DNA from: Candidatus Daviesbacteria bacterium
GTDB taxonomy: Bacteria; Patescibacteriota; Microgenomatia; Daviesbacterales; UBA10151
Reading direction: 5' to 3'
DNA: 64,000 nucleotides
Assembly: GCA_028715175.1 (NCBI GenBank)
Contig: JAQUSJ010000001.1
Span: 472,368-536,367 of the forward strand
Made by a program: the position numbers and the translations under genes. Positions 1 through 64,000 of this stretch are shown here, piece by piece. The notes beneath the pieces were generated by a model. The model did not search any database and had not been told where the DNA came from. It saw only the letters and a list, made by a program, of their open reading frames with translations. The first letter of the stretch is position 1; each line of letters begins with the position of its first letter.

Positions 1-743
1 ATCCTATAGCTATAGCCTCCAAGGCGTCCCCCTGGAGGCTGCCGGATTACAGGGTAGAGTTAAAGAATATTAACAGCTTTAGATTTATAGTAGCAGCAAT
101 TGAGTATGAAATTAAACGGCAAATTGAAGCTTTGGAAAAGAGAGAGAAACTTACTCAGGAAACCAGAGGTTGGAATGAGGACAAAAAGTGTACGTTTTTG
201 CAAAGAAGCAAAGAAGAAGCTCATGATTACCGCTATTTTCCCGAACCGGACCTGCCGGAACTCCGAATTGAAGAGTCTAGAGTCAAAAGCCTGGAGTCAA
301 GTTTGCCAGAATTGCCTTGGGATAAACTAAAAAGATTTGCGGAGGAATATGGTATTAGTAAAAATGATGCCCAGATTCTTTCTGAGACAAAAGAACTGGC
401 CGAGTTTTTTGAAAGTGCTTTAGAACATGGTAAAAAACATGGTGTTTCTATCAAAGAAGTGGCAAATTATATAGTTAACAGAAAGCCCGACATAAGTTCT
501 GTACTGCCAACACAGATTATAGAGGAATTAAAGGGTAAAAAAGTGGGAATAATAGAGAGCGAGAAAGAACTTGAAAAACTCGCTGAACAAGCTGTCAAAG
601 AAAATGCGAACGCAGTTCTGGATTATAAGAAAGGTAAAGAGGCAGCGCTGCAAGTTTTAATAGGCGGAGTAATGAAATTATCTTTAGGTAAAGCAGACAT
701 TGCTAAATTGAAGCCGATTCTGGAAAAATTACTTAAATCTTAA
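1..743 (+). CDS. gatB: Asp-tRNA(Asn)/Glu-tRNA(Gln) amidotransferase subunit B, C-terminal part (5' end lies upstream of window)
   Basis: Frame 3 is open from nt 3 with no stop; GatB signature YRYFPEPDLP and C-terminal GatB/YqeY helical domain; EYEIKRQIEALEK matches GatB. Confidence 0.85.
   Translation, partial: PIAIASKASPWRLPDYRVELKNINSFRFIVAAIEYEIKRQIEALEKREKLTQETRGWNEDKKCTFLQRSKEEAHDYRYFPEPDLPELRIEESRVKSLESSLPELPWDKLKRFAEEYGISKNDAQILSETKELAEFFESALEHGKKHGVSIKEVANYIVNRKPDISSVLPTQIIEELKGKKVGIIESEKELEKLAEQAVKENANAVLDYKKGKEAALQVLIGGVMKLSLGKADIAKLKPILEKLLKS
14..40. repeat. 27-bp GC-rich hairpin element, family A copy 1 (reverse orientation), in-frame inside gatB (encodes ASKASPWRL)
   Basis: agcctccaaggcgtccccctggaggct; stem AGCCTCCA/TGGAGGCT; reverse complement of the core seen at 4343, 39792 etc. 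Confidence 0.7.
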
Positions 744-780
744 ACTCCCTCTTGAAATAACATCCTAAGGTGCTGGTAAA

Positions 781-3700
781 ATGACAATCACAAAGACTAT
801 TATGCCTAAATTTGTTCACCTTCATGGCCACACCCAATATTCTCTTTTAGACGGACTGTCAAAAGTTCCGAAATTAATTAAGACTGTTAAAGATTTAGGT
901 ATGGAATCAATAGCCATTACGGATCATGGGGTAATGTATGGGGCAATCGAGTTCTACAAAGCTTGCCGGGAAGCCGGGGTAAAACCTATTGTCGGGGTAG
1001 AAATGTATGTTGCCAAAAGATCCCATAAAGACAAAGAAGGAAAACTTGACAGCGAACCGTTTCATTTAACAGTACTGGCTAAAAATTACCAGGGATATCT
1101 TAACTTGATGAAGCTGACAACTATTGCCCATTGTGACGGATACTACTACAGACCAAGGGTGGATAAAGCTTTATTGAAAGAGTTTCACGAAGGATTAATA
1201 GCTTTGTCAGGCTGTCCTGCAGGAGAATTTGTCAGGTCTTTAAATACGAGAGACCCCAAAAAGGCCGAGGAAGTAATCAAAAATTATTTAAGTATATTTG
1301 GCGAAGGTAACTTTTATCTGGAATTGCAAAGTCATCCATATCAGCAGTCTTTGGACGAAGCGGTGGACGATACAGTCAAAAAGGACTTGCAGGAGATACT
1401 GGATATACAAACCCAAACCTGGAGTACGGTAAAGCAGTTATCGAAAAAAATTGGCATACCAATAGTTGGAACCAACGATTACCACTATGTCGCAAAAGAA
1501 GATGCCCAGGCTCAAGATGCATTGCTTTGTGTCCAAACCGGAAAATTACTTAGCGATGTTGTAAGGCTTCGGATGATTGATACCCCGGATTATTTTGTGA
1601 AATCACCGGTTGAGATGGCGGAAAATTTTAAAGATATTCCGGAAGCTCTGGAAAATACTGTAAAAATTGCGAAACTGATTGATTTGGAAATTCCATTGGG
1701 GGTAGCCCGGTTTCCGGTATTTGAAACTCCAAACAAGGCTTCCTCAATGGAGTATTTGCGGGAGATAACATATCAAAAAGCAGCTGAAAAATTGGAATTG
1801 ACAAAAGAAATAAAAGAGCGTTTGGATTTTGAACTTAGCGTGATTGAGAAAAAGAAATATGCGGACTATTTTCTGGTAGTTGCGGATTTTATGGACTGGG
1901 CTCACCAGCGGGGGATTATTACCAACACCAGGGGTTCTGCGGCAGCTTCAATGGTTTTATATTGTTTAGGGGTAACTAACCTAAACCCTTTGGGTTATTT
2001 GCTGCCTTTTGAGCGTTTTTTAACAGTCTATCGGCCTTCTCTGCCGGATATTGATGTTGATATAGCTGATGACCGCCGTGATGAAGTGATAGATTATGTG
2101 ATGAAAAAATATGGTAAAGATCGGGTTGCTCACATTGTGACTTTTGGAACCATGATGGGCCGGGCTGCCATTAGGGATGTGGGCAGGGTTATGGGGATGT
2201 CTTACTCCGATGTAGACAGGATTGCCAAATTAGTTCCGCCCCCCCATCAGGGTTTTCACAAACCTTTAGGGTTGGCAGTTAAAGAAGTGCCGGATTTGCA
2301 GAATTTATATAGAAGCGATCCTCAAATTAAGAAACTTTTGGATTTGGCTGCCAGGATTGAAGGTACTGTGCGTCATGCTTCGGTGCATGCAGCGGGTATT
2401 GTTATTGCCCCGGATGAAATAACCAATTTTACCCCTTTGCAAAAAGAATCCAGCGGAGAAAGACTGGTATCCCAATATGACATGTTTGCGGTAGAAGATG
2501 CAGGTTTGGTGAAAATGGACCTTTTGGGTATCAGAAATTTATCAATTTTGGGTAAAGCCGTTGAATTTGTCAAAGAAAATAGAGGAATAAGCATTGACCT
2601 GGATAAAATCCCCCTGGATTACAAAAAGGCTTTTGAGCTTTTGGCCAAAGGCGAAACCATGGGAGTTTTTCAGCTGGAAGGTTCGGGTATGACCAGATAT
2701 GTAACAGAACTAAAACCAACCAGTATTACCGATATTCAGGCCATGGTGGCTTTATACCGCCCGGGGCCTTTGGGGGTAATCCCGGAATATATTGCCCGGA
2801 AGCATGACCCGAAAAAAGTGAAATTTTTTGACCCCCGGATGAAAGATTATACCGAAGCCTCCTTGGGTTTGCTGGTTTATCAGGACGATGTATTGCTTAC
2901 AGCTATTAACATTGCCGGTTATTCCTGGGAAGAGGCTGATAAGTTCAGGAAAGCCATGGGTAAAAAAATTCCCTCTGAAATGGCCAGGCAAAAAGACAAG
3001 TTTATTGAAGGGTGTATTAAAAACGGCATGAGAGCGGAAAAAGCGGAAGAGTTATTTGCCATGATTGCTCCCTTTGCAGCTTATGGATTTAATAAAGCTC
3101 ATGCGGCCAGTTATGCCATGATTGCTTATCAAACAGCTTACATGAAAGCAAGCTTCCCTGTTGAGTTTATGGCAGCGGTTATGACGGCCGAATCAGGAGA
3201 CAGCGATAAGATTGCTTCGGCGATTGAAGAATGTAAAAGACTTCAGATTGTAGTTTTGCCGCCTGATGTCAATAAATCGGGAATCGGTTTTTCTCTGGAG
3301 AAACTAAAAGAGCTTTCGCAGGCCGATCTGGAGCGAAGCTTGAGTGTTGGAGAAAGCGGTATAAAGCAGGGTATTAGGTTTGGCTTATCAGCTGTGAAAA
3401 ATGTCGGTATTTCTGCGATTGAATCAATCATTCTGGCAAGAGAAGATGGAGAGTTTGTGTCTTTGGCGGATCTTTGTTCACGGGTTGATACCCGTTTGGT
3501 GAATAGAAAAACCCTGGAAAGTTTAATTAAAGCAGGCGCCCTGGATCATTTGGGGAGCCGGGCCGGACAGCTTTTGGTTTTGGACTCTTGTTTGGAGCAG
3601 TCTCATAAGCAAAGTAGGGCAAGATTGTCGGGACAGGTGCTGCTGTTTGACAGCGAAGAGGATCAGGGAGTATTTGCTGTGAAACTGCCGGATGTTGCCG

Positions 3701-4344
3701 AGTTGCCTCTTGAACAATTGCTGGTTTTCGAAAAAGATCTTTTGGGTTTTTACCTGCATGAACCCCCTTTTCTTGCAGCACTTCAAAAATTAACCAGGTT
3801 TGTATCTATCAAACTTTCCGATTTGAGCGAGGAAAGTATCGGGAAAACTTTGAAACTGGGAGGAGTTATTGTTGCGGTTAAAAAAGTATTAACCAAAAAA
3901 GCAAGCAAGGAAATGGCATTTGTTAAAATTTCCGATGGGATTTTTAGTTTAGAAGTGGTAGTTTTTCCCAAAATATTTGAAACAAGCAAAGAATTTTTGG
4001 TTTCGGATCAGGTTGTTTTAATCTCCGGACGTGTTGAGAAAAGAGAAGAGGAGCTTTCTTTAATTGTTGAAAAAATTGCCCCGTTTGATCCGGAGAGCGC
4101 GGGTGATCTGCAGCAAAATAGCTTAATGGTTGAGATTTATATTCCGGCAGGGGCAGATATATCGGTATTACAAAATATAAACAGAACTCTGCGGGGATTT
4201 CCGGGAGGCACGCCGGTTGCGTTATTTTTAAATAGCGACAAGGGTGTAAGACGTATGGATTTGCCGTTTTCTGTTGATCCGCAACCTTTACTCGAGGAAA
4301 AAGTTAAAGAGATTCTAGGCAAAGAGGCTTTTAAAATAGTCTAG
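781..4344 (+). CDS. dnaE: DNA polymerase III alpha subunit
   Basis: 1187 aa; N-terminal PHP domain (FVHLHGHTQYSLLDG), polymerase core and C-terminal OB fold; typical DnaE length. Confidence 0.95.
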   Translation: MTITKTIMPKFVHLHGHTQYSLLDGLSKVPKLIKTVKDLGMESIAITDHGVMYGAIEFYKACREAGVKPIVGVEMYVAKRSHKDKEGKLDSEPFHLTVLAKNYQGYLNLMKLTTIAHCDGYYYRPRVDKALLKEFHEGLIALSGCPAGEFVRSLNTRDPKKAEEVIKNYLSIFGEGNFYLELQSHPYQQSLDEAVDDTVKKDLQEILDIQTQTWSTVKQLSKKIGIPIVGTNDYHYVAKEDAQAQDALLCVQTGKLLSDVVRLRMIDTPDYFVKSPVEMAENFKDIPEALENTVKIAKLIDLEIPLGVARFPVFETPNKASSMEYLREITYQKAAEKLELTKEIKERLDFELSVIEKKKYADYFLVVADFMDWAHQRGIITNTRGSAAASMVLYCLGVTNLNPLGYLLPFERFLTVYRPSLPDIDVDIADDRRDEVIDYVMKKYGKDRVAHIVTFGTMMGRAAIRDVGRVMGMSYSDVDRIAKLVPPPHQGFHKPLGLAVKEVPDLQNLYRSDPQIKKLLDLAARIEGTVRHASVHAAGIVIAPDEITNFTPLQKESSGERLVSQYDMFAVEDAGLVKMDLLGIRNLSILGKAVEFVKENRGISIDLDKIPLDYKKAFELLAKGETMGVFQLEGSGMTRYVTELKPTSITDIQAMVALYRPGPLGVIPEYIARKHDPKKVKFFDPRMKDYTEASLGLLVYQDDVLLTAINIAGYSWEEADKFRKAMGKKIPSEMARQKDKFIEGCIKNGMRAEKAEELFAMIAPFAAYGFNKAHAASYAMIAYQTAYMKASFPVEFMAAVMTAESGDSDKIASAIEECKRLQIVVLPPDVNKSGIGFSLEKLKELSQADLERSLSVGESGIKQGIRFGLSAVKNVGISAIESIILAREDGEFVSLADLCSRVDTRLVNRKTLESLIKAGALDHLGSRAGQLLVLDSCLEQSHKQSRARLSGQVLLFDSEEDQGVFAVKLPDVAELPLEQLLVFEKDLLGFYLHEPPFLAALQKLTRFVSIKLSDLSEESIGKTLKLGGVIVAVKKVLTKKASKEMAFVKISDGIFSLEVVVFPKIFETSKEFLVSDQVVLISGRVEKREEELSLIVEKIAPFDPESAGDLQQNSLMVEIYIPAGADISVLQNINRTLRGFPGGTPVALFLNSDKGVRRMDLPFSVDPQPLLEEKVKEILGKEAFKIV

Positions 4345-4370
4345 CCTCCAGGGGGACGCCTTGCAAGGCT
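4343..4370. repeat. family A hairpin element copy 2, overlapping the dnaE stop codon
   Basis: agcctccagggggacgccttgcaaggct; dnaE TAG at 4342-4344. Confidence 0.7.
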
Positions 4371-4418
4371 AAGCGGGTGCAGGTTGCCAGCAGGCTTAGA
4401 TTATGTTAGTATTCCTTA

Positions 4419-4733
4419 ATGATTTCAGTGAAAGTTGACGAGCAAAACATACATATTGGAGATACTGTAAGAGTACATAGTAAGGTGGTAGAAGGAACAA
4501 AAAGCAGAGTGCAGATTTTCGAAGGAATTTTAATCAGGCTTCGGGGCCGGGATGTTAATAAAACTTTCACTGTCCGTAAAATTGGAGCAGGAGGGATTGG
4601 GATTGAAAGAACCTGGCCACTGGATTCAAATTCTATTGTTAAAATTGAAGTTAAAAAAAAGGCCGGAAAAGTTAGAAGATCAAAGCTTTATTTTTTAAGA
4701 GGATTGACCGGTAAAAGCGCTGTAAGAGTTTAA
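4419..4733 (+). CDS. rplS: 50S ribosomal protein L19
   Basis: 104 aa; conserved [28 protein letters not shown]...GKVRR.KLY.LR pattern of L19. Confidence 0.9.
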
Positions 4734-4752
4734 TCATTCTTCCAATAATTCA

Positions 4753-5112
4753 ATGTCCAATACCGATATCGGAAATAAAGGAGAAGAACTGGCGTGCAAG
4801 TATCTTAAGAAACTGGGGTATAGAATTCTTGAAAGGAACTTTCGGATCAGGGGTGGGGAAATAGATATTGTAGCCAAAGATAGGGATACTTTGGTGTTTG
4901 CGGAGGTAAAAACCCGATACTCTCATGAGTTTGGTTTACCTTGTGAGTCCATGACGCCATGGAAAATTCGCTCACTTTTAAAAACTGCCAGATTTTATAT
5001 CCAAAAAATCAGCTGGGGTAATAGGGAATACAGGTTGGATTTTGTGGGGGTGGATTTTGCTGAGTCCGGGGATAATCCCAAAATAGAACTAATTAAGAAT
5101 ATCATCTTATAG
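4753..5112 (+). CDS. YraN/UPF0102 family endonuclease
   Basis: 119 aa; GGEIDIVAKD..LVFAEVKTR motif typical of UPF0102; common neighbour of rplS/rnhB. Confidence 0.7.
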   Translation: MSNTDIGNKGEELACKYLKKLGYRILERNFRIRGGEIDIVAKDRDTLVFAEVKTRYSHEFGLPCESMTPWKIRSLLKTARFYIQKISWGNREYRLDFVGVDFAESGDNPKIELIKNIIL

Positions 5113-5117
5113 TATTA

Positions 5118-5145
5118 CGCTCCAGGGAAACGCCTTGCGAAGCTG
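5118..5145. repeat. family A hairpin element copy 3 (degenerate) between convergent genes
   Basis: cgctccagggaaacgccttgcgaagctg, directly after the yraN stop (5110-5112). Confidence 0.6.
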
Positions 5146-5149
5146 CTCC

Positions 5150-6031
5150 TTATTTTTCCGCTACCACAAAGGGGATTTCTTCCCAGTCTTTAACTTTTCT
5201 AATTTTTTTATTAATTTCCCAAACTGTTTCCAAAAGTTTTGGATCAAGTTTTAAACTCTTAGCCCGGCCAATTAAGGCAACGATATCTTTAGGAAAACAT
5301 TTCCCCCCAAACCCTTTGGATGTAGTTACATCCAGGTGTGAGTTAAAAATCCGGCGGTCTGCCACAACAATGCTTTTAACTTCTTCATATTTAATACCTA
5401 AAGCCTGGCATAAATCATACATCTGATTGGCAAAAATTACCTTGGTGGCCAAAAAAGCATTAGCCATATATTTGACCATTTCGGCAGTTGTAGTATCTGT
5501 TTGGAAAACCTTGGTTTTCGGGAATCTTTGTCTGTATAAAGAGATCAATCTTCGGGAAACCGTATCGTTATTCGCTCCTACAACATTGCGGTCTGATTTT
5601 ATAAAATCCTCTAAATAATTTGCCTCTGTTAAAAATTCCGGGTTCATGGCAAAGTTGCTTTTTGGGTATTTTTTTTCTAAAGCAACAGTGGTGCCCGGTA
5701 CAACAGTTGATTTAATCACAATGATTTTGTCGGTATTGTCGGTATATTGGGTAATCTCTTTAATGTTTTCTTCGATGATGGAAAGGTCAATCCCCGACTC
5801 GTCTTCTTTCATCGGCGTGGGTAAACAAATAAAAATAAACTCGCTTGATGCAACTACGCTTTCTAAAGACTCGGTGTTTTTGTATTTGTCATAAAATCTA
5901 ATTTCATATTTATCTTTTATCTCCGGTTGGGAAAAGCCGTATGCCAGGGCCTGACCGACTATTCCGTAACCGATAATTCCAAGTTTGGCGGGGTTGATTA
6001 GTTCTGCGGAGTCCTCTTGTTGCTTATTCAT
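5150..6031 (-). CDS. UDP-glucose/GDP-mannose dehydrogenase family protein, short form lacking the C-terminal UDP-binding domain
   Basis: Start moved to ATG at 6031 (MNKQQ...). Rossmann GIIGYGIVG and catalytic GGKCFPKD motif present. 294 aa is shorter than canonical ~400 aa, so possibly truncated. Confidence 0.65.
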   Translation of the reverse strand: MNKQQEDSAELINPAKLGIIGYGIVGQALAYGFSQPEIKDKYEIRFYDKYKNTESLESVVASSEFIFICLPTPMKEDESGIDLSIIEENIKEITQYTDNTDKIIVIKSTVVPGTTVALEKKYPKSNFAMNPEFLTEANYLEDFIKSDRNVVGANNDTVSRRLISLYRQRFPKTKVFQTDTTTAEMVKYMANAFLATKVIFANQMYDLCQALGIKYEEVKSIVVADRRIFNSHLDVTTSKGFGGKCFPKDIVALIGRAKSLKLDPKLLETVWEINKKIRKVKDWEEIPFVVAEK

Positions 6032-6061
6032 GCAAAAAAAGTATAGCATAAAGAGTAAAGC

Positions 6062-6466
6062 ATGGGTATTATTAAAAAGGTAGCTTTGGCAGCGTTCAAA
6101 GACAAGAAGCTGCTGCAGGTAAGAACACACAAAGAAAGTCATGTGTTCTTTACGCTTGGCGGTAAACCGGAAAAGGGTGAGTGTGAAATTGAATGTTTAA
6201 AAAGAGAGGTTAAAGAAGAAATCGGGTGTGGGTTGGATGAGTCGTCAATAAAGTTTTTGACAGAATTTGAAGATGTGGCACACGGTAAAGATGGCGTTTT
6301 TGTAAACATCAAAATGTATGAAGGGAATTTAATCGGCAGTCCTAAACCCTCCTCAGAGGTGGTGGAAATTGGCTATTTTGATACCCGCTCGGATAAGAAA
6401 AATCTTTCAACAATTGCCCAACGAACAATTTTCCCCTGGCTCAAGGCTCATGGGTATATAAACTAG
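6062..6466 (+). CDS. NUDIX hydrolase
   Basis: Nudix box GGKPEKGECEIECLKREVKEEIG (GX5EX7REUXEEXGU). Confidence 0.8.
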   Translation: MGIIKKVALAAFKDKKLLQVRTHKESHVFFTLGGKPEKGECEIECLKREVKEEIGCGLDESSIKFLTEFEDVAHGKDGVFVNIKMYEGNLIGSPKPSSEVVEIGYFDTRSDKKNLSTIAQRTIFPWLKAHGYIN

Positions 6467-6469
6467 GCA

Positions 6470-6498
6470 TTGACAGGCACGAAATCTTATAATAATAT
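6470..6498 (+). promoter_or_regulatory. sigma70-like promoter TTGACA-N17-TAATAT for the 6505 ORF
   Basis: ttgaca at 6470-6475, 17-nt spacer, taatat at 6493-6498; 6 nt upstream of the ATG region. Confidence 0.5.
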
Positions 6499-6504
6499 CT
6501 GGAC

Positions 6505-6897
6505 ATGAGTAGCAGAGGTGAAGTCTATAGAGCTTTAGTTGAATCAACTGTAGCCCAGTTAATGGGAGCCCGTGTTCCTGATGTTACTGTTGTGGAGCAA
6601 CAAATAGAACGAGGTCATGTGGTTTCTGGAAATTGGTTAGGAGGAGTTACTAGGAACACACCTATGCCAGAAAGCTTGGTGAGGCGACTTGTTACTCAAA
6701 TAGAACCAAGAGTAAAAGCGGCTTTTGCAGATATGTCTGAGTGTACTCTCTCTATTCGTATATCGGAAGGATGGAAACCTCCTATAATTGATTCAGTAGT
6801 TCCTGATTTGCGGATAAGATGGCGCTTGCGACGTCTAAAGGAGCCTACTTTGTATCAACATGTAACTGGTCGATATGCAACTCAGCCGCTTGACTAA
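6505..6897 (+). CDS. hypothetical protein (lysine-poor, compositionally atypical)
   Basis: 130-aa ORF with consensus promoter; no recognisable motif; composition unlike neighbouring K-rich proteins. Confidence 0.4.
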   Translation: MSSRGEVYRALVESTVAQLMGARVPDVTVVEQQIERGHVVSGNWLGGVTRNTPMPESLVRRLVTQIEPRVKAAFADMSECTLSIRISEGWKPPIIDSVVPDLRIRWRLRRLKEPTLYQHVTGRYATQPLD

Positions 6898-6949
6898 GCA
6901 GTATTACACTTGAGAGTAATATTCAATTCCAGTATAATCTAAACAGTTT

Positions 6950-7023
6950 GCCGCGTTCGTCTAGTGGCCTAGGACGTTGGGTTTTCATCCCAGAAATCAC
7001 GGGTTCGACTCCCGTACGCGGTA
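6950..7023 (+). tRNA. tRNA-Glu (anticodon TTC)
   Basis: Hand-folded cloverleaf: acceptor GCCGCGT/ACGCGGT, D loop with GG, anticodon stem TTGGG/CCCAG, loop TTTTCAT, T loop TTCGACT; no encoded CCA. Confidence 0.8.
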
Positions 7024-7135
7024 CTAGCTCCAAAATTTAATCCTTGCGATTAAATTTCTGGAGATACTACTTCGTTAGAGTGAATCCTAGCTCGAAGAGC
7101 GGTTCGCCATCCGCCTTTGGCGGATGATCTGCGTT

Positions 7136-7151
7136 CTCCCGTACGCGGTAC
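7136..7151 (+). repeat. direct repeat of the tRNA-Glu 3' end (ctcccgtacgcggtac) followed by CCA; attL/attR-like scar
   Basis: Identical 16-mer at 7009-7024 (inside tRNA) and 7136-7151. The second copy continues with cca, while the intact gene continues with cta. Confidence 0.6.
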
Positions 7152-7163
7152 CAGAATTACAGA

Positions 7164-7742
7164 TTAGATTGTTATACCAAGCTTTTTAAGCTTTTCTTTT
7201 AAATCTTGTGGGTTATTAAACAGAATACCCTTCATACCTACGTTTACAGCGCCTGTGATATTGCTTTCTCTGTCATCGATAAATACTGCCTCTTGTGGTT
7301 TAACTCCCAACATCTCAGCTATTAATTGATACATTTTTGGATCAGGCTTTATCATCTTGTGTTCTGTAGAGACAATCATTGCATCAAAAACTTCTTTTAT
7401 ATTAAATTTTTTTAAAAGAATCTTAAGCCACTCTGATATAAAGTTTGATAAAAGACCAATCTTGTAATTCCTCTTTAATTTTTTCATTAACTTATAAACT
7501 TCTTTATTTAAAACAAAAGTGCTAAGAATTTCTTTTTTCACTTGTTTTGCTTCCTTGCCTGATTCTTTTGCAAGGTAATTTAAAAATTGATCGGGAGAAA
7601 TACTGCTGCTGTCAACTTTATAGGAAATATCATGGAAGAAATCTCTCCTTTTTTCAAGATTAGGGATATTTTTATGCAACCAAAGCCAATATGCCTCTGT
7701 CATAATAACTCCTGCGTTATCAAAAATAATGGCTTTAATCAT
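7164..7742 (-). CDS. HAD-superfamily hydrolase
   Basis: 192 aa; motif I FDNAGV (DxD-type) and motif IV FIDDR. Confidence 0.75.
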   Translation of the reverse strand: MIKAIIFDNAGVIMTEAYWLWLHKNIPNLEKRRDFFHDISYKVDSSSISPDQFLNYLAKESGKEAKQVKKEILSTFVLNKEVYKLMKKLKRNYKIGLLSNFISEWLKILLKKFNIKEVFDAMIVSTEHKMIKPDPKMYQLIAEMLGVKPQEAVFIDDRESNITGAVNVGMKGILFNNPQDLKEKLKKLGITI

Positions 7743-7845
7743 TGGGGTAAATATATCACGATTCTAATCCCTAATGGTAGTTATATGCTAGATTTGAAGT
7801 GAAGCTGTACTTGAGTAAAGCATCCCATGCCTGAAGTGTACCTAG

Positions 7846-7880
7846 AAGCTGGTTCTCCTTCGACAAGCTCAGGACTATAG
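7846..7880. repeat. solo copy of the cttcgacaagctcaggac motif (related to the family B TIR region in uvrA)
   Basis: ccttcgacaagctcaggactatag here vs ctttcgacaagctcaggacaagag at 35117-35140. Confidence 0.45.
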
Positions 7881-7955
7881 CAATTCTGAAACACTTGGGG
7901 TACTTATGAGCCCTATAGTTTGCAATTATTTTTCCATTTATAGTATAATTCCTTA

Positions 7956-8645
7956 ATGGCAAATTGCGAACAACAAACAGGCTTTTATGGGTTGGTTTCC
8001 AGAGTTAAAAGCGTGAATTGTAGATGTGGGCCAGGGATAAAATTTAATGATGTTAATCTAGCTAGATGGTATCCTCTAGATGTGCTTTGGAAAATGTTGA
8101 AATCAACAGGCAGGGGTGGAGATATGAGGGATATAGGTGGAACTGCTGTTCATCATGTGATTTATGATGATCAAATTAATGAGGGGGATATCAAATGGTT
8201 AAGTTCCCAATCAAAGTTTGGTTTGGAAAGATTTTTCAATAATTTAATTATTGCAGATGAAACAAGAGTTTTAGAAGTCATAAGGAATGATAGTTTTGCA
8301 TTAGAAAAGCCAGAGAATAAATTACACACATTAACTAGACGTTTGTCAGATTTGTTAGAAGTATTACCACATGGTTTATCAGCTGGATTACTGCTGGCAG
8401 TTGCAAACCCTTATTTTAGGAAGGTAGAGACAATGGATATTTCACAAGCACAGAAGACTCTAAATTATGCTAGAGATGCATTTGTTTTTCTTCCACCAGA
8501 CGCAAGACTTGATATTTTTGGCGAAATGGTTCAACTTTCCCCAGGTCCAAATGGTACTGCACGAAAGTTCTTGAGGTCAGTTGCTTTGAGTAATGGAGAT
8601 GCAGCAATTCCTTATAATGAACTGTTGCAATTAGTAGGAACTTAA
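7956..8645 (+). CDS. hypothetical protein (lysine-poor)
   Basis: 229-aa ORF preceded by a tataat-like box; no motif recognised; lies between tRNA scars. Confidence 0.45.
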   Translation: MANCEQQTGFYGLVSRVKSVNCRCGPGIKFNDVNLARWYPLDVLWKMLKSTGRGGDMRDIGGTAVHHVIYDDQINEGDIKWLSSQSKFGLERFFNNLIIADETRVLEVIRNDSFALEKPENKLHTLTRRLSDLLEVLPHGLSAGLLLAVANPYFRKVETMDISQAQKTLNYARDAFVFLPPDARLDIFGEMVQLSPGPNGTARKFLRSVALSNGDAAIPYNELLQLVGT

Positions 8646-8710
8646 ATGGCGAAAAAGCCTCTTAAGAAAAATTGAAGAAGTTAATGGCACGGAGCCACTA
8701 TTTCTTTTTG

Positions 8711-8782
8711 TGATCCGGCAGGGATTCGAACCCTGGACCAAGAGCTTAAAAGGCTCCTGCTCTACCGCTGAGCTACCGGACC
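8711..8782 (-). tRNA. tRNA-Lys (anticodon TTT)
   Basis: Reverse complement GGTCCGGTAGCTCAGCGGTAGAGCAGGAGCCTTTTAAGCTCTTGGTCCAGGGTTCGAATCCCTGCCGGATCA; anticodon loop CTTTTAA; T loop TTCGAAT. Confidence 0.8.
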
Positions 8783-9030
8783 AAGATATTTTTTAACCAA
8801 TCTCGACCTATATGTGACTTTAGGTACTTTTCTCTTTTTAATGCTTCTTGTCTCGTATTGTACTCTTCCTTATAAACTACATTCCATGGGCCCTTATTTA
8901 TTTTAGTATAGCTTTTAATTTTACTAGGTAACAAACCATTATGTCTTGCTAGTCTACTTTCTAAATTCCCTGTTTGCCCAATGTATATTTTACCAGTTGT
9001 TTTACTCTTAATTACATAAACACTGTACAT
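8773..9030 (-). CDS. GIY-YIG nuclease family protein (YhbQ/UPF0213-like, 85 aa)
   Basis: YVIKS..GKIYIGQTGNLESRLARHN matches the GIY-YIG core; 3' end overlaps the tRNA-Lys 5' end by 10 nt. Confidence 0.8.
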   Translation of the reverse strand: MYSVYVIKSKTTGKIYIGQTGNLESRLARHNGLLPSKIKSYTKINKGPWNVVYKEEYNTRQEALKREKYLKSHIGRDWLKNILVR

Positions 9031-9072
9031 AAACTAATAGAACCAATAGCTTAAAAGTCCGGCTGCGCCGGA

Positions 9073-9094
9073 TCTACCGCTGAGCTACCGGACC
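9073..9094 (-). repeat. 22-bp duplicate of tRNA-Lys(TTT) nt 1-22, followed by a CCGGC/GCCGG hairpin
   Basis: tctaccgctgagctaccggacc is identical at 8761-8782 and 9073-9094; the two copies flank the GIY-YIG gene. Confidence 0.65.
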
Positions 9095-9141
9095 TCGAAT
9101 GTATTGTACTAAATTTAAGCTGGATTTGCTATGATTTATCT

Positions 9142-10104
9142 ATGTTCTTCGGTCTGAACTGGGTTGATTTAGTGATTATCGGAATACTTCTCCTTTTTGC
9201 CCTGGAGGCTTTGGGCCGCCCTTTAATTTTAGAACTATTGGATTTTGCCAGCTTCCTTTTGGCAGGTATCTTATCCTTTAGTTACTACAATCTTCCTGCC
9301 AAATTTTTTGAAAGCCAGTTTCATATTCCCCATGGACTTACCCTGGTGCTGGGTTTTATGACTGTCTGGTTTTTATCTGAAATTGTTTTTTATTTGTTGG
9401 TTAGGTTCATTTTACCAAAGATCCCTAAGTTTAGGATCCTTCGGTCTAAAGTTTTATCTGCAGTTCCGGCAATGCTTAGGAGCTTGATTTTTATTGCCTT
9501 AGTTTTAGTGATGGTGGCAACTTTCCCTATCCAGCCTGCTATTAAAAAAAGCGTTCTGGATTCCAAAATTGGCAGCCGGATATTAAAAGCTGCATACGGA
9601 TTGGAATCTCCTGTCAAGAAAGTTTTTGGAGGAGTGGCTAATGATTCCCTGACTTTTTTGACTATAGAACCCAGGACAAATGAAAAAGTTAACTTGGGTT
9701 TTCAAACTACTCAGGTATCCCTTGATAGCGCTTCGGAAGATAAAATGATTGAGATGGTAAATAAAGAAAGGGTCAGCAGGGGAATCAGGGCCTTAGTGTT
9801 TGACGTTAAGCTTCGGGATATCGCCCGATCTCACAGCGAGGATATGTTTAAAAGAGGTTATTTTTCCCATTATTCACCTGAAGGTCAAACTGTAGCTGAT
9901 CGGGCTTTGAATGCGGGAGTGGATTTTTTGGTAATCGGTGAGAATTTGGCATATGCCCCAAGCGTGGAATTGGCCGGGCAAGGGTTGATGAACTCCCCGG
10001 GCCACAGGGCAAATATACTGTCTGCTGATTATGGAAGAATTGGGATAGGCGTAATGGACGGGGGAGTTTACGGTAAGATGTTTACCCAGGTATTTACAAA
10101 CTAG
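9142..10104 (+). CDS. fusion protein: CvpA-like membrane domain plus CAP/SCP (YkwD-like) domain
   Basis: N-terminal multi-TM region; C-terminal GHRANILSADYGRIGIGV motif of SCP/CAP. Confidence 0.6.
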   Translation: MFFGLNWVDLVIIGILLLFALEALGRPLILELLDFASFLLAGILSFSYYNLPAKFFESQFHIPHGLTLVLGFMTVWFLSEIVFYLLVRFILPKIPKFRILRSKVLSAVPAMLRSLIFIALVLVMVATFPIQPAIKKSVLDSKIGSRILKAAYGLESPVKKVFGGVANDSLTFLTIEPRTNEKVNLGFQTTQVSLDSASEDKMIEMVNKERVSRGIRALVFDVKLRDIARSHSEDMFKRGYFSHYSPEGQTVADRALNAGVDFLVIGENLAYAPSVELAGQGLMNSPGHRANILSADYGRIGIGVMDGGVYGKMFTQVFTN

Positions 10105-10129
10105 TAGCTGGTAGTACGTAGAACGTATT

Positions 10130-10705
10130 ATGGAGAAGCGCGTATTTGCAGGAATTTCGTTGCTCATTATTGGTTTTGGGATTTTGTGGTTTGGGTGGAA
10201 CCAGACAGCCAAAATCCAACCTGTTTCAGACAGTAGCCCTATACCTGTTGTTCAAGCACCCGAACTGGCTACAAGTTCTGCAACACAGGGTGTAGAAGGG
10301 GAAAGGGTGTTGGTGACCAGGGTGGTGGATGGAGATACCATAGTGTTGGATAATGGTAAAACAGTCCGTTTCATAGGCATAGATACTCCGGAAACCGTTG
10401 ATCCCCGCCGACCTGTAGGTTGTTTTGGTAAAGAAGCCAGCAGCGAAACTAAAAAGTTATTGACGGACAAAGTTGTGATTTTGCAAAAAGATACCTCCGA
10501 CACTGATAAATATGGCCGGTTATTGCGGTTAATCTTTCTTCCTTTGGAGAATGGAGAGATACTTTTTGTTAATGATTATTTGGTCAGGGAAGGTTTTGCC
10601 AGAGTCAAAACTTATATTCCTGATGTAAAATTTGAAAGCCGTTTATACGAGGCGGAAAGACAAGCAAAAGAAGCTAAAAAAGGACTTTGGGGTAAATGTA
10701 TTTAG
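10130..10705 (+). CDS. membrane-anchored thermonuclease (staphylococcal nuclease homologue)
   Basis: N-terminal TM; VVDGDTIVL...RFIGIDTPE...YGRLL..........NDYLVREGFA matches the SNase fold motifs. Confidence 0.8.
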   Translation: MEKRVFAGISLLIIGFGILWFGWNQTAKIQPVSDSSPIPVVQAPELATSSATQGVEGERVLVTRVVDGDTIVLDNGKTVRFIGIDTPETVDPRRPVGCFGKEASSETKKLLTDKVVILQKDTSDTDKYGRLLRLIFLPLENGEILFVNDYLVREGFARVKTYIPDVKFESRLYEAERQAKEAKKGLWGKCI

Positions 10706-10791
10706 TGTGGTAAACTAAACCGTAGGACTATAATTTGAAGAATTACAGTCTTTCGTAGAAAGTATATTTTCCTGCGGAAAAGAAAATTAAG

Positions 10792-11274
10792 GTGAAAAAA
10801 TTTGTTATTCAGATCATACTTTTACTTGTATTTATTGTTGGGGGAGTATATTTATATAAATCAAGCGGACAAATTTCCGGTTTGCCTTTTATACCTTCCG
10901 GGCCTGTATTTAAGCAAATACAAATTAACGGATCAAAATTTAATGTTGAAATAGCGGATACGCAGGAAAAAAGAGCTAAAGGTTTGGCCGGAAGAAGTAG
11001 TTTGGCATCGGATTCGGGAATGCTGTTTATTTTTTCCGAGCCGTCTAAACATTCATTTTGGATGAAAGGTCTTTTATTCCCGCTGGATTTTATATGGATT
11101 AGCGGGGATAAAGTAGTAGGTATTTTACAAAATGTTCCGCCGCCTGCTCAGGGTCAACCGGATTCGTCTTTGCCGATTTACCAGTCAAGCGTAGAGGTGG
11201 ATAAGGTTTTGGAAGTTAATGCCGGAGTAGTCCAGCGTTTAAACATTAAAGTAGGGGACATCCTGACTCAATGA
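10792..11274 (+). CDS. DUF192 domain protein
   Basis: N-terminal TM; KGLAGR..L....GMLFIF......FWMKGLLFPLDFIW pattern of DUF192/COG1430. Confidence 0.65.
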   Translation: MKKFVIQIILLLVFIVGGVYLYKSSGQISGLPFIPSGPVFKQIQINGSKFNVEIADTQEKRAKGLAGRSSLASDSGMLFIFSEPSKHSFWMKGLLFPLDFIWISGDKVVGILQNVPPPAQGQPDSSLPIYQSSVEVDKVLEVNAGVVQRLNIKVGDILTQ

Positions 11275-12767
11275 TTGAAGTTCTGCCAATTAGATTACTA
11301 ACAGATGAGGATGCGCCGATTTTCGGCAGCTTAAATTTGAATTTGGCAAAGCTGTTTCGGTCCGGAGTTCCTGTCGGGTCCGGGTTAGTTGTCACGCCGC
11401 CGCAGTTTAAACTCAAAACAGTTTTGGAAAATTATGATTTTGGCACCAAGGAGGTTTTTCAACAGTCTCTGACCCTGGTTAAAAGAGAAATACGTTCAAT
11501 TCCTGTCCCGGATGTTTTAATTAACGGTGTCAACCCAACCCACAGAAATTTTTTGCTTAATGGAGAAAAGATTAGCTCAATTAAAAATCTTTGGTTGAAA
11601 TTATTATCAATTTGGATAGAGCAAATTGAAAACAAGTTATGGAATAACGGATTTTATCCGGGTATTACCAGGGACTTGGATCCGCAGATTGTGATTTTTG
11701 TGAAAAAAATGGAATCCTCAGGAAACGCTTATTATGACCAGTTGCAGGATGATGTAGAAGTTCAAGTAAAAACAGGGAAACTATATCCGAACGATCTCAA
11801 AAAGATTATAGAAATAGTCCAGATAGCCGATAAAAAACTTTTTATCCCTCACGAATATGAATGGGTACTGGATGGAGGGGTAAAATTAGTTGGTCTAAAA
11901 CAATATACTCCTTCTGTTACCATTGAGCCTACCCCTATAGTTGCAGGCTCCAGGGGAACGCCTTGCGAGGCTAGAAACGCCGTTAAAGTATTTCTCGACT
12001 TATCCGCCGGATTGACCTTTGAAAAAGAAGTTGACGGGATATATATCGCATCGGAAAAAATATTTGACCTGGATAACCCTTCGGAATCATTTGAAAATTT
12101 GGTTTCCAGATTAGTAGAAGGAGCTATGACTTTTCCAAACTCCCCTATTTTTTTAAAATTGGCAGATAAGTCAGAAGGTATGGGTAAAGTGCGCGGAACC
12201 TTGCGCTTGCTTCACCAGAAAAGTCTATTTGATCCGTTAGCGAAAGTTTTGGATTTTGCCCGACATAAAAAAGGCTTAACAAATGTTCATATAGTTGTGC
12301 CGTTTGTGAGGGGTGTAACTGAACTGCTGAAAATGAAAAGGGAGCTGGCTGTCCGGAAGCTCTCCAGGAAAAATTCCCTGCAGCTTTGGATGGAAGTGGC
12401 CGTGCCGGAGAATATTGTTAATCTGGAAGATTATCTGGTTGCCGGCATTGATGGGGTGGTTTTAAACCTGGATGAGCTTGTATCTTACTTAAATGGTGTT
12501 GATTGTTCGGAGGAAGATTTAGTATTTTACAAGAGTGAAGTTTCGGGGTTACTTAAGTTTCTGGAAGATGGGATTAAGCTTTTGCATAAGTCAAAAGTCC
12601 CTTTCATGGTCTATGGCAGCTTGGTTCTTACCCCAAAAGTGCTGGAATTTTTGGTGGAAAAAGGGGTTTATGGAGTGGTAGTGGAAAAATATGAAGCTCA
12701 CTCAGCTAAGGATTTACTACATCAAGCAGAAAAAAGGATGATTCTAAAAAGAGTGGATAGAATATGA
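11271..12767 (+). CDS. PEP-utilising enzyme family protein (PPDK_N-like ATP-grasp plus C-terminal TIM-barrel domain, no central phosphohistidine domain)
   Basis: N-terminal FGSLNLNLAKLFRSGVPVGSGLVVT resembles G.K.aNL..l...GvpVP.GF; C-terminal VVLNLDELVSYL resembles fSIGTNDLTQ; no GGxTSHAAI motif. Confidence 0.45.
   Translation: MIEVLPIRLLTDEDAPIFGSLNLNLAKLFRSGVPVGSGLVVTPPQFKLKTVLENYDFGTKEVFQQSLTLVKREIRSIPVPDVLINGVNPTHRNFLLNGEKISSIKNLWLKLLSIWIEQIENKLWNNGFYPGITRDLDPQIVIFVKKMESSGNAYYDQLQDDVEVQVKTGKLYPNDLKKIIEIVQIADKKLFIPHEYEWVLDGGVKLVGLKQYTPSVTIEPTPIVAGSRGTPCEARNAVKVFLDLSAGLTFEKEVDGIYIASEKIFDLDNPSESFENLVSRLVEGAMTFPNSPIFLKLADKSEGMGKVRGTLRLLHQKSLFDPLAKVLDFARHKKGLTNVHIVVPFVRGVTELLKMKRELAVRKLSRKNSLQLWMEVAVPENIVNLEDYLVAGIDGVVLNLDELVSYLNGVDCSEEDLVFYKSEVSGLLKFLEDGIKLLHKSKVPFMVYGSLVLTPKVLEFLVEKGVYGVVVEKYEAHSAKDLLHQAEKRMILKRVDRI
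11946..11972. repeat. family A hairpin element copy 4, in-frame inside the PEP-enzyme-like CDS (encodes GSRGTPCEA)
   Basis: ggctccaggggaacgccttgcgaggct. Confidence 0.65.
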
Positions 12768-13303
12768 CAGAAGGCGAAATAAATCCAGAGGCGCCAGTAC
12801 ATGATTTAGCGCGCCGTAATGAGTGGTTAAGGAGAGAAGGACCCAACCATGGAATTGACCCTGAAAAATTTTTTCTGGGAGAGACGTTAGATACTGTTTT
12901 GGTTAGAATTTTAGATGATAGAAATTGCTTTTCTTGGCATAGACCACAGGATGATTTAGAAAACCCCGAGCGATTTCCAAGCGAGGCTCCTGGCGCGCGT
13001 ATGGACTACCTGGGACGTTTAGATGGAGAAATTGATACGTTAGATAGAGAGATTAATATTGTAGCGCCACTTTCAGAAATAAGTGCGGAGTTGAAAGGAA
13101 TAAGAGAGGATGTAAGATTAGCTGATTGGACAGTCAGAGACCAATTCTCCAGTGCTTATGGAAGATGGCAAAAATTAAGTGATCGGGTGGGAGAAATAAT
13201 TAAAGAAAATCCCGAACTTCAGGAAGCATCCGAATACTATATCAACAATATGGATAAGATTGCCAAATTATATTCAGCTTCATCCGGGCAAACGGAAGAT
13301 TAA
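12764..13303 (+). CDS. hypothetical acidic protein
   Basis: 179 aa; start overlaps the upstream stop (ATGA); 3' end overlaps convergent rsmI by 24 nt; K-poor and R/E-rich, unlike neighbours. Confidence 0.4.
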   Translation: MTEGEINPEAPVHDLARRNEWLRREGPNHGIDPEKFFLGETLDTVLVRILDDRNCFSWHRPQDDLENPERFPSEAPGARMDYLGRLDGEIDTLDREINIVAPLSEISAELKGIREDVRLADWTVRDQFSSAYGRWQKLSDRVGEIIKENPELQEASEYYINNMDKIAKLYSASSGQTED

Positions 13304-13972
13304 AACATATTCTCCCTTGGGTCCGCCAGCTGCCGGATTTTTTAGTTCTTCCAGCCATTCGCTAATTTTTTGCCCTTTCACGCTTTGGTGGATTTTGGTT
13401 AGTTCTTTTGCTAAAATTATTTCCATGTCCCCAAAAACTTCCTGCATATCCTGTAAAATTTTAACCAGCTTATGAGGTGAAACAAACAAAATATAGGTCA
13501 CTTTCATATAATCATTTTGTTCACGGTCGTGAACATTTTGAAATAATTTTAATCTGTGGCTTTCTTTTTCTGGAGGATATCCTAAGAACATAAATTTATC
13601 AGGCGGTAAACCGGAAAGGGTCAGTGCAGGCAGGATGGAAGATGGGCCGGGCAGAGAATCAACCGCAATTCCTTGCTGTAAGCATTCCCGGATCAGTTTA
13701 TACCCGGGGTCAGAAACGAGCGGTGTGCCGGCATCAGAAACTAAGGCCAGATTTTCTCCGGATTTTAACCTGTCAACAATCTCCAGGAAAATCCTTCCCT
13801 CATTATAGTCATTTAAAACAATCAGAGGTTTTTTAATTTGGTAATGGGAAAGCAGCAAACCAGTTCTTCTGGTATCTTCACAAATAATCGTATCCACAAA
13901 GCGGAGGACCTCTAGAGCCCTTAAAGTGATATCCTTTAAATTGCCGATTGGCGTTGGAATGATGTAAAGCAC
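13280..13972 (-). CDS. rsmI: 16S rRNA (cytidine1402-2'-O)-methyltransferase
   Basis: 230 aa; tetrapyrrole-methylase fold; N-terminal LYIIPTPIGNL..ITLRA...L and LVSDAGTP motifs typical of RsmI. Confidence 0.85.
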   Translation of the reverse strand: MLYIIPTPIGNLKDITLRALEVLRFVDTIICEDTRRTGLLLSHYQIKKPLIVLNDYNEGRIFLEIVDRLKSGENLALVSDAGTPLVSDPGYKLIRECLQQGIAVDSLPGPSSILPALTLSGLPPDKFMFLGYPPEKESHRLKLFQNVHDREQNDYMKVTYILFVSPHKLVKILQDMQEVFGDMEIILAKELTKIHQSVKGQKISEWLEELKNPAAGGPKGEYVLIFRLPG

Positions 13973-14196
13973 TGAATGAGTAGTATACTGTAAACACCTT
14001 TATTCTTTCAATTGCTTTTTCTTGAGATGACAAGGTTTCCAAAAATATAATCCAGAAAACTTTCCCTTGAGTTAATCTTATATGATTCTTCTTTGATGGA
14101 TTTAATAGCCGGAGCATCGGTAGGAGCATCCCAAAGTATCACAAAATCCCACAGAAATGTTTTCATCAGAAATTTTTTGATTTTTAACATAAGGTT

Positions 14197-14316
14197 TTAT
14201 TCAGCTGAAGGGTAGGCTTAAGAATTGTTGAGAAAGAACGTTTTACATAAATGTAGCTTTCCCGATATTCTTAGATATTTAACTTTTAAGTTAATTCCTA
14301 CCCCCAGCCTGAATAA
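14197..14316. repeat. 120-bp element with nested inverted repeats (20-bp arms) in the rsmI-receiver intergenic region; MITE-like or structured RNA
   Basis: ttattcagctgaagggtagg (14197-14216) vs cctacccccagcctgaataa (14297-14316); inner IR cttaagaat/attcttag. Confidence 0.4.
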
Positions 14317-14386
14317 GTTAAACATATCATTAGATGAAATAATAATCTGTAATTTAAATAACAATCCGAAGTTTTGAGTAGAAAGT

Positions 14387-14767
14387 CTAATGATCTTCTG
14401 GCTGTAATACTTCACTAACTTGTTTAACAATATCAGCAAGTTTGACTTCGCTTTTAACTAAAAAGTCATAAACTCCAATCTCTATTGCTTCAGATACTTT
14501 CTTTTGGTCGCTTAAATTCGACAGAATAATTACAGGTACTGTTTCTCCCCATGGATCTTGGCGAAGTTTTTTCAACATGGTCAGACCGTTCATTTTGGGC
14601 AATAGAATATCGAGTAAAATTAAATCCGGTAAGTTTTGTAAAGCCTTTTTTATGCCATCTTCCGCACTGGTGGCCTCACTAACAATAAAGCCGGAATCTT
14701 TAAATTTGTCAGACAACAGTTCCAAAAGTACCTGTTCGTCTTCAATGATTAGAATTTGTTTTTTCAT
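14387..14767 (-). CDS. stand-alone response regulator receiver domain (CheY-like)
   Basis: 126 aa; ILIIEDE, phospho-acceptor D in LILLDILLP, and conserved K in KSEV; no output domain. Confidence 0.85.
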   Translation of the reverse strand: MKKQILIIEDEQVLLELLSDKFKDSGFIVSEATSAEDGIKKALQNLPDLILLDILLPKMNGLTMLKKLRQDPWGETVPVIILSNLSDQKKVSEAIEIGVYDFLVKSEVKLADIVKQVSEVLQPEDH

Positions 14768-16674
14768 ACTGCGAAAGGAAGCATCACCATAAAAGTACTT
14801 CCTTTATTTACCTTCGATTCCACAATAATATTTCCCTTTAGATAATTTACCATAGCTTTGGTGATATACAAGCCCAGCCCGGTGCCTTCAACTCGATTTT
14901 TAACATTATTAGCCCGATATATTTTTTGGAATATCTTTTCTTGGGCTGATCTTGGAATACCAATGCCAGAGTCGGTAACTTGTAAAATAAGTTTATCATC
15001 TAATTTCTGTATTTTTAAGCGGATCCAACCACCGCTTGATGTAAATTTGACAGCATTAGACAGCAGGTTTCTTAAAATTATATAGATGGCGTTTGAATAA
15101 GTTTTGTATGGTTTAATATCTTTGTCAAAGAAAAAGTTAAATTTTATTTTTTTATCCTTAATTCTGTCTTTTAAGTTTTCAATAACATTTGAAGCAATCT
15201 CGATAGGATCAATTTTTTCGTGTGTGTATGAATGCACACCCAGTTCGATTTTGGTGGTGGTTAATAGGTTGCTGGTTAGTTCAATCATGTTTTGGGTTTG
15301 TTTATATATTTTATCTAAACTTTTCTTTTGTGAGTTAGAATAGAGATTTTGGTCTTCGAAAAGGCGTTCCAAAGACCAGGCTACAGCAGAGAGTGGAGTC
15401 CGCAGTTCGTGCGAAGCCAGGGAAACAAATTCGTCTTTAGCCTGGTTAATTGCCAGTTGCTGGCTATAATCACGATAAACGCTAATAGCTCCTACTATGG
15501 CATTATCCAAAATCACCGGTGAAGAAGTAATAAGTAGAGGGAATTTATCTTTTTTAACCAGGAAATAAACTCCGCGAACTACTTGAGCGGTATTCAGCGC
15601 TAGTAATGTAGGATGCAATTCAGAAGGTATTAAATTATCTTGTTCGTCTTCCAGCTCCACTTGTTTAAAAATCGATTTGCCTAATATCTTTTGTACATTC
15701 CAGCCAAATAAGTCTTCGGTTTTTCTATTTGCCTTAATGATCACTCCATATTTATCAACAACTATTATTCCATCCCCGATACTTTCAAATAAAGCTTCTT
15801 GTTTGGCAAGCATTTCCTCTAAGGAATTATTTAAAAGTTCTAGTTTTTGGGCATAGTTAGTAAGCTGTTCTTCAGCTTTTTTAAGCTCGGTGATATCATG
15901 GGTCATGCCTATGGATTTAATAACCGTACCTGATTTATTTTTAATATGCTCGCATTTTTCGTGTACAATTCGGATTTCACTGGTATTTTTTCTAATAATC
16001 CGGTGAATTATTTCGTAGCCATCTAATTTTTTACGAAGGGATTCAGTATATGCAAGGTTTACTTTTTCCCGGTCATCAGGGTGGACTGTTTTAAGAAAAG
16101 CTTCATAAGTGGCTTTAAATTCTTGAGGTTTTAGACCAAATATCCGGTAGGCCTCATCCGACCAAGTTAATTTATTATTTAAAAGATCAAGTTCCCAACT
16201 GCCTAACTGAGCAATTTCCTGAGATCTTTTAAGTAGCCTTTCGTTCTCACGCAAGGCCTCCTCGGCCTGTTTGAGTTCGGTGATGTCCTGATTCATGCCA
16301 ATCCATTCCAAAACTTTGCCATTCCCGTCAAAAATCGGTACAGCGGTACTTTTAATAATTCGGTATTCTCCTTTGGCATTTAATTGTCTAAATTCAACGC
16401 GAGAAGGGGTTTTTGTCTTTAAACGGTGGCGCCAGACTTTTTTAAGGAGGTTTCTATCGTCCGCATGGACGGCAGAGAGCCAATTCCAACCAAGAAAATC
16501 CTTGTATTTTCTGCCGGTAAAAATTCGCCAAGATAGTGAGTCTTCGATAATACCTCCGGAAGCATCAGTCACCCAGATCGCCTCGCTCGAGACTTCGATC
16601 AGCCGCCTGAATCTCTCTTCGCTTCTTCTCAAAGCCTCTTCGGACTTAGTTAGTTTAGTATTTAAGCTTTTCAT
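14764..16674 (-). CDS. cytoplasmic multi-PAS sensor histidine kinase
   Basis: 636 aa; three PAS-like repeats; HisKA H-box HELRTPLSAV; HATPase_c N/G1/G2 boxes (LLSNAVKFT, DSGIGIP, GTGLGLYI); no TM segments. Confidence 0.9.
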   Translation of the reverse strand: MKSLNTKLTKSEEALRRSEERFRRLIEVSSEAIWVTDASGGIIEDSLSWRIFTGRKYKDFLGWNWLSAVHADDRNLLKKVWRHRLKTKTPSRVEFRQLNAKGEYRIIKSTAVPIFDGNGKVLEWIGMNQDITELKQAEEALRENERLLKRSQEIAQLGSWELDLLNNKLTWSDEAYRIFGLKPQEFKATYEAFLKTVHPDDREKVNLAYTESLRKKLDGYEIIHRIIRKNTSEIRIVHEKCEHIKNKSGTVIKSIGMTHDITELKKAEEQLTNYAQKLELLNNSLEEMLAKQEALFESIGDGIIVVDKYGVIIKANRKTEDLFGWNVQKILGKSIFKQVELEDEQDNLIPSELHPTLLALNTAQVVRGVYFLVKKDKFPLLITSSPVILDNAIVGAISVYRDYSQQLAINQAKDEFVSLASHELRTPLSAVAWSLERLFEDQNLYSNSQKKSLDKIYKQTQNMIELTSNLLTTTKIELGVHSYTHEKIDPIEIASNVIENLKDRIKDKKIKFNFFFDKDIKPYKTYSNAIYIILRNLLSNAVKFTSSGGWIRLKIQKLDDKLILQVTDSGIGIPRSAQEKIFQKIYRANNVKNRVEGTGLGLYITKAMVNYLKGNIIVESKVNKGSTFMVMLPFAV

Positions 16675-17984
16675 ACTTTCATCTCTTGATATATCCTAGA
16701 CTCTTTTCCTTCGTGATGAAGAAGAGTTCTGAATCCGCCGTCACCAAAGATATGGCGAAATCTTAAGTGGTTAAGAATATACCTTTGCGAAACCACAAAT
16801 GGTTCTAACTCCTCAAGTTTAATCAGTCCTGCTTCTATAGTTTCACTACCTTCCGGTAGAAAAAAGTAAGTCTGTAAAACTGGTATTTTAGCTTGAGCTC
16901 CTTTCCTTTCAAGAACTTCTGATATTCTTACACCAAAATTCATTGAGGCAATGTCTTCGTCTGAAAAGCCCACTGCTCTCATTGCTGCGGAACGGGTAGC
17001 TCTGCCTTCTGGAGTTAGGAATTGACTTATTAGCTTGTTGTAATCACCTGTTTTAGCAATCCCAATCTCCGCAATGTGACCGGGTCGAATGATGCCACCA
17101 AAAAGATCAGCGGTGTATTTAGGAGGATTATTAGTAACTGTATTTCCGTAACAGATATTCACTACTCCCGGCTGTTCTGCTAGTTGTTTATATCTGTTTT
17201 TATCTGGTAAATTTTTCAATTCTTCAAACTTTTTATGTATACGTACAATTTCAACGTTATCACCAAAAGCCGCTTTTAGATTTTTAGAAGACTCCCTAAG
17301 CATGTCCATACTACAGTCAATTATCACTACAGTCACCTTTCGCCCGCTTTCCACGACTGCTCTCAAACGTTCAATTTCTTTCTGACAATCACCTGGGCCA
17401 TAAATACAGTAAACAGTTGGATTTCTACCAAGATATTGAGCTAGATCTCCGTTCGCGTCTTTAACGCCAAGCGCTTTGGCTTGGTCTTTTTCGTCCGCAT
17501 TGCTTTTTTGGCGATTAGCTGATGCTAAGAATTGAAGCATAAGCCGTCCGGAATCTTTAGCCCTAGTCAACGCCCAAGAAGGTATGTTGCCATTGCAAGC
17601 GTAGAATAAAAATGCCGGACTCTTCAAGGATCTGCCAATTTTCCGAGCCCGTTTATACTCTAATAATCTACCAAACATACCTTCAGGCGAGAAATGCATT
17701 TCTCTTCTTTCTTCTGGTATTTTATTTATATAGTACTGAATCATATCCAAATATGGTCTACGAACATTTGGATGTAGTTTGACGAAAGTAAGTTCACATA
17801 ACTGCGATAGAATAGTATTATCCCGCAAAAATGGTGCCCATATCTCACGAAGGCGAGGATAATTAGGATCAGCTTCTAAAATCGGTCTAGCTTTCTTCGC
17901 CTGATCACTTATGGGTAATAGTTCGACAGGTTTTTTAAATAGGACAGGTCTTTCGGGACTTCCACCAAAATTTACTGCATACAT
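16671..17984 (-). CDS. Methyltransf_33 (EgtD-like) SAM-dependent methyltransferase homologue with a ~190-aa N-terminal extension of unknown function
   Basis: CIYGPGDCQKEIERL....VTVVIIDCSMDML resembles ELGSGsseKtr.LL....YvPvDIS; ICYGNTVTNNPP resembles FLGSTIGNLtP; recalled from memory, not searched. Confidence 0.4.
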   Translation of the reverse strand: MYAVNFGGSPERPVLFKKPVELLPISDQAKKARPILEADPNYPRLREIWAPFLRDNTILSQLCELTFVKLHPNVRRPYLDMIQYYINKIPEERREMHFSPEGMFGRLLEYKRARKIGRSLKSPAFLFYACNGNIPSWALTRAKDSGRLMLQFLASANRQKSNADEKDQAKALGVKDANGDLAQYLGRNPTVYCIYGPGDCQKEIERLRAVVESGRKVTVVIIDCSMDMLRESSKNLKAAFGDNVEIVRIHKKFEELKNLPDKNRYKQLAEQPGVVNICYGNTVTNNPPKYTADLFGGIIRPGHIAEIGIAKTGDYNKLISQFLTPEGRATRSAAMRAVGFSDEDIASMNFGVRISEVLERKGAQAKIPVLQTYFFLPEGSETIEAGLIKLEELEPFVVSQRYILNHLRFRHIFGDGGFRTLLHHEGKESRIYQEMKV

Positions 17985-17986
17985 TT

Positions 17987-18628
17987 CTACTGATACTCCT
18001 TTTTTAATAATTCAAAGTTTGGAATAGTGATAAAACGGTTGTGGTAAATAATCAGCTTTTTGTTTATGAGATTATTAATTTCAATGGTAACCCGCTCGCG
18101 CGACAATCCAGCCAAAGTGGCAATGTCCCGATGGGTAAACCAGTACGAAATTACTATGCTTCTTTTGTCCTTTTTTCCAAAATATTTAGCCAGATCCAAA
18201 ATAGTGGCTATCACTTGTTTCCGGGCATCACCAAAAATTTTGGTTTCCAACTTTTTCATAAGTTCTAAAGAAAGCGAGGTTAATTGTTGGGTTATTTCTG
18301 ATCTAGCTGCCGGATTTTTGGTTAAAAATTGATATAGCTTATTTTTTTCGCATGAATAAACTTCAACCGGTGTTAAGGACTCAAAGTAATAACCATTAAA
18401 GTCCCCATTATTCTCTAACCAAAGAGGGAATAGGGAAGAAGGAGCAAATATGTGAAGCGTCAATTCGTTTCCTTCTTGCGATAAGGTATAAAGTCTGACA
18501 TAACCCTGATTTAGATAAAAAACTGTATTTGTAGAAGTTTCCAATCGACCTACCTCCTGTTTTCTTCTGAAAAGCATAGGTTTAAATTGTTTCAAGAAAC
18601 TTTCCAGTTTAGGATACGCTGTATTCAT
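17987..18628 (-). CDS. Crp/Fnr family transcriptional regulator
   Basis: 213 aa; N-terminal cNMP-binding beta-roll; C-terminal HTH (RDIATLAGLSRERVTIEINNL). Confidence 0.8.
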   Translation of the reverse strand: MNTAYPKLESFLKQFKPMLFRRKQEVGRLETSTNTVFYLNQGYVRLYTLSQEGNELTLHIFAPSSLFPLWLENNGDFNGYYFESLTPVEVYSCEKNKLYQFLTKNPAARSEITQQLTSLSLELMKKLETKIFGDARKQVIATILDLAKYFGKKDKRSIVISYWFTHRDIATLAGLSRERVTIEINNLINKKLIIYHNRFITIPNFELLKKEYQ

Positions 18629-18764
18629 CTATAGAGAGATTACAAGAGAAAGTGTCAGGGCGAGTATAACACTTTAAGCGTTTAGCCTACAACCTAAAAG
18701 TCTTCCTCTATTTTCTGCTATATTTATTTTTAAATTTAATCTATACTGGTGACAATGTTATTTC

Positions 18765-18780
18765 TGTAATCTAGATCACA
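18765..18780. promoter_or_regulatory. CRP-consensus-like site TGTAATCTAGATCACA (TGTGA-N6-TCACA, 1 mismatch)
   Basis: Lies in the divergent crp/dedA intergenic region, about 140 bp upstream of the crp start. Confidence 0.5.
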
Positions 18781-18784
18781 AATT

Positions 18785-19393
18785 ATGCTGGAAATTGTGG
18801 CAGGGTGGATCATTGATGTTATCTCAACTCTCGGATATCCGGGCATTGTTATTACCATGGCTATTGAATCAGCTTTGATTCCGTTGCCTTCAGAAATTAT
18901 CATGCCATTTTCTGGCTATCTGGTATCTACAGGCAGGTTTGATCTTAACCTGGTGGCTTTGGCAGGAGCTTTCGGCAATGTTTTAGGGTCGTTAATTGCT
19001 TATGCTATCGGTTTTTATGGACATGAAAAATTAGTCAGAAGATTTATCAGAAAATTCGGCAAATGGATTTTAATTAGCGAAAAAGAGTTGGATGAAACCG
19101 AAGTTTTGCTTCATAGATTTAAGGATTTGGTAGTTTTGGGAAGCAGGGTGATACCGGGGATTAGGACAGTTATTTCCCTGCCTTGCGGGTTTGCAAAGCT
19201 GCCTTTGGGGAGGTTTATAGCATTAACTTTTATCGGGTCGCTTGTCTGGTCATATTTCCTGGCCTGGATTGGGTTTGTTTTAGGGCAAAACTGGAGAACA
19301 ATTGGCCCATATTTCCACAAAGCAGATGTAGTGATAGTGGTACTAATTATTGGAGTAGTTACCTTTTACATTTATCACAAAGTTAAAAAATAA
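18785..19393 (+). CDS. DedA/SNARE-associated (TVP38) family membrane protein
   Basis: 202 aa; GYPGIV...IES..IPLPSE..MPFSGYL DedA signature; multiple TM segments. Confidence 0.85.
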   Translation: MLEIVAGWIIDVISTLGYPGIVITMAIESALIPLPSEIIMPFSGYLVSTGRFDLNLVALAGAFGNVLGSLIAYAIGFYGHEKLVRRFIRKFGKWILISEKELDETEVLLHRFKDLVVLGSRVIPGIRTVISLPCGFAKLPLGRFIALTFIGSLVWSYFLAWIGFVLGQNWRTIGPYFHKADVVIVVLIIGVVTFYIYHKVKK

Positions 19394-19421
19394 ATTCTCA
19401 AAGGTTTCTCAATCAGGGTAA

Positions 19422-20786
19422 TCAGGGGATTTCTTGATCTGAATCCCTCCTCTCTCGATTCTCCCTCTCTCGCAGTTCAAGTAACTCCTGCATCGCTTTA
19501 CGATTACTCTCTCGCATTCGATTTCTCCACGACGTCTTATTATGTGCAGTTTTTGTATTTTGTTTTGTACCCTCTCTATGGGCTTTGTAAAATGGATAGT
19601 CATTTTTTATATCTCCATCTCCTGCAGTTTTTGTTCCTGGTGCTTGCAAACTACTTAAGACATTGGCCAAAAAATCCGGATTACTAAAGGCATTATGAAG
19701 ATTAACTAAATCTGTGCTGCGTTGATGCTTTCCGTGACCTAAATATGGCCATGCATCAACCTCTTCCATATATCCTGTATGGAATTTAGTTACCTCTACC
19801 ACCACAGCTATTCTTGGTTTACTATCACCGGTTGTTTGCCTAACTGCTATTGTTAGATATAAATTATCTTTTGTCTCTTCTGGCGTAAAACATTTTCCCA
19901 ATCTCATGCTTTCGCTTTTTTGATCGCATTGCCTCGCAAATTCAGCAAGATCAAATCCTGCAAATTTTAACTCAATTTCCCCATTCTGCAATAATCTAAT
20001 ATCAACCGGAATCCAAGTTCCTTCGAGAGGGAAAACTGCTCTTCTAGTCTCCTCACCTGCCGCCATTTCATTGCGTACAGGGCGTACAGGATAAGTTTGA
20101 ATCCTATCCCGCAATTCATCAAGAACTGCTTGGGGAGTATCCACAGTCGTTTTTGGAGTTTCTTGAGTGTTTGTTTCCTTCATCAGGTCTGCTGGGTTGA
20201 CTAGTCTGCCATTACTGACTACCTCTCTCCATCTGGCCGGCAGACTGAGTGGTCCAATGTATAAGCACTTATTTTTTGGATCATCAACCATCAGTAGTAC
20301 ATCATTTGATCCTAGACGTATTGCATCTATAGGCGGTGAGTTACTAGTTCTAATGCTAATTCCTGGTGGATTTCTTAATTCTGACTCAGATATTCCAGGC
20401 AACAGAAATAGTTTATTGGAATCTTCTACTTCTTCTGGAATAGGTAAAATAACAGAACTATTCCAATTAGGCAATACTTGCCTTATATTTAAAAAAAGAC
20501 TTTTATTGGTATCCCAAACAGAGTGATATCTAACTTTGGCTATTACTAAGCCACTAACAGATTCTGGGCAATCAGTAACAATTATTACTGGTAAACCCCC
20601 TAATCCTTCCATTTTCTGTAAAGCTGGAGTTGTCTCAGTACCTTGTTCCATAACGACTGTGGGAAAAAGAATCTGTTTAGGATCGATGTTCTTCACAAAA
20701 GGCCTACCTCGGAGTACTGCAGCTTCTCCTCGTATTCTCCTTGTAACTATATCAAGCAGACTAGCGTTTGATGATGTTTCTACCAT
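19422..20786 (-). CDS. hypothetical protein (454 aa, lysine-poor, Arg/Glu-rich C-terminal tail)
   Basis: Long ORF with non-native composition; no motif recognised; sits between the dedA 3' end and its diverged duplicate. Confidence 0.5.
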   Translation of the reverse strand: MVETSSNASLLDIVTRRIRGEAAVLRGRPFVKNIDPKQILFPTVVMEQGTETTPALQKMEGLGGLPVIIVTDCPESVSGLVIAKVRYHSVWDTNKSLFLNIRQVLPNWNSSVILPIPEEVEDSNKLFLLPGISESELRNPPGISIRTSNSPPIDAIRLGSNDVLLMVDDPKNKCLYIGPLSLPARWREVVSNGRLVNPADLMKETNTQETPKTTVDTPQAVLDELRDRIQTYPVRPVRNEMAAGEETRRAVFPLEGTWIPVDIRLLQNGEIELKFAGFDLAEFARQCDQKSESMRLGKCFTPEETKDNLYLTIAVRQTTGDSKPRIAVVVEVTKFHTGYMEEVDAWPYLGHGKHQRSTDLVNLHNAFSNPDFLANVLSSLQAPGTKTAGDGDIKNDYPFYKAHREGTKQNTKTAHNKTSWRNRMRESNRKAMQELLELRERENRERRDSDQEIP

Positions 20787-20832
20787 AATAATTTAAGATA
20801 AGATCGGATGATATCTTATAAGGTGAATTTAG

Positions 20833-20918
20833 TCAACATTTCTACAAAGCAGATGCAGCAATAGTGATTTTAATAATCGGAGCAATCATTTTCTATATCT
20901 ACCACAAGATTAAAAACT
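20833..20918 (+). repeat. diverged duplicate of the dedA 3' end (encodes FYKADAAIVILIIGAIIFYIYHKIKN*)
   Basis: About 73 percent nt identity to 19310-19393 (FHKADVVIVVLIIGVVTFYIYHKVKK*); same orientation. Confidence 0.7.
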
Positions 20919-20976
20919 AGGGATAATCCACAGTTTCTACCATCAGTTTCTGTCACTACGTTCAGGATGACAGTCT

Positions 20977-21594
20977 TTAGTTAAATCTTCTAATCACTGC
21001 AGAGCATTTACCTTGGATTTTAACATCTGTTGCATAAATAGGAGCCATAGAAGAATTGGCCGGTTCCAAACGGATCCGGTCAGCTTCCTTAAAGAATCTT
21101 TTTAAAGTGGCCAGGCCATTATCTAACAGGGCTACCACAATATCCCCGTCTGTGGCTGTTGCTTGTTCTTCAATAATAACGTAATCCCCGTCCAAAATCC
21201 CATCTTCGATCATCGAATCACCTTTGACTTGCAAAACATACGAACGTTTTTTGCCTGAAACCATATTGGGAGCAACTTTAATAGTGGCATCGGGATCAGT
21301 ATAGGTCATAATAGGTTGACCCGCGGCAATAAATCCCAAAACCGGAAGTTCAATTCCTTTTAGAGCGGAAGAAATTTGCTGGTCCAAAACCTCAATTCCT
21401 CTGACAGCCCCTTCAAATTTTTTAATGACGCCTTTTAGAACCAGAGCTTGGAGGTGTTCGTGTATTGTAGCCAGGGAAGAAACGCCGATCGCCTCGGCAA
21501 TCTCACCCAAAGTCGGTGAATAACCGTATTTGTCTATATATTGTTTTATGAAATCTAAAATTTGCTTTTGTCGGCGGTATAAAGTTATCGGCAT
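20977..21594 (-). CDS. lexA: LexA repressor
   Basis: 205 aa; N-terminal wHTH; S24 peptidase domain with catalytic S in GDSM and K in TLKRF; AG cleavage site in FIAAGQP. Confidence 0.9.
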   Translation of the reverse strand: MPITLYRRQKQILDFIKQYIDKYGYSPTLGEIAEAIGVSSLATIHEHLQALVLKGVIKKFEGAVRGIEVLDQQISSALKGIELPVLGFIAAGQPIMTYTDPDATIKVAPNMVSGKKRSYVLQVKGDSMIEDGILDGDYVIIEEQATATDGDIVVALLDNGLATLKRFFKEADRIRLEPANSSMAPIYATDVKIQGKCSAVIRRFN

Positions 21595-21638
21595 AGTATT
21601 TCTACATTACCAAAGATTACCCGAACTTGTCAACTAGG

Positions 21639-21657
21639 TTAAACTGTATCAGTTTAA
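21639..21657. promoter_or_regulatory. 19-bp perfect palindrome TTAAACTGTATCAGTTTAA between divergent lexA and the ECF sigma gene; candidate operator
   Basis: ttaaactg-tat-cagtttaa; the only strong palindrome in this 89-bp intergenic region. Confidence 0.35.
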
Positions 21658-21791
21658 GGTATTGAAATTTAAAGACTCATAGTTTGTATTTAGAGCTTAT
21701 TTTTGGTATGATCGCATTGCTAACTTTTCTAATGAAGGTTCATAAGCCTCAAAGTAGTCAAGAGAAAAATGACTATTCTTCGAAAGAAGAA

Positions 21792-22310
21792 ATGAGCCAC
21801 TTGGTTGCTTTAGCAAAAGCTGGAGATGTACAGGCTTTTGGCAAAGTTTATGACCGGTTAGTAAAAAGGGTCTATCGTTTTGTTCAGTTTAGGGTAGGCA
21901 TAAGGGAAGAGGTAGAGGATTTAACCGAAGAGATTTTTTTAAAAGCCTATGAGAAACTTGAAAGTTTTGATGAAAGCAAGCATGTTCCTTTTGAAGCTTG
22001 GCTCTTCAGAATTGCCAGGAATCATATAATCGATTACTATCGGACTGAAAAAAAGAGATTAATGATTGATCAGCGGGAAATCGCAGATGATTGTATTTCT
22101 ACCGAGGAGGCACTAGAAAAACAACTTTTGTTAAAGGATGTGATGGAAGCCTTAAAGAAACTACCTTTAAGCTATCAGGAAATTGTGATTTTGAAATTTA
22201 TAGAGGATCGGGACAATAAAGATATTGCCCATATTTTAAATAAACGTTGTGATCAGGTAAGAGTCTTGCAAAGCAGGGCCCTTAAAGCCTTAAAAAAGAT
22301 ATTAAAATGA
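21792..22310 (+). CDS. ECF-type RNA polymerase sigma factor (sigma-70 regions 2 and 4)
   Basis: Start set at ATG 21792 (MSHLVALAKAGDVQAF...) giving a typical 172-aa ECF sigma; the ORF track starts at 21684; region 2 FLKAYEKL...ARNHIIDYYR and region 4 HTH present. Confidence 0.8.
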   Translation: MSHLVALAKAGDVQAFGKVYDRLVKRVYRFVQFRVGIREEVEDLTEEIFLKAYEKLESFDESKHVPFEAWLFRIARNHIIDYYRTEKKRLMIDQREIADDCISTEEALEKQLLLKDVMEALKKLPLSYQEIVILKFIEDRDNKDIAHILNKRCDQVRVLQSRALKALKKILK

Positions 22311-23071
22311 AAAGAAAAATAACTAATAAAAATTTAATAGTTTTGCTGGGTTTACTGCGCCGTTTTAATAAAGATCCGGAACCACGTTTCTGCCGGCAGG
22401 CGAGAGAAAGATTGTTGGAGAAGATCTCTCCGCGTAAAAGGTTTTGGCTTTTGCCATCCATAAACTCTCATCCTTTAATATGGAGGCGGTTAACTGCTGC
22501 ATCTTTTAAATATGGTTTGAGTATATTTTTATGTTTTGTGTTGCTGGGAGCAAGCACAGCTTTAGCTGCCCAATCCAGCTTACCCGCTTCACCGCTTTAT
22601 CCTATTAAAAAAGCTACAGAACAGGTTTTTTTAACTGTTAGTAAAGTGTTTTCACAACAAACCCAAATAGAGCAAAAAATTACTAATGAGCGTTTTAAAG
22701 AAGTTCAGAAATTAGAAGAACTGATAGAAGAGACTGCTAAGGAATATCACAACAATGTAGAAAAGTTTGAGAGAATAGATCCACAGTTTAAGAAAGAAGC
22801 CCGTGAGCAGGTTGTCCGACAAAAGGCAATTTTGGAAAAGAATAGCGCTAAAAAAGAAGAGCAAAATGAAACTAAACTGAATAACCAGGATAATATTTTA
22901 AACAACGCAACGGAGGTTCAACCAGTCAAAGAAGAAAGAGTAGTAACTAAGGAAAAAGAAGCACCTGTCTCGAATGATACTAAACAACAAAAAAATAGTG
23001 AAGAAAAGAAACAGGATAATCCTCAGCCGCAAAAGAATGAAGATAAATCTTCTAAAGATCATAAAAAATAA
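22307..23071 (+). CDS. putative anti-sigma factor (single TM, DUF5667-like extracytoplasmic domain, K/E-rich tail)
   Basis: Overlaps the sigma gene stop by 4 nt; N-terminal cytoplasmic segment, one TM (LSIFLCFVLLGASTALAA), coiled-coil ectodomain. Confidence 0.5.
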   Translation: MKRKITNKNLIVLLGLLRRFNKDPEPRFCRQARERLLEKISPRKRFWLLPSINSHPLIWRRLTAASFKYGLSIFLCFVLLGASTALAAQSSLPASPLYPIKKATEQVFLTVSKVFSQQTQIEQKITNERFKEVQKLEELIEETAKEYHNNVEKFERIDPQFKKEAREQVVRQKAILEKNSAKKEEQNETKLNNQDNILNNATEVQPVKEERVVTKEKEAPVSNDTKQQKNSEEKKQDNPQPQKNEDKSSKDHKK

Positions 23072-23140
23072 GCCTCTTTTTTAAAAAAGTGTAACGTTTT
23101 TTAACTTTCATCGTATTAACAAGAAAGACTGACTATTCTT

Positions 23141-26100
23141 GTGATTAAAAAGTTAAAAAGCGCAAGCCAAGCTTTATTTAAAACTATTTGTTTTTTTACA
23201 ACACTTCTTATTATCTTTCAACCTGCGATGGTTTACCCTCTTTTGGCTCAGGAAGCTACTTTATCTGCAGAGTCTGTGGTTTCTGAAACTCCTAATCCTA
23301 CGCCTGCCCCTACTGATCAGCCGGCAGAAACTCCAACTCCGCAGCCAAGTGAGCCGACAATCACCCCTGAACCATCTCCTTCCGTTACCCCGATACTGGA
23401 ACCAATACCTTCCCCGACTGTTGAACCAACTATAACTTCGGAGGCTTCACCTGTGCTGACTCCCTCACCAAGTCCTTCGATTGAATCTTTACCAACCGAT
23501 CAAGTTGAAAGTAGTAGTACATCTGAACCAACTGTAGGACAACCCAACGCTCCGCCTGAAATTCCGGTTCCTTCTGATGCTCCAACACCCAGCCCCAGTC
23601 CAACCATAACTCCAGTTCCAAACATTCAGGGGCACCTGGCAGCAACAATTGTAGAAAGTTCCGCGCTAAATTCTCTAAACCTAGATCTTAACCCGGCAAA
23701 TACCAATACCAGTGCCAGTTTAACAACCGACAAGCCTGATTATGCCCCTACCGAGATGGTAATTATTTCCGGGACTGATTTTTTGCCGAACACAACTTAT
23801 ACGCTAAGGATTGCTTCTTCAGATCCGCCTCCGGTTGACTTCCAGGCTGAAGTTACCACTAATGATAAAGGTACATTTATATATAGTTATCAATTAGATG
23901 GTAATTACAGGCCAAATTATTTAGTAGAAGCCAAAGATTCCAGTGGAAATATTGTTGCAACAGTCACATTTACTGACTCTCCGGCGCCAAGCAACACAAA
24001 ATTATATCAATGGGAAACCATACCATCAGGAAATTGGATAACAGGTGCTCTAAATTCAAGTAATTCAAATTATTTAGAAGGTGAAACCGTTCCTTTTGAG
24101 CTAGACCTAGGAAAAATTTCAACATCAGGAAATCCCTATACTTTTTCTATCTGTAGAGATTATCAGAGCGGATCGCACTTTGGATATATCTCTTTGCAAC
24201 TGTTCAATACTAGCAGAGCTGCTGTTCCAGATGGTGCAATATCTACTACAAATAACCCGTTTAGCGGATCAAATATCTCAAGTATTAATTTTACAGAGGT
24301 TGGCGGGCAAGGCGCTTGTAGTTCTGGACAAAGAGAAACACAGCTATCGATTAATGTTACAAGCGAAAGCGTAAACACATACCTTTTATGGGGAGGAAGA
24401 TTAGCATCCCCATCAGACTTGGGTGTTGGAGCAGGTAACGGTTCTTCTTCCTATCCAGGCGGAAGTCTTCATATGCATTTATTATCCCCGAACAAAGATG
24501 TTGGAATACAAACAAATGCAATCATACAACTTGCCCAAATAACTGTTACAAAAGTAGTTGATAGCGGTTCTGCAAATACTAACCAATGGTGTTTTAACAT
24601 TTCTCCTGATCCAAACGGACAATCGGGCACTATATGTGGGCCTTCCGGTATTTTTACAGGATTACCAACAGGCAGTTATACCATTACCGAGAGTTCTGTA
24701 AGTGGATATTCATTTGCTTCAGGGATAGGAACGAATTGTACTTTTTCCGGTTCTACTGCCACTGCTAGTGTTACTGCTGCCACAACTGCTGTGAATGCCT
24801 CATGTACTTTTCATAACACCTTAAGTCAAGGAACGTTAAGAGTTATTAAGTCTGTCACTAATAATAGTGGAGGTACAGCTGTTCCTGGTAATTTCAACCT
24901 TCATGTTAAAAGTGGGGGTGTTGATGTTTCCGGCAGTCCTGCGGCAGGGTCAGTAACCGGTACAGTTTATACTTTGCCTGTTGGTACTTATGCGGTTAGT
25001 GAAGACGCGCCGCCTGCCGGTTATACTCAAACAGGCTTTAGCGGTGATTGTGATAGTCAAGGTTCGATAACGGTTGTTGCAGGTGTTGAAAAAACCTGCA
25101 CAATTACTAATGATGATCAGCAGGGAACATTAATTGTCAAAAAAATAATAGTTAACGATAATGGTGGAGTTAAAACTGCTTCGGACTTTTCTTTCTCAGT
25201 TAATAGTGCAACCGCTGTCAACTTTGAAGCCGATGGTCAGAATGATTTGACTGTAAATGCCGGAACTTACAACATAGTTGAACCAGCTGTTTCCGGCTAC
25301 GATACAACCTACGATAATTGCTCAAATGTCCAAATCCCTAATGGTGGTTCTGCCACTTGTACGATCACTAATAATGACAAAGTCGCGCATTTGGTAGTTA
25401 TTAAGCATGTTGTTAATAATAACGGTGGGACTGCTTCAGCTTCCGCATTCACGATGACAATTAATAATGTAGTTACATCAGGTGGTAATTCATTTGCCGG
25501 CAATGAGGGTGGAGTTAATAAGACTTTGACCAGCGTAGGTTTCTACAGCGTGATTGAAACAGGTCTTTCCGGTTATGCGCAGTCCGATTCCGCAGATTGT
25601 TCTGGTACTATTGCTTTGGGTGAAACTAAGACTTGCACAATCACCAATGATGATATTGCTCCCTCCTTGACCTTGAACAAAATCACTAACTACACCCACG
25701 GTGGCACGGCTCCTGAGTCTTCTTGGACTTTAACTGCTAGCGGTCCAACATCAATTTCAGGTCCTGGTGCAGCAGGTTCCGCCGACGTAGTTAGCGACGG
25801 AACTTTCTCTGCCGGTACTTATACCTTATCTGAAAGTACAGCCCCAACCGGCTACACCAACGGTACCTCATACAGTTGTGTGAAGAATGAAAGCGCACCG
25901 GTCTCTGGTAACAGCATAATACTCGCTATCGGTGACACCGCGGTTTGCTCCATCACCAACACTGACGTGCAGGCGAAATTGACTGTTACAAAGATCGTTA
26001 ACAATCACGGCGGCAGCAAAGTAATCTCTGATTTTCCGCTCTTTGTCGGGGCGACCGGTGTGACAAGTGGTGTGCAAAATGGATTCGATGCTGGTTCGTA

Positions 26101-28063
26101 TACCGTTTCTGAAACCGGCGACTCGAACTATACAGAAACGATCACAGGAGACTGTGCAGCAAATGGCAATGTGATGCTCGCCGTCGGCGATGTGAAATCC
26201 TGCACCATTACAAATGAAGAGAAGCCGGCCAAGTTGGTCGTAACCAAAGTTGTTGTAAATGATAATGGTGGTACTGCATCCGAGTCTGCCTTTCCGCTTT
26301 TTGTTGATCAGACCGGCGTAACTTCCGGTGCGATGAATACATTTAATTCCGGTTCGTATATTGTCTCTGAGACTAATCAGCCTGGTTACTCTGGTACGGT
26401 TAGTGGGGACTGCGATGCAAACGGGAATGTGATCCTGGTTCCAGGACAAACAAAATCTTGTACAATTACAAATGATGACCAGCCTGGAAGAATTAGCGGA
26501 AAGAAATTTAACGATATAGATGGTGATCATTTGTATACTGATGGTACGACAGATCCAAATTTATCAGGTTGGACTATCACACTAGATAAGCAGAACGACA
26601 TTAATCCCCCTGTTTGTACGAGTGGAACCATAGTTGGTGAACTTTGTGTCGAAATGACTAATTCTTTCGGTAATTATGCTTTTTATGGTCTTGAACCCGG
26701 GACTTATATTGTCAGCGAAGTTTTGCAAAATGGATGGTTCCAGACTAGACCTGAGGCTAATGGAACATATATTCTAACAATTGGATTGGGTGATGATATA
26801 GATGGCCGTGATTTTGGTAATCAAGGTAGAGGAACAATTAAAATTAATAAGATAGTTAATCCAGCTGATGATTCTCAGTGGGATTTTAGGGTAACAGGAA
26901 GTGTGGGAGGATATGATCAAAGCAGGACTTTAGGAAATGGAGGGACCAGTACTTTAACAAATGTTCCTGCTGCTAATTACACCATAACTGAGGTTACCAG
27001 TTCCGCTTACACTACTACGATTGATTGTGGAAGCAACGGCAGTGTTACAAATAATGCAATAGATTTCACTGTTGATCCTGGTGAGAATGTTGAGTGTACT
27101 TTTACCAACACCAGAAATACTGGCGTAATTATAGTTCATAAAGCTGTTGATCAAGGAAATGGTTACCAGGAAGATGATGTTGAAGCAAATAGGCTAGGTT
27201 TTAGATGGATTCTTGATGGAGGCAGTGAATATGAAATGGGTGCAAGCGCCAGTGCTGCCACATCTGATAATCATGATATTAATGAAAATTCTATCCCGGG
27301 TTATCAATTCACCGGCTGGTATGAGACCGGGAACGAACAATTCAGTTGTGCTGAACCCGAATCAACCAGTTTGCCGGTTTCTCTGACAGTGACAAAGAAT
27401 CAGACCAGGGGCATAACTTTGTGCAACCAGCTGAAAAATCCAGTTTTGACCATTACTAAATCCAATGATAAAACCGGAGTTGATTTAACAGCCGGCAGCA
27501 GTGTTTTATATACCATTACTGTTGAAGCCACGCAGGCTGCTGCTTCAAATGTGGTAGTTAAAGATTTATTGCCTGATGGGTTTAAATACAGGGGTGGTTC
27601 CTGGGCTGTAAATTCCAGTACCAGAGGGAATATCACCAGTTTAATTATTGAGCCAGTTTATGCCTCTCCGGGCACCTGGAGTTTGGGTGACATGGCTAAA
27701 GACGAAAAAATAACTCTTACTTTGACAGCAGATATTGATGGTTCCAAGCAGCCCGGTCTTTATAAAGATTTGGCTTGGGCCAAGGGAGAATCCTTTGCCT
27801 CAACTCAAGTTTTGGCTAATGCGGAGGATCCCGGCTTTGTGGATAGTAACTTTGTGGGTACAGAGGTTAATATTGTTAAAAACCCGGACGGAACAGCTGC
27901 CAATATTGAAAATGAAGAATTAAGGGGTGAGGTGTTGGGCGCCTCAATAGCCTTGCCGTCAACCGGAGCCAATGCTTTATGGATAATTCTGGCTATTCTG
28001 CTTTTGGTAGGCGGTAGCGGATCTATTGTCCTGGGGCGAACTTTAAGGAGGGAAAATGGTTAA
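23141..28063 (+). CDS. giant LPXTG-anchored cell-surface protein (1640 aa) with a Pro/Thr/Ser-rich stalk and many ~100-aa repeat domains
   Basis: Signal peptide; PTPAPT/PSPS linker; repeated GTL.V.K.V.N..GGTA....F motif (SdrD-B/DUF11-like); C-terminal LPSTGA + hydrophobic segment + RTLRREN sortase sorting signal. Confidence 0.85.
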   Translation: MIKKLKSASQALFKTICFFTTLLIIFQPAMVYPLLAQEATLSAESVVSETPNPTPAPTDQPAETPTPQPSEPTITPEPSPSVTPILEPIPSPTVEPTITSEASPVLTPSPSPSIESLPTDQVESSSTSEPTVGQPNAPPEIPVPSDAPTPSPSPTITPVPNIQGHLAATIVESSALNSLNLDLNPANTNTSASLTTDKPDYAPTEMVIISGTDFLPNTTYTLRIASSDPPPVDFQAEVTTNDKGTFIYSYQLDGNYRPNYLVEAKDSSGNIVATVTFTDSPAPSNTKLYQWETIPSGNWITGALNSSNSNYLEGETVPFELDLGKISTSGNPYTFSICRDYQSGSHFGYISLQLFNTSRAAVPDGAISTTNNPFSGSNISSINFTEVGGQGACSSGQRETQLSINVTSESVNTYLLWGGRLASPSDLGVGAGNGSSSYPGGSLHMHLLSPNKDVGIQTNAIIQLAQITVTKVVDSGSANTNQWCFNISPDPNGQSGTICGPSGIFTGLPTGSYTITESSVSGYSFASGIGTNCTFSGSTATASVTAATTAVNASCTFHNTLSQGTLRVIKSVTNNSGGTAVPGNFNLHVKSGGVDVSGSPAAGSVTGTVYTLPVGTYAVSEDAPPAGYTQTGFSGDCDSQGSITVVAGVEKTCTITNDDQQGTLIVKKIIVNDNGGVKTASDFSFSVNSATAVNFEADGQNDLTVNAGTYNIVEPAVSGYDTTYDNCSNVQIPNGGSATCTITNNDKVAHLVVIKHVVNNNGGTASASAFTMTINNVVTSGGNSFAGNEGGVNKTLTSVGFYSVIETGLSGYAQSDSADCSGTIALGETKTCTITNDDIAPSLTLNKITNYTHGGTAPESSWTLTASGPTSISGPGAAGSADVVSDGTFSAGTYTLSESTAPTGYTNGTSYSCVKNESAPVSGNSIILAIGDTAVCSITNTDVQAKLTVTKIVNNHGGSKVISDFPLFVGATGVTSGVQNGFDAGSYTVSETGDSNYTETITGDCAANGNVMLAVGDVKSCTITNEEKPAKLVVTKVVVNDNGGTASESAFPLFVDQTGVTSGAMNTFNSGSYIVSETNQPGYSGTVSGDCDANGNVILVPGQTKSCTITNDDQPGRISGKKFNDIDGDHLYTDGTTDPNLSGWTITLDKQNDINPPVCTSGTIVGELCVEMTNSFGNYAFYGLEPGTYIVSEVLQNGWFQTRPEANGTYILTIGLGDDIDGRDFGNQGRGTIKINKIVNPADDSQWDFRVTGSVGGYDQSRTLGNGGTSTLTNVPAANYTITEVTSSAYTTTIDCGSNGSVTNNAIDFTVDPGENVECTFTNTRNTGVIIVHKAVDQGNGYQEDDVEANRLGFRWILDGGSEYEMGASASAATSDNHDINENSIPGYQFTGWYETGNEQFSCAEPESTSLPVSLTVTKNQTRGITLCNQLKNPVLTITKSNDKTGVDLTAGSSVLYTITVEATQAAASNVVVKDLLPDGFKYRGGSWAVNSSTRGNITSLIIEPVYASPGTWSLGDMAKDEKITLTLTADIDGSKQPGLYKDLAWAKGESFASTQVLANAEDPGFVDSNFVGTEVNIVKNPDGTAANIENEELRGEVLGASIALPSTGANALWIILAILLLVGGSGSIVLGRTLRRENG

Positions 28064-29039
28064 AACTCTGTTTGCGACAGCTACTATGTTTATTTTGACT
28101 CTCTTGCTGACAACCGTTGTTTATGCTGCCAATTTATCTGTGAGAATTGAGGTTCCCAAAACACCTACTAACCAGAACGCTTTTAAAATAAATTTTGTTA
28201 CCATGGATATCTTGGGAAGATCCGTGGATGTTCAATGCTTTAAAAAAGGACCCGGGGATTCTTCATCTTCCCAATTTGGATCTACTCTTAATTTATCCGC
28301 CGGAGGGAACAGTGGAAATTGTGAAGTGACGTCGTCTATTGTCTCTGCCGAGGGAACTTACGAATTTTATGTGATAGCTACAGCAGGTTCAGATACGGCA
28401 ACCAGTTCTACTGTCAATGTGGAATATAAAACTTCTGCTCCCTCTACCCCCGGAAATTATAACAAGGAACTTCTTGGCAGTTGCCAATATAAAATAACTT
28501 TTAAAACTGCTGATGACGGAGGCAGAACCTCTAGGGTAGAAGTTTACAGGTCAGATCAGACCAGTTTTACAGCTGACAGCGGTACCAGGGTAGGGACAGT
28601 TTGGATTGGTTCTAATTTAGAGGGCAGTTTTATTGATAATGTGCCTGATTGTGGTAAAGGCTATTATTATGTTATCCGGGCCTTTGACGGGGCAGGAAAC
28701 GGTTCCGGTATTGCAGGCGATAGTGTGACCAAAGTTACTATAACTTCCACTACTACAACGACGACGCAAACTTCTCCTGCACCTACCGCAGCAGCAGGAG
28801 CTATTCTTGCTGTTACTTCTCAAGTTGGACAGGGAGATATTCTGGGAGTTAACGGAGAAGAGGCAACTTCAGAAGGAGATATTTTAGGAGAAGGAACGCC
28901 TTCTTCAGAGGAAGCCGGACCATCTGAAACCGTAACCCCGGAGAAGAAACTACTTACACCTAAAAACATTTTTCTTGCAACTCTTGTCCTGATTATTTTA
29001 GGTGGTGGCTATTATTACTACAGATCCAGACAAAAATAA
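28056..29039 (+). CDS. secreted surface protein with two FN3-like domains and a C-terminal TM anchor
   Basis: Signal peptide; YYYVIRAFDGAGNGS FN3-like ending; Thr-rich linker; C-terminal LATLVLIILGGGYYYYRSRQK. Confidence 0.5.
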   Translation: MVKTLFATATMFILTLLLTTVVYAANLSVRIEVPKTPTNQNAFKINFVTMDILGRSVDVQCFKKGPGDSSSSQFGSTLNLSAGGNSGNCEVTSSIVSAEGTYEFYVIATAGSDTATSSTVNVEYKTSAPSTPGNYNKELLGSCQYKITFKTADDGGRTSRVEVYRSDQTSFTADSGTRVGTVWIGSNLEGSFIDNVPDCGKGYYYVIRAFDGAGNGSGIAGDSVTKVTITSTTTTTTQTSPAPTAAAGAILAVTSQVGQGDILGVNGEEATSEGDILGEGTPSSEEAGPSETVTPEKKLLTPKNIFLATLVLIILGGGYYYYRSRQK

Positions 29040-29048
29040 TTTTCCCGA

Positions 29049-29645
29049 ATGAAAATATCATCTATCCTGATATTTATAGGATTTTTATGCATAATTTTAG
29101 GCATTGCTATTTTTGTAAAAACTTATTTTCCGGTGATTTCGCTTGAGCTTAATTATCAAGTTAATGCAGCTCAGGGACAGTTAGCGATTAAAAGGGAAAT
29201 CAAACCCCAGGATAGTCAGTTTGGAATAGTTATTCCTAAAATTGATGCAAATGCCAAAATTATTCCCAATGTGGATCCGTATAATGCCAGGCAGTACCAG
29301 GTGGCATTAACAAAAGGCATAGCTCATGCCCTGGGAACAGCTTTCCCGGGCAACGAGGGTGATGTTTTTTTATTTTCCCACTCCTCTGTCAATTTTTATG
29401 AAGCTCAAAAATATAATTCTATTTTTTACCTTTTAAATAAAATGGAAAAGGGAGACGAGATAGACCTTTATTATAACAACGGGAAATTTAAATACTTAGT
29501 CACTGATAAAAAAACTGTGGCTGCAGAACAGGTGAAATATTTATCAGGAAATGGATCAAAAAAAACTGTCACTCTGATGACCTGCTGGCCGCCGGGTACA
29601 ACCTGGGAGAGGCTGCTTGTGACAGGAGAGTTAGTGAAAGATTAA
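29049..29645 (+). CDS. sortase (class A/E-like transpeptidase)
   Basis: N-terminal TM; catalytic TLMTCWP (TLxTC) and LFSHSS His motif. Confidence 0.85.
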   Translation: MKISSILIFIGFLCIILGIAIFVKTYFPVISLELNYQVNAAQGQLAIKREIKPQDSQFGIVIPKIDANAKIIPNVDPYNARQYQVALTKGIAHALGTAFPGNEGDVFLFSHSSVNFYEAQKYNSIFYLLNKMEKGDEIDLYYNNGKFKYLVTDKKTVAAEQVKYLSGNGSKKTVTLMTCWPPGTTWERLLVTGELVKD

Positions 29646-29687
29646 AACTTGATAACTATAAATTATAAATAGAAGGGGGGTGAAAAA

Positions 29688-30428
29688 ATGAATATTAAAA
29701 AAATGTTAATTGGTACAGCAGCAGGTGCTCTAATGCTTGGAAGTATTACAGCAATAGCATTAGCTGTAGGAAGCAATGGAAGTCTTGAAACTGGTACTAA
29801 TCCTGGTGTATTTATAACGCTTACATCGCCTAACACCTCCGATATTACGGATTGGTCGGTTGATTCTGGAAGCGTTGATTACATCGGCAGCTATTGGGTA
29901 GCATCTAATGGGTCACGGAGTATCGATCTTAACGGTCTTGCAGCAGGATCTGTTAGTCAAGCATTAACAACAGTAACTGGAGCTACTTATAATGTTACCT
30001 TTGATTTGTCCGGAAATCCGGATAGTCGGCCAGCTGAGGATCCTCTCTTCAGTCCGAGCAATAAAGTGTTAAGAGCTAGCGCAACCGGTGCAGTTTCTCA
30101 AGACTTTAGTTATGATACAAGTTCTAAAGGTAATAGCCTCTCTGATATGAAATGGGAAAGCCAGTCTTATTCCTTCGTTGCAACGGGGATAAGTACTGTC
30201 TTGACTTTTGCCAGTCAGATTCCAGGTGCTTTTGGTCCTGCATTGGATAATGTAGCAATTGCAGAAATTTTACCAACTCCATCTCCGTCACCGACTCCTA
30301 TTGGTCTACCGACCAACAAGGATCAGTGCAAAAAAGGTAAGTGGGAGGACTTTGGTGTGTTTAAAAACCAGGGGGATTGTGTTTCATTCGTAGCAACAGG
30401 CGGTAAAAATTTACCAGCAAATCCATAA
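29688..30428 (+). CDS. secreted beta-rich protein (DUF642/choice-of-anchor-like, tentative)
   Basis: Signal peptide with RBS aagggggg; Ser/Thr/Gly-rich; C-terminal Cys pair. Confidence 0.45.
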   Translation: MNIKKMLIGTAAGALMLGSITAIALAVGSNGSLETGTNPGVFITLTSPNTSDITDWSVDSGSVDYIGSYWVASNGSRSIDLNGLAAGSVSQALTTVTGATYNVTFDLSGNPDSRPAEDPLFSPSNKVLRASATGAVSQDFSYDTSSKGNSLSDMKWESQSYSFVATGISTVLTFASQIPGAFGPALDNVAIAEILPTPSPSPTPIGLPTNKDQCKKGKWEDFGVFKNQGDCVSFVATGGKNLPANP

Positions 30429-30446
30429 GCTGCGATTTTTTTAAGC

Positions 30447-30507
30447 AACCCATCGGGATGGCCCTTCGATATCGCTCAGGGTTATAACTTGGTGGGTTGT
30501 TTTTTTA
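30447..30507 (+). terminator. putative intrinsic terminator or structured element (caaccca...tgggttg stem followed by T8)
   Basis: 7-bp stem arms at 30447-30453 and 30493-30499 with a 39-nt interior (includes an inner ccc-atc-ggg hairpin), then tttttttt. Confidence 0.35.
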
Positions 30508-30508
30508 G

Positions 30509-30539
30509 TTGACAGCCTTTTTGACAAATAGCCTATAAT
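30509..30539 (+). promoter_or_regulatory. sigma70-like promoter (TTGACA ... TATAAT) upstream of the 30560 ORF
   Basis: ttgaca at 30509-30514 and again at 30521-30526; tataat at 30534-30539. Confidence 0.45.
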
Positions 30540-30559
30540 CTGGTAGTATTTCCTCTAAT

Positions 30560-31228
30560 ATGGTAATTGAATCAGGGAGTTCTCACCTCAGACAAGCAAT
30601 AATTGCCTATGATGCCTGTAGAGATAGATTGACACCACAGTTAGTCACTGCATATTGGCGGACAAAATTCAGAGTTAATGGAGCAAAAGTAGGACTTGAT
30701 ATAGTTGTACCAGACTGTGATTGGACAGAAGAGGAAATTAGAAGACCGATGATGAGTATATCAGGTGAAGGAGTTCTTGGAATGATGGTATATAGACCAC
30801 CAGAAATTACTCTCCCGCTTTTAAACAGGTTGTATCCTTTAATGGGGATGGCGACTGATTTTGTTGAAGAAGACTCTCTCGTAATCGATACTCATGGTAC
30901 CACTGGATGGATAAAAGTTGAAGCAACTATTGATGCTCCAAATTGTAATACTTTCCAAAAAGATCTGAAGAGTTTTATTGAAAGGAGTGGATATTTTGGA
31001 CAAAGACTGATTGTTTATATTTTAGCTTCTCAAGCTAGTAAAGATTTAACTGGTCGATATTTTGATCAAGAACTTATTTATTGTAGACTGTTTGGGTCTC
31101 ATCTGGATGGAGGCGGGATTATATCCGCTGGCTTTGATCCGAGTGGCTATCTGGGGTTCGACTGGCGCCTCAATCCCAACTTTCGCGACCGATTCCTAGG
31201 TGCTCGTTTTGAGGAGATAAAAAGATAA
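30560..31228 (+). CDS. hypothetical protein (222 aa, lysine-poor)
   Basis: ORF with its own consensus promoter; no motif recognised; composition atypical for this genome. Confidence 0.45.
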   Translation: MVIESGSSHLRQAIIAYDACRDRLTPQLVTAYWRTKFRVNGAKVGLDIVVPDCDWTEEEIRRPMMSISGEGVLGMMVYRPPEITLPLLNRLYPLMGMATDFVEEDSLVIDTHGTTGWIKVEATIDAPNCNTFQKDLKSFIERSGYFGQRLIVYILASQASKDLTGRYFDQELIYCRLFGSHLDGGGIISAGFDPSGYLGFDWRLNPNFRDRFLGARFEEIKR

Positions 31229-31240
31229 ATATTTTCAAAA

Positions 31241-31268
31241 TTGACATTTATCAGTTATAGGGTAAAAT
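31241..31268 (+). promoter_or_regulatory. sigma70-like promoter TTGACA-N16-TAAAAT
   Basis: ttgaca 31241-31246; taaaat 31263-31268; followed by a weak hairpin plus T5 (31279-31303) and RBS aaggaggtg. Confidence 0.45.
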
Positions 31269-31324
31269 ATAGTTAGTACCATGACTCAAAGGTCGTGGTT
31301 TTTGTTAAAAAAGGAGGTGAAAAT

Positions 31325-31564
31325 ATGCCAGAAAGAATGAGAGAAGTATTAGAAATGGTTATTGGGAGAGCAGGTATGAGAATGAGGAGGAGTGGATATC
31401 CATACGGTGGGATTACTCGTAGTAATGATGTTGTTTACGGCTTATCGTTCAAAAAAGGGGGAAAACCTAGGGAGGATCCGCGTAACGGACCTGTGATTAT
31501 TTTAAGAGCTGCTGGTAAGCAAGATCATCCTCCTTTAGAAAAAAACCAAGACAATTCAAAATAG
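31325..31564 (+). CDS. hypothetical small protein (79 aa)
   Basis: Start moved to ATG 31325 (MPERMREV...), 6 nt after the strong RBS aaggaggtg; ORF track start 31295 lacks an RBS. Confidence 0.4.
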   Translation: MPERMREVLEMVIGRAGMRMRRSGYPYGGITRSNDVVYGLSFKKGGKPREDPRNGPVIILRAAGKQDHPPLEKNQDNSK

Positions 31565-31605
31565 CTTTTTTAGCCTTTTCGTCTTTTATTTGGTAGATGG
31601 TATAA

Positions 31606-33636
31606 TTGGCTGTTATGCCGAAATTCCAAATTGTTTCTGATTTTAAGCCAACCGGTGATCAGCCACAAGCCATTGGAAAACTTGCGACAGGTCTCAAAAA
31701 TGGGTCCAAACACCAGGTCCTTTTAGGGGTAACCGGCTCCGGTAAAACTTTCACCATAGCCAATGTTATTGAAAAAGTCCAAAAGCCAACTTTGGTTATT
31801 TCCCACAATAAGACTTTGGCAGGTCAGCTAGCCCAGGAATTTAAATCCCTTTTTCCCCGAAACGCCATTGAGTATTTTGTTTCCTACTACGATTATTATC
31901 AACCCGAAGCTTATATTCCCCAATCCGACACCTATATAGAAAAAGATGCCTCGATTAATGAGGAAATCGAAAAACTCAGGTTATCCACGACTGCCTCGCT
32001 TTTAACGCGCAAAGACACCGTGGTGGTGGCTTCTGTTTCCTGCATTTATAACCTGGGTTCTCCGGTTGAATACGGTCAGGCGATATTGGAAATTGGCAGC
32101 GGTATGAAAGCCGGAAGGCAAGCAGTGATGAAAATCCTGCAGAAAATGTATTACGAGAGAAACGATATTGATTTCCAAAGAGGTGCATACCGGGTGCGCG
32201 GTGATACTTTGGATATTTTCCCGCCGTATTTGGATCAAGGTTACAGGCTACAATTTTTAGGGGACAGGGTAGAGAAAGTAAGTCAACTCGAAGTTGTGAC
32301 AGGTCATGCCACAAAAATGCAAGGAGTACAAATTATTTATCCGGCAAAACACTACATTACTCCGGCACAGCGGATTGTCCCCGGAATAAAACAAATAGAG
32401 AAGGATTTAGAATCTAGAGTCAAGAGTCTAGAGTCTGGTGGAAAGCTGGTAGAAGCTCAAAGACTCTTACAAAGAACCCATTACGACTTGGAGATGATAA
32501 AAGAGTTTGGATATTGTAACGGGATTGAGAATTACTCCCGTTATTTTGATGGGAGAGAGCCGGGTGAGCCCCCTTTTACTTTGATGGATTATTTTCCCAA
32601 GGACTTTTTAACTATTATTGATGAATCCCATATTACTATTCCGCAAATCAGGGGGATGTATAACGGGGACCGTTCCAGAAAAGAAACTTTAATTGATTTT
32701 GGGTTTAGATTACCTTCTGCGCTGGATAACAGGCCTCTTAAATTTGATGAATTCCAGAGAAGGGTTAATCAGGTAATTTATGCTTCAGCCACACCTGATG
32801 ATTATGAAGTGTCTTTGGCGCAAACCTACAATCCCGGTTTGTCAAGCCAAATTCAAACCGGGATTGAAAACGTAAATGGTATAGCAGAGCAATTGGTTAG
32901 GCCTACAGGAATTCTGGATCCGGAAATCAGTATAAGACCCACTCAAGGGCAGATAGAAGATTTAATACGGGAAATCAAATTGCGGGTAGTGAAACATGAA
33001 CGTACCCTGGTAACAACACTGACAAAACGTATGGCTGAAGACTTAACAGATTATCTGGCTGAAAAAGGAATTAAGGTACAGTATTTGCACTCTGACGTGG
33101 CTACGCTTGAACGTTCTGATGTGCTGCAATCCTTAAGACTTGGTGAATATGATGTGATTGTAGGTATAAATTTGCTCAGAGAAGGGTTGGATTTGCCGGA
33201 AGTTTCGCTGGTAGCTATTTTGGACGCTGATAAAGAAGGGTTCTTAAGATCTAAAACTTCCCTTATTCAGACCATGGGACGGGCTGCAAGACACGTTAAG
33301 GGTAAGGTAATCATGTACGCGGAGGCGGTAACCGGTTCAATAAAAGCTGCAATTGAGGAGGTAGAGAGGAGAAGAAAGTACCAGGAAGCATATAACAAAA
33401 AGCACCATATTATTCCCAAAAGTATTGAAAAAGCTTTGAGGGAAAGACTGGTTGAAAAAGTAGAGGAATTGGAAGAAAAGTTGGGTAAAAGGGATCTGAC
33501 AATTGATGACATTCCTCCCAACGAGCGGAAAAAGATGGTTAGAAATCTGGAGGCCCAGATGAGGGAAGCAGCAGAGCTTTTAGACTTCGAAGAAGCAGCC
33601 AAACTTCGGGATCAGATTAAGGAATTGAGCATGTAG
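31606..33636 (+). CDS. uvrB: excinuclease ABC subunit B
   Basis: 676 aa; Walker A GVTGSGKT, DEAD-like helicase motifs, beta-hairpin region, C-terminal UVR domain. Confidence 0.95.
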   Translation: MAVMPKFQIVSDFKPTGDQPQAIGKLATGLKNGSKHQVLLGVTGSGKTFTIANVIEKVQKPTLVISHNKTLAGQLAQEFKSLFPRNAIEYFVSYYDYYQPEAYIPQSDTYIEKDASINEEIEKLRLSTTASLLTRKDTVVVASVSCIYNLGSPVEYGQAILEIGSGMKAGRQAVMKILQKMYYERNDIDFQRGAYRVRGDTLDIFPPYLDQGYRLQFLGDRVEKVSQLEVVTGHATKMQGVQIIYPAKHYITPAQRIVPGIKQIEKDLESRVKSLESGGKLVEAQRLLQRTHYDLEMIKEFGYCNGIENYSRYFDGREPGEPPFTLMDYFPKDFLTIIDESHITIPQIRGMYNGDRSRKETLIDFGFRLPSALDNRPLKFDEFQRRVNQVIYASATPDDYEVSLAQTYNPGLSSQIQTGIENVNGIAEQLVRPTGILDPEISIRPTQGQIEDLIREIKLRVVKHERTLVTTLTKRMAEDLTDYLAEKGIKVQYLHSDVATLERSDVLQSLRLGEYDVIVGINLLREGLDLPEVSLVAILDADKEGFLRSKTSLIQTMGRAARHVKGKVIMYAEAVTGSIKAAIEEVERRRKYQEAYNKKHHIIPKSIEKALRERLVEKVEELEEKLGKRDLTIDDIPPNERKKMVRNLEAQMREAAELLDFEEAAKLRDQIKELSM

Positions 33637-33659
33637 ACAGGTATGTTATAATAATAATT

Positions 33660-33947
33660 ATGGCAGGACCAGGAAAAGAAAGAACAGGGGAAAAACATCC
33701 TTCTAGGACTAGAAGATGTCTGAACTTAATAGAGAGAATAGAAATACTAACAATGGAATTGCCAGGCAGGCCCGCAATTACAGCAAGCCCTTTTGATGGC
33801 TGTGGTATTAAGACTCCTGAACAAGTTGAATCAGAAAGAAGACGGACGAGTGATGTAGAACGAATAAGAGTCCAAAGAAGAGCCCTAACTGAGTCACTAA
33901 AAACTAACGCAATAGATATATTAGGTGTTCCTTTTAGATTACCCTAG
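33660..33947 (+). CDS. hypothetical small ORF (95 aa), possibly non-coding
   Basis: ORF only; R/E-rich, atypical composition; lies in the 700-bp uvrB-uvrA spacer. Confidence 0.2.
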   Translation: MAGPGKERTGEKHPSRTRRCLNLIERIEILTMELPGRPAITASPFDGCGIKTPEQVESERRRTSDVERIRVQRRALTESLKTNAIDILGVPFRLP

Positions 33948-33989
33948 ATAAGCTTCTTTAAAATTTCAATTTATGATATTTATATTAAT

Positions 33990-34193
33990 ATGAATATAGG
34001 AGTAGAATCGAGCATAGAATACAGGAGAAATGGACTTATTGATGCTAGTGTATTTTCTAGTAAACAACCTGGTTTAAATTCAACGGGTTCAACAGTAATA
34101 GATAGAATAGGTGGATTTAGTGGTCCTTCGTGTCGGGATATGATTAAGAGAATTATAAAGGAAGATCCTGAATTTCATAAACGACTCCATTAA
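33990..34193 (+). CDS. hypothetical small ORF (67 aa), possibly non-coding
   Basis: ORF only; no motif. Confidence 0.2.
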   Translation: MNIGVESSIEYRRNGLIDASVFSSKQPGLNSTGSTVIDRIGGFSGPSCRDMIKRIIKEDPEFHKRLH

Positions 34194-34284
34194 AATTTAA
34201 TTTTTTTGGGATAAATACCCCTTTTCAAATCTTGCAAAATGGTGTAAAATAAATCATTCATTTTCGGGAAAAATTCGTCCTTCC

Positions 34285-34347
34285 TGTCATTCTGAGGCGA
34301 AGCCGAAGAATATAATTATATCCTTCACTAATCGCTCAGGATGACAA
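34285..34347. repeat. 63-bp element with terminal inverted repeats, family B copy 1, immediately upstream of the uvrA start
   Basis: tgtcattctgag...ctcaggatgacaa; TIR tgtcattctgag/ctcaggatgaca (1 mismatch). Confidence 0.7.
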
Positions 34348-34351
34348 TAAT

Positions 34352-37300
34352 ATGGCTATAGACAAGATAGTTATCAAAGGAGCTAGAGAACATAACCTTA
34401 AAAACGTTGACCTGGAAATTCCCAAAAACAAGCTGGTAGTTTTAACAGGAATTTCCGGTTCAGGCAAGTCTTCTTTGGCTTTTGATACCCTTTATGCCGA
34501 AGGTCAAAGAAGGTATGTAGAATCACTTTCTTCCTATGCCAGGCAGTTTTTGGGGGTAATGGATAAACCTGATGTGGATTTGATTGAAGGGCTTTCTCCG
34601 GCCATTTCTATTGACCAAAAAGGTGTTTCACATAATCCCCGTTCAACTGTCGGTACGACCACCGAAATCTATGATTATTTGCGGCTGCTTTTTGCCCGGG
34701 TTGGCCATCCACATTGTCCTGTCTGCGGCAGAGAAGTTGCCAAGATGAGCGTGGAACAGATAGTGGAGAAAGTAATAAGTGACAAGAAACAAGTAACAAG
34801 TAAGGGGAAAAGAATTATGATTTTGGCGCCGGTGGTTAAAGATAGGAAAGGGGAATATTCCCAGCTTTTTGAAGACTTTAGAAAAAAAGGATTTTCTAAA
34901 GTTAGAGTTGATGGACAAGTAAGAGATCTTGATGACTCGCCTCGCTCCGCGGGCGGAGCGGGAGATCTGGTGTTAATTAAAACTAACAAACACACGATTG
35001 ATTTGGTAGTAGACAGATTAGTGTTAGATAAAACTGTCATTCTGAGCGAAGCGAAGAATATAAAGTTATATCCTTCGGCTACGCCTCAGGATGACAAGAG
35101 TAAAAATAGTGTTCATCTTTCGACAAGCTCAGGACAAGAGAACAATATGTACTCAAGATTGTCACAAAGTATTGAGACAGCGCTTAAATTAGGCGAAGGA
35201 TCAGTGATTATCTCGCAAGTTCTGGATGCTTCTTTAGAATTTCCACAGTACCCTAAAAAAATGGATGACCGTCTTTATTCGGAAAGGTTTGCCTGTCCGT
35301 TGGACAGCATTTCTCTTCCGGAAGTTGAGCCAAGACTTTTATCTTTCAATTCGCCTCATGGAGCTTGTTCCGTCTGCGCCGGACTGGGTAGTCTTTTGGA
35401 GATAGATGAGACAGCGGTTTTAAATCCAATTCTTTCTATTGCGGAAGGCGGAATACTTCCCTGGTCAAGACTTGCTTCAAGTGATACCTGGTTTAGCAGG
35501 TTGATTGAAGCTGTTGGGAAAAAATACGGTTTTGATTTAAATACCAGACTGGGAAATTTAACAACTGAGGCTAAAAAGATTTTGCTTTTCGGCAGCGGAC
35601 AAGATCAATTTAAAGTGGAAGGTAGAAACAGACAAGGCAGATGGACCCATTTTTATTCGGAGTTTCAGGGCTTGGTAGCTTATCTTAAGCAAAGATATCA
35701 GGAATCGGAATCAGACTTTGTTAAGGCCGAAATTGAAAAATATATGGTGAAGGAAGTTTGTCCGAAATGTAAGGGTGCAAGATTAAAGGATGAGGCTCTT
35801 TCAATCACCATAGACGGATTAAATATTGCTGAAGTCACCAGCCAATCAATAGTGCAAGTGCTGGAATGGATATCACACCTCGGAGGTGTGATATCGGAAC
35901 GCGAAGCGCAAATTGCCACACCGATCGTAAAGGAAATTATATTACGCTTAAGTTTTTTAATTGATGTTGGTTTGGATTATTTAACGCTTGACCGTCCTGC
36001 TTCGACTTTGGCCGGGGGGGAATCACAACGGATCAGGCTGGCTTCTCAAATTGGTTCAGGGCTCTCCGGGGTACTGTATGTCTTAGATGAACCATCCATT
36101 GGTTTGCACCAGCGGGATAACCGTCGCTTGATTGAGACTTTAAAAAAGCTGAGAGATTTGGGTAATACGGTTATTGTTAATGAACATGATGCTGAAACAA
36201 TGGAGGCTGCGGATTTGCTCATAGAGATTGGTCCGGGAGCTGGTGAACACGGAGGCAACATTATCTTTATAGGAACTCCGGAGCAAATGAAAAAAAATCC
36301 GAATTCTTTGACAGGGCAATATTTATCCGGCAAGAAAAAAGTGACTCCGATATTTCATCGGAGTCATCCTGATCCGGCTTTACCGGAGAAGGATCTCTCG
36401 AATAACAGGGCTTTAACCGTATTTGGAGCCACAGAGCACAATTTAAAAAATATCAACGTTTCCTTCCCTTTGGGGCAATTTATTGCTGTGACAGGTGTTT
36501 CCGGTTCAGGTAAATCAACTTTAATTCATGATATTTTGTACAAAGCTTTAGCGCAAAAAATATACAGGTCAAGAGAAAAATCCGGAGGACACAAAGGGAT
36601 GGAAGGAGTAGAAAATATAGATAAAGTTGTTTTGGTGGATCAGTCGCCGATTGGCCGTACCCCCCGCAGCAATCCAGCCACTTATACCGGCGCATTCACT
36701 TTTATCAGAGATTTATTTGCACAGTCTCCTGAAGCGAAAATAAGGGGATATGGACCGGGCAGGTTTTCATTCAATGTCAAAGGAGGAAGATGTGAGGTTT
36801 GCGAAGGCGAAGGTACTCTTAAAATCGAAATGCAATTTTTGCCGGATGTTTATGTTACTTGTGAGTCGTGTAACGGCGCAAGGTATAACAGGGAGGCTTT
36901 GGAAATTAATTTTAAGGATAAAAACATAGCGGAAGTGTTGGATATGACGGTAGAAGAGGCCTTGAGGTTTTTTGAGAATATTCCTCATATTAAAAACAAG
37001 CTGCAGGTTTTATTTGATGTCGGGCTTGGCTATATTAAACTGGGGCAACCGGCCCCCACACTGTCAGGAGGAGAGGCTCAACGGATTAAACTGTCTTCGG
37101 AGCTCTCCAAACGGCCCACAGGGCACACCATGTATATTTTAGATGAACCAACCACCGGACTCCATTTTGCAGACATTGAAAGACTCTTGACGATTTTGCG
37201 AAAACTGGTAAATTACGGCAATACTGTGATCATTATTGAGCACAATTTAGATGTCATTAAAAATACGGATTGGATTGTAGACCTTGGGCCGGAGGGCGGA

Positions 37301-37396
37301 GACAAAGGCGGTAAAGTTGTAGCGGAAGGTACCCCCCGGCAGCTTGCCAAAATAAAATCTTCCTACACAGGCCAGTATTTAGCTAGGATAATTTAA
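34352..37396 (+). CDS. uvrA: excinuclease ABC subunit A
   Basis: 1014 aa; two ABC ATPase modules ([20 protein letters not shown]), LSGGE signatures, zinc-finger cysteines; carries in-frame repeat insertions. Confidence 0.95.
34937..34963. repeat. 27-bp GC-rich palindromic in-frame insertion in uvrA (encodes SPRSAGGAG)
   Basis: tcgcctcgctccgcgggcggagcggga; stem CGCTCCGC/GCGGAGCG; flanked by AGATCT on both sides; 9 aa extra relative to my recollection of E. coli UvrA. Confidence 0.5.
35035..35097. repeat. family B 63-bp TIR element copy 2, inserted in-frame inside uvrA (encodes [21 protein letters not shown])
   Basis: tgtcattctgagcgaagcgaagaatataaagttatatccttcggctacgcctcaggatgacaa; about 85 percent identical to copy 1; 63 bp = 21 codons. 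Confidence 0.7.
35107..35134. repeat. partial TIR-like repeat adjacent to B2 (ctttcgacaagctcaggacaagag)
   Basis: Repeats ctcagga(tga)caagag of the B2 right end; shares an 18-mer with 7850-7868. Confidence 0.45.
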
Positions 37397-37419
37397 AGGT
37401 ATTTTGCTACAATAATCAG

Positions 37420-39312
37420 ATGATTAAAAAGATTTCTGTTTTAATTATTTTCTTAATTCTTTTGGTTTTGCCACAGACTGTTTTTGCAGAAGGGGAATTT
37501 GCCACATCTTATGATGTTTTGTATGACGTTTCGGAGGCTGGAGTGACTACAGTCACAGAAAAAATTACCCTCAAAAATCTGACCTCACAATACTATGCCA
37601 ACCAGTTCAAATTAACTATTGGGGCAACCCAAATTTCCGATATTAAGGCTGCAGACCCCGGAGGAGCATTGGATGTAACCTCAGAGCAAAAAGATACAAC
37701 CACCACGATTAGTGTTAAATTTAACCAGCAGGTGGCGGGTTTGGGTAAGAGCTTGCCGTGGACTCTTTCTTTTAAGTCAAAAGATTTTGCTGAAAAAGTC
37801 GGTAAGGTTTGGGAGGTTAGGGTTCCAAGAATTTCTTCAACCACGAATTTGGAAGCCTATAACCTGACTCTTTCGGTACCGCAGAGTTTCGGCCAACCTT
37901 CTTTGATTAGTCCGAACCCCAAAAACCAGACTGTTTCCTCCGGAAGAATATTTTTGACTTTTGATAAAAGCCAGCTTACATCATCCGGTATTTCTGCAAA
38001 TTTCGGCAGCATGCAGATTTTTGATTTTGATTTGAGTTACCATCTGGAAAATAAAAACCTGGTGCCGATATTAACAAACATCGCGCTTCCTCCGGACACA
38101 TCTTTCCAGGATGTCATTTTTCAGCGCATAGACCCAAAGCCGCTTAACGTGACAGTAGACAGCGATGGTAACTACCTGGCCTGGTATAGATTAAACCGCG
38201 GACAAAAAATCGATGTTAAAGTTTTTGGCTCGGCAAAACTTTATACAAACTCTAAGGTAAAGCTCCCTGTGCTGGATGAGGCCTTAAGAAAAAAATATAC
38301 CGAATCTCAAAAATACTGGGAAAAAGATAACCCCCAAATTATGAGTAAGCTGGATGAAATTTTGGGTGACAGTCCCCCGGGCGATTTTGAAGGTAAAGCT
38401 AAGCTCATTTTTCAATACGTAGTGAATTCCCTGAAATATGATTCCGGCCGGTTAAAAAATAGTGATATTGAACGGCTTGGAGCTGTTACGGTTTTAGATA
38501 ACTCCAATTCTGCTGTTTGCATGGAATTTACCGATTTATTTCTGGCTTTATCCAGAGCGGCCGGCATTCCGGCCAGGGAATTAAACGGGTATGCGTACAC
38601 CGAGAATACAACGCTGCGGCCGCTATCTTTAACAAAAGATGTTTTACATGCATGGCCGGAGTATTGGAACGAACGGCGCGGATGGGTTATGGTTGATCCT
38701 ACCTGGGAAAATACCACCGGCGGCGTGGATTATTTTAATAAGCTGGATCTTAATCATTTTGTTTTTGCGGTTAAGGGTTCATCTTCACAGGAGCCAATTC
38801 CTGCCGGTTCGTATAAATATGCGGGTCAGGACAGTCATGATGTAAAAGTAACCTTATCGGAAAATGATTTTCTTGGTAAACCGCAGATTGATGTTGTGAT
38901 TGATGCTTTAAGCCCGATCTTGTCCGGTTTCCCCGGGGTTATCAAGGTGAAAGTTACAAATACAGGCAATGCTGTTTATCCCTCTGCGCCTCTTCAGATT
39001 TCCGCTGATAAACTCACAGCGCTTAACGGAGAGAATCAAAAAACAGGCCCTATACCCCCCTTTGGAAACGGCGAATTCAATTTTAATATCCGGACCAAAT
39101 CGCTTTTTGATTCTTATAAGGATCAAATTGTGATTAATATAGGCAGCCAGAAGTTTACTAAGGATGTGGTAGTAAAACCCTTTATCGTATTCCAACCTGT
39201 TTCTCTTTTGATAGCCGGAATATCTGTTGCTATGGTACTAATCTATTTTGTAGTGCTGGGCGGCCATATTTACCGTAAAAGAATTAAGAATGAACCTGTC
39301 AAAAAATCATGA
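37420..39312 (+). CDS. secreted transglutaminase-like domain protein with a C-terminal TM anchor
   Basis: Signal peptide; transglutaminase core Cys in AVCMEFTDLFLALSRAAGIPARELNGY, His in DVLHAWPEYW, Asp in VDPTW. Confidence 0.7.
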   Translation: MIKKISVLIIFLILLVLPQTVFAEGEFATSYDVLYDVSEAGVTTVTEKITLKNLTSQYYANQFKLTIGATQISDIKAADPGGALDVTSEQKDTTTTISVKFNQQVAGLGKSLPWTLSFKSKDFAEKVGKVWEVRVPRISSTTNLEAYNLTLSVPQSFGQPSLISPNPKNQTVSSGRIFLTFDKSQLTSSGISANFGSMQIFDFDLSYHLENKNLVPILTNIALPPDTSFQDVIFQRIDPKPLNVTVDSDGNYLAWYRLNRGQKIDVKVFGSAKLYTNSKVKLPVLDEALRKKYTESQKYWEKDNPQIMSKLDEILGDSPPGDFEGKAKLIFQYVVNSLKYDSGRLKNSDIERLGAVTVLDNSNSAVCMEFTDLFLALSRAAGIPARELNGYAYTENTTLRPLSLTKDVLHAWPEYWNERRGWVMVDPTWENTTGGVDYFNKLDLNHFVFAVKGSSSQEPIPAGSYKYAGQDSHDVKVTLSENDFLGKPQIDVVIDALSPILSGFPGVIKVKVTNTGNAVYPSAPLQISADKLTALNGENQKTGPIPPFGNGEFNFNIRTKSLFDSYKDQIVINIGSQKFTKDVVVKPFIVFQPVSLLIAGISVAMVLIYFVVLGGHIYRKRIKNEPVKKS

Positions 39313-40628
39313 GTTGGCTCCGCTTTAAATCCGAAATTCCGCGAAGACCAGGTGTCTATATATTTAAAGATAAAGACGGGAAGATTTTATATGTCGGAAA
39401 GGCTGTTGATCTTTATCAGCGCGTTACTTCATACGGTGTCAACCTAACCCACACCAGGGGTGGGATACGCATACACCGTGATAATACTAAAGTAGCAACT
39501 CTTGTTGAACATATCGCCAAAGTGGAAACAATTACAGTTGAATCGGAGCTTGAAGCTTTGATCCTGGAAGCCAATCTTATTAAAAAATATTTGCCTCCGT
39601 TTAATGTCAGACTCACAGATGACAAGGATTATTTGTACATTGCAGTCAGTAAAGAAGCTTTCCCAAAAATTGTGACTGCCAGGAAAAAAGATCTCCAGAT
39701 AATGAAAAAACATTGGGGTCCATTCCCTTCAAGCAGAACTGTCAGGGAAACATTAAAATCATTAAGAAAAGTCTTCCCCTGGTGCGCTGCAGCTTCGCAA
39801 GGGGACGCCTTGCGAAGCAAAACACGATTCCGTCCATGTTTTTATTATCACCTGAAACTATGTCCAGGAGCGTGCATTGGCTTAATAAGTAAAGAAGAAT
39901 ACAACAAAATTATTAACAGGTTTTCCAAATTTATGGACGGAAAAAAGGAGCAACTGATTACCGAACTGACTGCCGAAATGAAGCAAGCAGGGCAAAAACA
40001 AAAATTTGAGGAAGCAGCTAAGATCAAAAAAACAATCGAGGGTATTTTCTATTTAACCCAAACCAACAGGACCGGGCTTTATTTAGAAAATCCTAATTTT
40101 TTACAGGATGAAGGAAGCCTTGCCCTTGAGCAATTAAAAAAAGATTTAAACCTGGGGAAACTACCTGAAAGGATAGAAGGGTATGATATTTCAAATATCC
40201 AGGGCTATGAGGCCACCGGTTCAATGGTTGTTTTAACTAAAGGGGAAATTGATAAATCGCAGTACAGGAAATTTAAGATTAGCTCGTCAGCCGGCGGATT
40301 CAGTCGTCCAAACGATGTGGCTATGATACGTGAGGTGCTGCGGCGCAGATTAAAGCATACCGAGTGGCCTTTGCCTGATTTAATATTAGTAGACGGCGGT
40401 AGAGGACAAGCTAGAGCTGTTCAGGTAACAATTCAACAATTTAGCAATGCAGCAATTCCCGTATTTGGTCTGGCAAAACGGATGGAATGGCTTTATCCGC
40501 CTAAAGGTGAAATTCTAAAGCTTCCAAGAAAAAGTCTTTCTTTGAAATTGTTGCAAAAGCTGCGTGATGAGGCTCACAGGTTTGCCATTAGCTATCACAG
40601 GAAACTTCGTGATAGGATTATAGTATAA
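39309..40628 (+). CDS. uvrC: excinuclease ABC subunit C, short form lacking the C-terminal (HhH)2 domain
   Basis: 439 aa; N-terminal GIY-YIG (GVYIFKDKDGKILYVGKA, ELEALILEANLIKKY), UvrBC motif (KFEEAAKIKKTIEGI), RNase H-like endonuclease domain (EGYDISN); no HhH at the C-terminus. Confidence 0.8.
   Translation: MSWLRFKSEIPRRPGVYIFKDKDGKILYVGKAVDLYQRVTSYGVNLTHTRGGIRIHRDNTKVATLVEHIAKVETITVESELEALILEANLIKKYLPPFNVRLTDDKDYLYIAVSKEAFPKIVTARKKDLQIMKKHWGPFPSSRTVRETLKSLRKVFPWCAAASQGDALRSKTRFRPCFYYHLKLCPGACIGLISKEEYNKIINRFSKFMDGKKEQLITELTAEMKQAGQKQKFEEAAKIKKTIEGIFYLTQTNRTGLYLENPNFLQDEGSLALEQLKKDLNLGKLPERIEGYDISNIQGYEATGSMVVLTKGEIDKSQYRKFKISSSAGGFSRPNDVAMIREVLRRRLKHTEWPLPDLILVDGGRGQARAVQVTIQQFSNAAIPVFGLAKRMEWLYPPKGEILKLPRKSLSLKLLQKLRDEAHRFAISYHRKLRDRIIV
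39792..39818. repeat. family A hairpin element copy 5, a perfect 11-bp stem, in-frame inside uvrC (encodes ASQGDALRS)
   Basis: gcttcgcaagg-ggacg-ccttgcgaagc. Confidence 0.75.
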
Positions 40629-40694
40629 GAGTAGCTAGTGATGAGTCAAAATAAAAAGACTCATCACTCTTATCTTAGTTACTCGTATCCTAAT

Positions 40695-41096
40695 ATGAAA
40701 ACTTTGCTCCGCTATTTCCTGATCAATACAGTTTCCCTTTGGATGGTTACAAGAGCGGTCCCCGGTTTGACTTATTCAGGCGGGGTAAAGAGTTTGTTTC
40801 TTGGGGGATTGGCATTTATGCTGATAAATTTTCTCCTGGTTCCCATACTTAAAATATTGTTTCTGCCGCTAAATCTTTTGACGCTGGGATTTTTTGCCTG
40901 GGTTACAAATGTTTTGGCCCTTTATGCCCTGACTACAATTGTTTCCGATTTTCAATTAGTTCCTTATACTTTTCCCGGATATAGCTACAACGGATTTAAC
41001 CTTCCCCCTTATGATTTATCTCCTTTTTTGGTGGCAGTCGTAGTCTCTTTTTTAATCGGGGTAATTACCCATTTTCTGCAGTGGCTTACTCATTAA
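40695..41096 (+). CDS. YvlD/DUF360 (phage_holin_4_2 superfamily) small membrane protein
   Basis: Start moved to ATG 40695 (MKTLLRYF...); four predicted TM helices with the pattern LINFLLVPIL...N.L..Y.LT. Confidence 0.5.
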   Translation: MKTLLRYFLINTVSLWMVTRAVPGLTYSGGVKSLFLGGLAFMLINFLLVPILKILFLPLNLLTLGFFAWVTNVLALYALTTIVSDFQLVPYTFPGYSYNGFNLPPYDLSPFLVAVVVSFLIGVITHFLQWLTH

Positions 41097-41121
41097 AGTT
41101 TGGTGTATAATCTAACCGATT

Positions 41122-41337
41122 ATGAAAGCTGCAATCTCGCTAATTCAAATAATACTGGGTATTCTTTTGATTTTGATAATTATTATTCAACAAAAAGGTT
41201 CAGGTTTAGGTACCAGCTTTGGCGGCGATATGTCTTTTTACCGCACAAAAAGGGGAGCGGAGAAACTCCTTTTCTATGCAACTATTGCTGTAGCCTTAGC
41301 CTTTGTTTTATTTTCCTTAATCGGTTTAATGGTTTAG
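41122..41337 (+). CDS. secG: preprotein translocase subunit SecG
   Basis: 71 aa, two TM segments, central GSGLGTSFGG motif. Confidence 0.75.
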   Translation: MKAAISLIQIILGILLILIIIIQQKGSGLGTSFGGDMSFYRTKRGAEKLLFYATIAVALAFVLFSLIGLMV

Positions 41338-41343
41338 TAAATT

Positions 41344-42717
41344 ATGAATCTTAGATCCGTGAGGCTTTTTCTTTTGATTACCCGGGAATACCTGAAAAGA
41401 AATGCAATCCGGGTTATAGGCGGCATAGTTTTGATCATGCTTCTGGTGATTTTTCAGACCAGGCTAAAGCTTTTCTATTCACCGGACATTATCAGGGTAG
41501 GTTTAATCGGGACTTATCAGGAACATGATCTGCCTATTGAGGTAACAAGACTGTTATCTTCCGGCTTGATTGAAGCAAGCAGCGACGGAAAAATTAAACC
41601 AAACCTGGTAAGCGGCTGGGAAACCAATAATGATGCCACAAGTTTTAAGTTTAAATTGAAGGATTTAAAATGGGTTGATAAAGAAACTGTAAAAGCATCC
41701 GATCTGGAATTTTCTATCCCAAATACAAACGTTTCCTTTCCGGATGATAAAATAATTCAATTCGACCTGAAGGAATCATATTCTCCTTTGCCCTCGCTTC
41801 TAACGAAACCTATTTTTAAAAAAGGTACTCTGATTGGGACAGGTCCGTATAAGATAAAAAAGATTGAAAAAAGCAGGATTTTTATTACGAAACTTATTCT
41901 GGAACCGCAGGATGGTAAATCTCCAGGTATAGTTGTAAGATTTTACCCGAACGAGAAGATAGCCGTTACAGGTTTTAATTTGGGAGAGGTACAGGTTTTA
42001 ATGGGTTTAAGCAATCCAAAGCTGGTTGGTTCAAGTCCCTTAATCGGTGCAGTGCAAACTATTGATTACTCAAAAATTGTCACAATTTTATTCCAGACAA
42101 CGGATTCGCTTTTGCATAACCGTTCACTCCGTCAGTCATTAGCTTTCCAGACTCCTAAAATAGAAAATGAAGAAGTTGCTAATAATCCTTATCCTCCGCA
42201 ATCCTGGGCCCGCGACAGCGATTCCAAAAAATATCTGTCTAATCCTGAGGAAGCAGCAGCAGCTCTGGAGCGGGCAAAGTCGACTCTACCGGATGATCAG
42301 CTGCGTTCGGGGTTAATTCTAACAGCGACTCCGAATTTGGAGGAGGTGGGAAAAGTTGTTGTAGAATCCTGGAAAAAGTTGGGATTTGACAGTAAGCTCC
42401 GGATAGAATCAGGTATCCCTCAAAATTTTCAAGCGCTTTTAATCACCCAAAGCATACCGGTTGATCCTGACCAGTATTTTCTGTGGCACGCAACTCAAGC
42501 AAAAACCAATTTAACAAGATACGATTCCAAAAGAGTAGATAAGGATTTAGAGGACGGAAGGAAGATAATTTCAGAGGAAGATAGAAAGGTAAAATATTTT
42601 GATTTTCAAAAAACCCTGCTGGAAGATGCTCCTGCAGTATTTTTATATTTCCCGAAACATAATGTTATTTACCTTAAAAAGTTGGAGCCGTTTTTGAATA
42701 AAATATTAATTCCTTAA
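41344..42717 (+). CDS. family-5 solute-binding protein-like (peptide/nickel ABC substrate-binding fold), membrane-anchored
   Basis: N-terminal TM; loose SBP_bac_5 similarity (IGTGPYKIKKIE..., LRSGLILTATPN...). Confidence 0.4.
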   Translation: MNLRSVRLFLLITREYLKRNAIRVIGGIVLIMLLVIFQTRLKLFYSPDIIRVGLIGTYQEHDLPIEVTRLLSSGLIEASSDGKIKPNLVSGWETNNDATSFKFKLKDLKWVDKETVKASDLEFSIPNTNVSFPDDKIIQFDLKESYSPLPSLLTKPIFKKGTLIGTGPYKIKKIEKSRIFITKLILEPQDGKSPGIVVRFYPNEKIAVTGFNLGEVQVLMGLSNPKLVGSSPLIGAVQTIDYSKIVTILFQTTDSLLHNRSLRQSLAFQTPKIENEEVANNPYPPQSWARDSDSKKYLSNPEEAAAALERAKSTLPDDQLRSGLILTATPNLEEVGKVVVESWKKLGFDSKLRIESGIPQNFQALLITQSIPVDPDQYFLWHATQAKTNLTRYDSKRVDKDLEDGRKIISEEDRKVKYFDFQKTLLEDAPAVFLYFPKHNVIYLKKLEPFLNKILIP

Positions 42718-43083
42718 TTTAGGAAGATGGTTGCCGGTAGACTTTAAAATGCTGCCTCTTTTTAAGGCATTAAGCTCGTGTTGCATTGCTTTTATCTGAT
42801 GTCCGGTATAAATTAAGCCGTTGTAGGTTTTTTCTTCACCTTCCTGGAGTTCTTCTATATGTTTTTTTACCTCATCCAGACCTTTGGTGTTTTTGTTAAC
42901 AGATATCTGAATCAGGGTTGTAAGGTAAAGTACCTCCAAAAATACTGCCATAACTAAAATAAACTGAATTAAACCCGTTGTCAGCCCAAGCAGTCCGAGA
43001 ACAAAAATTCCACCAAAAAGCAGGAGATTTATTATTAAAGGCAGAAAAATTTTTTTAGATGAAAATAATTCTTTCAAAATCAT
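42706..43083 (-). CDS. small membrane protein (two TM segments + coiled-coil tail), uncharacterised
   Basis: 125-aa ORF, hydrophobic N-terminal half. Confidence 0.35.
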   Translation of the reverse strand: MILKELFSSKKIFLPLIINLLLFGGIFVLGLLGLTTGLIQFILVMAVFLEVLYLTTLIQISVNKNTKGLDEVKKHIEELQEGEEKTYNGLIYTGHQIKAMQHELNALKRGSILKSTGNHLPKLRN

Positions 43084-43196
43084 GCTTCCCCCTAAATCAC
43101 TAAAAAAATCTCTTAACCTGCTCTTTTAACGGTTTTAGAGATTTCTAAATTAATTGTCTACCTGTTGGTTTAATATGTCAACACCCCAAATTAGCT

Positions 43197-44288
43197 TTAA
43201 AACCAACCTCTTTTTTTAAAATAAAGGCTCATTAAAAGAGCAGGAATTGTACCCGTGATCAGGATAATTATAAATGTGGTGTATTTTCCTAAAAAGGTCC
43301 AGGATCCGGCTTCTATTCCTCCCGGGAGTAAAACATTCATCCCAAAAAATGTTCCGATAACTGTAGCCGGAAGGGTGAAGGTAAAAAGAATAGTCAAAAC
43401 AGCCAAAGTTTTGTTGGTTTTTTCTGAACTGATAGTAAAATCCGCATCTTTATAAATATCAACCGTTTCCCGCGCTTCTTCTAAAGTTTCCCAGGCTTTG
43501 TCAATCGAATCGGCAATATTCTCAAAATAAATGGATAAATTAGTTGAACTGAATTTGTTTATTTTAGTGGTCATCTCTGCCATTAATGATTTTAAAGGTC
43601 TGATTACCCGCCTTGAGGAAAGTATCTTGTGTCTTAATTGACCGATTTTATAAACTCCGGATACCTTATCGTCAAACACAATATCCTCTGTTTCATCTAC
43701 CTCTTTTAAGATTATTTGCAATAGTTGAGTTAAGTCATCGGTTAGCTGGTTAATAATGGTGTACAACAAGTTGGCAGAAGAATTATCAATGTACACCTTT
43801 CGTTGTTCTTTGCTTTCTTTACACTCATTAAATATCCTGGAAACCGTATCTTTAGAGCTGTCATGGACGGTAACGAGGTAATTTTTACCTAAAAAGAAGC
43901 ATATTTGATTAATAGTGATACTTTCTTCATTGGCATTAAGCGCGGGAAAACGAAGCAGTAAAAATAAATATTTATCCTCTGAATTTTGCTCAATTTTAGG
44001 GAAATGTCCTTTAGACATACAATCTTCAAGGTGTAAAGGATGGAAAGGATATTTTTGGACCAGTTCGCTAATTTCCTTTCGGCTGGGATTTCTGACATCT
44101 ACCCAAAGGATCTTGCCGTTGCGGATTGATTGTATTTTATCATTTTTTTGGTCTGAATCTATTTCTTGCTTTCCATCTTCTTTGATATTGAGGAAGCTTA
44201 AATAGTATTTAAGAGCCCCGACCAGTTTTCTAGGTTTACCCAGTAAAATTTGTATATCTTTTAGTGTTCCGGTTAAAGTTTTGGTCAT
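43197..44288 (-). CDS. corA: magnesium/cobalt transporter CorA
   Basis: 363 aa; C-terminal two TM segments with the GMN motif (FFGMNVLLPGG). Confidence 0.9.
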   Translation of the reverse strand: MTKTLTGTLKDIQILLGKPRKLVGALKYYLSFLNIKEDGKQEIDSDQKNDKIQSIRNGKILWVDVRNPSRKEISELVQKYPFHPLHLEDCMSKGHFPKIEQNSEDKYLFLLLRFPALNANEESITINQICFFLGKNYLVTVHDSSKDTVSRIFNECKESKEQRKVYIDNSSANLLYTIINQLTDDLTQLLQIILKEVDETEDIVFDDKVSGVYKIGQLRHKILSSRRVIRPLKSLMAEMTTKINKFSSTNLSIYFENIADSIDKAWETLEEARETVDIYKDADFTISSEKTNKTLAVLTILFTFTLPATVIGTFFGMNVLLPGGIEAGSWTFLGKYTTFIIILITGTIPALLMSLYFKKRGWF

Positions 44289-44303
44289 AATTTTTCCCCT
44301 TTT

Positions 44304-44343
44304 AAAAAAGCGTAGGAAGAAAAGATACTTGCTTCTTCTACGC
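44304..44343 (-). terminator. intrinsic terminator/attenuator in the corA 5' leader (12-bp stem, then U6, then RBS and ATG)
   Basis: Minus strand reads gcgtagaagaagcaagtatcttttcttcctacgc + tttttt + aaaagggg + N9 + ATG. Confidence 0.6.
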
Positions 44344-44517
44344 TCAACAAGTTAAGTTTAGTCCCCTGCTTTGAGGCTTGTCAAGACTGCAAATTGGCTT
44401 CATTAAACTTAGGTTTCTCCAATAGTACAAGAAGTTCTAGCACCTGTTAACTAGAGTAACTCTTGCTCAATTTTAGGGAGTTGTGAATCATGTAGTTTTT
44501 GAATTACAGGATATCTT

Positions 44518-44988
44518 TTGATATTATTATCTGCTATGGCAGGCAAAGAAGCTCCTTGGTTAATAGACCTAAGAAAAACTCTTAAGACAATGAGGGATAC
44601 AAATGCCGATTACTTGGTAGCTGATGATGGTTACAATAAGACTGTTATCAGACGGCGTAGCCATACCTCTGTTCCTAAAGGATTTTCTCCAGAAGAAGAC
44701 CTTCCCAATTATGAAAATGAGACAAGATATTCACAAATAAAGGCTCCTTTTACTGGTGTTTTATACCGAAGACCTGAACCAGAAAAACCATATTATGTAA
44801 ATGAAGGTGATTTCGTTGAAGAGGGCCAAATTGTGGCTATGATCGAAGCCATGAAACTTGTTAATGTAATCGAGGCAACAAGGTCGGGACAAGTAATTAA
44901 AATTTTTTGCCAAGATGGAACAACCGTCAATAAAGACGATATCTTAATGGTTTTAAACCTTACCAAAATTCCAATGCAAAACCACTAG
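44518..44988 (+). CDS. biotinyl/lipoyl-domain protein (BCCP-like), orphan
   Basis: C-terminal EGQIVAMIEAMKLVNVIEA resembles the biotinyl domain with an AMK motif. Confidence 0.55.
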   Translation: MILLSAMAGKEAPWLIDLRKTLKTMRDTNADYLVADDGYNKTVIRRRSHTSVPKGFSPEEDLPNYENETRYSQIKAPFTGVLYRRPEPEKPYYVNEGDFVEEGQIVAMIEAMKLVNVIEATRSGQVIKIFCQDGTTVNKDDILMVLNLTKIPMQNH

Positions 44989-45044
44989 ACTACTTGGAAG
45001 GTGATTAGCTTGAATCATGCGATATTTCTTGTTACTATTCCAGA

Positions 45045-45527
45045 ATGAAAAGATTGTCTGGTGTTGCGGATCAGGCTAGGTTGAGTGATGCTAAATCGAT
45101 CCAAAAGCTAGTCAATCATTTTGCCGACCAGGATAGAATGCTTCACCGTAAGTTAAAGGATATCCGCAAAGACATCGGTGATTTCATCGTCTACAGAATG
45201 GACGGTGAAGTTGTGGGATGTGCTGCTCTTCATAGGCTCTCAGACAATTTGGCTGAAATTAGAGCAGTGGCAGTCCGGGAAAAAGATCAAAAACATGGTA
45301 TTGGGAGAAAGCTGGTTGAAGCTTGTCTGGAAAAAGCCCAAACTTCAGGAATCCCTGATGTACTTTTACTCACATATGAACCTGGTTATTTCGGACGTTT
45401 TGGCTTCGAGAAGACCAAAATCAAAATAGAGAATTTTCATCACAAATTGTACGGTGAATGCTTAAATCGTCCTAAAGGTCCACCAGGTAAATGCGGCGAA
45501 ATTGCCATGGTTTACCATTTATCCTAA
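45045..45527 (+). CDS. GNAT family N-acetyltransferase
   Basis: AVREKDQKHGIGRKLVEACLEKA acetyl-CoA binding motif (Q/RxxGxG/A). Confidence 0.75.
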   Translation: MKRLSGVADQARLSDAKSIQKLVNHFADQDRMLHRKLKDIRKDIGDFIVYRMDGEVVGCAALHRLSDNLAEIRAVAVREKDQKHGIGRKLVEACLEKAQTSGIPDVLLLTYEPGYFGRFGFEKTKIKIENFHHKLYGECLNRPKGPPGKCGEIAMVYHLS

Positions 45528-45598
45528 TACTGGTGCTGGCAGACTGTTAGTAGGTAAGTTTCCCTAAGTACTTTTTCTACAGCTTGCCAGCTTTTTCT

Positions 45599-46015
45599 TT
45601 AATCTGTTTTAACTTCTATCCTTTTAGGCTTTGGTGCAGGAACTTTTTCAAATATTGCATGCATCATGCCATTTTTATAAGTCACCTTTGGCTCCTTTTT
45701 GCTATCCAGGCTTTCTGGAACAACTACAGAGTAAGCAAATTGACTGGTTGCTTTTCTGTAAAACTTTTTTCCTTTCTCTTCTTCTTTTCCTTCTCCTCGA
45801 ATATGTAATATCCCTCTATCAAAAGTTACCTCTATATCTTTAGGACCTAGACCAGGAAAGGCTGCATCTACGTAATAGCTCTTTTCATCCTCGGAAACTG
45901 ACAATCCGCTCGGAATAGTATCTAGCCTAGTTTCGCTCATCAGATCTTCCCAAATAGATGGCAACATGGTTTTAGGAAAGGTCCAAAAATCTCGTAACAT
46001 TAAGCCGTTTGGCAT
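45599..46015 (-). CDS. Hsp20/alpha-crystallin family small heat-shock protein
   Basis: 138 aa; alpha-crystallin domain (DAAFPGLGPKDIEV...GILHIRGE). Confidence 0.85.
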   Translation of the reverse strand: MPNGLMLRDFWTFPKTMLPSIWEDLMSETRLDTIPSGLSVSEDEKSYYVDAAFPGLGPKDIEVTFDRGILHIRGEGKEEEKGKKFYRKATSQFAYSVVVPESLDSKKEPKVTYKNGMMHAIFEKVPAPKPKRIEVKTD

Positions 46016-46050
46016 TATTTTTCACCTCCAATCTGCCTCTAGATGAGGAG

Positions 46051-46395
46051 TTAATAACCCAATCTTGTCCTGGGTTCTCCTTGAAACAGCTTGATCCCTG
46101 CCAGAATTACCGTTATCCCTCCGATGATCATTAATGTCCATACCGCCGCAGTTACGGTAGTAAAGTTTAAAACAAATGGAGCTAAAATGGTTCCTATGCC
46201 GGCAATGCCAACAATCCAGTATTCCCAGGTATCTTTACCTTTAGCAAAACCTGCTAAAGTTGATGCCACAATTAAAACTGCTCCAAAGATAAAGCTAGTC
46301 CACAGTGCGCTAGGATTATCACTGTAATTCAATAAGTAAGGAGTAATAATTGAAACAAAACCTAATAAACCTGTAAACCAGTGCATACTTTTCAC
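46051..46395 (-). CDS. SPW-repeat-like small membrane protein
   Basis: 114 aa, four TM segments with repeated ITPY/LAPF motifs. Confidence 0.4.
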   Translation of the reverse strand: MKSMHWFTGLLGFVSIITPYLLNYSDNPSALWTSFIFGAVLIVASTLAGFAKGKDTWEYWIVGIAGIGTILAPFVLNFTTVTAAVWTLMIIGGITVILAGIKLFQGEPRTRLGY

Positions 46396-46452
46396 CTCCT
46401 CTCTTGTAAAGATTTTATATTTTCAACTATAAAACGAGATACAAGTTTTTGC

Positions 46453-46468
46453 AGTGATCTAGATCACG
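46453..46468. promoter_or_regulatory. CRP-consensus-like perfect palindrome aGTGATCTAGATCACg
   Basis: GTGATCTAGATCAC; about 60 bp upstream of the 46395 start of the SPW membrane-protein gene. Confidence 0.5.
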
Positions 46469-46510
46469 GGAGAATTAAAAGTTACTACAAAGCAAGAGTG
46501 AGTTGCTTGT

Positions 46511-46540
46511 GACCCCGGAGCGATTTGAACGCTCGACCCA
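46511..46540 (-). other. tRNA 3'-half-like fragment (T arm GAGCG-TTCAAAT-CGCTC + acceptor 3' strand CGGGGTCA) next to a GC hairpin; no matching 5' half
   Basis: Minus-strand sequence gtcgagcgttcaaatcgctccggggtca. The adjacent ccccgcctctggcgggg hairpin (46551-46567) is part of the same observation. No complementary GACCCCG 5' acceptor was found. Confidence 0.4.
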
Positions 46541-46589
46541 TGGATAATACACTCCCCGCCAGAGGCGGGGCAAGAGTCCATAGATGCTG

Positions 46590-46661
46590 TGAGCCGGGTG
46601 GGATTCGAACCCACGGCCAATGGATTAAGAGTCCATTGCTCTACCGCTGAGCTACCGGCCC
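46590..46661 (-). tRNA. tRNA-Lys (anticodon CTT)
   Basis: GGGCCGGTAGCTCAGCGGTAGAGCAATGGACTCTTAATCCATTGGCCGTGGGTTCGAATCCCACCCGGCTCA; anticodon loop CTCTTAA. Confidence 0.8.
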
Positions 46662-46728
46662 ATTGTTGTATATTCTAACAAATTGAGAGATCCTTGCGCC
46701 ACCGCTAAAGCTACGGCGGCACGCGGTC

Positions 46729-46747
46729 GCTACGCTTCAGAATGACA
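46729..46747. repeat. partial family B element (right TIR portion gctacgcttcagaatgaca), overlapping the annotated start of the downstream ORF
   Basis: Matches the B2 right end ggctacgcctcaggatgacaa. Confidence 0.45.
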
Positions 46748-47461
46748 GTAGTGAGAAGTGTTGTTATACTAATTCTAATGTTCTATTTTATTACTTTTCT
46801 GTTTGAACTTATTTTACTTTTCTTTTTATCCAGGAAATTAATCAATTCTTTAGTTAAATTAATCTACAAATTAACCAGAAGCCATAGGGTTGTAGTGCAT
46901 ATTTTAGCCCTTATATTCTTACCCGGTACAATAATACACGAACTGGCACATCTTTTATTTGCCGGAGTAGTGCTGGTTCCGGTCGGAGAAATGAATGTAT
47001 TACCGGAGATTGAAGAAAAAGGAGTTAAACTGGGCAGCGTACAGATTGGTTATACAGATCCGTTGCGCAGGATGATCGTAGGGGTGGCTCCGGTCCTTTT
47101 AGGTATGATTTTAATTTTTTCAATTTTTCTTCTGGTCAAAATAGGAACCTCTCCCTGGTGGCAGGTGATTTTAGCCATTTACCTGCTTTTTGAAATCGGC
47201 AACACCATGTTTTCTTCAAGAAAAGATATTGAAGGCAGTATTCTTTTTGTAATTTTAATCCTAGCTGTTGCTGCAGCAATTTTAGTAGTTTTATATTTTC
47301 TAAATCCGGCCCTTATTCAAAAAATTTGGCTTTGGTCGAATGGTTTGAATTTGGAGGGAGCTTCAAATTTTTTTGAAACGGCATCAATCTATCTTATTGT
47401 GCCTGTTGTGTTGGATTTTTCAGCCATATTTTTAACAAAACCTTTTGCAGGTAGAAGCTAG
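46742..47461 (+). CDS. polytopic membrane protein with an HExxH motif (putative intramembrane metalloprotease)
   Basis: HELAHLLFAG within a TM helix; six or more TM segments; true start may be a downstream Met. Confidence 0.45.
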   Translation: MTVVRSVVILILMFYFITFLFELILLFFLSRKLINSLVKLIYKLTRSHRVVVHILALIFLPGTIIHELAHLLFAGVVLVPVGEMNVLPEIEEKGVKLGSVQIGYTDPLRRMIVGVAPVLLGMILIFSIFLLVKIGTSPWWQVILAIYLLFEIGNTMFSSRKDIEGSILFVILILAVAAAILVVLYFLNPALIQKIWLWSNGLNLEGASNFFETASIYLIVPVVLDFSAIFLTKPFAGRS

Positions 47462-47504
47462 GTTATAGTTTTTGTGGTATAATAAGCATACTGCTGAAAT
47501 GGAA

Positions 47505-47526
47505 CCCCGCCATGGCGGGGTTTTTT
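47505..47526 (+). terminator. rho-independent terminator (ccccgc-catg-gcgggg + T6)
   Basis: GC stem then tttttt; 44 nt after the upstream stop. Confidence 0.7.
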
Positions 47527-47540
47527 AATGGCAGATCATT

Positions 47541-49328
47541 ATGACAAACATACGAAATGTAGCTATCATTGCCCATGTTGATCATGGCAAAACTACCTTA
47601 GTGGATGCTTTACTTCGTCAATCCAAAACTAAGCTTGGAAAGCAATTTACAGACACTTCAGAGCTAATTATGGATTCCAATGACCTGGAAAAAGAGCGGG
47701 GGATTACCATTTTTTCCAAAAATGCCTCAGTGAACTGGAAAAATACCAAAATCAATATTATTGATACTCCGGGGCATGCTGATTTTGGCGGGGAAGTGGA
47801 ACGGGTTTTAAAAATGGCTGACGGAGTTTTACTTTTAATTGATGCCAAAGAGGGACCAATGCCGCAAACCAGGTTTGTTTTGAAAAAAGCACTGGAGTTG
47901 GGCCACAAAATAATTGTGGTTATTAACAAAATAGACAAACCTGATGCCAGAATAGAATATGTTATTAATAAAACTTTTGATCTCTTTTTAGAATTGGGGG
48001 CTGATGAAGAAACTGCGTATTTTCCCACCATTTATTCCTCAGGTAAGCACGGCAAAGCCGGACTTAAAACAAATCTTTCCAAAATGGATGATATTTCACC
48101 TGTTTTTGATGCCATATTAGAGCATATTCCGGCACCTCATGATGATATAAGCAAACCTTTGCAAATTTTAATTACCAATACTATTTATGACAATTTCAAA
48201 GGCAGGATTGCTACAGGCAGGGTTTACAATGGTACCATTAAAGCCGGTCAGGAAGCAGCCTACATAAACAGGGATGGGGTTATCAAAAAATTCAGGCTGA
48301 CTTCTTTAATGGGTTTTGAAGGGTTAGACAGAGTTGATATTAAAGAGGCTCATGCCGGTGATATTGTGGCTCTTTCCGGTATTCCTGATATTACTATTGG
48401 TGAAACCATTGCAGATTCCAGCAGTCCCGTTGCTTTACCTGTTTTGGATATTGAAGAGTCTACTGTCAGAATGAATTTTGGGGTCAATACTTCTCCTTTT
48501 GCCGGACTGGAGGGTGAATTTAAAACTGCCAGACAAATCCGGGAAAGGCTTTTCAAAGCAGCAGAGGCAGATGTAGCTTTAACGGTTGAAGATGGTTCTT
48601 CCGGTGACTTGATTGTTAACGGCAGGGGAGAACTGCATCTGGCTATTTTAATTGAGCGGTTGCGAAGGGAAGGCTATGAATTTCAGGTCGGCAAGCCTCA
48701 GGTTATTGAGAAAACAATAAACGGAAAACTCATGACCCCATATGAAAAAGTAGCTATCGAGGTTCCGGAAGCTATGTCAGGGACAGTTATGCAAAAAATG
48801 GGTCTTAGACATGCCGAGTTATTAGATATGAATACCGAGAACGGTATTGTATACCTGCTGTTTTGTATTGCCACCAAGGAGTTTTTTGGCTATAGAAGTC
48901 AGTTCATGACCGATACAAAGGGTTTGGGAATAATCAGCAGTTCATTTTTGGAATACAGGGAGGATAAAGGAGGAAAGTTTGAAAGAATGCAGGGGTCTTT
49001 GGTAGTACATGAATCGGGAACTACCAAGCTATATGCCCTGGTAGGTGCTCAAGATAGAGGAATTCTGTTTGTAGGGCCCGGTATCAGTGTTTATAAAGGG
49101 CAGGTTATTGGTATGAATTCCAGAGGGGATGATATTAAAATAAATGTTTGTAAGGAAAAACAGCAAACAAATCACAGATCCAGCGGGGAAGGAACCAGCG
49201 AGCATTTTAATACTCCGAAAATCATGAGTTTGGAGCAGGCTATCGAATATATTGATGAGACGGAACTGGTAGAAGTTACCCCCAAAAACATCAGAATCAG
49301 AAAAATTGACTTAAACTCTAAATTCTAA
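47541..49328 (+). CDS. typA: translational GTPase TypA/BipA
   Basis: 595 aa; G1 AHVDHGKTT, G3 DTPGHADF, G4 NKID; EF-G-like domains III-V. Confidence 0.95.
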   Translation: MTNIRNVAIIAHVDHGKTTLVDALLRQSKTKLGKQFTDTSELIMDSNDLEKERGITIFSKNASVNWKNTKINIIDTPGHADFGGEVERVLKMADGVLLLIDAKEGPMPQTRFVLKKALELGHKIIVVINKIDKPDARIEYVINKTFDLFLELGADEETAYFPTIYSSGKHGKAGLKTNLSKMDDISPVFDAILEHIPAPHDDISKPLQILITNTIYDNFKGRIATGRVYNGTIKAGQEAAYINRDGVIKKFRLTSLMGFEGLDRVDIKEAHAGDIVALSGIPDITIGETIADSSSPVALPVLDIEESTVRMNFGVNTSPFAGLEGEFKTARQIRERLFKAAEADVALTVEDGSSGDLIVNGRGELHLAILIERLRREGYEFQVGKPQVIEKTINGKLMTPYEKVAIEVPEAMSGTVMQKMGLRHAELLDMNTENGIVYLLFCIATKEFFGYRSQFMTDTKGLGIISSSFLEYREDKGGKFERMQGSLVVHESGTTKLYALVGAQDRGILFVGPGISVYKGQVIGMNSRGDDIKINVCKEKQQTNHRSSGEGTSEHFNTPKIMSLEQAIEYIDETELVEVTPKNIRIRKIDLNSKF

Positions 49329-49330
49329 TT

Positions 49331-49717
49331 TTATCGTCTCTCAGGACACGCAGCTCTATTATATGCAGCTAATTCTGCCTTACCATGATCCCAAGGACCA
49401 TTATATCTTGCCCGCCTTAATTGGCTTTCCAGTTCATCAAGGGACATTTCTCCGTTGCAGGTTTTAACTTTTGTTCCACAAGCTGCATTATTGTAGGCTC
49501 TGAGTTCTTCACCAAGATTTTCTCGGCCCAGAGGACCATTATACCTTGCCAGATTTAATTCTTTTTCCATCTGACCAACAGTAATCTCTTCTCCTTTACA
49601 GGTTTCAATCATATTCTTTCTGTAAGCCCCACTATCTGCACAAGCTGAAAGCAGAGACGCAGCAAGAGCAATTCCAACTCCTCTTAATAATCCTCTTCGA
49701 AGATCAACATAACGCAT
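49331..49717 (-). CDS. lipoprotein with two ~40-aa tandem repeats (TC.GE...ARYNGP....AAC)
   Basis: Signal peptide with lipobox LLSAC; internal repeat visible by eye. Confidence 0.45.
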   Translation of the reverse strand: MRYVDLRRGLLRGVGIALAASLLSACADSGAYRKNMIETCKGEEITVGQMEKELNLARYNGPLGRENLGEELRAYNNAACGTKVKTCNGEMSLDELESQLRRARYNGPWDHGKAELAAYNRAACPERR

Positions 49718-49771
49718 AATTTTGGAATAGTAGCATTGTTCTTACCATAAATCAACTCTTCTAGCGCTTTG

Positions 49772-49844
49772 CGCCCCTGGAAGGAATTGCACCCTCGACC
49801 CTTTCGTCCGAAGCGAAATGCTCTATCTGCTGAGCTACAGGGGC
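49772..49844 (-). tRNA. tRNA-Arg (anticodon TCG) with an unusual T loop (TGCAATT)
   Basis: GCCCCTGTAGCTCAGCAGATAGAGCATTTCGCTTCGGACGAAAGGGTCGAGGGTGCAATTCCTTCCAGGGGCG; acceptor GCCCCTG/CAGGGGC. Confidence 0.7.
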
Positions 49845-49893
49845 ATATATTCACTAATATTAACAAATTATATACTCAATGTATAATTCTCAT

Positions 49894-49931
49894 TTGACAA
49901 ATATCTAACGATCGTCAATAATTTGTCAACA
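49894..49931. promoter_or_regulatory. 38-bp nested palindrome R1 (TTGACAAA-TATCTA-ACGATCGT-CAATAA-TTTGTCAA) overlapping the -35/-10 of the PaaX-like gene
   Basis: Outer IR ttgacaaa/tttgtcaa, inner acgatcgt; contains a TTGACA -35 box. Confidence 0.55.
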
Positions 49932-49937
49932 TACATT

Positions 49938-50465
49938 ATGGTTAGAAAAAGATCAAAATTAGTTAATGCTGCACTTTTTGCTTTGGAGAAATCTGTTTGG
50001 GTTGGAGCGACGATTTACGATTTTGCAACTTACATGCACCAATATTCTCATGGAAACCCGCAAGGAGCTGACCGTTATGAATTCTACCAACTTATATGGA
50101 GGTTAAGAAAAGAAGGTTTTATCGAAAGAACAAAGGATTTAAATGATGATAAAATAATTCTCAAATTAACGGCAAAAGGGGAAAATTACTTAAAGATAGA
50201 GAATGCTTTAAGGGATGAGAAATGGGATGGTAAATGGAGACTGGTTGTGTTCGACATTCCGGAAAGCAAAAGAAGATTGCGAAATACCCTAAGACAAAAG
50301 CTGAAAGAATGGGGGTTTAAATACTGGCAAAAAAGTTTGTGGGCCAGCAAAAAAGACGTTGCAGAACCCTTAAGGGAATTTATACAAGAATTGAGTCTTT
50401 CAGATTTTGTGCTCGTAGTAGTATCAAATGATCTCGGTACTTTCAGCAAGTTGACAAAAATCTAA
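49938..50465 (+). CDS. PaaX-family-like transcriptional regulator (wHTH + PaaX_C-like domain)
   Basis: Start moved to ATG 49938 (ORF track uses TTG 49923); C-terminal W.GKWRLVVFDIPE..R..R..LR..L...GF...Q.S.W motif. Confidence 0.5.
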   Translation: MVRKRSKLVNAALFALEKSVWVGATIYDFATYMHQYSHGNPQGADRYEFYQLIWRLRKEGFIERTKDLNDDKIILKLTAKGENYLKIENALRDEKWDGKWRLVVFDIPESKRRLRNTLRQKLKEWGFKYWQKSLWASKKDVAEPLREFIQELSLSDFVLVVVSNDLGTFSKLTKI

Positions 50466-50488
50466 CGATCGTCAATTGTTTGTCAACA
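50451..50488. promoter_or_regulatory. 38-bp nested palindrome R2 (35/38 identical to R1), overlapping the stop codons of the convergent PaaX-like and glucokinase genes
   Basis: ttgacaaaaatctaacgatcgtcaattgtttgtcaaca. Confidence 0.55.
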
Positions 50489-51296
50489 AATAGAGTGCTC
50501 CGTATAAGCCTGCGTCATGACCTAATGTAGCTTTAACTACTTCCGGAGCTTGGGGGAAAATTGTCAGAAACTCACTAAGATAGGTTTTGACTTTTTCCAA
50601 AGGAATACTTTTGGAAACGCCGCCTCCTAGGATAATAATATCCGGAGTCCAATGAACAGTTGTATTGACCAAACTGATTGCCAGATATCTTGATATTTCA
50701 TCCCAGATTTTTGGATCAGTAATATCTTCCCCTTTTTGTCCGTACATTTTTTCAAAATATGATCCGGAAACATACGCTTCCATATGGCCTTTGCCTCCGC
50801 AATTACAAAGATTTCCATCAGGTACGATAATTTGATGCCCGGGTTCAAAATTAAAACTGTCGTTGGAAATTTTTCCGTTAACAATCCTTTTTCCGCCTAC
50901 CCCTGTGCCAATAGCTATATATCCCACTATCTCCTTGCCTATTCCCGCTCCTTTTACAGCTTCACCTATGCCACCCGTGGCAGTATCATTTTCCAAAATT
51001 ACCTTGCAGTCAAAAACTGTTTCTAATTCGGTTTTTAAAGGTTTATTAATCCATCCAGGAATGTGAGGACTGGTAACCAGCATAGTTTTTTCCTTATCAA
51101 GAGGGCCGGCAACACCTCCGGCAATCCCAATAATTTTTTCGCCATGCGATAGCTCGTCTGCAGTTTGCTTTAAGGTTTTCATTCCTTCATTAAAATCTTT
51201 CGGAGTAGGAATAATTTTTGATCCGGCAAAAGTTTCACCGTCAGAAGAAGTGGCTAGACGCATATTTGTTCCGCCAATATCAAAACTTAAGTACAT
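50472..51296 (-). CDS. ROK family glucokinase
   Basis: 274 aa; N-terminal DIGGTNMR ATP motif; ROK Cys/His zinc motif (CNCGGKGHMEAY). Confidence 0.85.
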   Translation of the reverse strand: MYLSFDIGGTNMRLATSSDGETFAGSKIIPTPKDFNEGMKTLKQTADELSHGEKIIGIAGGVAGPLDKEKTMLVTSPHIPGWINKPLKTELETVFDCKVILENDTATGGIGEAVKGAGIGKEIVGYIAIGTGVGGKRIVNGKISNDSFNFEPGHQIIVPDGNLCNCGGKGHMEAYVSGSYFEKMYGQKGEDITDPKIWDEISRYLAISLVNTTVHWTPDIIILGGGVSKSIPLEKVKTYLSEFLTIFPQAPEVVKATLGHDAGLYGALYLLTNN

Positions 51297-51310
51297 GATA
51301 TAATTCTACC

Positions 51311-52273
51311 ATGAAAATTGGGTTTATTGGACTGGGCAGAATGGGCAAAAATATGGTTTTGCATCTTTTGGAAAAAGGGGTCGAGGTAGTAGCTTGGAAC
51401 AGGTCTCCTGAGCCTCGCGAAGAATTAAAAAAGGAAGCTAATACGCTTGCAAGGGGACGCCTTGCGAGGCTAACGGCTGCAGAAGACTTGGATGGGTTGA
51501 TTGGTAAACTTGATGCCCCTAGAATCATATGGTTAATGGTGACTGCTGGACCGGCAGTTGATGAACTTCTAGCCCAACTTGCCAATAAGTTAAATCCAGG
51601 GGATTTGGTAATTGATGGCGGTAATTCTTTCTACAAAGATACGATTAGAAGGGCAAATGAGTTAAAAAGCCATGGTATCCATTTTATGGATGCGGGTACC
51701 TCGGGCGGTATAGAAGGAGCAAGAAACGGTGCATGTATTATGGTGGGGGGTTCACAGGAGGATTTTAAGAGGGTTGAACCTGTTTTAAAGGTGGCTGCCG
51801 TCCCTGAAGGCTATGCTCATCTGGGTCCAGCGGGTAGCGGACACTTTGCCAAAACCGTTCATAATGGTATTGAATATGGCATGATGGAAGCAATTGGAGA
51901 AGGAGCAGCCATCCTGAAATATTCACCGTTTAACTATGACCTGCGGGAAGTATTTAGAATTTATAATAACGGATCAATCATTGAATCACGTCTGGTAGGC
52001 TGGTCTTTGGCAGAATTTAGGAGTGATCCTGATTTATCCAATATATCCTCTGTAATTGGATCAGGTGGAGGTGCTGGAAAAATCAAGGGGGAAGCACACT
52101 GGACACTAAAGTTGGCACAAAAGCTGGGGATAGATACACCGGTAATTGAGGCTTCAGTCAAAGTCAGAGATAACTCAGACAAAGATAAAGAAAATTCTCC
52201 AAACAGTTTCCGTAACAAAGTAGTTGCTGCCATGCGTTGGCAATTCGGCCGCCATCCTGTTAAAAAATCTTAA
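51311..52273 (+). CDS. gnd: 6-phosphogluconate dehydrogenase (decarboxylating), short-form Gnd
   Basis: 320 aa; Rossmann IGFIGLGRMGKNM; 6PGDH catalytic region; contains an in-frame family A element. Confidence 0.8.
   Translation: MKIGFIGLGRMGKNMVLHLLEKGVEVVAWNRSPEPREELKKEANTLARGRLARLTAAEDLDGLIGKLDAPRIIWLMVTAGPAVDELLAQLANKLNPGDLVIDGGNSFYKDTIRRANELKSHGIHFMDAGTSGGIEGARNGACIMVGGSQEDFKRVEPVLKVAAVPEGYAHLGPAGSGHFAKTVHNGIEYGMMEAIGEGAAILKYSPFNYDLREVFRIYNNGSIIESRLVGWSLAEFRSDPDLSNISSVIGSGGGAGKIKGEAHWTLKLAQKLGIDTPVIEASVKVRDNSDKDKENSPNSFRNKVVAAMRWQFGRHPVKKS
51445..51471. repeat. family A hairpin element copy 6, in-frame inside gnd (encodes LARGRLARL)
   Basis: gcttgcaaggggacgccttgcgaggct. Confidence 0.7.
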
Positions 52274-52775
52274 AAGGGAATTCTCCTACAATTTGCCAAT
52301 CGTCCACCTCTCCACCTTTGATCAGGGTAACTTTATTTACTTCCCATTGAGCTGATTGATCTCTGCCGATTTCTTTTATAATCTTCTCTTTGAGTTCAAC
52401 TGGAAAAGTTCCGTATAAGAGGCTCAAATGTGCCATATATTGTGGAATATTAGTCATATTAAAAATTTGTTTAGCCCTGTCATGCAGAGCTTGTAGTTCT
52501 TCGGTGATTTTAGCTTTGACGAAAAGTGTCCTGAAGAAAAAATCCTCATAATAAATTTGTCCAAGTTCCAAAGTGAATGACTTTTGACCTTTTACTAATT
52601 CTTTAGTTTTCTCAATACATTCTTCTTCCGTCTGCAAAAATTCACCCAATAAGGTAACATGGGGGCGAAATACTGGAGCATAGTACTGCTTGGACAGCCT
52701 TTGTATTAAATTGTTAAATTTCTCAAAAGCCTCGCCTGTCGGTACTAACCAGAGTGTGTAACCTTTTAATTTCAT
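52260..52775 (-). CDS. 2H phosphoesterase superfamily protein (LigT/2'-5' RNA ligase-like)
   Basis: Two H-x-T/S-x motifs (PHVTLLG, AHLSLLYG). Confidence 0.65.
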   Translation of the reverse strand: MKLKGYTLWLVPTGEAFEKFNNLIQRLSKQYYAPVFRPHVTLLGEFLQTEEECIEKTKELVKGQKSFTLELGQIYYEDFFFRTLFVKAKITEELQALHDRAKQIFNMTNIPQYMAHLSLLYGTFPVELKEKIIKEIGRDQSAQWEVNKVTLIKGGEVDDWQIVGEFPFKIF

Positions 52776-52777
52776 GG

Positions 52778-53578
52778 TTATTTATTTAATAAATTCAGTA
52801 TAGCAGTATGCAAAATCCCATTAGAAGCCAGCATTTCTGGATTAAAAACATTCCATTTGTCGCCGTTGGGAGTAGTGATTTTACCGCCGGCTTTTTCAAT
52901 TAATAAAGAAGATGCTGCTGTATCCCAGGGTTTTAAGCCAGAATGTAAATAAATGTCTATACTGCCATCTGCCAAACTGGCCAGATCTGCTACAGCAGAA
53001 CCCATGCATTTAATTTGTCTGACAAAGGCATTTACTTTTTCCAACCATTTAACAACTGTGATCCTTGTTTCTAAATTCCAACCCCAATCACAACAAAACA
53101 CAACCTCTTTTAAATCACCAGTAGTAGAAACTTTAATCGGTTTGCCGTTAAGAAATGCTTCATTCCGGTCAGCCTGCGCCCAATATAACTTATTTTCTAT
53201 AGGAAGATAGACTACGCTAAGTTGTGGTACGCCCTTGTTAACTAAACCGACCGATATGGCAAAATGCGGATGATGCCTTGAAAAATTAACTGTTCCGTCA
53301 AGCGGATCAATAATCCATAAATTATCTGCATTTTTTAATGATGAATAGTCTTCAGGTGCAGTTTCTTCTGTTAACAGTTTAGATTTAGGATATTGTTTTT
53401 GAATATTTTCCCTTAAAAACTGATCTACTTCCTCATCAGCCTCAGTTAAAAGATCTACACCACCTTTTGATCTTGAAGTAAATTTACCGGACTCAAAGTA
53501 TTTTTTTAAAATCTTGCCTGCCTGTAAAACTAATTCAGTTATATATTGTCGTACCTCTGTTAAATCTATGTCTTTCAT
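52778..53578 (-). CDS. inositol monophosphatase family protein (SuhB-like)
   Basis: Start moved to ATG 53578 (ORF track uses GTG 53590); IMPase motifs WIIDPLDGT and WDTAA. Confidence 0.85.
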   Translation of the reverse strand: MKDIDLTEVRQYITELVLQAGKILKKYFESGKFTSRSKGGVDLLTEADEEVDQFLRENIQKQYPKSKLLTEETAPEDYSSLKNADNLWIIDPLDGTVNFSRHHPHFAISVGLVNKGVPQLSVVYLPIENKLYWAQADRNEAFLNGKPIKVSTTGDLKEVVFCCDWGWNLETRITVVKWLEKVNAFVRQIKCMGSAVADLASLADGSIDIYLHSGLKPWDTAASSLLIEKAGGKITTPNGDKWNVFNPEMLASNGILHTAILNLLNK

Positions 53579-53585
53579 ATAGTTA

Positions 53586-53613
53586 CGCACCCAAGGGGAC
53601 GCCTTGCGAGGCT
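53586..53613. repeat. family A hairpin element copy 7, between the zwf stop and the IMPase start
   Basis: cgcacccaaggggacgccttgcgaggct; overlaps the zwf stop codon at 53612-53614. Confidence 0.65.
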
Positions 53614-55036
53614 AAATTCTGCAAAAATCCATTGAAGGTTCAAGCCAAATCCTTCCGTCTTTTTCTATTAACTCATCAGCTTCTTTTGGCCCCCAGGACC
53701 CGGGTTCGTAAATTGCGGGTTTCCCGCGGACTGCAATTAAGGGATCTATAAAGGCCCATTGTGCTTCCACTTCCTCCGCATCATTAAAGAATGTCTGATC
53801 GCCTCTGATTGTATCGATCAGCAAACGTTCATACGGGTCGGGAATCTTGTGCGTATATGGATTGGGTCTGTAGCAATACTGCATATATTCCGGTTGCAAT
53901 TTTGCATCATAGCCCGGTACTTTGGTTAAAATCTTAAGCACAATTCCCTCATTCGGCTGAATACGGTAGATTAAAACATTTGGTTCATCCCCGCTATCTG
54001 CGCTTTTGAATAGTCTGTTAACATGATTTTTAAAGACAATAGAGATTTCCGTCACTGTTTGCTTTAACTTTTTCCCGGCTCTGATATAAATCGGGACATC
54101 CTTAAAACGTTCGTTGTTAATATAAGTTTTTAAGGCATAGAATGTATCTGTATTGGACTGCAGAGAAACATTTTCTTCTTTTCGATAACCCTCATATTGA
54201 CCGTAAACTACCTTGTCAGGCATAGGTATCAGGTTTTTGAGAATCTTGATCCTCTCTTTGGTGACTGCCTCATTAGAGAATTCACTTGGTGCATCCATGG
54301 CGGCAAAAGCCAGCATCTGCAGTTGATGATTTTGACCAACATCTTTTAACGCCCCTACCTGATCATAATACCCGCCCCGTTTGCCAATGCCGAAATCCTC
54401 GGCAGCAGCAATTTGGATGTGGTCAATATAATCTTTATTGATAAGGGGTTCAAAAATATCATTGGCAAATCTAAAGGTAAGAATATTTTGCAGAGTTTCC
54501 TTGCCTAAATAATGATCCAGCCGGAAAATTTGATCCTCTGTAAAATATTTTAAAAGCAGCTTGTTTAGCTTCTTAGCTGAGGGAAGATTACAACCAATAG
54601 GTTTTTCAATCATTAACCTGATCCAACCCTTGTTTTGTTTGTTCAAATTATTTTTTTGTAAATTCTCGAAAATTTGATGATAGAGTTCAGGGTAGGTAGC
54701 CAGATAAAAAATTCTATTGCCATGTTTTAAGATATTACTTAGCTTTTCATATAAATTTTGGTCTTGAATTTGACCGCTTAGATATGTAAATTTCTTACAA
54801 AGTCTTTTAAAAACTTCTTCTTTAATTTCATGTTTATGATGGATATTTTCCAGATGCAAAACGGTGTGAACATAATGCTTTAATTCCTCATCAGACATTT
54901 CTTTTCTGGCAATACCGACAATAGTCATATCAGATGGCAAAAGGTCTTTTTCCTCCATATCATAAAGAGCCGGAATCAATTTGATCTGGGCGAGATTTCC
55001 GGTAATGCCAAAAATAATTAAGGTAAAAGAGTCCAT
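53612..55036 (-). CDS. zwf: glucose-6-phosphate 1-dehydrogenase
   Basis: 474 aa; N-terminal GDLA-type NADP site; RLDHYLGKE signature. Confidence 0.9.
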   Translation of the reverse strand: MDSFTLIIFGITGNLAQIKLIPALYDMEEKDLLPSDMTIVGIARKEMSDEELKHYVHTVLHLENIHHKHEIKEEVFKRLCKKFTYLSGQIQDQNLYEKLSNILKHGNRIFYLATYPELYHQIFENLQKNNLNKQNKGWIRLMIEKPIGCNLPSAKKLNKLLLKYFTEDQIFRLDHYLGKETLQNILTFRFANDIFEPLINKDYIDHIQIAAAEDFGIGKRGGYYDQVGALKDVGQNHQLQMLAFAAMDAPSEFSNEAVTKERIKILKNLIPMPDKVVYGQYEGYRKEENVSLQSNTDTFYALKTYINNERFKDVPIYIRAGKKLKQTVTEISIVFKNHVNRLFKSADSGDEPNVLIYRIQPNEGIVLKILTKVPGYDAKLQPEYMQYCYRPNPYTHKIPDPYERLLIDTIRGDQTFFNDAEEVEAQWAFIDPLIAVRGKPAIYEPGSWGPKEADELIEKDGRIWLEPSMDFCRI

Positions 55037-55068
55037 GTTATAATGGATTATATACTATACCTTAATTT

Positions 55069-55677
55069 ATGTTAAAGCCCTATGCTCCCAGATTGCATGA
55101 AATGATGAAGGAAGTGTTGATGAAACCGGATGCGTCTGGTCCGGAAATTCACTATTACATGGTCCGGGGCGGCAAAGACAAGACAAACATAACGGTTTGG
55201 GAAACAGGTACGGTGGGTGGTGAATATATTAAGACCTACGGACATTATCATGTTGGTCAGCTTGATGAAACATATCATGTAGCCGCCGGTGAAGGAATAG
55301 TTCTGCTGCAAGAGAGGAAGCTAGATTCCAAGGGCAATCCGATTGATGATGAAATAGAAACTTTTTATGCAATACCTGTAAAACCCGGGGACAGCATATT
55401 TATTCCTTCGGGTACCGGACATTTAATTGCAAATACCGGAAAGACTTGGCTGGTGATGGTTGATAATTCTCCTGTGAACTTTGAGGAAGTTGATCCGGTA
55501 TCTTTACCCGGTCATGCAGATTATGAACCGGTCAAAAAAATGCAGGGGTTTGCTTATTATGTGATTGAAGAGGATGGAAAACCAAAATTAGTGAAGAATC
55601 TCAAGTATAAAGTTGTTCCGGAACCAGTTTGGTTTACCCCTGAAGAATACGCCCAAAAAATTGCCTCAAAACCCTAG
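55069..55677 (+). CDS. cupin-type (archaeal-like) glucose-6-phosphate isomerase
   Basis: TYGHYH metal-binding motif and GTGHLIANTG cupin motif; about 200 aa as in cPGI. Confidence 0.55.
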   Translation: MLKPYAPRLHEMMKEVLMKPDASGPEIHYYMVRGGKDKTNITVWETGTVGGEYIKTYGHYHVGQLDETYHVAAGEGIVLLQERKLDSKGNPIDDEIETFYAIPVKPGDSIFIPSGTGHLIANTGKTWLVMVDNSPVNFEEVDPVSLPGHADYEPVKKMQGFAYYVIEEDGKPKLVKNLKYKVVPEPVWFTPEEYAQKIASKP

Positions 55678-55718
55678 GTGTAGCTTCACTCCTACCTCCG
55701 AGGTGGGATACAAATTGC

Positions 55719-56909
55719 TTATTCATATCTTAATGCCTGGATGGGATCTAAGCGGGCAGCACGGATAGCCGGAGCAACTCCAAAGATTATTCCCACCAGA
55801 GTAGAGAATCCAAAAGAGAGTAATACCGACCACCAGGGTACTGTGGTAGTAAAAAATCTGCCGACAATCAAAGATATTCCTACTCCTAAAACAATACCGA
55901 TAATTCCTCCAAAGCCGGATAAAATAATTGCCTCAACCAAAAATTGATTCCGAATATCGGAAGGTCTTGCTCCAACCGCCTTTCGCAACCCAATCTCCCG
56001 GGTTCTTTCCGTAACCGATACCAGCATGATATTCATGATTCCGATGCCTCCTACCAATAGCGATATTGCCGCAATTCCCCCCAATGCCGCTGTTAAAACT
56101 CCCGTAATTTGAGAAATGGTAGATAAGGTTTGCTCTTGGCTTTGTACAGTAAAATCATCTTCAGTTAAGCGTTTTTTCAAAATCGCTATAGCCTTTTTTT
56201 GAACGCTAGCAACATTACTGGAATTATTGGCCCCGATGTAAATGGTATTTAATCTGTCAATGCCGAATTGCCTTTGTGCTGTAGTAATCGGCATATAGAT
56301 TGAATTATCCTGGTCAATTCCAAAAATCGAACCTCTTGGTTCCAAAATACCTATTACGGTATACTTTTGGCCTGCCACATCAATTGACTGGTTTAATGGT
56401 TGGCCCTGGGCAAACAAATTATTCTTTACTGTTTGGCCGATCACGGCAACACGCCTCGCAGCTTGTTGATCAACTTCCCTGAAAAATCTTCCGCCGGATA
56501 GCTTAATGGAGATAATTTTGGGATAAGTTGCCTCGACTCCAAAAACAGCTGCTCCTTTATCATTTTTATTTTTGAATTGTAATGTTGCATTCTTTTGGAC
56601 AGCACCGGATATTTCTGCTTCACCTGCCAATTTCATTTTAAGATTTAGGGCATCTTGATATACCAGTTTGTTTTCCTGAATACCTCCTGGAGACCTTGCC
56701 CCTCCGACCCTGCCCGGAATAACAAACAACAAATTTGACCCTAAACCTTGAATTTGAGTTGTAATAAAGGTTTGAAGACCGGAAACAACAGCTATCAGTA
56801 AAATTACTGAAGTTACTCCAATAACTATGCCGAGGGTTGTTAAAAATGACCGCACTTTGTTAGCTAAAATTGCAGTAAAAGCTGATTTTATAGTTTGAAC
56901 AATTTCCAT
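55719..56909 (-). CDS. ABC transporter permease, MacB/FtsX family
   Basis: 396 aa; N-terminal TM + periplasmic MacB_PCD + C-terminal FtsX 3-TM domain. Confidence 0.85.
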   Translation of the reverse strand: MEIVQTIKSAFTAILANKVRSFLTTLGIVIGVTSVILLIAVVSGLQTFITTQIQGLGSNLLFVIPGRVGGARSPGGIQENKLVYQDALNLKMKLAGEAEISGAVQKNATLQFKNKNDKGAAVFGVEATYPKIISIKLSGGRFFREVDQQAARRVAVIGQTVKNNLFAQGQPLNQSIDVAGQKYTVIGILEPRGSIFGIDQDNSIYMPITTAQRQFGIDRLNTIYIGANNSSNVASVQKKAIAILKKRLTEDDFTVQSQEQTLSTISQITGVLTAALGGIAAISLLVGGIGIMNIMLVSVTERTREIGLRKAVGARPSDIRNQFLVEAIILSGFGGIIGIVLGVGISLIVGRFFTTTVPWWSVLLSFGFSTLVGIIFGVAPAIRAARLDPIQALRYE

Positions 56910-56910
56910 A

Positions 56911-57576
56911 TTAAGTTATTTCTCCATCCTTGATTTTGATAACTCTTCTGGCATTCTTAGCTATATCGGCTTCGTGGGTAATCATGACAATGGTTTTGCC
57001 TTGATTGTGTAGCTCCTGGAAAATTTTCATGATTTCCTGGCCAGATTTGGAATCCAGATTTCCTGTGGGTTCATCTGCCAAAATAATTTCCGGGTTATTC
57101 ACCAGTGCCCGGGCAATTGCTACCCTTTGCTGTTGGCCTCCGGAAAGCTGGCTTGGGCGGGAGTTAAGTTTATCGTCAAGCCCTACCTGCTCCAGGGCTT
57201 TTTTTGCCATATCTTTTCGCTTATCTTCCGAAACCCCTGCATAAATTAAAGGTATGGCTACATTATCCAAAGCAGATGTTCTTGGAAGTAGATTAAATGA
57301 TTGAAAAACAAAGCCTATTTTTTTATTTCTGATCCTTGCCGAGTTATCTTCTTTCAAACGAGAGGTATCTTGTCCGTCAAGTTCATATAATCCTGTTGTG
57401 GGTTTATCCAGCAAACCAATGATATTCATAAGTGTTGATTTTCCCGAACCTGAAGCCCCGATAATTGCTACGAATTCGCCTTTTTTAATATCCAGGTTGA
57501 TATTTTTCAAAGCCTGGAATTTTACTTCTCCTGAATTGTAGATTTTATTGATCTTTAAAAGTTTTACTAGAGTCAT
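56911..57576 (-). CDS. ABC transporter ATP-binding protein (MacB/LolD-like)
   Basis: Walker [10 protein letters not shown], signature [15 protein letters not shown], Walker B ILADEPT. Confidence 0.9.
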
Positions 57577-58622
57577 TTTACATTTGTTGGTAATTTGGCG
57601 CCCGGAGCAGGGGGGTTTAGTAAAACGGTTTCTCCCTCACTCAGTCCATCTTTAATTTCTACATCTGTATCCGAACTGATTCCCGGAGTGACTTTTTGTA
57701 CGCTTAATGTATTGCCTTTTTTCAAAACAACACTATTGTCGTCACGTAAAGCTTCTTGCGAGATAGTCAGGACACTGCCTTCTTCTTTCGTTATAATTGA
57801 TACTTGTCCTGTTAAACCGTTTACTAAAGATAAATTCTGATCATTCAGTTTAATTCTGACAGTTACCACATTGGCTCCCTGCGTGGTAGTCTTTGTCTGG
57901 GGAATTATTCGGTCAACAATGCCTGTTAGTGTTTTATCCGGGTACGCATCTAAAGTTAGATCTGCTTTCATGCCCAAAGCAATGCTGCCGTAATCCGCTT
58001 CATCAATATCAGCATCAAAAAAAATGGCCGAAGTATCAACAACTTGAGCGATTAAGTCGGATTGAGAAACTATTTGGCCGGAAACTTCAATTGCCTGCGT
58101 CACTATTCCATTAATAGGTGAGATGATTACAGCATCCTGGAAAGCTCTTTGGGCAGCCTTCACAGCGTCAAATGCAGAGTCTCTGGCAGCTTGGGCAGTA
58201 GTTCTGGTTACTTTTTGGGCGAATGATTCATCGCTTGAGTGATCTTTAACATCATCTTCGGCTTTCTGCGCAATTGCCTGTTTGTCTCTTAAAGTATTTT
58301 GTGCTTGCTGAAGGGCAATAGCAAGATCCTGAGTATCCAGTCCGGCAATAACTTGACCGGCATAAACTTTATCTCCGGCTTTAACATTTGAGTAACTCAA
58401 TTTTCCTGATGATTTAAACTTCAAATTGACAGTATTTTTACCTGTTAACGTACCGGAGGATGAAACAGTAGCTTTGATATCCTGTTTTTTAACATTTGCA
58501 AATTGTAATGGGGTTTCTTTCTTTTGGCCGAAAAAATAAAAGCCTGTTATTGCTGCTATGATTAAAAGACCCAGTATAAAGATTTTCTTTTTACCGGGTT
58601 TTAAGATATCCGGAATTCGCAT
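57573..58622 (-). CDS. HlyD/MacA family periplasmic adaptor
   Basis: N-terminal TM; coiled-coil hairpin and beta-barrel/lipoyl-like segments; translationally coupled to the ABC genes. Confidence 0.8.
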   Translation of the reverse strand: MRIPDILKPGKKKIFILGLLIIAAITGFYFFGQKKETPLQFANVKKQDIKATVSSSGTLTGKNTVNLKFKSSGKLSYSNVKAGDKVYAGQVIAGLDTQDLAIALQQAQNTLRDKQAIAQKAEDDVKDHSSDESFAQKVTRTTAQAARDSAFDAVKAAQRAFQDAVIISPINGIVTQAIEVSGQIVSQSDLIAQVVDTSAIFFDADIDEADYGSIALGMKADLTLDAYPDKTLTGIVDRIIPQTKTTTQGANVVTVRIKLNDQNLSLVNGLTGQVSIITKEEGSVLTISQEALRDDNSVVLKKGNTLSVQKVTPGISSDTDVEIKDGLSEGETVLLNPPAPGAKLPTNVK

Positions 58623-58638
58623 GATCCGTGTATTTTAA

Positions 58639-59232
58639 TCATTTCCTGATTAAGTTGCAAACGCGGCTTACAGCTTCATCCAGTTTACCGGGGATATTTT
58701 CAACAACAAAATCATAGCTATCTTTAAACTCTTGCCAAAATTTGGCATCTTCACTCATTCTTTTGGCAATTTCTTCTTCCCTTAAACCGCGCTTTTTTAA
58801 CCTTGTTAAAACAACATCATCATTGACAGTTAAATAGATTACCTTGACTTTTTTTAACAAATCTTCAGCCAAGTTAGGTTCAAAAGAGTCTTTTATAAAT
58901 TTTCTAATTTGGCCGGCTCTAGATGGATCTATCCTCCAGATTAAATTTTTATGCAAATTGTTGGTAATTTGAGATTTCTCAGTGCCATATAAATTCCCTC
59001 CGTACTCCACATATTCAATGAAGTCACCCTTGTCTATTTTTTCTCTAAAATCCGGCTCAGAGATAAAATTGTAGTCCACGCCATTTTTCTCTCCAGGTCT
59101 TAGATGTCTTGAAGTAGTGGTAATTACTCTTTCAAAACCAGGGAATCTAGAAAGAAGCTTAGCCATTACAGTATCCTTACCCGAAGCTGTTTTTCCGGTG
59201 AGAACTACCAGAAGTTTAGAAGATTGTTCCAC
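58639..59232 (-). CDS. gmk: guanylate kinase
   Basis: TTTSR..RPGE..GVDY.F.S...F...I....F.E.....GN.YGT pattern. Confidence 0.8.
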   Translation of the reverse strand: MEQSSKLLVVLTGKTASGKDTVMAKLLSRFPGFERVITTTSRHLRPGEKNGVDYNFISEPDFREKIDKGDFIEYVEYGGNLYGTEKSQITNNLHKNLIWRIDPSRAGQIRKFIKDSFEPNLAEDLLKKVKVIYLTVNDDVVLTRLKKRGLREEEIAKRMSEDAKFWQEFKDSYDFVVENIPGKLDEAVSRVCNLIRK

Positions 59233-59235
59233 TTC

Positions 59236-59595
59236 TTAATTATGGTCAATGGAGATTAATTTTTCAATAGTATGATCTTTATAGATAATCTTGCGGTGCT
59301 CTTTGGGCAAAGTCAATCCGTGGATGATTCCGCCCAAAAGAATGCCTTTGGTAACAATGTAATCGACTACGCCGAGGGACACGAAAAATGAAACCAGGAG
59401 AATTACAGAAAAATATATCCAGTGATGAAAATGTATCACTCTGCCAAATATTTTAACTCTTAGCACAGGAAAAACCTGGACTCTTTTTGTCTTAATGCTT
59501 GGCATTTTCCTTCTGATTCGTGAAGTCGGGTGAGTTACTGTTCTGGATGCTAAATAACCTAGTGCCGTAGCTGGTATTAATGATAAATATTCCAT
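59236..59595 (-). CDS. hypothetical membrane protein
   Basis: 119-aa ORF with two hydrophobic segments. Confidence 0.3.
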   Translation of the reverse strand: MEYLSLIPATALGYLASRTVTHPTSRIRRKMPSIKTKRVQVFPVLRVKIFGRVIHFHHWIYFSVILLVSFFVSLGVVDYIVTKGILLGGIIHGLTLPKEHRKIIYKDHTIEKLISIDHN

Positions 59596-59635
59596 AAACT
59601 AACCATGTATATATGGTACTAAAAACAGCTTCCCT

Positions 59636-59911
59636 ATGCAAATTCTAAAGCGTGGTATAATAACTTCCGTGAACACGACGCAAGACTTTTTAAACATTAT
59701 ATTGACTTTAGGACTTCTTGTTATAACAGTCTGTATAGTTTATGTTTCCTATTATTTGGTGAAGGCTCTAAAATCGGTTACCAATCTTTCGGATTCTCTG
59801 GAAGATACGGCTCAGGGCATAAAAGATAAAATTCAAATTAAGGCATTGGCTGCAATTCCTGCTCTTTTAGTAGCTATTGCCGGAAAAATAATCAAAAAGA
59901 AAAGGGGGTGA
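59636..59911 (+). CDS. small membrane protein (DUF948-like, tentative)
   Basis: 91 aa, single TM then an amphipathic helix. Confidence 0.3.
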   Translation: MQILKRGIITSVNTTQDFLNIILTLGLLVITVCIVYVSYYLVKALKSVTNLSDSLEDTAQGIKDKIQIKALAAIPALLVAIAGKIIKKKRG

Positions 59912-59915
59912 GTTT

Positions 59916-60176
59916 ATGACAGAAGAAAATAAAGGTCCAAATCCGCTGGCAACCGGTGTGGCTGGCGCAATTATTGGCGCCGCAGCCGCAGCCGCAGCTA
60001 TCGCTCTTTCGGATGAGAAAAATAGGAAAAAAGCAGAAAAAGTTTTAGAGGGTTTACAAAAAGAAGGCAATAAAGTCTTAAAAGAAATCAGTAAAAAGGC
60101 GATGGAGATAAAAGATTCAGTCAGCCGGACTCAAGAAGTGAAAGAAACCAAAAAATTAAAAGCTAAAGGAAAGTAG
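59916..60176 (+). CDS. YtxH-like small protein (Gly/Ala-rich TM + coiled-coil)
   Basis: GVAGAIIGAAAAAAAIAL segment followed by a K/E-rich helix; RBS aaaagggggtg 6 nt upstream. Confidence 0.4.
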   Translation: MTEENKGPNPLATGVAGAIIGAAAAAAAIALSDEKNRKKAEKVLEGLQKEGNKVLKEISKKAMEIKDSVSRTQEVKETKKLKAKGK

Positions 60177-60590
60177 GATTATTTGGTATACTTAAAAATA
60201 TATGTTTATTCAAAGTCGGCCTAATGCTTTTTTCGTGGTAATTTTCCTGTCAATTATAGTTATTTTTCTTTATAGTTTGGGTTTGCTTCATTTTCTTGCC
60301 TGCAGCAGCCAAAACCCAACTCTTTTCTCTGTTTTGGGCTTCATTGAGAGTGTTTTAGGTATTTCGTATCCGCTGGGTACAAGAGTCATTAGCACCTATA
60401 TGCCCTTAACAAATTGCAGTTTCTAATTTCTGGTGAAAATTATGCCCACTGTCTTTTATAGAGAGGGTGTGCTATACTTAATAATAGTTGATTTAGAATT
60501 TTAAGCTACAGAGATCATTTTTTCCTCTAAGGACTGACTTTTCAAGTAGCTCCTGATATTTTTAAATATTAGTTTTCTTTTTCATACCTT

Positions 60591-61880
60591 ATGTACAACA
60601 GTAATCGATATAAGCATAGCTTGAAATCTTCGCTACGCTCAAATTATAGAAACAGAGTATCAATCCGCCATAGCGGTTCAGGTAATGGATTTTCCGGATC
60701 CTCTCGCAGAGGCAGGTTTGGTAATCCCGGATTCTCTTCAAATAACAGACAAAACACCCAAAGAAAGAGCCAGCTTGAAGGGGCAGACATTAACATGTTT
60801 ATCCGTAAATCCTGCCAAAATACTTTTGAACCGGAACAAAATACTGCTCAAACCTTTCAGAATTTTAACCTTAATCCAATTTTAAAACAAAATATAGCGG
60901 ATAAAGGCTACCTGCAACCCACCCCAATTCAACTTCAAGCGATAAACCCTATTTTAGAAGGCCGTGATGTAATTGGTCTTGCTTCCACAGGCACAGGAAA
61001 AACAGCTGCTTTCCTTATCCCTCTTATTCATAAAATCTATCTTAATGAAAGTCAAAAGGTATTAATTGTTGTTCCAACCAGGGAATTGGCCCTGCAAATT
61101 CAGGAGGAATTTAAGAATTTAAGCCGGAATATGAATTTGTATTCGGCATTTATAATCGGCGGAACCAATATGCGAAGACAAATTCAGGACCTGAGAAGAA
61201 ATCCGCACCTGGTAATCGCAACACCCGGACGCTTGAAAGATCTGATAGAGCGGAAAGCCATATTCCTGGATGATTTTCCCAATATTGTTTTAGATGAAGT
61301 AGATTTGATGGTAGATATAGGGTTTATCAGGGATGTTAAATTTTTTATCTCACTCATGCCAAAGGCGCGCCAGTCACTTTTTTTCTCTGCAACAATTCCA
61401 CCAAAAGTACAGGATATTCTTCAATCCTTTGTTACCAATCCAATAACTATTTCAATAAAGAAACAGGATACGCCGGAAAATGTTACGCAGGATGTTGTAA
61501 GGGTAGAGAAAATGGAAAAAAAGATAGACCAGCTTCATGATATATTAATTAAAGACGGTTTTGACAAAGTGCTGATCTTCGGCAGAACTAAACACGGGAT
61601 TGAAAAACTCAATAGGGAGTTGGAATCCCGGGGTTTTAAAGTGGGGGCAATTCACGGAAATAAAAGACAAAGTCAAAGACAAAGGGTCTTGCAGAGTTTT
61701 AAAGCTTCAGAAATACAAATCCTTTTAGCCACAGACTTAGCCTCCCGTGGTTTAGATATAGATAATGTTACACACGTTATAAACTATGATCTTCCTCAAA
61801 CTTATGATGATTATATTCACAGAATTGGAAGAACAGGCAGAGCCGGAAAAACAGGTTTTGCTCTGACATTTGTCAGTTAA
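60591..61880 (+). CDS. DEAD-box ATP-dependent RNA helicase with an RG/S-rich N-terminal extension
   Basis: Q motif, ASTGTGKTAAF, PTRELALQ, DEVD, SAT, HRIGRTGRAG; alternative start at ATG 60795 with an AGGGG RBS. Confidence 0.9.
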   Translation: MYNSNRYKHSLKSSLRSNYRNRVSIRHSGSGNGFSGSSRRGRFGNPGFSSNNRQNTQRKSQLEGADINMFIRKSCQNTFEPEQNTAQTFQNFNLNPILKQNIADKGYLQPTPIQLQAINPILEGRDVIGLASTGTGKTAAFLIPLIHKIYLNESQKVLIVVPTRELALQIQEEFKNLSRNMNLYSAFIIGGTNMRRQIQDLRRNPHLVIATPGRLKDLIERKAIFLDDFPNIVLDEVDLMVDIGFIRDVKFFISLMPKARQSLFFSATIPPKVQDILQSFVTNPITISIKKQDTPENVTQDVVRVEKMEKKIDQLHDILIKDGFDKVLIFGRTKHGIEKLNRELESRGFKVGAIHGNKRQSQRQRVLQSFKASEIQILLATDLASRGLDIDNVTHVINYDLPQTYDDYIHRIGRTGRAGKTGFALTFVS

Positions 61881-61898
61881 TAGTGTTATACTAAGTCA

Positions 61899-62348
61899 GT
61901 GCAAACCTCCTTTTATGCAAGCGGATTCCTTTACAGCCTCAAAACCCACCAGATTCTTTTGTTAAAATCCCAACAGAAAGACAGCACGGATTTTTTATGG
62001 TCTACCCTGGGAGGGGAAAGCAGCGATGGGGAAGAGGCTCAAACCGCTTTTCAACGGATTATAAATGAGTCATTGAACTTGAATCTTAAAACAAAAGATA
62101 TTTATCCGGTCTATGATTACTTTTACGACGCAAGGGATAAAATTAATTATGTGTTTTATGCTGAAGTACAAAGTCCCAAAGAATTCGATTCTTTTAAAGG
62201 AGATGCTTTTTCGTGGGTGGCCTTTGGTGAAATAGCCAAACTTCCATTTACCACCCGTACCAAACAGGATGTTATAGTTGGCGAGCGTGTTATTAGTGCT
62301 AAATGGAGAGAAGATGAGGCTAAAAAGAATGGACCAAGCCTCATTTGA
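61899..62348 (+). CDS. NUDIX-like protein with a degenerate Nudix box
   Basis: GGESSDGEEAQTAFQRIINESLNL approximates GX5EX7REUXEEXGU with substitutions. Confidence 0.35.
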   Translation: MQTSFYASGFLYSLKTHQILLLKSQQKDSTDFLWSTLGGESSDGEEAQTAFQRIINESLNLNLKTKDIYPVYDYFYDARDKINYVFYAEVQSPKEFDSFKGDAFSWVAFGEIAKLPFTTRTKQDVIVGERVISAKWREDEAKKNGPSLI

Positions 62349-62358
62349 CAGATAAGGG

Positions 62359-63105
62359 TTATTTAACTGCTGAAAAAGTAATACTTGATGCATATTCCGG
62401 TAAAAAGGCTGGAATTTCTTTGTGAATGGTGAGATTTGAAAATCCGGCACTTACAAGAAGTCTTAGATAATCTTGTTTCAAAATCGCACCGCTGACACAA
62501 CCTATTAGCAAGTCTTTATCATCTTTTAACTCATCAGGTAAGGGTTTTATTAAGACAACATCAGAAACCATCAATCTTCCACCAGTTTTTAATACTCTGT
62601 ATGCTTCTTTAAACACTTTTTCTTTATTGGGAGCTAAATTTATAACGCAGTTTGAGATAACTACATTGACTGAGCTATCTTCAACCGGCAGGTGCTCAAT
62701 ATCTCCTTTCCTAAACTCAACATTTGTAAAACCGCCCTTTTTAGCATTTTCCCTGGCTTTTTCCAGCATCTCATCTGTCATATCAACTCCAATCACCTTA
62801 CCGGTATTACCAACTCTTGAGGCAGCTAAAAAGGCATCAAAACCAGCTCCGGAGCCTAAATCCAAAACCACCTCACCTGGCTTTAATGAGGCAATCGCAA
62901 CAGGATTACCACAACCTAACCCTAAGTTTGAACCATCAGGAGCTTGTTTCATTTCATCTTGCGAATAACCCATCTGTCCTGACTGTAATTGAGCTGTTTG
63001 GTTAGCATTGGAGCAGCAACTTTTGCTTCCACAACACCCTGAAGTCTTGGCAATATTACCATACGACTGTTTAACTATTTTTTTAATATCCCGGGGACTA
63101 CTCAT
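62359..63105 (-). CDS. arsM: arsenite S-adenosylmethionine methyltransferase
   Basis: [23 protein letters not shown] motif plus conserved Cys pairs (CCGS, CC) typical of ArsM. Confidence 0.8.
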
Positions 63106-63587
63106 ATGTTGATTTTAGATAAAGAGTATAACCATTTGCTGTTTAAAAATAAATAGGTGGTATTAAAATTAAAGCTAATAAGCTCTTATAGCTATTACCC
63201 TGGTATAGCCCTAAAGTCTAAATCAGATGGTGAAAAACCAACACCAACTTCTAGTACTCTGGCTACTCCAGCTTTATTTAGAGCTTCAGCTAAATTATCA
63301 GTTCCCATAAAACTTGTTATATCTCTAAGGTCAGCTCTAATAGGAATTTCTTTTCTCATAATAGTAGAAATTATAAAGAATTCGAGGAAATAATGCAACC
63401 TATAGTTGATGGGTGGCTGGGCAGATTATAATTCTGAGTGAAGAATTTACTTCGTACCCAGATAAAGGAATTTCAGCCTGTTTATATGATTACAGATTAT
63501 TCATATAAATATGAAAAATGAATGTTTAAATGCTTGATATAGATAATCTATCTTGTCTTTTCGAAGTTTTGGAGTTAACATAAATTT

Positions 63588-63878
63588 ATGGATGAGAATA
63601 AGTTAAAAACAATAGTTGAGGAAGTTGTAAATAAAGCTGTAGATCCTATAAAAGAGGATTTAGCTGGAGTTAAACAAGACTTGAGTGGAGTTAAGGAAAC
63701 ACTAGAGGACCATACTAGGAAATTAGAAGCTTTGTCAGGAGATATGGAACAGGTTCTTTCGGAAGTAAAAGCCACACATGATGAAATAGGCCTTTGGCAT
63801 CAAAGAGACAAAAGAGAAATTGATCAAATCAAAAAACACCTGGATTTACCTCTCATACCAGATATACCCCAAGCTTAA
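63588..63878 (+). CDS. hypothetical coiled-coil protein
   Basis: 96-aa ORF, heptad-like K/E-rich sequence. Confidence 0.3.
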   Translation: MDENKLKTIVEEVVNKAVDPIKEDLAGVKQDLSGVKETLEDHTRKLEALSGDMEQVLSEVKATHDEIGLWHQRDKREIDQIKKHLDLPLIPDIPQA

Positions 63879-64000
63879 GACAATTAGACTTACTTCATAC
63901 CAACTACAAGAATTTAAGCCTATTTATAGGATTCCAGATTATCGCTTAGGATATGAGTGATTTGCATTGATTTATAGCTTGCAGTAAAATCCCAGCATAT

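Follow-up and report, generated by a model that had tools for sequence, protein, structure and literature searches.

Why should a gene for a putative methyltransferase lie inside what otherwise looks like a compact signalling operon? The locus in question is found in the window, by which we mean the whole 64,000-nucleotide stretch of a Candidatus Daviesbacteria contig that was analysed. We tentatively suggest, with a confidence that stops somewhat short of even, that the operon specifies a two-component pathway with a cognate pair of enzyme and sensor at its center; the comparisons described below are pointing to that pair as a previously undescribed signalling unit.

The operon and its regulatory genes

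Four minus-strand open reading frames (18628-17987, 17984-16671, 16674-14764, and 14767-14387) follow one another with one 2-nt gap and then two 4-nt ATGA overlaps, the layout given in the original prediction. The first (17987-18628, minus strand) encodes a Crp/Fnr-family regulator of 213 aa, in which the HTH_Crp_2 match (34.9 bits) lies above its cutoff and the cNMP_binding match (27.3 bits) is borderline, falling just below the cutoff of 27.5. The regulator is 98% identical to its counterpart in L020, a second Daviesbacteria genome, and 55% identical to that of locus L012. A Crp gene is confined to the CPR versions of the module; locus L001 also holds the C-terminal tail of a Crp.

The third gene (14764-16674, minus strand), which overlaps each neighbor by 4 nt, encodes a sensor histidine kinase of 636 aa with the domains PAS1, PAS2, PAS3, HisKA (47.9 bits), and HATPase_c (88.6 bits), and with an H-box, HELRTPL, at residue 422. 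It had been described as a soluble protein with three PAS domains. All three are matched, and the maximum Kyte-Doolittle hydropathy is 1.56 over a 19-residue window, a crude test that argues against a transmembrane helix. The last gene (14387-14767, minus strand) encodes a CheY-like, stand-alone receiver of 126 aa, 96% identical to that of L020 and 68% identical to that of L012, with its phospho-acceptor Asp in the context LILLD; Response_reg (88.8 bits) is the sole domain found, in keeping with the claim of a bare receiver that has no output domain. With an H-box His, a HATPase_c domain, and, in the receiver, a phospho-acceptor Asp, the pair has the features of a classical two-component system. 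The operon contains no small precursor open reading frame and no transporter gene. Among the PADLOC anti-phage models, none matches the enzyme, and the kinase and receiver match generic HATPase and REC parts only.

A CRP site had been proposed about 140 bp upstream of crp. An imperfect CRP/NtcA-like palindrome, TGTAATCTAGATCACA, is indeed present at 18765-18780, within the 156 bp that separate crp from a divergent VTT/DedA gene and 137-152 nt ahead of the crp start codon, but it is statistically unremarkable and finds no comparative support. It is one of three one-mismatch matches in the window, where 1.44 are expected, and at least three occur in 15 of 100 shuffles. The start codon of the divergent VTT/DedA-type gene (ATG at 18785) follows its end by 4 nt, and its center is at about -116 relative to the transcription start predicted from the best candidate -10 element, an extended -10, TGtTATACT (18663-18668, minus strand), with TTGTAG 18 nt upstream of it. 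This element is a consensus match only, and a generic promoter scan gave a chance-level result. In L020 both half-sites are kept and the central spacer differs at one position (TGTGATCTAGATTACA versus TGTGATCCAGATTACA, crp strand); because the intergenic regions are identical at 153 of 156 positions, this comparison has no footprinting power. Upstream of the Crp gene of L012, the only independent four-gene locus, the palindrome has no counterpart. As a Crp operator, then, the sequence at 18765-18780 is neither conserved, nor statistically distinct, nor at a functional distance from a promoter, and a function for it is unsupported.

An EgtD-like methyltransferase

The second gene (16671-17984, minus strand) encodes a protein of 437 aa that is predicted to be a divergent SAM-dependent methyltransferase of the EgtD fold (Methyltransf_33-like). 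Both of the motifs first noted in it are there: YGPGD at residues 195-199, a GPGD-type motif I, and GNTVTN at residues 280-285. A Pfam or HHpred match to Methyltransf_33 was expected. The fold is borne out and an hhalign comparison with a canonical Methyltransf_33 member gives a probability of 93.5%, but the direct match to the Pfam model (PF10017) is below threshold, at 19.2 bits against a gathering cutoff of 23; three relatives exceed the cutoff (P0003, 42.7 bits; P0007, 34.0 bits; P0008, 47.9 bits). The 15 top Foldseek matches to the predicted structure are all EgtD, aligned along the whole chain, and the alignment spans 285 residues with EgtD as against roughly 200 with generic methyltransferases. 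In other words, the protein has the class I Rossmann core together with the substrate-binding elements that are specific to this family.

Three residues, G198 of SAM motif I, the β2 acidic residue D223, and N285, are invariant in eight full-length members. The region of G198 and D223 aligns to EgtD motif I; the other glycines of this motif are degenerate in some alleles (window, GPGDC; L020, ASGEG). In the profile alignment the GxT..N block of the family, ygstaaNfdP, sits on lGSTIGNLTP of EgtD. In structures of EgtD, N166 contacts the α-amino group of the substrate, and the characterized Methyltransf_33 enzymes known to us, namely EgtD, EasF, and tyrosine betaine synthase, have free amino acids as their substrates. 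Judged from its fold and these residues, the 437-aa protein is EgtD-like and probably active. It had been predicted to be an EgtD-type enzyme with a substrate outside ergothioneine synthesis, and both halves of that prediction agree with what we find. The protein scores 17.1 bits against the EgtD equivalog TIGR03438, whose cutoff is 290.9, and its identity to EgtD is only 12-14% despite the same fold type. EgtD binds the histidine side chain through residues such as E282 and S284, and by eye the C-terminal motif seems to differ (VVSQRY against EVSCKF). The 34 open reading frames scanned in the window include no EgtB, EgtC, or EgtE domain (FGE-sulfatase/DinB, amidotransferase, or class V aminotransferase), as had been claimed of egtB, egtC, and egtE, and domains of these types are absent from the related loci as well.

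The original prediction also held that an N-terminal domain of 190 aa was unexplained, and here it has to be cut back to about 100 aa. Residues 101-175 (17460-17684, minus strand) form a conserved N-module, PEG..LL...NP.F...LP.SW..G..M..L, which belongs to the EgtD fold: the structural alignment covers the whole EgtD chain, and this segment is EgtD's own N-terminal segment. Residues 1-100 (17685-17984, minus strand), an extension that EgtD lacks, are helical and modeled with low confidence (pLDDT 30-68), and they are poorly conserved (scores of 0.04-0.52 versus 1-1.7 elsewhere); they are the sole part of the methyltransferase that the EgtD fold does not explain. Unlike EgtD, the window protein is coupled to a histidine kinase and has homologs that exist as split N-module and core proteins. 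Nine matches, P0009-P0017, cover the N-module only, and in the archaeal split loci L017, L024, and L027 this module is on a separate polypeptide, the division falling at profile position 164/180.

PAS1 and the enzyme across loci

The enzyme family is tiny, with 17 matches among 1.84 billion representative proteins. In seven of the eight distinct loci with a fused enzyme (the window, L001, L020, L008, L002, L012, and L009), the enzyme gene is followed by a PAS kinase gene across an invariant junction of overlapping stop and start codons (ATGA in four cases, TAATG in two, and a 20-nt overlap in one). The linked loci belong to a few uncultured organisms, among them CPR bacteria and, on at least one contig carrying ribosomal S8e, L37e, and LSM genes, an archaeon; their enzymes are 28-49% identical. 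A receiver gene adjoins the kinase gene in the window, L020, L012, and L002, four of the five loci where the contig extends past the kinase; in the fifth, L009, the only nearby receiver is that of another kinase pair, located upstream. L012 and L020 show precisely the same order of all four genes, and L001 shows part of it. The genes are therefore not independently distributed, and the proposed module of Crp, enzyme, and phosphorelay does recur, but with Crp only in its CPR versions. By these comparisons, the conserved core is the enzyme together with PAS1, the domain at the N-terminal end of the kinase. Family members with no kinase at all are found at L013 and at the three split archaeal loci, and the enzyme must therefore have a kinase-independent role. 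We found no description of an EgtD-like enzyme arranged with a PAS kinase in the literature searched, in line with the earlier remark that the arrangement was not known as a described system.

PAS1 (kinase residues ~13-140; 16255-16638, minus strand) is of a subtype that is orthologous in every kinase following a methyltransferase of this family. It is 56-74% identical across the loci, a level above that of the enzymes, and only 35% identical to PAS2 of the same kinase. Between the window and L002 and L009, PAS1 is 58-62% identical and the kinase core 29%; these cores differ in class (HisKA and HisKA_2/HWE), and the receivers of such loci are 28-33% identical to that of the window. A search begun from PAS1 returned two new loci with high-identity PAS1 domains, both with the enzyme, and two PAS matches at 30-32%, both without it. 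In sequence, PAS1 follows the enzyme rather than the kinase chassis. Its strong conservation fits one common ligand and fits a conserved protein-protein interface equally well, and its closest relatives of solved structure come from structural genomics, under names that point to no ligand.

The pairing is seen again when near-identical genomes are compared. The window and L020 are syntenic, with flanking DNA that is 94-97% identical, and a cassette made up of the methyltransferase gene and kinase codons 1-92 (16399-17994, minus strand) has no nucleotide similarity to L020. The breakpoints are sharp, both in the blastn blocks and in the junction alignments, and the bordering DNA is 96.5% and 97.4% identical. 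At the protein level, identity is 98% for Crp, 98% for PAS2, 100% for PAS3, 96% for the kinase core, and 96% for the receiver; inside the swap region it is 29% for the enzyme and 70% for PAS1, with 61% in the part of PAS1 that was swapped. The cassette has a GC content of 39.7-46.0%, compared with 35-36% in the flanking operon genes. In the one pair of near-identical genomes from which the replacement is known, a single block containing the enzyme and most of PAS1 has been exchanged. Because the breakpoint on the downstream side falls within PAS1 (codons ~93-108), away from a domain boundary, the N-terminal part of PAS1 may have hitch-hiked, with conserved PAS1 DNA serving as a recombination arm. 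Both the orthology of PAS1 and the block replacement become visible only through comparison, and hence they were absent from the first reading of the sequence.

Possible functions of the enzyme-sensor pair

In the pathway that we tentatively favor, the EgtD-fold methyltransferase would carry out SAM-driven N-methylation of a small amine or amino-acid substrate, one other than histidine as the precursor in the ergothioneine pathway. PAS1 of the kinase encoded directly downstream would read the metabolite, whether product, substrate, or a bound cofactor derived from it; the state of the ligand would set the level of kinase autophosphorylation; and the phosphate would pass to the stand-alone receiver, which would act on a protein partner. 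Transcriptional control may come, in the CPR versions, from the Crp-family regulator, the product of the first gene. The enzyme and PAS1 move as a pair, which in bacteria and archaea has been grafted onto kinase chassis of different kinds and which has been replaced as a unit between near-identical genomes.

It is conceivable that an ordinary two-component system simply stands beside an unrelated biosynthetic methyltransferase and that the divergent segment is a neutral horizontal replacement, but we think this extremely improbable. The family occurs without kinases too, the replacement is seen in one genome pair only, and its breakpoint in a conserved domain could be a mere recombination arm; the overlapping-codon junction nevertheless persists in seven loci, from CPR bacteria to at least one archaeal contig, among widely diverged enzymes, and PAS1 is orthologous on unrelated kinase chassis. 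That the loci are recent copies of a single mobile element is disfavored by how far they have diverged and by the differences in their flanks, and since the junction recurs and PAS1 is orthologous, chance adjacency cannot give the pattern. A CheR-like adaptation system, in which the enzyme methylates the kinase (PAS1, for example) or the receiver, seems highly unlikely: there is no match to CheR or CheR_N at E ≤ 1, EgtD is clearly the best fold match with extra substrate-domain elements, the Asn that binds a free α-amino group in EgtD is retained, and kinase N-termini are not conserved from locus to locus.

Two further readings give the methyltransferase a protein partner. It could be a methyltransferase-like accessory co-sensor that binds PAS1 directly and reports its own SAM/SAH or substrate occupancy to the kinase, much as stand-alone H-NOX proteins act on their kinases, with no diffusible product, a reading that we regard as unlikely but credible. 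Production in fixed proportions would suit the stop/start overlap of all seven loci, an interface would suit the conservation of PAS1, and the replaced block took in the enzyme along with two-thirds of PAS1, counted from its N-terminus. The N-module, however, which is the most conserved block of the enzyme, is at least as conserved in the kinase-less split archaeal loci, which means that PAS1 binding does not account for this conservation, and the SAM-binding and Asn166-equivalent residues are invariant, as in a working enzyme. Alternatively, the methyltransferase could be the target, switched by the phosphorylated receiver or the kinase, perhaps via its N-terminal extension, in response to an unrelated PAS cue. 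A receiver that has no output domain must act on a protein, the extension is variable, and the receiver directly follows the kinase in four loci. We nonetheless consider this quite improbable, since the kinase of L009 has no following receiver, conservation alongside the enzyme is seen for PAS1 and not for the receiver, and the tracking and co-replacement of PAS1 and enzyme are left unexplained.

A more specific form of the enzyme-sensor pathway, in our judgment improbable, would make the cassette a signal synthase and its receptor, present in one Daviesbacteria species as alternative alleles that are mutually incompatible and that are exchanged when the conserved Crp and kinase flanks recombine. 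If this were true, the operon would be a small-molecule, cytoplasmically sensed analog of the comQXP and agr pherotypes, and it would suggest kin or partner recognition in ultra-small CPR bacteria and DPANN-like archaea. The agr loci of staphylococci (agrBDCA) show the same pattern of pherotype divergence as comQXPA. In comQXPA of Bacillus, the modifying or synthesizing enzyme and the signal-reading N-terminus of the kinase are hyper-divergent in close relatives, while the kinase core and regulator are conserved (PMC4008528). The window and L020, as one genome pair, match these systems in having a hyper-divergent enzyme and sensor segment between conserved flanks. Unlike them, the window operon has no gene for a peptide precursor or an exporter, its sensor is a cytoplasmic PAS domain rather than a membrane domain (no transmembrane segment is predicted in the kinase), and just two alleles have been observed on a single backbone, with the swapped part of PAS1 still 61% identical. 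The secreted signal that characterizes comQXPA and agr is not evident in the window operon, which gives no sign of secretion or specificity groups.

A precedent for the enzyme-sensor pathway is that genes for ligand or chromophore synthases adjoin sensor kinase genes in bphO-bphP, tal/pcl-pyp, and cqsA-cqsS. There, too, an enzyme gene stands beside a sensor gene in a conserved operon arrangement, and the product is bound by the PAS or sensor domain. We know of no link between the class of EgtD-fold N-methyltransferases and any sensor kinase, and the literature searched ties none of these enzymes to one. Stand-alone H-NOX proteins control neighboring kinases, and the H-NOX/histidine-kinase operons likewise encode a soluble stand-alone protein, which modulates its kinase, just upstream of a soluble kinase. 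H-NOX is a heme gas sensor with no enzyme fold, whereas the partner encoded in the window keeps its catalytic-type residues.

The operon and its setting

The four minus-strand genes of the operon lie head to tail, joined by one 2-nt gap and two ATGA overlaps, as the original prediction held. They encode a 213-aa Crp/Fnr regulator (18628-17987; HTH_Crp_2 at 34.9 bits, cNMP_binding at 27.3, just below 27.5), a 437-aa EgtD-fold, methyltransferase-like protein assigned by structure and profile comparison (17984-16671; hereafter the enzyme, its catalysis being predicted), a 636-aa sensor kinase (16674-14764) and a 126-aa receiver (14767-14387). Pfam and NCBIfam bear out the predicted architecture of the kinase, with three PAS domains, HisKA and HATPase_c, as well as the bare receiver, which carries no other domain; the kinase also appears to be soluble, as had been claimed, in that a strongly hydrophobic 19-residue stretch is absent (maximum hydropathy 1.56). 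The flanking genes encode a divergent VTT/DedA-type membrane protein, LexA, an ECF sigma factor and an RsmI-type methylase. Just past the RsmI-type gene (11271-13303) lie two overlapping ORFs, the first for a 498-aa protein in which only a weak PEP-utilising-enzyme C-terminal domain is recognised, the second, overlapped at its start, of 179 aa and without a family match. We found no riboswitch or other structured RNA, and no known defence-system signature for the operon.

A CRP-type site had been proposed upstream of crp. The site is present (18765-18780), but statistical and comparative support for it is absent. Three matches of this quality occur in the window vs 1.44 expected by chance, and this one lies 4 nt from the ATG of the divergent gene and ~116 nt from the inferred transcription start of the operon. 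It has no counterpart upstream of the Crp gene of locus L012, and L020, a locus in a second Daviesbacteria genome, provides no footprinting power because its intergenic region is identical to that of the window at 153/156 positions. Given the chance-level count, the distant placement and the lack of an L012 counterpart, we rejected the operator as unsupported. L012 carries a different palindrome, TTGAT-N8-ATCAA (1055-1080), ~25-45 nt before its Crp ATG and unlike the CRP-like site of the window.

Fold and modular construction of the enzyme

The resemblance to EgtD and Methyltransf_33 that the original prediction noted stands at the level of fold, profile and motif alignment, but not of direct Pfam scoring, where the protein reaches 19.2 bits vs a cutoff of 23; a single-sequence PDB search returned just chance LOV-domain matches (E ~1). 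A search of 5.8 billion clusters gave a single relative other than the protein itself, and the family is extremely small: an exhaustive profile search of 1.84 billion representatives gave at least 17 matches, a lower bound because that search did not list the L020 allele, which nevertheless matches the profile at E 1e-70. Three relatives exceed the Methyltransf_33 cutoff, at 34-48 bits. With an eight-member profile the best PDB family is EgtD (E 3.6e-4), and the family's G-x-T-x-x-N block falls on the GSTIGN block of EgtD. Structure prediction from a 2-sequence alignment gave a pLDDT of 37.6, and from a 17-sequence alignment a pLDDT of 81.5 and a pTM of 0.79; the top 15 Foldseek matches to the latter model are all EgtD, with 319 columns aligned on a 318-residue chain (TM 0.74). 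G198, D223, N285, P288 and G302 are invariant in the eight full-length members. A role in the ergothioneine pathway was rejected, the EgtD equivalog score (NCBIfam) being 17 bits vs a cutoff of 291 and EgtB, EgtC and EgtE domains being absent, as predicted, from the 34 window ORFs scanned. Taken together, the profile, the model, the invariant residues and the absent partners argue for a predicted enzyme of EgtD fold that acts outside the ergothioneine pathway.

The "unexplained 190-aa domain" described at its N-terminus is better divided into ~100 residues of true extension and a portion of the EgtD fold that can be encoded separately, since residues 1-100 show little conservation and low model confidence, residues 101-175 (the N-module) match the catalytic core in conservation and lie inside the region that Foldseek must cover to align EgtD over its full chain, and the N-module also occurs by itself, at the C-terminus of the family proteins P0009-P0017. 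The N-module is probably EgtD's own N-terminal segment, an assignment that rests on structural coverage; the hhalign alignment with one canonical Methyltransf_33 protein is confined to the core (163-318) and speaks neither way. In three archaeal-type loci (L017, 6383-9392; L024, 278-3830; L027, 112-2574) the family profile divides at position 164/180, and a gene for a 259-271-aa catalytic core is accompanied by two or three N-module genes whose products have variable N-terminal regions and end in the conserved N-module. This arrangement suggests that one core pairs with alternative partner subunits and that substrate choice in the EgtD fold can be changed in modular fashion. No kinase lies near these split loci; an AsnC-type regulator gene is close by on the opposite strand in L017 and L024, L027 being too short to show whether it has one.

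The enzyme and PAS1 across loci

The four-gene order is found in L012 (enzyme 28% identical to that of the window) and L020, and in part in L001, where a Crp tail, enzyme (49% identical) and PAS kinase run to the contig end. The full order does not extend further: Crp is confined to the CPR versions, and L013 and the split loci are without a kinase. L002 has the enzyme, a PAS kinase of the HisKA_2/HWE class and a receiver; L008 the enzyme and a PAS protein, then the contig end; and L009, archaeal because its contig carries ribosomal S8e, L37e and LSM genes, the enzyme and a 1015-aa PAS kinase. The enzyme stop codon overlaps the kinase start codon in all seven kinase-linked loci. As judged by gene order and sequence comparison, the conserved functional unit appears to be the enzyme plus the kinase's first PAS domain, PAS1, with Crp seemingly a CPR-specific addition and the receiver usual, not universal.

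The first ~130 residues are orthologous in every kinase that follows a family enzyme. PAS1 is 56-74% identical in pairwise comparisons across loci, vs 28-49% for the enzymes and 35% for PAS1 vs PAS2 inside one kinase; compared with L002 or L009, the window is 58-62% identical in PAS1, 29% in the kinase core and 28-33% in the receiver. A PAS1-side scan of one genome per species returned a single high-identity locus, L020, with the enzyme, and two ordinary PAS matches (30-32% identity) without it; a metagenome scan re-found only L004, a copy of the P0003 locus (L002 is another), again with the enzyme. The window PAS1 differs from all six others at otherwise constant positions, HPDD/HPED becoming HADD and GTAVP becoming STAVP (16390-16500; kinase residues ~59-95 and 106-110). 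Elsewhere in the kinases, a Cys-rich PAS-like domain (GKKCYE.YR...KQC.NCPLK), absent from the window kinase, is 70% identical between L012 (CPR-like; residues 278-392) and L009 (residues 403-517), the catalytic cores being only 30% identical; it seems to mark a further domain-level exchange between CPR and archaeal lineages.

Gene order in L020 follows that of the window throughout the neighbourhood. Amino-acid identity is 91% for the sigma factor, 99% for LexA, 95% for the DedA-type protein, 96% for RsmI, 98% for Crp, 98% for PAS2, 100% for PAS3, 96% for the kinase core and 96% for the receiver, vs 29% for the enzyme (437 aa in the window, 459 aa in L020) and 70% for PAS1. DNA identity is 96.5% up to 17995, undetectable from 17994 to 16399 and 97.4% from 16398 on, placing one junction in the last Crp codons, at the ribosome-binding site of the enzyme, and the other at PAS1 codons ~93-108. 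GC content is slightly higher in the replaced segment (39.7-46.0%) than in the flanking operon genes (35-36%). This block replacement is seen in one genome pair, the sole carriers of this backbone in the collection. An assembly artefact was rejected because the contigs are long (744 kb [743,708 bp] and 137 kb), the assemblies independent and the overlapping reading frames intact across the junctions. A second variable spot lies beside the operon (window 19394-20976, L020 1481-2173): the interval from LexA to the DedA-type gene holds, in the window, a 454-aa minus-strand ORF (19422-20786) with no Pfam or PADLOC match and, in L020, an unrelated 148-aa ORF, although the genomes are otherwise 94-97% identical.

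Possible roles of the pair

The operon represents a real, rare signalling module of bacteria and at least one archaeon, of which we found no description in the literature searched; nor did we find there a paper combining Methyltransf_33 with a histidine kinase. It is a variant on the two-component theme, the mechanism of which we infer. PAS domains are sensors of ligands or cofactors, and operons that place a synthase next to a sensor are known (bphO-bphP, cqsA-cqsS). For these reasons, and because the enzyme retains the residues of a small-molecule N-methyltransferase, we tentatively favor the possibility that the enzyme makes or alters a ligand that PAS1 senses, a reading we hold at slightly under even chances. 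The main rival, in which enzyme and PAS1 form a direct protein complex, we consider unlikely.

A pherotype-like reading of the window and L020 alleles is more doubtful still. In comQXPA, ComP varies in the part that reads the signal, with ComA and the ComP kinase domain staying conserved (PMC4008528); the window and L020 are similar in that a divergent sensor segment sits on a conserved kinase core and receiver. However, PAS1 is cytoplasmic, the operon has no exporter or precursor, one breakpoint falls inside PAS1, whose conserved sequence could simply have acted as a recombination arm, and there is a single genome pair; we therefore think this reading improbable.

If the synthase and sensor reading is correct, the EgtD-type protein would be a new enzyme class among the few dedicated ligand-synthase/sensor pairs, and would suggest N-methylated amines or amino acids as a new class of small-molecule cue. 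Since the block replacement offers the same chassis with either of two natural cognate pairs, specificity is directly testable. CPR bacteria, with their very small genomes, rely on other cells, and their sensing and signalling are poorly understood, so that a 4.4-kb operon kept in a genome with a contig of only ~0.74 Mb is notable; the recurrence of its core in at least one archaeon is likewise notable. In that archaeal locus, L009, the stretch immediately upstream of the enzyme gene (7490-9924) encodes a MEDS-domain protein and a further kinase-receiver pair. L002 (12640-14248), like L003-L005, carries a second Methyltransf_33 gene of canonical length (300 aa) together with an HTH_10 regulator, convergent to the receiver of the module.

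Follow-up and report, generated by a model that had tools for sequence, protein, structure and literature searches.

A displaced dedA gene end and a probably acquired accessory gene at the dedA|lexA junction of a Daviesbacteria genome

The window analysed here is the whole 64,000-nt stretch from a metagenome-assembled genome (MAG) of Candidatus Daviesbacteria; other genomes are designated by L numbers. The region of interest lies between two convergent genes, dedA and lexA. The dedA gene (18785-19393, plus strand), recognized as such in an earlier note made from the sequence alone, is an intact ORF of 202 codons, and Pfam confirms that its product is a VTT/DedA protein (VTT_dom, PF09335, E = 3e-18; 66.9 bits for a cut-off of 33.9). 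UptA models are its best match in NCBIfam and cover its full length. The protein shares the VTT domain with the DedA/UptA undecaprenyl-phosphate transporter family, but differs in scoring only 126 bits against the UptA model NF052604, below the 250-bit equivalog cut-off; it is thus best described as UptA-like, with a putative UptA function. DedA homologues of 178-181 amino acids were considered as possible C-terminal truncations and rejected as such, their lengths reflecting differences in the call of the N-terminal start. On the other side, lexA (20977-21594, minus strand; Pfam LexA_DNA_bind and Peptidase_S24) forms the conserved right flank of a variable slot. Its product is 99% identical in amino acids to LexA of L083, the sister genome, and 90-91% identical to LexA of L001, L087 and L089.

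The slot contains a single cargo gene, ORF454 (19422-20786, minus strand; NCBI PHE48_02555, hypothetical protein), which codes for 454 amino acids in the same direction as lexA and has exactly the extent first reported for it. Beyond it come a second copy of the dedA end (copy 2) and a 56-nt spacer (20921-20976), from the stop of that copy to the lexA stop, for which L083 has no counterpart; homology to L083 restarts at 20984, within the 3' end of lexA.

The repeat of the dedA end is direct, gapless and 91 nt long (19302-19392 versus 20829-20919), with 66 identical positions out of 91, i.e. the 73% identity and the common orientation noticed at the outset. The next-best gapless match to the dedA end in the 64-kb window has 45/91 identities (z = 9.6 for the repeat), and blastn gives the repeat an E-value of 7e-9. 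All genes of the window were checked and dedA is the only one with a duplicated end. The longest identical run within the repeat has 12 nt (ACAAAGCAGATG, 19317-19328 and 20844-20855) and lies close to its 5' edge. Copy 1 (19302-19392, plus strand) is the end in use: it is in the dedA frame and codes for the last transmembrane helix and a basic tail (product FHKADVVIVVLIIGVVTFYIYHKVKK; TAA stop at 19391-19393; the copy-1-type tail is ADVVIVVLIIGVVTF). Copy 2 (20829-20920, plus strand) is a remnant of 28 codons and a stop (product FYKADAAIVILIIGAIIFYIYHKIKN; in frame, with register from 20837/20840); no start codon occurs in its frame downstream of the stop that precedes it (20819-20821). That copy 2 has its own stop codon held true, but the stop lies 2 nt later than had been given (TAG, 20918-20920).

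In four other Daviesbacteria lineages (L001, L087/88, L089-91 and L092/93), dedA and the convergent lexA abut, with a gap of -5 to +25 nt, as against 1589 nt in the window. Empty sites therefore exist, and the comparison shows the DNA between dedA and lexA to be, as the earlier note proposed, an insertion into the 3' end of dedA. The same junction holds different cargo elsewhere: a DUF5678 gene and a retropepsin-like gene as a pair in L083/84, the former being the sister genome with a 98% identical dedA body; a Rad52/22 gene and a 205-aa ORF in L007; and a 68-aa ORF in L002. In L086, a GIY-YIG fragment is found just 3' of dedA, on a contig that stops before any lexA. On this comparison of gene orders, the dedA|lexA junction is shown to be a hotspot for small accessory genes. 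A second swapped slot was found 1.3 kb off: the 437-aa gene at 16671-17984 shares just 29% identity with the corresponding gene of L083, while its flanks are 92-99% identical, which indicates that recombinational cassette exchange is active in this neighbourhood. A single 6.9-kb island bringing its own dedA (13973-20832) was considered and rejected on two grounds: no native dedA 5' fragment is present beside rsmI, and in L089-91 the RR-HK-Crp cassette occurs together with an empty dedA|lexA junction, so that the two insertions are independent.

Both dedA ends were compared with those of relatives, a comparison that was expected to tell which one is native. Over 488 nt (18785-19272), dedA differs from that of L083 at 9 positions (98% identity); from 19273 to the stop, about 32% of positions are mismatched. 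By segment, identity is 453/462 (98%) for the body, 55/66 (83%) for the pre-tail and 52/78 (67%) for the tail. This fall from 98% to 67% from about position 19273 marks the end attached to dedA as foreign-like, and the alignments show dedA to be chimeric, with a seemingly native body (18785 to ~19272) and foreign-like last ~40 codons. Copy 1 is as remote from the L083 tail (67%) as are outgroup species (69-78%), and the protein end that it encodes shares at most 21/26 residues with any of 120 DedA relatives. Outgroups are ~77% identical to dedA throughout, too distant to tell which of the two, the window or L083, recombined at the left breakpoint.

Copy 2 has the opposite profile. It matches the L083 tail at 61 of 75 positions (81%) and the L087 tail at 64 of 75, compared with 50/75 and 59/75 for copy 1, and its protein end shares 21-23/26 residues with the tails of relatives. 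It is also convergent to lexA, the position taken by the intact dedA end in the empty-site genomes. Lying closer than copy 1 both to the tail of L083 and to the consensus of the family, the stranded copy 2 is the more native-like end, and copy 1 is supported as a replacement from another lineage. However, were both native, copy 2 and the L083 tail should agree at 98% of positions rather than at 81%, so at least one additional exchange must be assumed; the dedA tail of L083 may itself have been exchanged. The differences between copies 1 and 2 are chiefly synonymous (Nei-Gojobori, 26 codons: pS = 0.72, pN = 0.147; Fisher P = 2e-5), which means that both ends were functional while they diverged, each in its own lineage. 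This pattern supports a divergence under purifying selection and, with the identities above, shows the two copies to be xenologous.

ORF454 is a real, conserved gene. Its composition is only weakly atypical: its GC content is 0.399 against 0.395 for the window and, relative to the other 47 ORFs, GC3 has z = -1.6, lysine (5.3%) z = -1.0 and arginine (7.7%) z = +1.5. The description of its product as lysine-poor and unlike its neighbours therefore holds weakly, while the Arg/Glu-rich C-terminal tail is indeed present. Two homologues were found among 1.84 billion representative proteins, and the family amounts to three members in about 15 billion proteins. A word-indexed search of 5.8 billion proteins returned ORF454 itself and P0004, nothing else; P0003, a candidate from a HMMER scan, is repetitive and was rejected as a spurious match. 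The sole clear homologue, in L082, is 44% identical and lies 18 nt past the lexA stop, with no dedA-end repeat. Two of the three members lie directly 3' of lexA and beside a DedA-family gene, and the third has an unrelated neighbourhood that includes, next to it, an AbrB/MazE-like antitoxin gene; with three members, such inferences from context are thin. A search of phage and plasmid collections had been suggested: tblastn found no match to ORF454 there, and searches of viral contigs and JGI metagenomes gave none either.

The function of the cargo protein, unassigned at the outset, was approached through domains and structure. No match was found in Pfam, NCBIfam, PHROGs, PADLOC or PDB sequences, either with the single sequence or with a profile. 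The AF2 model of the full-length protein is poor (pLDDT 49) and Foldseek matches to the PDB are not significant; residues ~212-388, in the C-terminal half, show a weak structural resemblance to the SRPBCC/Bet v 1-like helix-grip fold. A basic or charged C-terminal helix is common to all three family members. The ORF454 product is soluble, has a charged C-terminal helix and may include a helix-grip-like domain. A PD-(D/E)xK motif and Toprim-like strands, read by eye, were rejected, as P0004 does not share the residues concerned.

A 7-bp inverted repeat (ATAAGAT-N8-ATCTTAT) had been noticed just upstream of the ORF454 start and is found at 20798-20819. It is too short to be significant by itself, and only its right half is kept in L082, the one homologous locus. 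It spans the -10 hexamer of the best sigma-70-like promoter of the region (TTGACT-17-TATCAT; 20798-20836, minus strand), a 10/12 match which is the best in 18600-21800 and sits at the right edge of the inserted module. About 38 nt upstream of the ORF454 start are conserved with L082; the homology does not extend past the -35 hexamer, the very point at which the dedA remnant starts. Membership of ORF454 in the LexA (SOS) regulon was considered and rejected, since neither of two candidate lexA-promoter motifs lies upstream of the gene: the motif TTCGGGTAATCTTTGGTA, conserved in relatives and also found upstream of uvrB (31578-31595), is absent near ORF454, and the palindrome AAACTGTATCAGTTT is absent upstream of it.

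The reading that we favour, with a probability of about 0.6, is that 19273-20836 (~1.5 kb) was acquired horizontally as a foreign dedA end plus ORF454 with its promoter, by recombination anchored in dedA and an illegitimate join, the old end being left as a remnant. By what seems the most likely route, the incoming DNA would have paired homologously within the conserved dedA body, with a crossover at ~19247-19272, and the other side would have been closed by an illegitimate join at ~20836/20837, inside the resident dedA end. The gene would stay in working order, since a full-length end comes with the incoming DNA. Ordinary homologous recombination in dedA and lexA may afterwards have carried copy 1, ORF454, copy 2 and the spacer as one block between closely related strains, which would account for the identity of copy 2 to the L083 tail being below 98%. 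No donor-type sequence, with a copy-1-type dedA tail and ORF454 but lacking copy 2, turned up in the collections searched. A further point against this route is that natural transformation is not known to have been demonstrated for these organisms.

Such a process would be homology-facilitated illegitimate recombination, as proposed for the displacement of Rhs C-termini and for T6SS orphan immunity arrays. There, a conserved 5' body serves as the anchor, a new 3' end arrives with a gene from another lineage, while the old end persists downstream as an orphan without a start codon (PMC5361080, where PMC2935791, PMC122324 and PMC122325 are cited for the mechanism). Like Rhs loci and the effector-immunity arrays of Vibrio cholerae T6SS, dedA has a conserved body (98%), a foreign end (67%) and a stranded old end. 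The differences are as follows: Rhs and T6SS effectors are polymorphic toxins, whereas dedA codes for a housekeeping-type membrane transporter of which just the last transmembrane helix is exchanged; in the toxin systems an immunity gene accompanies the new end, whereas ORF454, encoded on the opposite strand, is no immunity gene; and displaced ends form an array there, whereas a single one is found at dedA. No polymorphic toxin/immunity module (Rhs, CdiA or T6SS effector-immunity) is apparent at the locus, the exchanged end being a DedA transmembrane helix and ORF454 having no match in PADLOC or Pfam. The locus also resembles flexible islets between core genes, which are swapped by homologous recombination in their flanks, in that the dedA|lexA junction holds different small modules in different strains, with sharp identity breakpoints in the flanks. 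However, ordinary islet exchange does not duplicate a gene end, and the dedA duplication needs one illegitimate or site-specific join.

That join could in principle have been made, as the earlier note suggested, by an integrative element targeting the dedA 3' end with a replacement end, possibly now decayed; its integrase would have been lost or would act in trans. The anatomy is that of e14 or phage 21 in the icd 3' end of Escherichia coli, where a substitute end borne by the element completes the gene, the original persists beyond it as the C-terminal pseudogene icdC, and the differences between the ends are mostly conservative (PMC13626634). As in icd, the end is duplicated and the gene remains intact thanks to the proximal copy; in addition, the 12-nt identical run described above could represent an att-type core, and empty sites are present in relatives. 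However, e14 is a prophage of 15 kb that encodes its own integrase and is excised upon SOS induction, whereas the dedA insert is 1.5 kb long and consists of one ORFan and its promoter, without space for element functions, between ends that are 73% identical. The lack of an integrase, noted from the start, extends to any integrase, transposase or recognized domain in the 1.5 kb, and to ~10 kb around (12.7-33.6 kb): no tyrosine or serine recombinase or transposase was found in ORF454 or that interval. Divergence from L083 begins at ~19273, 30-55 nt upstream of the repeat and not at the putative core, a comparison qualified by the possible exchange of the L083 tail itself. The same element was not found elsewhere: there are only two ORF454 homologues, the closest (L082) lacks the repeat, matches in viruses, phages and plasmids are nil, and the unrelated cargo at this junction in other genomes comes without a second dedA tail. 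The replacement end of that proposal is thus borne out, while its self-integrating element or decayed island is not, and we regard a site-specific origin as unlikely; recombinational cassette exchange fits the pattern better than a site-specific integrase.

A more extreme version would make ORF454 itself the agent, a recombinase or homing-type nuclease of unrecognized fold in a one-gene selfish module that homes to the dedA/lexA junction of CPR bacteria, co-converts the dedA end and carries a spare end to spare the host gene. The recurrence of the family by lexA and a DedA-family gene, the sharp module edge at the promoter and the foreign tract in dedA, which looks like a co-conversion tract, agree with this, as do the unrelated context of the third member and the shared C-terminal helix, which may bind nucleic acid. 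Against this, neither a motif nor a fold of a nuclease or recombinase was detected in ORF454, P0004 does not conserve the candidate acidic motifs and structure searches gave only the weak helix-grip matches; moreover, a family of this rarity is unlike a successful selfish element, and homing normally leaves no duplicated gene end. No evidence was found that ORF454 mediates insertion, and this scenario is very improbable. So is an origin of the repeat in place, by duplication of the dedA end or from a tandem paralogue that later decayed with no horizontal end, which is largely refuted. The two copies are direct repeats separated by 1.5 kb, and L082 has a different DedA paralogue at this position, but that paralogue is only 26% identical, on the opposite strand and with an unrelated tail. 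Saturated synonymous sites with few, conservative amino acid changes (pS 0.72, pN 0.15) would not be expected for decay after a local duplication, and the dedA end is 67% identical to L083 beside a body at 98%. The paralogue alternative raised in the earlier note likewise found no support: among ~15 genomes examined with dedA-lexA synteny preserved, none shows another UptA-type dedA, or another tail, between the two genes. Finally, the source being a MAG, the structure might be an assembly artefact, which is hardly credible: a separate Logan assembly of SRR22315506 (possibly from the same reads) has an identical structure along 5,875 nt, repeats of 73% identity with a longest identical run of 12 nt are no cause of mis-joins, and all reading frames are intact.

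The dedA locus is a scar of horizontal gene transfer, clean but ordinary, that involves no new class of element or mechanism. For an uncultivated lineage of the CPR/Patescibacteria, it offers a clearly resolved example of foreign DNA caught in an essential-type gene without inactivating it: the arriving DNA supplies a replacement for the gene end, while the former end persists as a scar that can be dated. ORF454 represents a very rare but conserved family, with two of its three members found by lexA and a DedA-family gene. Together with the different module in the sister genome and several empty sites, the locus shows the dedA|lexA junction to be a recombination hotspot, and cassettes to be exchanged between close Daviesbacteria populations, which bears on the acquisition of accessory genes by these small genomes.

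The duplication of the dedA gene end that had been pointed out in an earlier note was borne out. Nucleotides 19302-19392 (copy 1), which close dedA (18785-19393, plus strand), align without gaps with 20829-20919 (copy 2), 66 of 91 positions being identical; the runner-up match to the dedA end across the 64-kb window reaches 45/91 (z = 9.6). Each copy is closed by an in-frame stop codon. With copy 1, dedA encodes a DedA/VTT protein of 202 aa (Pfam PF09335, E = 3e-18) whose top NCBIfam models are UptA (126 bits, cut-off 250 bits). Copy 2 lacks an in-frame start codon after the stop at 20819-20821 and is thus a remnant rather than a gene. No other gene of the window has a duplicated end, and no second dedA end was found in the other genomes compared.

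The convergent arrangement of dedA and lexA (20977-21594, minus strand) is widely kept among relatives. In four independent Daviesbacteria lineages (L001; L087/88; L089-91; L092/93) the two genes abut or overlap (gap −5 to +25 nt), whereas they lie 1589 nt apart in the window. These empty sites, a search for which had been proposed, and the xenologous dedA tail described below confirm that the structure between the two genes is an insertion that brought a replacement gene end. In the nearest relative (L083/L084, GCA_028712705.1) the upstream genes are as in the window (90-99% protein identity) and 98% of the nucleotides of the dedA body are shared; its dedA-lexA gap is occupied by a different 0.7-kb module (L083 10679-11288, also in L084) coding for a 63-aa DUF5678 protein (E = 3e-5) and a 142-aa retropepsin-like aspartyl protease with a DSG motif (E = 1e-3). 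A similar pair, of 64 aa and a 134-aa Asp_protease_2 protein, is present at L092 11779-12377, and the two genes have the look of a small mobile module. Other cargo found 3' of dedA includes a 153-aa Rad52/22-family protein (E = 2e-12) with a 205-aa ORF without assignment (L007 6599-8111), a 68-aa ORF (L002), a GIY-YIG fragment (L086, whose contig stops short of any lexA) and, in more distant relatives, an NRAMP-like transporter. Given this varied cargo, the dedA-lexA junction is a hotspot for small accessory genes. L086, with a DedA 88% identical, carries two small GIY-YIG-domain ORFs, one beyond rsmI on the upstream side of dedA (4008-4283) and one directly 3' of dedA at the contig end (5762-5935), which could be free-standing homing-endonuclease-like genes. 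A dedA 69% identical to the Daviesbacteria gene lies in an otherwise unrelated context on a high-GC contig labelled Chloroflexota (L004 5893-6612); horizontal transfer or a chimeric contig could account for it.

The origin of the two ends was traced by comparison with L083. Only 9 mismatches separate the two dedA genes over 18785-19272; from 19273 to the stop ~32% of positions differ, and the alignment picks up again only at 20984, within the 3' end of lexA. Identity between window and L083 is 98% in the dedA body, 83% in the pre-tail and 67% in the tail, against ~77%, 67-80% and 60-78%, respectively, for both versus outgroup species, so that in the tail these sister genomes are as distant as different species. 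The L083 tail matches copy 2 at 61/75 nt and copy 1 at 50/75 nt (64 and 59 nt for the L087 tail). In translation, copy 2 is near the family consensus (21-23 of 26 residues match several relatives), and copy 2 is placed relative to lexA as is the intact dedA end of empty-site genomes. Between the copies 72% of synonymous and only 15% of non-synonymous sites differ (Fisher P = 2e-5), so that they diverged as working gene ends in separate lineages and not through a local duplication followed by decay. Identity of copy 2 to the L083 tail is 81% and does not reach 98%, which requires one or more exchanges beyond the displacement. Most simply, copy 1, ORF454, copy 2 and the spacer would have been swapped in as one block through homologous recombination in the flanking dedA and lexA, or else the L083 tail came with L083's own module.

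ORF454, the 454-aa minus-strand gene between the copies (19422-20786), is a real gene (PHE48_02555, on a 743,708-bp contig of a Candidatus Daviesbacteria (CPR/Microgenomates) MAG). Its composition, described earlier as atypical, is mildly so: GC3, Lys and Arg lie 1-1.6 sd off the mean of 47 other ORFs, while its GC equals the window mean. The 7-bp inverted repeat noted beside it is present (20798-20819). Across 1.84 billion representative proteins, all scanned with HMMER, two credible homologues emerged, P0002 (460 aa, 44% identity, E = 2e-72) and P0004 (492 aa, 27% identity, E = 2e-4), and no others. No match was found in Pfam, PHROGs, PADLOC, NCBIfam or PDB sequences, nor in viral contigs, JGI metagenomes or the phage and plasmid collections, where a look for the ORF had been proposed. 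In L081, P0004 is flanked on one side by a predicted protein of 203 aa and on the other by an AbrB/MazE-like antitoxin gene. P0002 starts 56 nt past the lexA stop codon on the lexA strand (L082) and is followed by another DedA paralogue (26% identity), Crp, a PAS histidine kinase, a response regulator and rsmI, a neighbourhood equal to that of the window; the dedA-end repeat and a UptA-type dedA are absent from this locus. The paralogue (207 aa, L082 1537-2160) is opposite in strand to the window dedA and co-directional with P0002 and the Crp-kinase-regulator genes. Conservation between window and L082 extends ~38 nt 5' of ORF454 and takes in the region's best sigma-70-like promoter (TTGACT-17-TATCAT). 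This homology ends at the −35 hexamer, exactly at the start of the dedA remnant, and this end point sets the module's right edge at ~20836. The window and L082 have ORF454, whereas neither L089 nor L083, the sister of the window, does; yet the distances among window, L082 and L089 are roughly equal. This patchy presence points to gain and loss through exchange, not stable inheritance.

We consider recombinational displacement of the gene end at a hotspot more likely than a site-specific element (probability about 0.6). Donor DNA would anchor by homology within the conserved dedA body and its far end would join illegitimately inside the resident dedA end; the short resident stretch in between would be lost and the remainder pushed downstream. 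A working dedA would survive because the donor fragment carries the complete gene end. The pattern fits homology-facilitated illegitimate recombination, as proposed for Rhs C-terminal displacement and the orphan immunity arrays of the Vibrio cholerae T6SS (PMC5361080), although we infer the individual steps. The integrating element or decayed island envisaged in the earlier note would have the same anatomy as e14 in icd (PMC13626634), and a 12-nt identical run (19317-19328) is a candidate att core. However, judged by divergence from L083, foreign sequence appears to begin 30-55 nt upstream of the repeat and not at this run, the insert has room for one gene and its promoter only, no further copy of the module was found, and window positions 12.7-33.6 kb hold, as had been stated, no integrase, and no transposase or other mobility gene either. 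An e14/icd-type element is thus unlikely. It is very improbable that ORF454 acts as a mobility protein that has escaped recognition. Relatives do have IS200-type Y1 transposase genes close to the lexA/uvr neighbourhood (L083 19932-20582; L092 7866-8537), with none found in window 12.7-33.6 kb.

Cassette exchange by recombination was seen independently 1.3 kb from dedA, where a 437-aa methyltransferase-like gene (16671-17984, minus strand) is 29% identical over 309 aa to its 459-aa L083 counterpart (7818-9197), which holds the same place between kinase and Crp; these flanking genes are 92% and 99% identical, and the slot is a second swapped one. The gene belongs to a 4.8-kb block between rsmI and dedA (13973-18784), all on the minus strand, with a response regulator (14391-14767), the PAS histidine kinase and the Crp-like regulator. 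The block is also present in L083, L089-91 and L082; in L001, L002, L003, L007, L087 and L092 rsmI and dedA are adjacent and divergent without it. Its presence in L089-91, where the dedA-lexA junction is empty, shows that the block and the ORF454 insertion are independent of each other.

The lexA promoter spacer TTGACA-agTTCGGGTAATCTTTGGTAatgt (21608-21625, minus strand) is conserved in many relatives, and a related sequence, TTCGTCTTTTATTTGGTA (31578-31595, plus strand), lies directly upstream of uvrB (31606-33636); the motif is a candidate LexA operator or SOS promoter signature of the clade. The divergent lexA/ECF-sigma intergenic region also holds a perfect 6-3-6 palindrome, AAACTGTATCAGTTT (21641-21655), without a second copy within the window and only partly conserved in L083 (AATTGATATAGTTT). 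SOS control of ORF454 is not supported, since the shared lexA-type motif was not found upstream of it; the gene may be transcribed by read-through from lexA. As lexA and a DedA-family gene adjoin two of the three family members, and given a possible lipid-binding-type fold, a role in the envelope or with a lipid carrier is a weak, speculative suggestion. The kind of event described here is already known; the lineage and the target gene are unusual.

Follow-up and report, generated by a model that had tools for sequence, protein, structure and literature searches.

The window, meaning the whole 64,000-nt stretch of DNA that was analysed, comes from Candidatus Daviesbacteria, a candidate phyla radiation bacterium. 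It contains uvrA (34352-37396, plus strand), whose 1014-aa product is 100% identical to P0001, the excinuclease ABC subunit UvrA of Candidatus Daviesbacteria, and aligns to PDB entry 2r6f with E = 0. The gene hosts four palindromic inserts, and a further palindrome lies in its 5′ UTR. The latter, B1 (34285-34346), is a 62-nt head-to-head REP dimer with its left arm at 34285-34311 and its right arm, read on the minus strand, at 34320-34346; the inner mini-hairpin of the right arm is degenerate. B2 (35035-35096), also a 62-nt head-to-head REP dimer, lies in frame within uvrA and is translated as (T) plus 20 residues. Its left arm reads TGTC-ATTCT-GA-GCGAAGC-GA-AGAAT and its right arm, on the minus strand, TGTC-ATCCT-GA-GGCGTAGCC-GA-AGGAT. 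The initial annotation had described a repeated palindromic element with one copy just upstream of uvrA and a second in frame inside it, and both repeat counts and hairpin folds bear this out: TGTCATTCTGAG and its complement occur five times in the window (allowing at most one mismatch) against 0.32 expected, a count reached in none of 100 shuffles, and B1 and B2 form near-perfect hairpins with RNA minimum free energies of -24.3 and -29.7 kcal/mol (z = -5.5 and -7.2) and DNA minimum free energies of -12.3 and -16.1 kcal/mol. The two copies lie where that annotation had placed them, each being 62 rather than 63 nt long, and B1 is indeed close to the uvrA ATG at 34352, at a distance of 5 rather than 4 nt. 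The identity of about 85 percent claimed for the pair agrees with the computed 86% (56 of 65 aligned columns), and the 21-residue translation of B2, read GTC ATT ... GAT GAC AAG, was also correct.

The remaining inserts in uvrA are smaller. What had been noted as a partial repeat at 35107-35134 is present and can be refined to a degenerate solo arm of a sister REP family on the minus strand (GTCCT-GA-GCTTGTC-GA-AAGAT), which adds about 7 codons (VHLSTSSG); it has no counterpart at the same position in the related loci L002 and L001 and is similar to an arm at 7846-7880. Two features had been overlooked. One is a 27-nt GC-rich hairpin insert at 34936-34962 on the plus strand, encoding SPRSAGGAG, which belongs to a separate small palindromic element family; it has a DNA fold of -10 kcal/mol and is missing from L001, where the clean flanks GATGA and AGATC adjoin, and related inserts occur in P0084, P0065, P0021, P0050, P0086 and P0035. 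The other is a REP monomer at 36363-36394 on the plus strand, (A)GTC-ATCCT-GA-TCCGGCTTTACCGGA-GA-AGGAT, which encodes 13 residues and has a DNA fold of -8.2 kcal/mol (z = -3.0); the 9-residue insert PALPEKDLS that it contributes is exclusive to P0001 among 120 UvrA orthologues.

Elsewhere in the window, a REP monomer with an enlarged inner hairpin lies on the minus strand at 46690-46746, between tRNA-Lys(ctt) and the ORF at 46742-47461. The partial copy previously marked at 46729-46747 does overlap the start codon of this ORF, and it is the end of this complete monomer. The proposal that the ATGACA motif of the element can supply start codons thus holds for this ORF, whose ATG is provided by the GAATGACA end, and is void for uvrA because the ATG there is out of frame. 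The copy at 7846-7880 is a related arm, as had been proposed, albeit an intergenic, degenerate one of the sister family on the minus strand (GTCCT-GA-GCTTGTC-GA-AGGAG). In total, six REP arms were found in the 64-kb window against 0.02 expected from shuffles, and five of the six are at uvrA; the family B counts cover 64 kb of a 743-kb contig and include two full dimers, both at uvrA. An Rfam search of the window at gathering score, and of 33600-35250 at E <= 1, returned no relevant match, yielding only tRNAs and a chance microRNA match.

Anatomy and covariation of the arms

In the family B arm, an unpaired (T/C)GTC tag precedes a 21-nt hairpin, which is followed by a 2-nt tail. The hairpin, ATYCT-GA-[GC-GNA-GC]-GA-AGRAT, has five Watson-Crick pairs, of which A-T and T-A come first. 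Further inwards come G.A and A.G in tandem and then a GNA triloop closed by GC pairs, a kind of DNA mini-hairpin known for unusual stability. The GCGNAGC core corresponds to the published "mini-hairpin DNA" motif (PMC13037366). We compiled 130 head-to-head elements, giving 260 arms, 223 of which conformed to a strict arm pattern with the stem opening ATYCT...AGRAT (the looser AG[GA]AT criterion admitted 230 of 260). The N of the triloop was C in 48, A in 34, T in 11 and G in 7, while the inner stem varied in a compensated manner among GC-GNA-GC, GGC-GAA-GCC, GCCC-GCA-GGGC and GCC-TTT-GGC. The tag is TGTC in B1, B2 and the 46690-46746 monomer, AGTC in the 36363 monomer, and CGTC in the dimers found at the same UvrA site in L125 and L203; B1 and B2 end in an AT tail, where the cross-phylum consensus has CT. 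Elements measure 54-74 nt, and monomers occur as well as dimers such as B1 and B2, in which the tags point outwards and the whole element folds into one long hairpin.

Within arms, positions 3 and 19 were paired in 221 of 223 cases (C-G in 136, T-A in 85, mismatched in 2; Fisher p = 6e-60), and the two arms of a single element disagreed at this covarying position in 53 of the 130 elements. The arms are therefore independent hairpins, because pairing is kept within each arm even when the arms of one element differ. This bears directly on the initial classification of the repeat as a TIR element, in other words a classical MITE, a deletion derivative of an insertion sequence that is moved in trans by a DDE transposase binding terminal inverted repeats of 12-25 nt. 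Family B does resemble such elements in being small, non-coding and repeated and in having inverted-repeat ends (TG...CA), but a protein-binding repeat has no need of a per-arm hairpin, and each arm proved to be a self-folding REP hairpin with its own covariation. Its size is also under that usual for MITEs. Furthermore, target-site duplications, sought adjacent to the elements or within 14 nt, did not exceed chance (15 elements, with 10.8 +/- 3.2 in controls), neither a parent insertion sequence nor a nearby transposase accompanied the elements, no transposase or common neighbour gene was found in the 120 loci listed, and the 24 of 24 terminal bases kept in more than 12 phyla among the matches listed would be unusual for insertion-sequence ends. 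We therefore set this classification aside as highly improbable.

No target motif was found around the elements. About 10% of them are centred in a larger palindrome, with a modest excess of paired bases in the 10 flanking nucleotides (3.36 versus 2.60).

Distribution and the search for a mobilising enzyme

A search of 596 Gb with a pattern of 24 specified bases, for which we estimate a chance expectation of about 0.2 matches, recovered the 24-nt arm ends from at least 120 genome stretches; the matches listed span more than 12 phyla, with cultured isolates among them. These 120 stretches held at least 131 dimers, a figure that documents abundance rather than a predominance of dimers, since the pattern required the head-to-head arrangement. 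Among 2.9 million viral contigs there were 8 matches, and phages are thus no obvious vector. Taken with the arm structure, the data indicate that B1 and B2 are probably head-to-head REP dimers of the CGTC-tagged type, small non-autonomous selfish palindromes that spread within and between genomes. Their movement would rely on single-stranded hairpins and would involve neither target-site duplication nor an element-linked transposase.

A related possibility is that family B is a REPIN/RAYT system, in which a single-copy HUH-Y1 transposase encoded elsewhere excises and reinserts REP doublets as single-stranded DNA, a general model set out in PMC6006769. The architecture is the same, with an inverted doublet, a 5′ tetranucleotide at the foot of the hairpin and no target-site duplication, and in L001, the closest relative, a RAYT-like Y1 gene (5974-6624) adjoins uvrA. 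However, the tag is TGTC rather than GT[AG]G, no Y1 homologue was found in the window or in the 120 element-bearing loci listed, and a survey of CGTC repeats reports no tyrosine transposase flanked by them (PMC3733652). We consider this reading unlikely. The L001 gene itself was rejected as a mobiliser: it matches PF01797 and scores 55 bits against NF047646, below the family cutoff of 80 bits, it is flanked by unrelated CAACCTTTCAGGTT hairpins that have no copy in the window, and it is absent from the window and from the other loci. Within 1.5 kb of 130 elements the only recurrent neighbour families were housekeeping ones, and none of 1555 ORFs near elements was transposase-like. Literature searches with signature peptides and DNA (PAKAGIQ, PAFAGMT, SEAKQS and the B arm) found no papers, and a search for REPs in Patescibacteria found nothing relevant.

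Insertion of B2 into UvrA

In the nearest orthologue, P0002 in L001 (95% amino acid identity over conserved columns and 90.8% nucleotide identity over 8.9 kb), the B2 site is empty, and relative to it the window carries 93 extra nt (31 aa). Comparison with L002 suggests that B2 accounts for about 72 nt of these and the solo arm at 35107-35134 for about 21 nt. The alignments show that B2 was gained in the lineage leading to the window genome. The initial annotation was right that this UvrA segment is extra, although its estimate of about 114 bp and 38 residues does not apply to the nearest orthologue; the figure of about 38 is valid only when an E. coli-type UvrA serves as the reference, since Daviesbacteria proteins have a baseline loop some 6 residues longer to begin with (17 residues between DR and RL versus 11 in typical UvrA). 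Two findings had been named that would have told against the insertion, namely the same segment in element-free relatives and a lack of additional copies. The segment is absent from element-free relatives and further copies do exist, so neither was obtained.

The GTC ATT frame is the only one in B2 without stop codons, and since the element lies in this sole stop-free orientation and frame, translation runs through it and UvrA gains 21 + 1 residues. By alignment, the site falls between residues 230 and 233 of the 2r6f chain. An AlphaFold2 model of the window UvrA, of medium confidence (mean pLDDT 74.6), has a helix at residues 227-236 and pLDDT values below 50 at 195-213, 237-263 and 666-684, stretches that cover or abut three of the insert sites. 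B2 would accordingly have landed in a loop that leads from the last strand of the UvrB-binding domain to the next helix, and it would have survived there because this loop is permissive and poorly ordered. From the sequence and the model, we infer that UvrA carrying B2 probably remains functional.

The UvrA loop as a recurrent landing place

The loop is expanded in 39 of 119 UvrA orthologues. At least 22 orthologues carry (S/T/N)VI...ND dimers from at least six REP families at the identical UvrA codon position, and Fitch parsimony on the 119 orthologues requires 30 gain/loss changes at the loop. L002 and L203 have common flanks and different REP families in the loop, while P0074 and P0112, from the same sample and 96% identical in amino acid sequence, have a filled and an empty loop, respectively. 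A metagenome scan for UvrA relatives yielded at least six Daviesbacteria loci among the matches listed. All related loci were fetched around uvrA, and the enrichment at uvrA outside the window is therefore partly biased. In the Daviesbacteria lineage, uvrA is a recurrent landing place for REPs, in its leader and in three or four loops.

This pattern could alternatively have arisen from a single ancient insertion in the Daviesbacteria ancestor, followed by divergence in place, gene conversion from other REPs and many losses. Under such a history it would be expected that all dimers begin at the same codon, as they do, and the longer baseline loop of Daviesbacteria, together with the lack of some 6 native loop codons in filled alleles, would find an explanation. 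Moreover, the empty allele of L216, GTTATACATGAAC, resembles the element ends GTCAT..ATGAC, and that of L204, GTTATTCGTGAGCAA, resembles GTCATTCTGAGCGAA. On the other hand, repeated imprecise losses should leave a scatter of sequences, yet there is fairly little variation among the empty alleles (K[SV]I[HRQ]EQxF), and those of L001, L215 and L128 are unlike element ends; pairs at 95-96% amino acid identity differ in being filled or empty; and the clade of the window, L002 and L203 keeps the whole native loop downstream of the element. A single origin is consequently quite unlikely. As for the empty alleles being REP scars, their sequences make this suggestive for L204, L216 and L126 and not for L001, L215 and L128, and we assign it a low probability overall.

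Repeated insertion of CGTC-type REPs, the reading that we prefer, leaves room for a more speculative proposal, namely that the uvrA locus, with its leader, a few loops and the neighbouring uvrB and lexA, acts as a preferred, self-renewing pad for transposase-less CGTC-type REPs. Insertion might occur into single-stranded DNA exposed by the strong transcription of SOS and excision-repair genes, or a REP scar (GTYAT..ATGAC) might recruit dimers of any family through microhomology-templated copying or conversion. We would not expect this to prove correct, but if true, it would account for at least six families at one codon, for the roughly 30 gain/loss events and for the long-recognised excess of REPs in repair genes, and it would offer a first practical handle on the movement of pan-bacterial hairpins.

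The uvrA leader

B1 lies between a conserved promoter-like -10 hexamer, TAAAAT (34245-34250), and the ATG at 34352, and is placed in the 5′ UTR because it is downstream of this hexamer. Of the two targets raised earlier, the uvrA promoter and its ribosome-binding site, this position makes the latter, together with the leader, the likelier. With B1 in the transcribed leader, the Shine-Dalgarno-like ancestral GGGA has been displaced upstream by about 73 nt, and a stable hairpin stands 5 nt before the AUG. Judging from its placement, B1 would most likely damp or alter the translation of uvrA or the stability of its mRNA, and would be less likely to influence the promoter. REPs also lie just upstream of uvrA in L001, L203, L136 and L159, the L001 leader carrying a different dimer of about 88 nt at the same place as B1. 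A search near uvrA for the LexA (Cheo) box GAAC-N4-GTTC gave no match; the Cheo motif may not be that of Daviesbacteria.

These features raise the possibility that the elements have been co-opted, with B1 serving as a regulatory leader hairpin that governs the translation of uvrA or the decay of its mRNA and the B2 peptide or RNA hairpin being kept as a modulator of UvrA or its expression. The RNA hairpin of B1 (-24 kcal/mol) 5 nt before the AUG and the REPs at the same leader position in relatives would fit such a role, as would the fact that the sole non-Watson-Crick position between the arms, in both B1 and B2, is a G.U on the sense RNA; the CGTC survey likewise interprets the positions of its repeats as pointing to transcription of many REPs and to a role for them as RNA (PMC3733652). 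Nevertheless, the leader elements of close relatives belong to different families with different sequences, many relatives lack such an element, the right arm of B1 is decaying and has lost its inner mini-hairpin, and there was no Rfam match. For B2, only about one third of orthologues have the loop insert, whose peptide varies by lineage and is predicted to be disordered. Co-option therefore appears decidedly improbable, and the palindromes are better regarded as selfish elements of the CGTC-tagged type.

Relation to known repeat systems

The CGTC-tagged REP superfamily was described by Di Nocera, De Gregorio and Rocco in 2013 (PMC3733652). Among its members are Neisseria dRS3 and, from Rickettsia conorii, RPE-4 and RPE-6, the latter two being equated with CGTC-4 and CGTC-1. 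According to that survey, the repeats are mostly head-to-head dimers whose CGTC tag is often TGTC and has CCTC as another variant, with a fully paired stem of 8-9 bp that begins A-T, a loop of 4-5 nt and a 3′ tail that is mostly CCA. No associated transposase was reported for them, and intragenic copies lie in uvrA, uvrB, uvrC, uvrD, polA and dnaE2, with in-frame reading notably in uvrA, uvrB, uvrC, polA and dnaE2. Palindromic repeats read in frame within repair genes are an already known phenomenon. Family B shares with them the tag, the A-T/T-A stem opening, the head-to-head dimers, the lack of a linked transposase and the in-frame copies in repair genes, and the CGTC-1 peptides VIPAKAGI and LDSRFRGND equal the inserts of the Daviesbacteria UvrA proteins P0035 and P0080 at the same site. 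It differs in its hairpin: where the survey describes 8-9 straight pairs around a loop of 4-5 nt, family B has five Watson-Crick pairs, then G.A mismatches in tandem and a GC-closed GNA triloop. The overall length of its arm matches 8 + 5 + 8 = 21 nt, with positions 6 and 7 forming the G.A/A.G step. Other differences are a CT or AT tail in place of CCA, peptides (VILSEAK.., ..PQDD) that are missing from the intragenic list of the survey, and a range of more than 12 phyla among the matches listed, including a candidate phyla radiation host, versus the 5 reported there. Family B looks new within the superfamily when judged by the descriptions and peptide list of the four named CGTC families rather than by their consensus sequences, and it may yet prove to be one of the four. 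The repeated landing of REPs at one exact UvrA codon also looks to be a new detail.

Among other systems, the Rickettsia palindromic elements (RPE), reportedly described by Ogata et al. in 2000, resemble family B in being in-frame palindromes in still-functional genes that encode a surface peptide in a small, reduced host genome. B2 bears out this likeness, being an in-frame palindrome in a conserved protein and absent from orthologues, and the likeness is one of mode, not of sequence. RPE-1 is about 100-150 bp long and occurs in Rickettsia only, whereas family B is 54-74 bp long and occurs across bacteria. Neisseria Correia elements are bacterial MITEs. Family B has in common with bacterial MITEs a short non-coding sequence with inverted-repeat ends that may overlap ORFs and give start codons or regulatory signals; however, among the elements examined it has neither target duplications nor a parent insertion sequence. 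MITEs, including Coxiella QMITE1/2, typically measure 70-400 bp, are flanked by duplications of the target in the form of direct repeats, and originate from insertion sequences (PMC5896051). The REPs of REPIN/RAYT systems are GTAG REPs (Bertels and Rainey 2011; Nunvar 2010; Ton-Hoang/Messing 2012; summarised in PMC6006769), and the canonical GT[AG]G tag is needed by E. coli TnpA-REP (PMC6006769). Family B shares with REPINs an inverted doublet that forms a long hairpin with a tetranucleotide at its foot, the lack of target-site duplication and, presumably, a single-stranded logic, whereas its tag is TGTC, CGTC or AGTC instead of GTAG or GTGG, the window and the 120 loci listed contain no RAYT bordered by its REPs, and its arms are nearly identical across phyla while REPINs are usually confined to one species.

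The material offers close pairs of filled and empty alleles, several families at one nucleotide position and a 25-nt cross-phylum arm with a DNA mini-hairpin. CGTC-type REPs are widespread and old, and we know of no enzyme that mobilises them. The filled and empty alleles, together with the conserved arm, provide a starting point toward such an enzyme or mechanism, and the dataset makes it possible to test whether excision-repair and SOS genes accumulate REPs, as was claimed earlier. For annotation, REP hairpins yield spurious ORFs and start codons in candidate phyla radiation MAGs and give rise to lineage-specific inserts in conserved proteins. Such inserts extend beyond UvrA, as a palindromic insert is also present in the valyl-tRNA synthetase of a Saccharibacteria genome.

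Palindromic repeats at and within uvrA

The uvrA gene of the window (34352-37396) encodes a protein of 1014 aa that is identical to the UvrA of a Candidatus Daviesbacteria MAG, a member of the candidate phyla radiation. At up to one mismatch, the window contains five occurrences of the 12-mer TGTCATTCTGAG or its complement, compared to 0.32 expected by chance, and four of the five bound two 62-nt palindromes that are 86% identical: B1 (34285-34346) stops 5 nt short of the uvrA start codon (ATG at 34352), and B2 (35035-35096) lies within the gene. A near-perfect hairpin is predicted for each, with RNA folding energies of -24.3 kcal/mol for B1 (z -5.5) and -29.7 kcal/mol for B2 (z -7.2), and DNA folding energies of -12.3 and -16.1 kcal/mol, respectively. 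The 12-mer count and both folds confirm the repeated palindromic element at uvrA that was proposed in the initial annotation, and its placement of one copy just 5′ of the ATG and of an approximately 85% identical, in-frame copy inside uvrA also holds; the lengths (62 nt rather than 63) and the gap before the ATG (5 nt rather than 4) required correction. B2 is translated as GTC ATT ... GAT GAC, the only stop-free frame of its six.

The nearest UvrA orthologue, P0002, shares 95% amino acid identity on conserved columns and is encoded on L001, a contig with 90.8% nucleotide identity to the window across 8.9 kb. The B2 site is empty in L001 (GGT AAA AAA AGT GAA CAA), as expected from the earlier claim that this segment is an insertion missing from relatives, and B2 is thus a genuine insertion, with clear boundaries, of a selfish palindromic repeat. 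Relative to L001, the window sequence is 93 nt longer here; on our reading, approximately 72 nt of this would belong with B2 and approximately 21 nt with a degenerate solo arm (35107-35134).

Two further insertions were found in uvrA. A 27-nt GC-rich hairpin at 34936-34962 (CTCGCCTCGCTCCGCGGGCGGAGCGGG, encoding SPRSAGGAG) appears as a clean gap in the L001 comparison and is a separate small family of palindromic elements without a GTC tag; related inserts occur in the orthologues P0084, P0065, P0021, P0050 and P0086, with an enlarged version in P0035. A motif scan revealed an in-frame monomer of the short repetitive extragenic palindrome (REP) type at 36363-36394 (AGTC-ATCCT-GA-TCCGGCTTTACCGGA-GA-AGGAT), which gives rise to a 9-aa insert, PALPEKDLS, present in no other of 120 orthologues. 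In an AlphaFold2 model built from these 120 orthologues, pLDDT was <50 at residues 195-213, 237-263 and 666-684, segments that cover or abut all three insert sites, and the B2 peptide opens with ten residues modelled as a helix (227-236). Alignment to Geobacillus stearothermophilus UvrA places the B2 site between residues 230 and 233 of the 2r6f chain, with the strand ...VVDRIIIK on one side and the helix IAARLADSLE on the other.

The repeat unit is a tagged, self-folding hairpin

We scanned one genome per species for the pattern TGTCATYCTGAG-N30-50-CTCAGRATGACA, which has 24 specified bases, and found it in at least 120 genome stretches, whereas we estimate a chance expectation of approximately 0.2 in 596 Gb. 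The matches listed include Clostridia, Bacteroidota, Chloroflexota, Armatimonadota, Gemmatimonadota, Alpha-, Beta- and Gammaproteobacteria, Bdellovibrionales, Verrucomicrobia, Planctomycetota, Elusimicrobiota, Binatia and Patescibacteria (Uhrbacteria and Saccharibacteria among them), as well as cultured isolates of Flavobacterium, Pedobacter and Sphingobacterium. This pan-bacterial conservation of the arm is apparently new. One family-B dimer, in a Saccharibacteria MAG (L080, 1130-1191), is read in frame as SVILSAPEGSQKDSSASPQNDN inside an ORF that we assigned by eye to valyl-tRNA synthetase on the basis of its HMGHALN and KMSKS motifs.

The arm consensus of 131 listed elements is TGTCATCCTGAGCG(A/C)AGCGAAGGATCT, with a variable centre of 10-20 nt. 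When the Y position of ATYCT was compared with the R position of AGRAT in the same arm, 136 of 223 arms had C-G, 85 had T-A and 2 had a mismatch (p = 6e-60), while the two arms of one element differed at this position in 53 of 130. Since pairing within an arm is near perfect while the arms of one element disagree, each arm is its own hairpin, which defines the repeat unit as a tagged REP hairpin, (T/C)GTC + ATYCT-GA-GCGNAGC-GA-AGRAT + CT. This covariation contradicts the "TIR element" label of the initial annotation: B1 and B2 each consist of two tagged hairpins set head to head, and their arms are not transposon terminal inverted repeats. At the core of the arm lies a GC-closed GNA triloop (N: C 48, A 34, T 11, G 7), and covarying inner stems (GGC-GAA-GCC, GCCC-GCA-GGGC, GCC-TTT-GGC) were also observed. 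GCGNAGC is described as a "mini-hairpin DNA" motif of extraordinary stability (PMC13037366), a match which hints that structure may matter at the level of single-stranded DNA.

Mobility and relation to known repeat systems

No target-site duplications were evident next to the elements or within 14 nt of them (15 elements compared to 10.8 ± 3.2 in controls), and neither a conserved target sequence nor a recurrent neighbouring gene family was found at family-B elements; only 8 copies lay in viral contigs. Family B is very unlikely to be a miniature transposon (MITE), a class defined by such duplications and by a parent insertion sequence, neither of which was found at or near the elements. The anatomy of the elements suggests that they may move by a hairpin-dependent, duplication-free route through single-stranded DNA. 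Mobilization by a REP-associated tyrosine transposase (RAYT) is an unlikely form of such movement: a GTAG tag and a cognate RAYT define that system, whereas family B carries another tag, and neither the window nor the 120 element-bearing loci listed yielded a Y1 transposase homologue.

L001 does contain, between uvrA and a gene with a transglutaminase domain, a 750-nt insertion (5931-6680; empty site at 37397-37399 of the window). Its product is a RAYT-like Y1_Tnp protein of 216 aa, and the gene has on either side direct copies of the hairpin CAACCTTTCAGGTT, which is unrelated to family B. We rejected this protein as the family-B mobilizer, given the unrelated flanking hairpins, its score of 55 bits, below the 80-bit cutoff for RAYT, and the lack of a counterpart in the window; no further copies were present in the window or the other 215 loci examined.

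The closest parallel is the "CGTC-tagged" REP superfamily of Di Nocera et al. 2013 (PMC3733652), which is described as having the tag CGTC, often TGTC, stems opened by A-T pairs, mostly head-to-head dimers and no associated transposase, and as including Neisseria dRS3 and Rickettsia RPE-4 and RPE-6. Family B shares the tag, the A-T start, the dimeric arrangement and the lack of a transposase, but differs in the G.A/A.G step of its stem and in its CT tail, and its peptides are missing from the intragenic list of PMC3733652. B1 and B2 are best filed as head-to-head dimers of a putatively new family in this superfamily; family B may be a fifth CGTC family or else a version of CGTC-2, -3 or -4. 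In its mode of working, the B2 insertion resembles the Rickettsia palindromic elements.

A hot spot for REP dimers in the UvrA loop

We compared the loop at the B2 site in 119 Daviesbacteria UvrA orthologues, with DRLVLDKKSIHEQTFTSRL as the baseline, and found it expanded in 39. In at least 22 orthologues, dimers occupy the same position, all starting with (S/T/N)VI and ending with ..ND. They belong to at least six families: family B, VIASEAKQS..PRND, VIPAKAGIQ..RGND, VIPSERSSRGNLD.., VILG..TTPES..ARMT and VILEGAKR... The CGTC-1 peptides reported in PMC3733652 (VIPAKAGI, SFPRKRES, LDSRFRGND) sit at this site in P0035 and P0080. On a neighbour-joining tree, the filled or empty state requires 30 changes, and UvrA pairs at 95-96% identity differ in it. 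L002, which carries family B, and L203, which carries an ATTGC-type family, share both flanks (GAYAAA-nnT-GTCATT ... ATGAC-AAGAGTAAWAATAGT) around different elements. Because the remaining frames contain stop codons, a common reading frame is expected; the common nucleotide position is not explained by stops and points to repeated targeted insertion or in-place replacement. Such repeated occupation of one UvrA codon by several REP families is apparently new.

P0074 and P0112, from the same JGI sample (3300071358), are 96% identical, but only one of the two alleles carries a REP dimer at this position, which may reflect polymorphism for the insertion between strains. Other insert clusters lie near residues 142-146, 195-204, 510 and 668-687. 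Residues 668-687, where the 36363-36394 monomer also lies, hold different REP-derived peptides in other Daviesbacteria, and a 21-nt near-palindrome in L001 (4407-4427, GACTCACCTCCGAGGAGTCAA), without a counterpart in the window, forms a VKAHLG insert at the residue-510 cluster.

REPs in the uvrA leader and its neighbourhood

In element-free relatives, the uvrA leader is approximately 30 nt long, ends in ttcGGGAaaaatATG and lies downstream of a conserved promoter-like site, represented in the window by the -10 hexamer TAAAAT (34245-34250). The distance from the GGGA motif to the ATG is approximately 73 nt in the window, 62 nt of which are B1, and L001 has another dimer of 88 nt with the same ends in its place. 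Because B1 lies downstream of the promoter-like site, it is predicted to be transcribed within the leader, where it could affect translation or mRNA stability. No inner mini-hairpin is left in the right arm of B1, suggesting that this arm is decaying. Between uvrB and uvrA, a 95-aa ORF without a family match (33660-33947) is conserved in L001 and annotated there as a gene, with a promoter-like site in the window, TTGAGC-16-TATAAT, at 33625-33652.

Five of the six REP arms in the 64-kb window are at uvrA, and, since the related loci were chosen around this gene whereas the window was not, the window count alone is free of that bias. In L203, a related Daviesbacteria contig, REPs were found in uvrB (dimer, 9014-9079), downstream of lexA (dimer, 6948-7019), in the uvrA leader (CGTC-1 monomer, 9967-9989) and at two uvrA sites, with none in its other approximately 15 kb; REPs thus cluster in the lexA-uvrB-uvrA neighbourhood. 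In two candidate-phyla loci (L136 and L159), REPs lie directly 5′ of the uvrA start. This concentration at uvrA, itself apparently new, repeats the repair-gene excess noted by Di Nocera et al., who describe intragenic copies as frequent in uvrA, uvrB, uvrC, uvrD, recBCD, polA and dnaE2 (PMC3733652). The sixth arm of the window is a minus-strand REP monomer with an enlarged inner hairpin (46690-46746), a short distance upstream of tRNA-Lys(ctt). Its GAATGACA end forms the predicted ATG of the ORF at 46742-47461, a 239-aa membrane protein, and this start codon may either have been donated by the REP or be an artefact of annotation.
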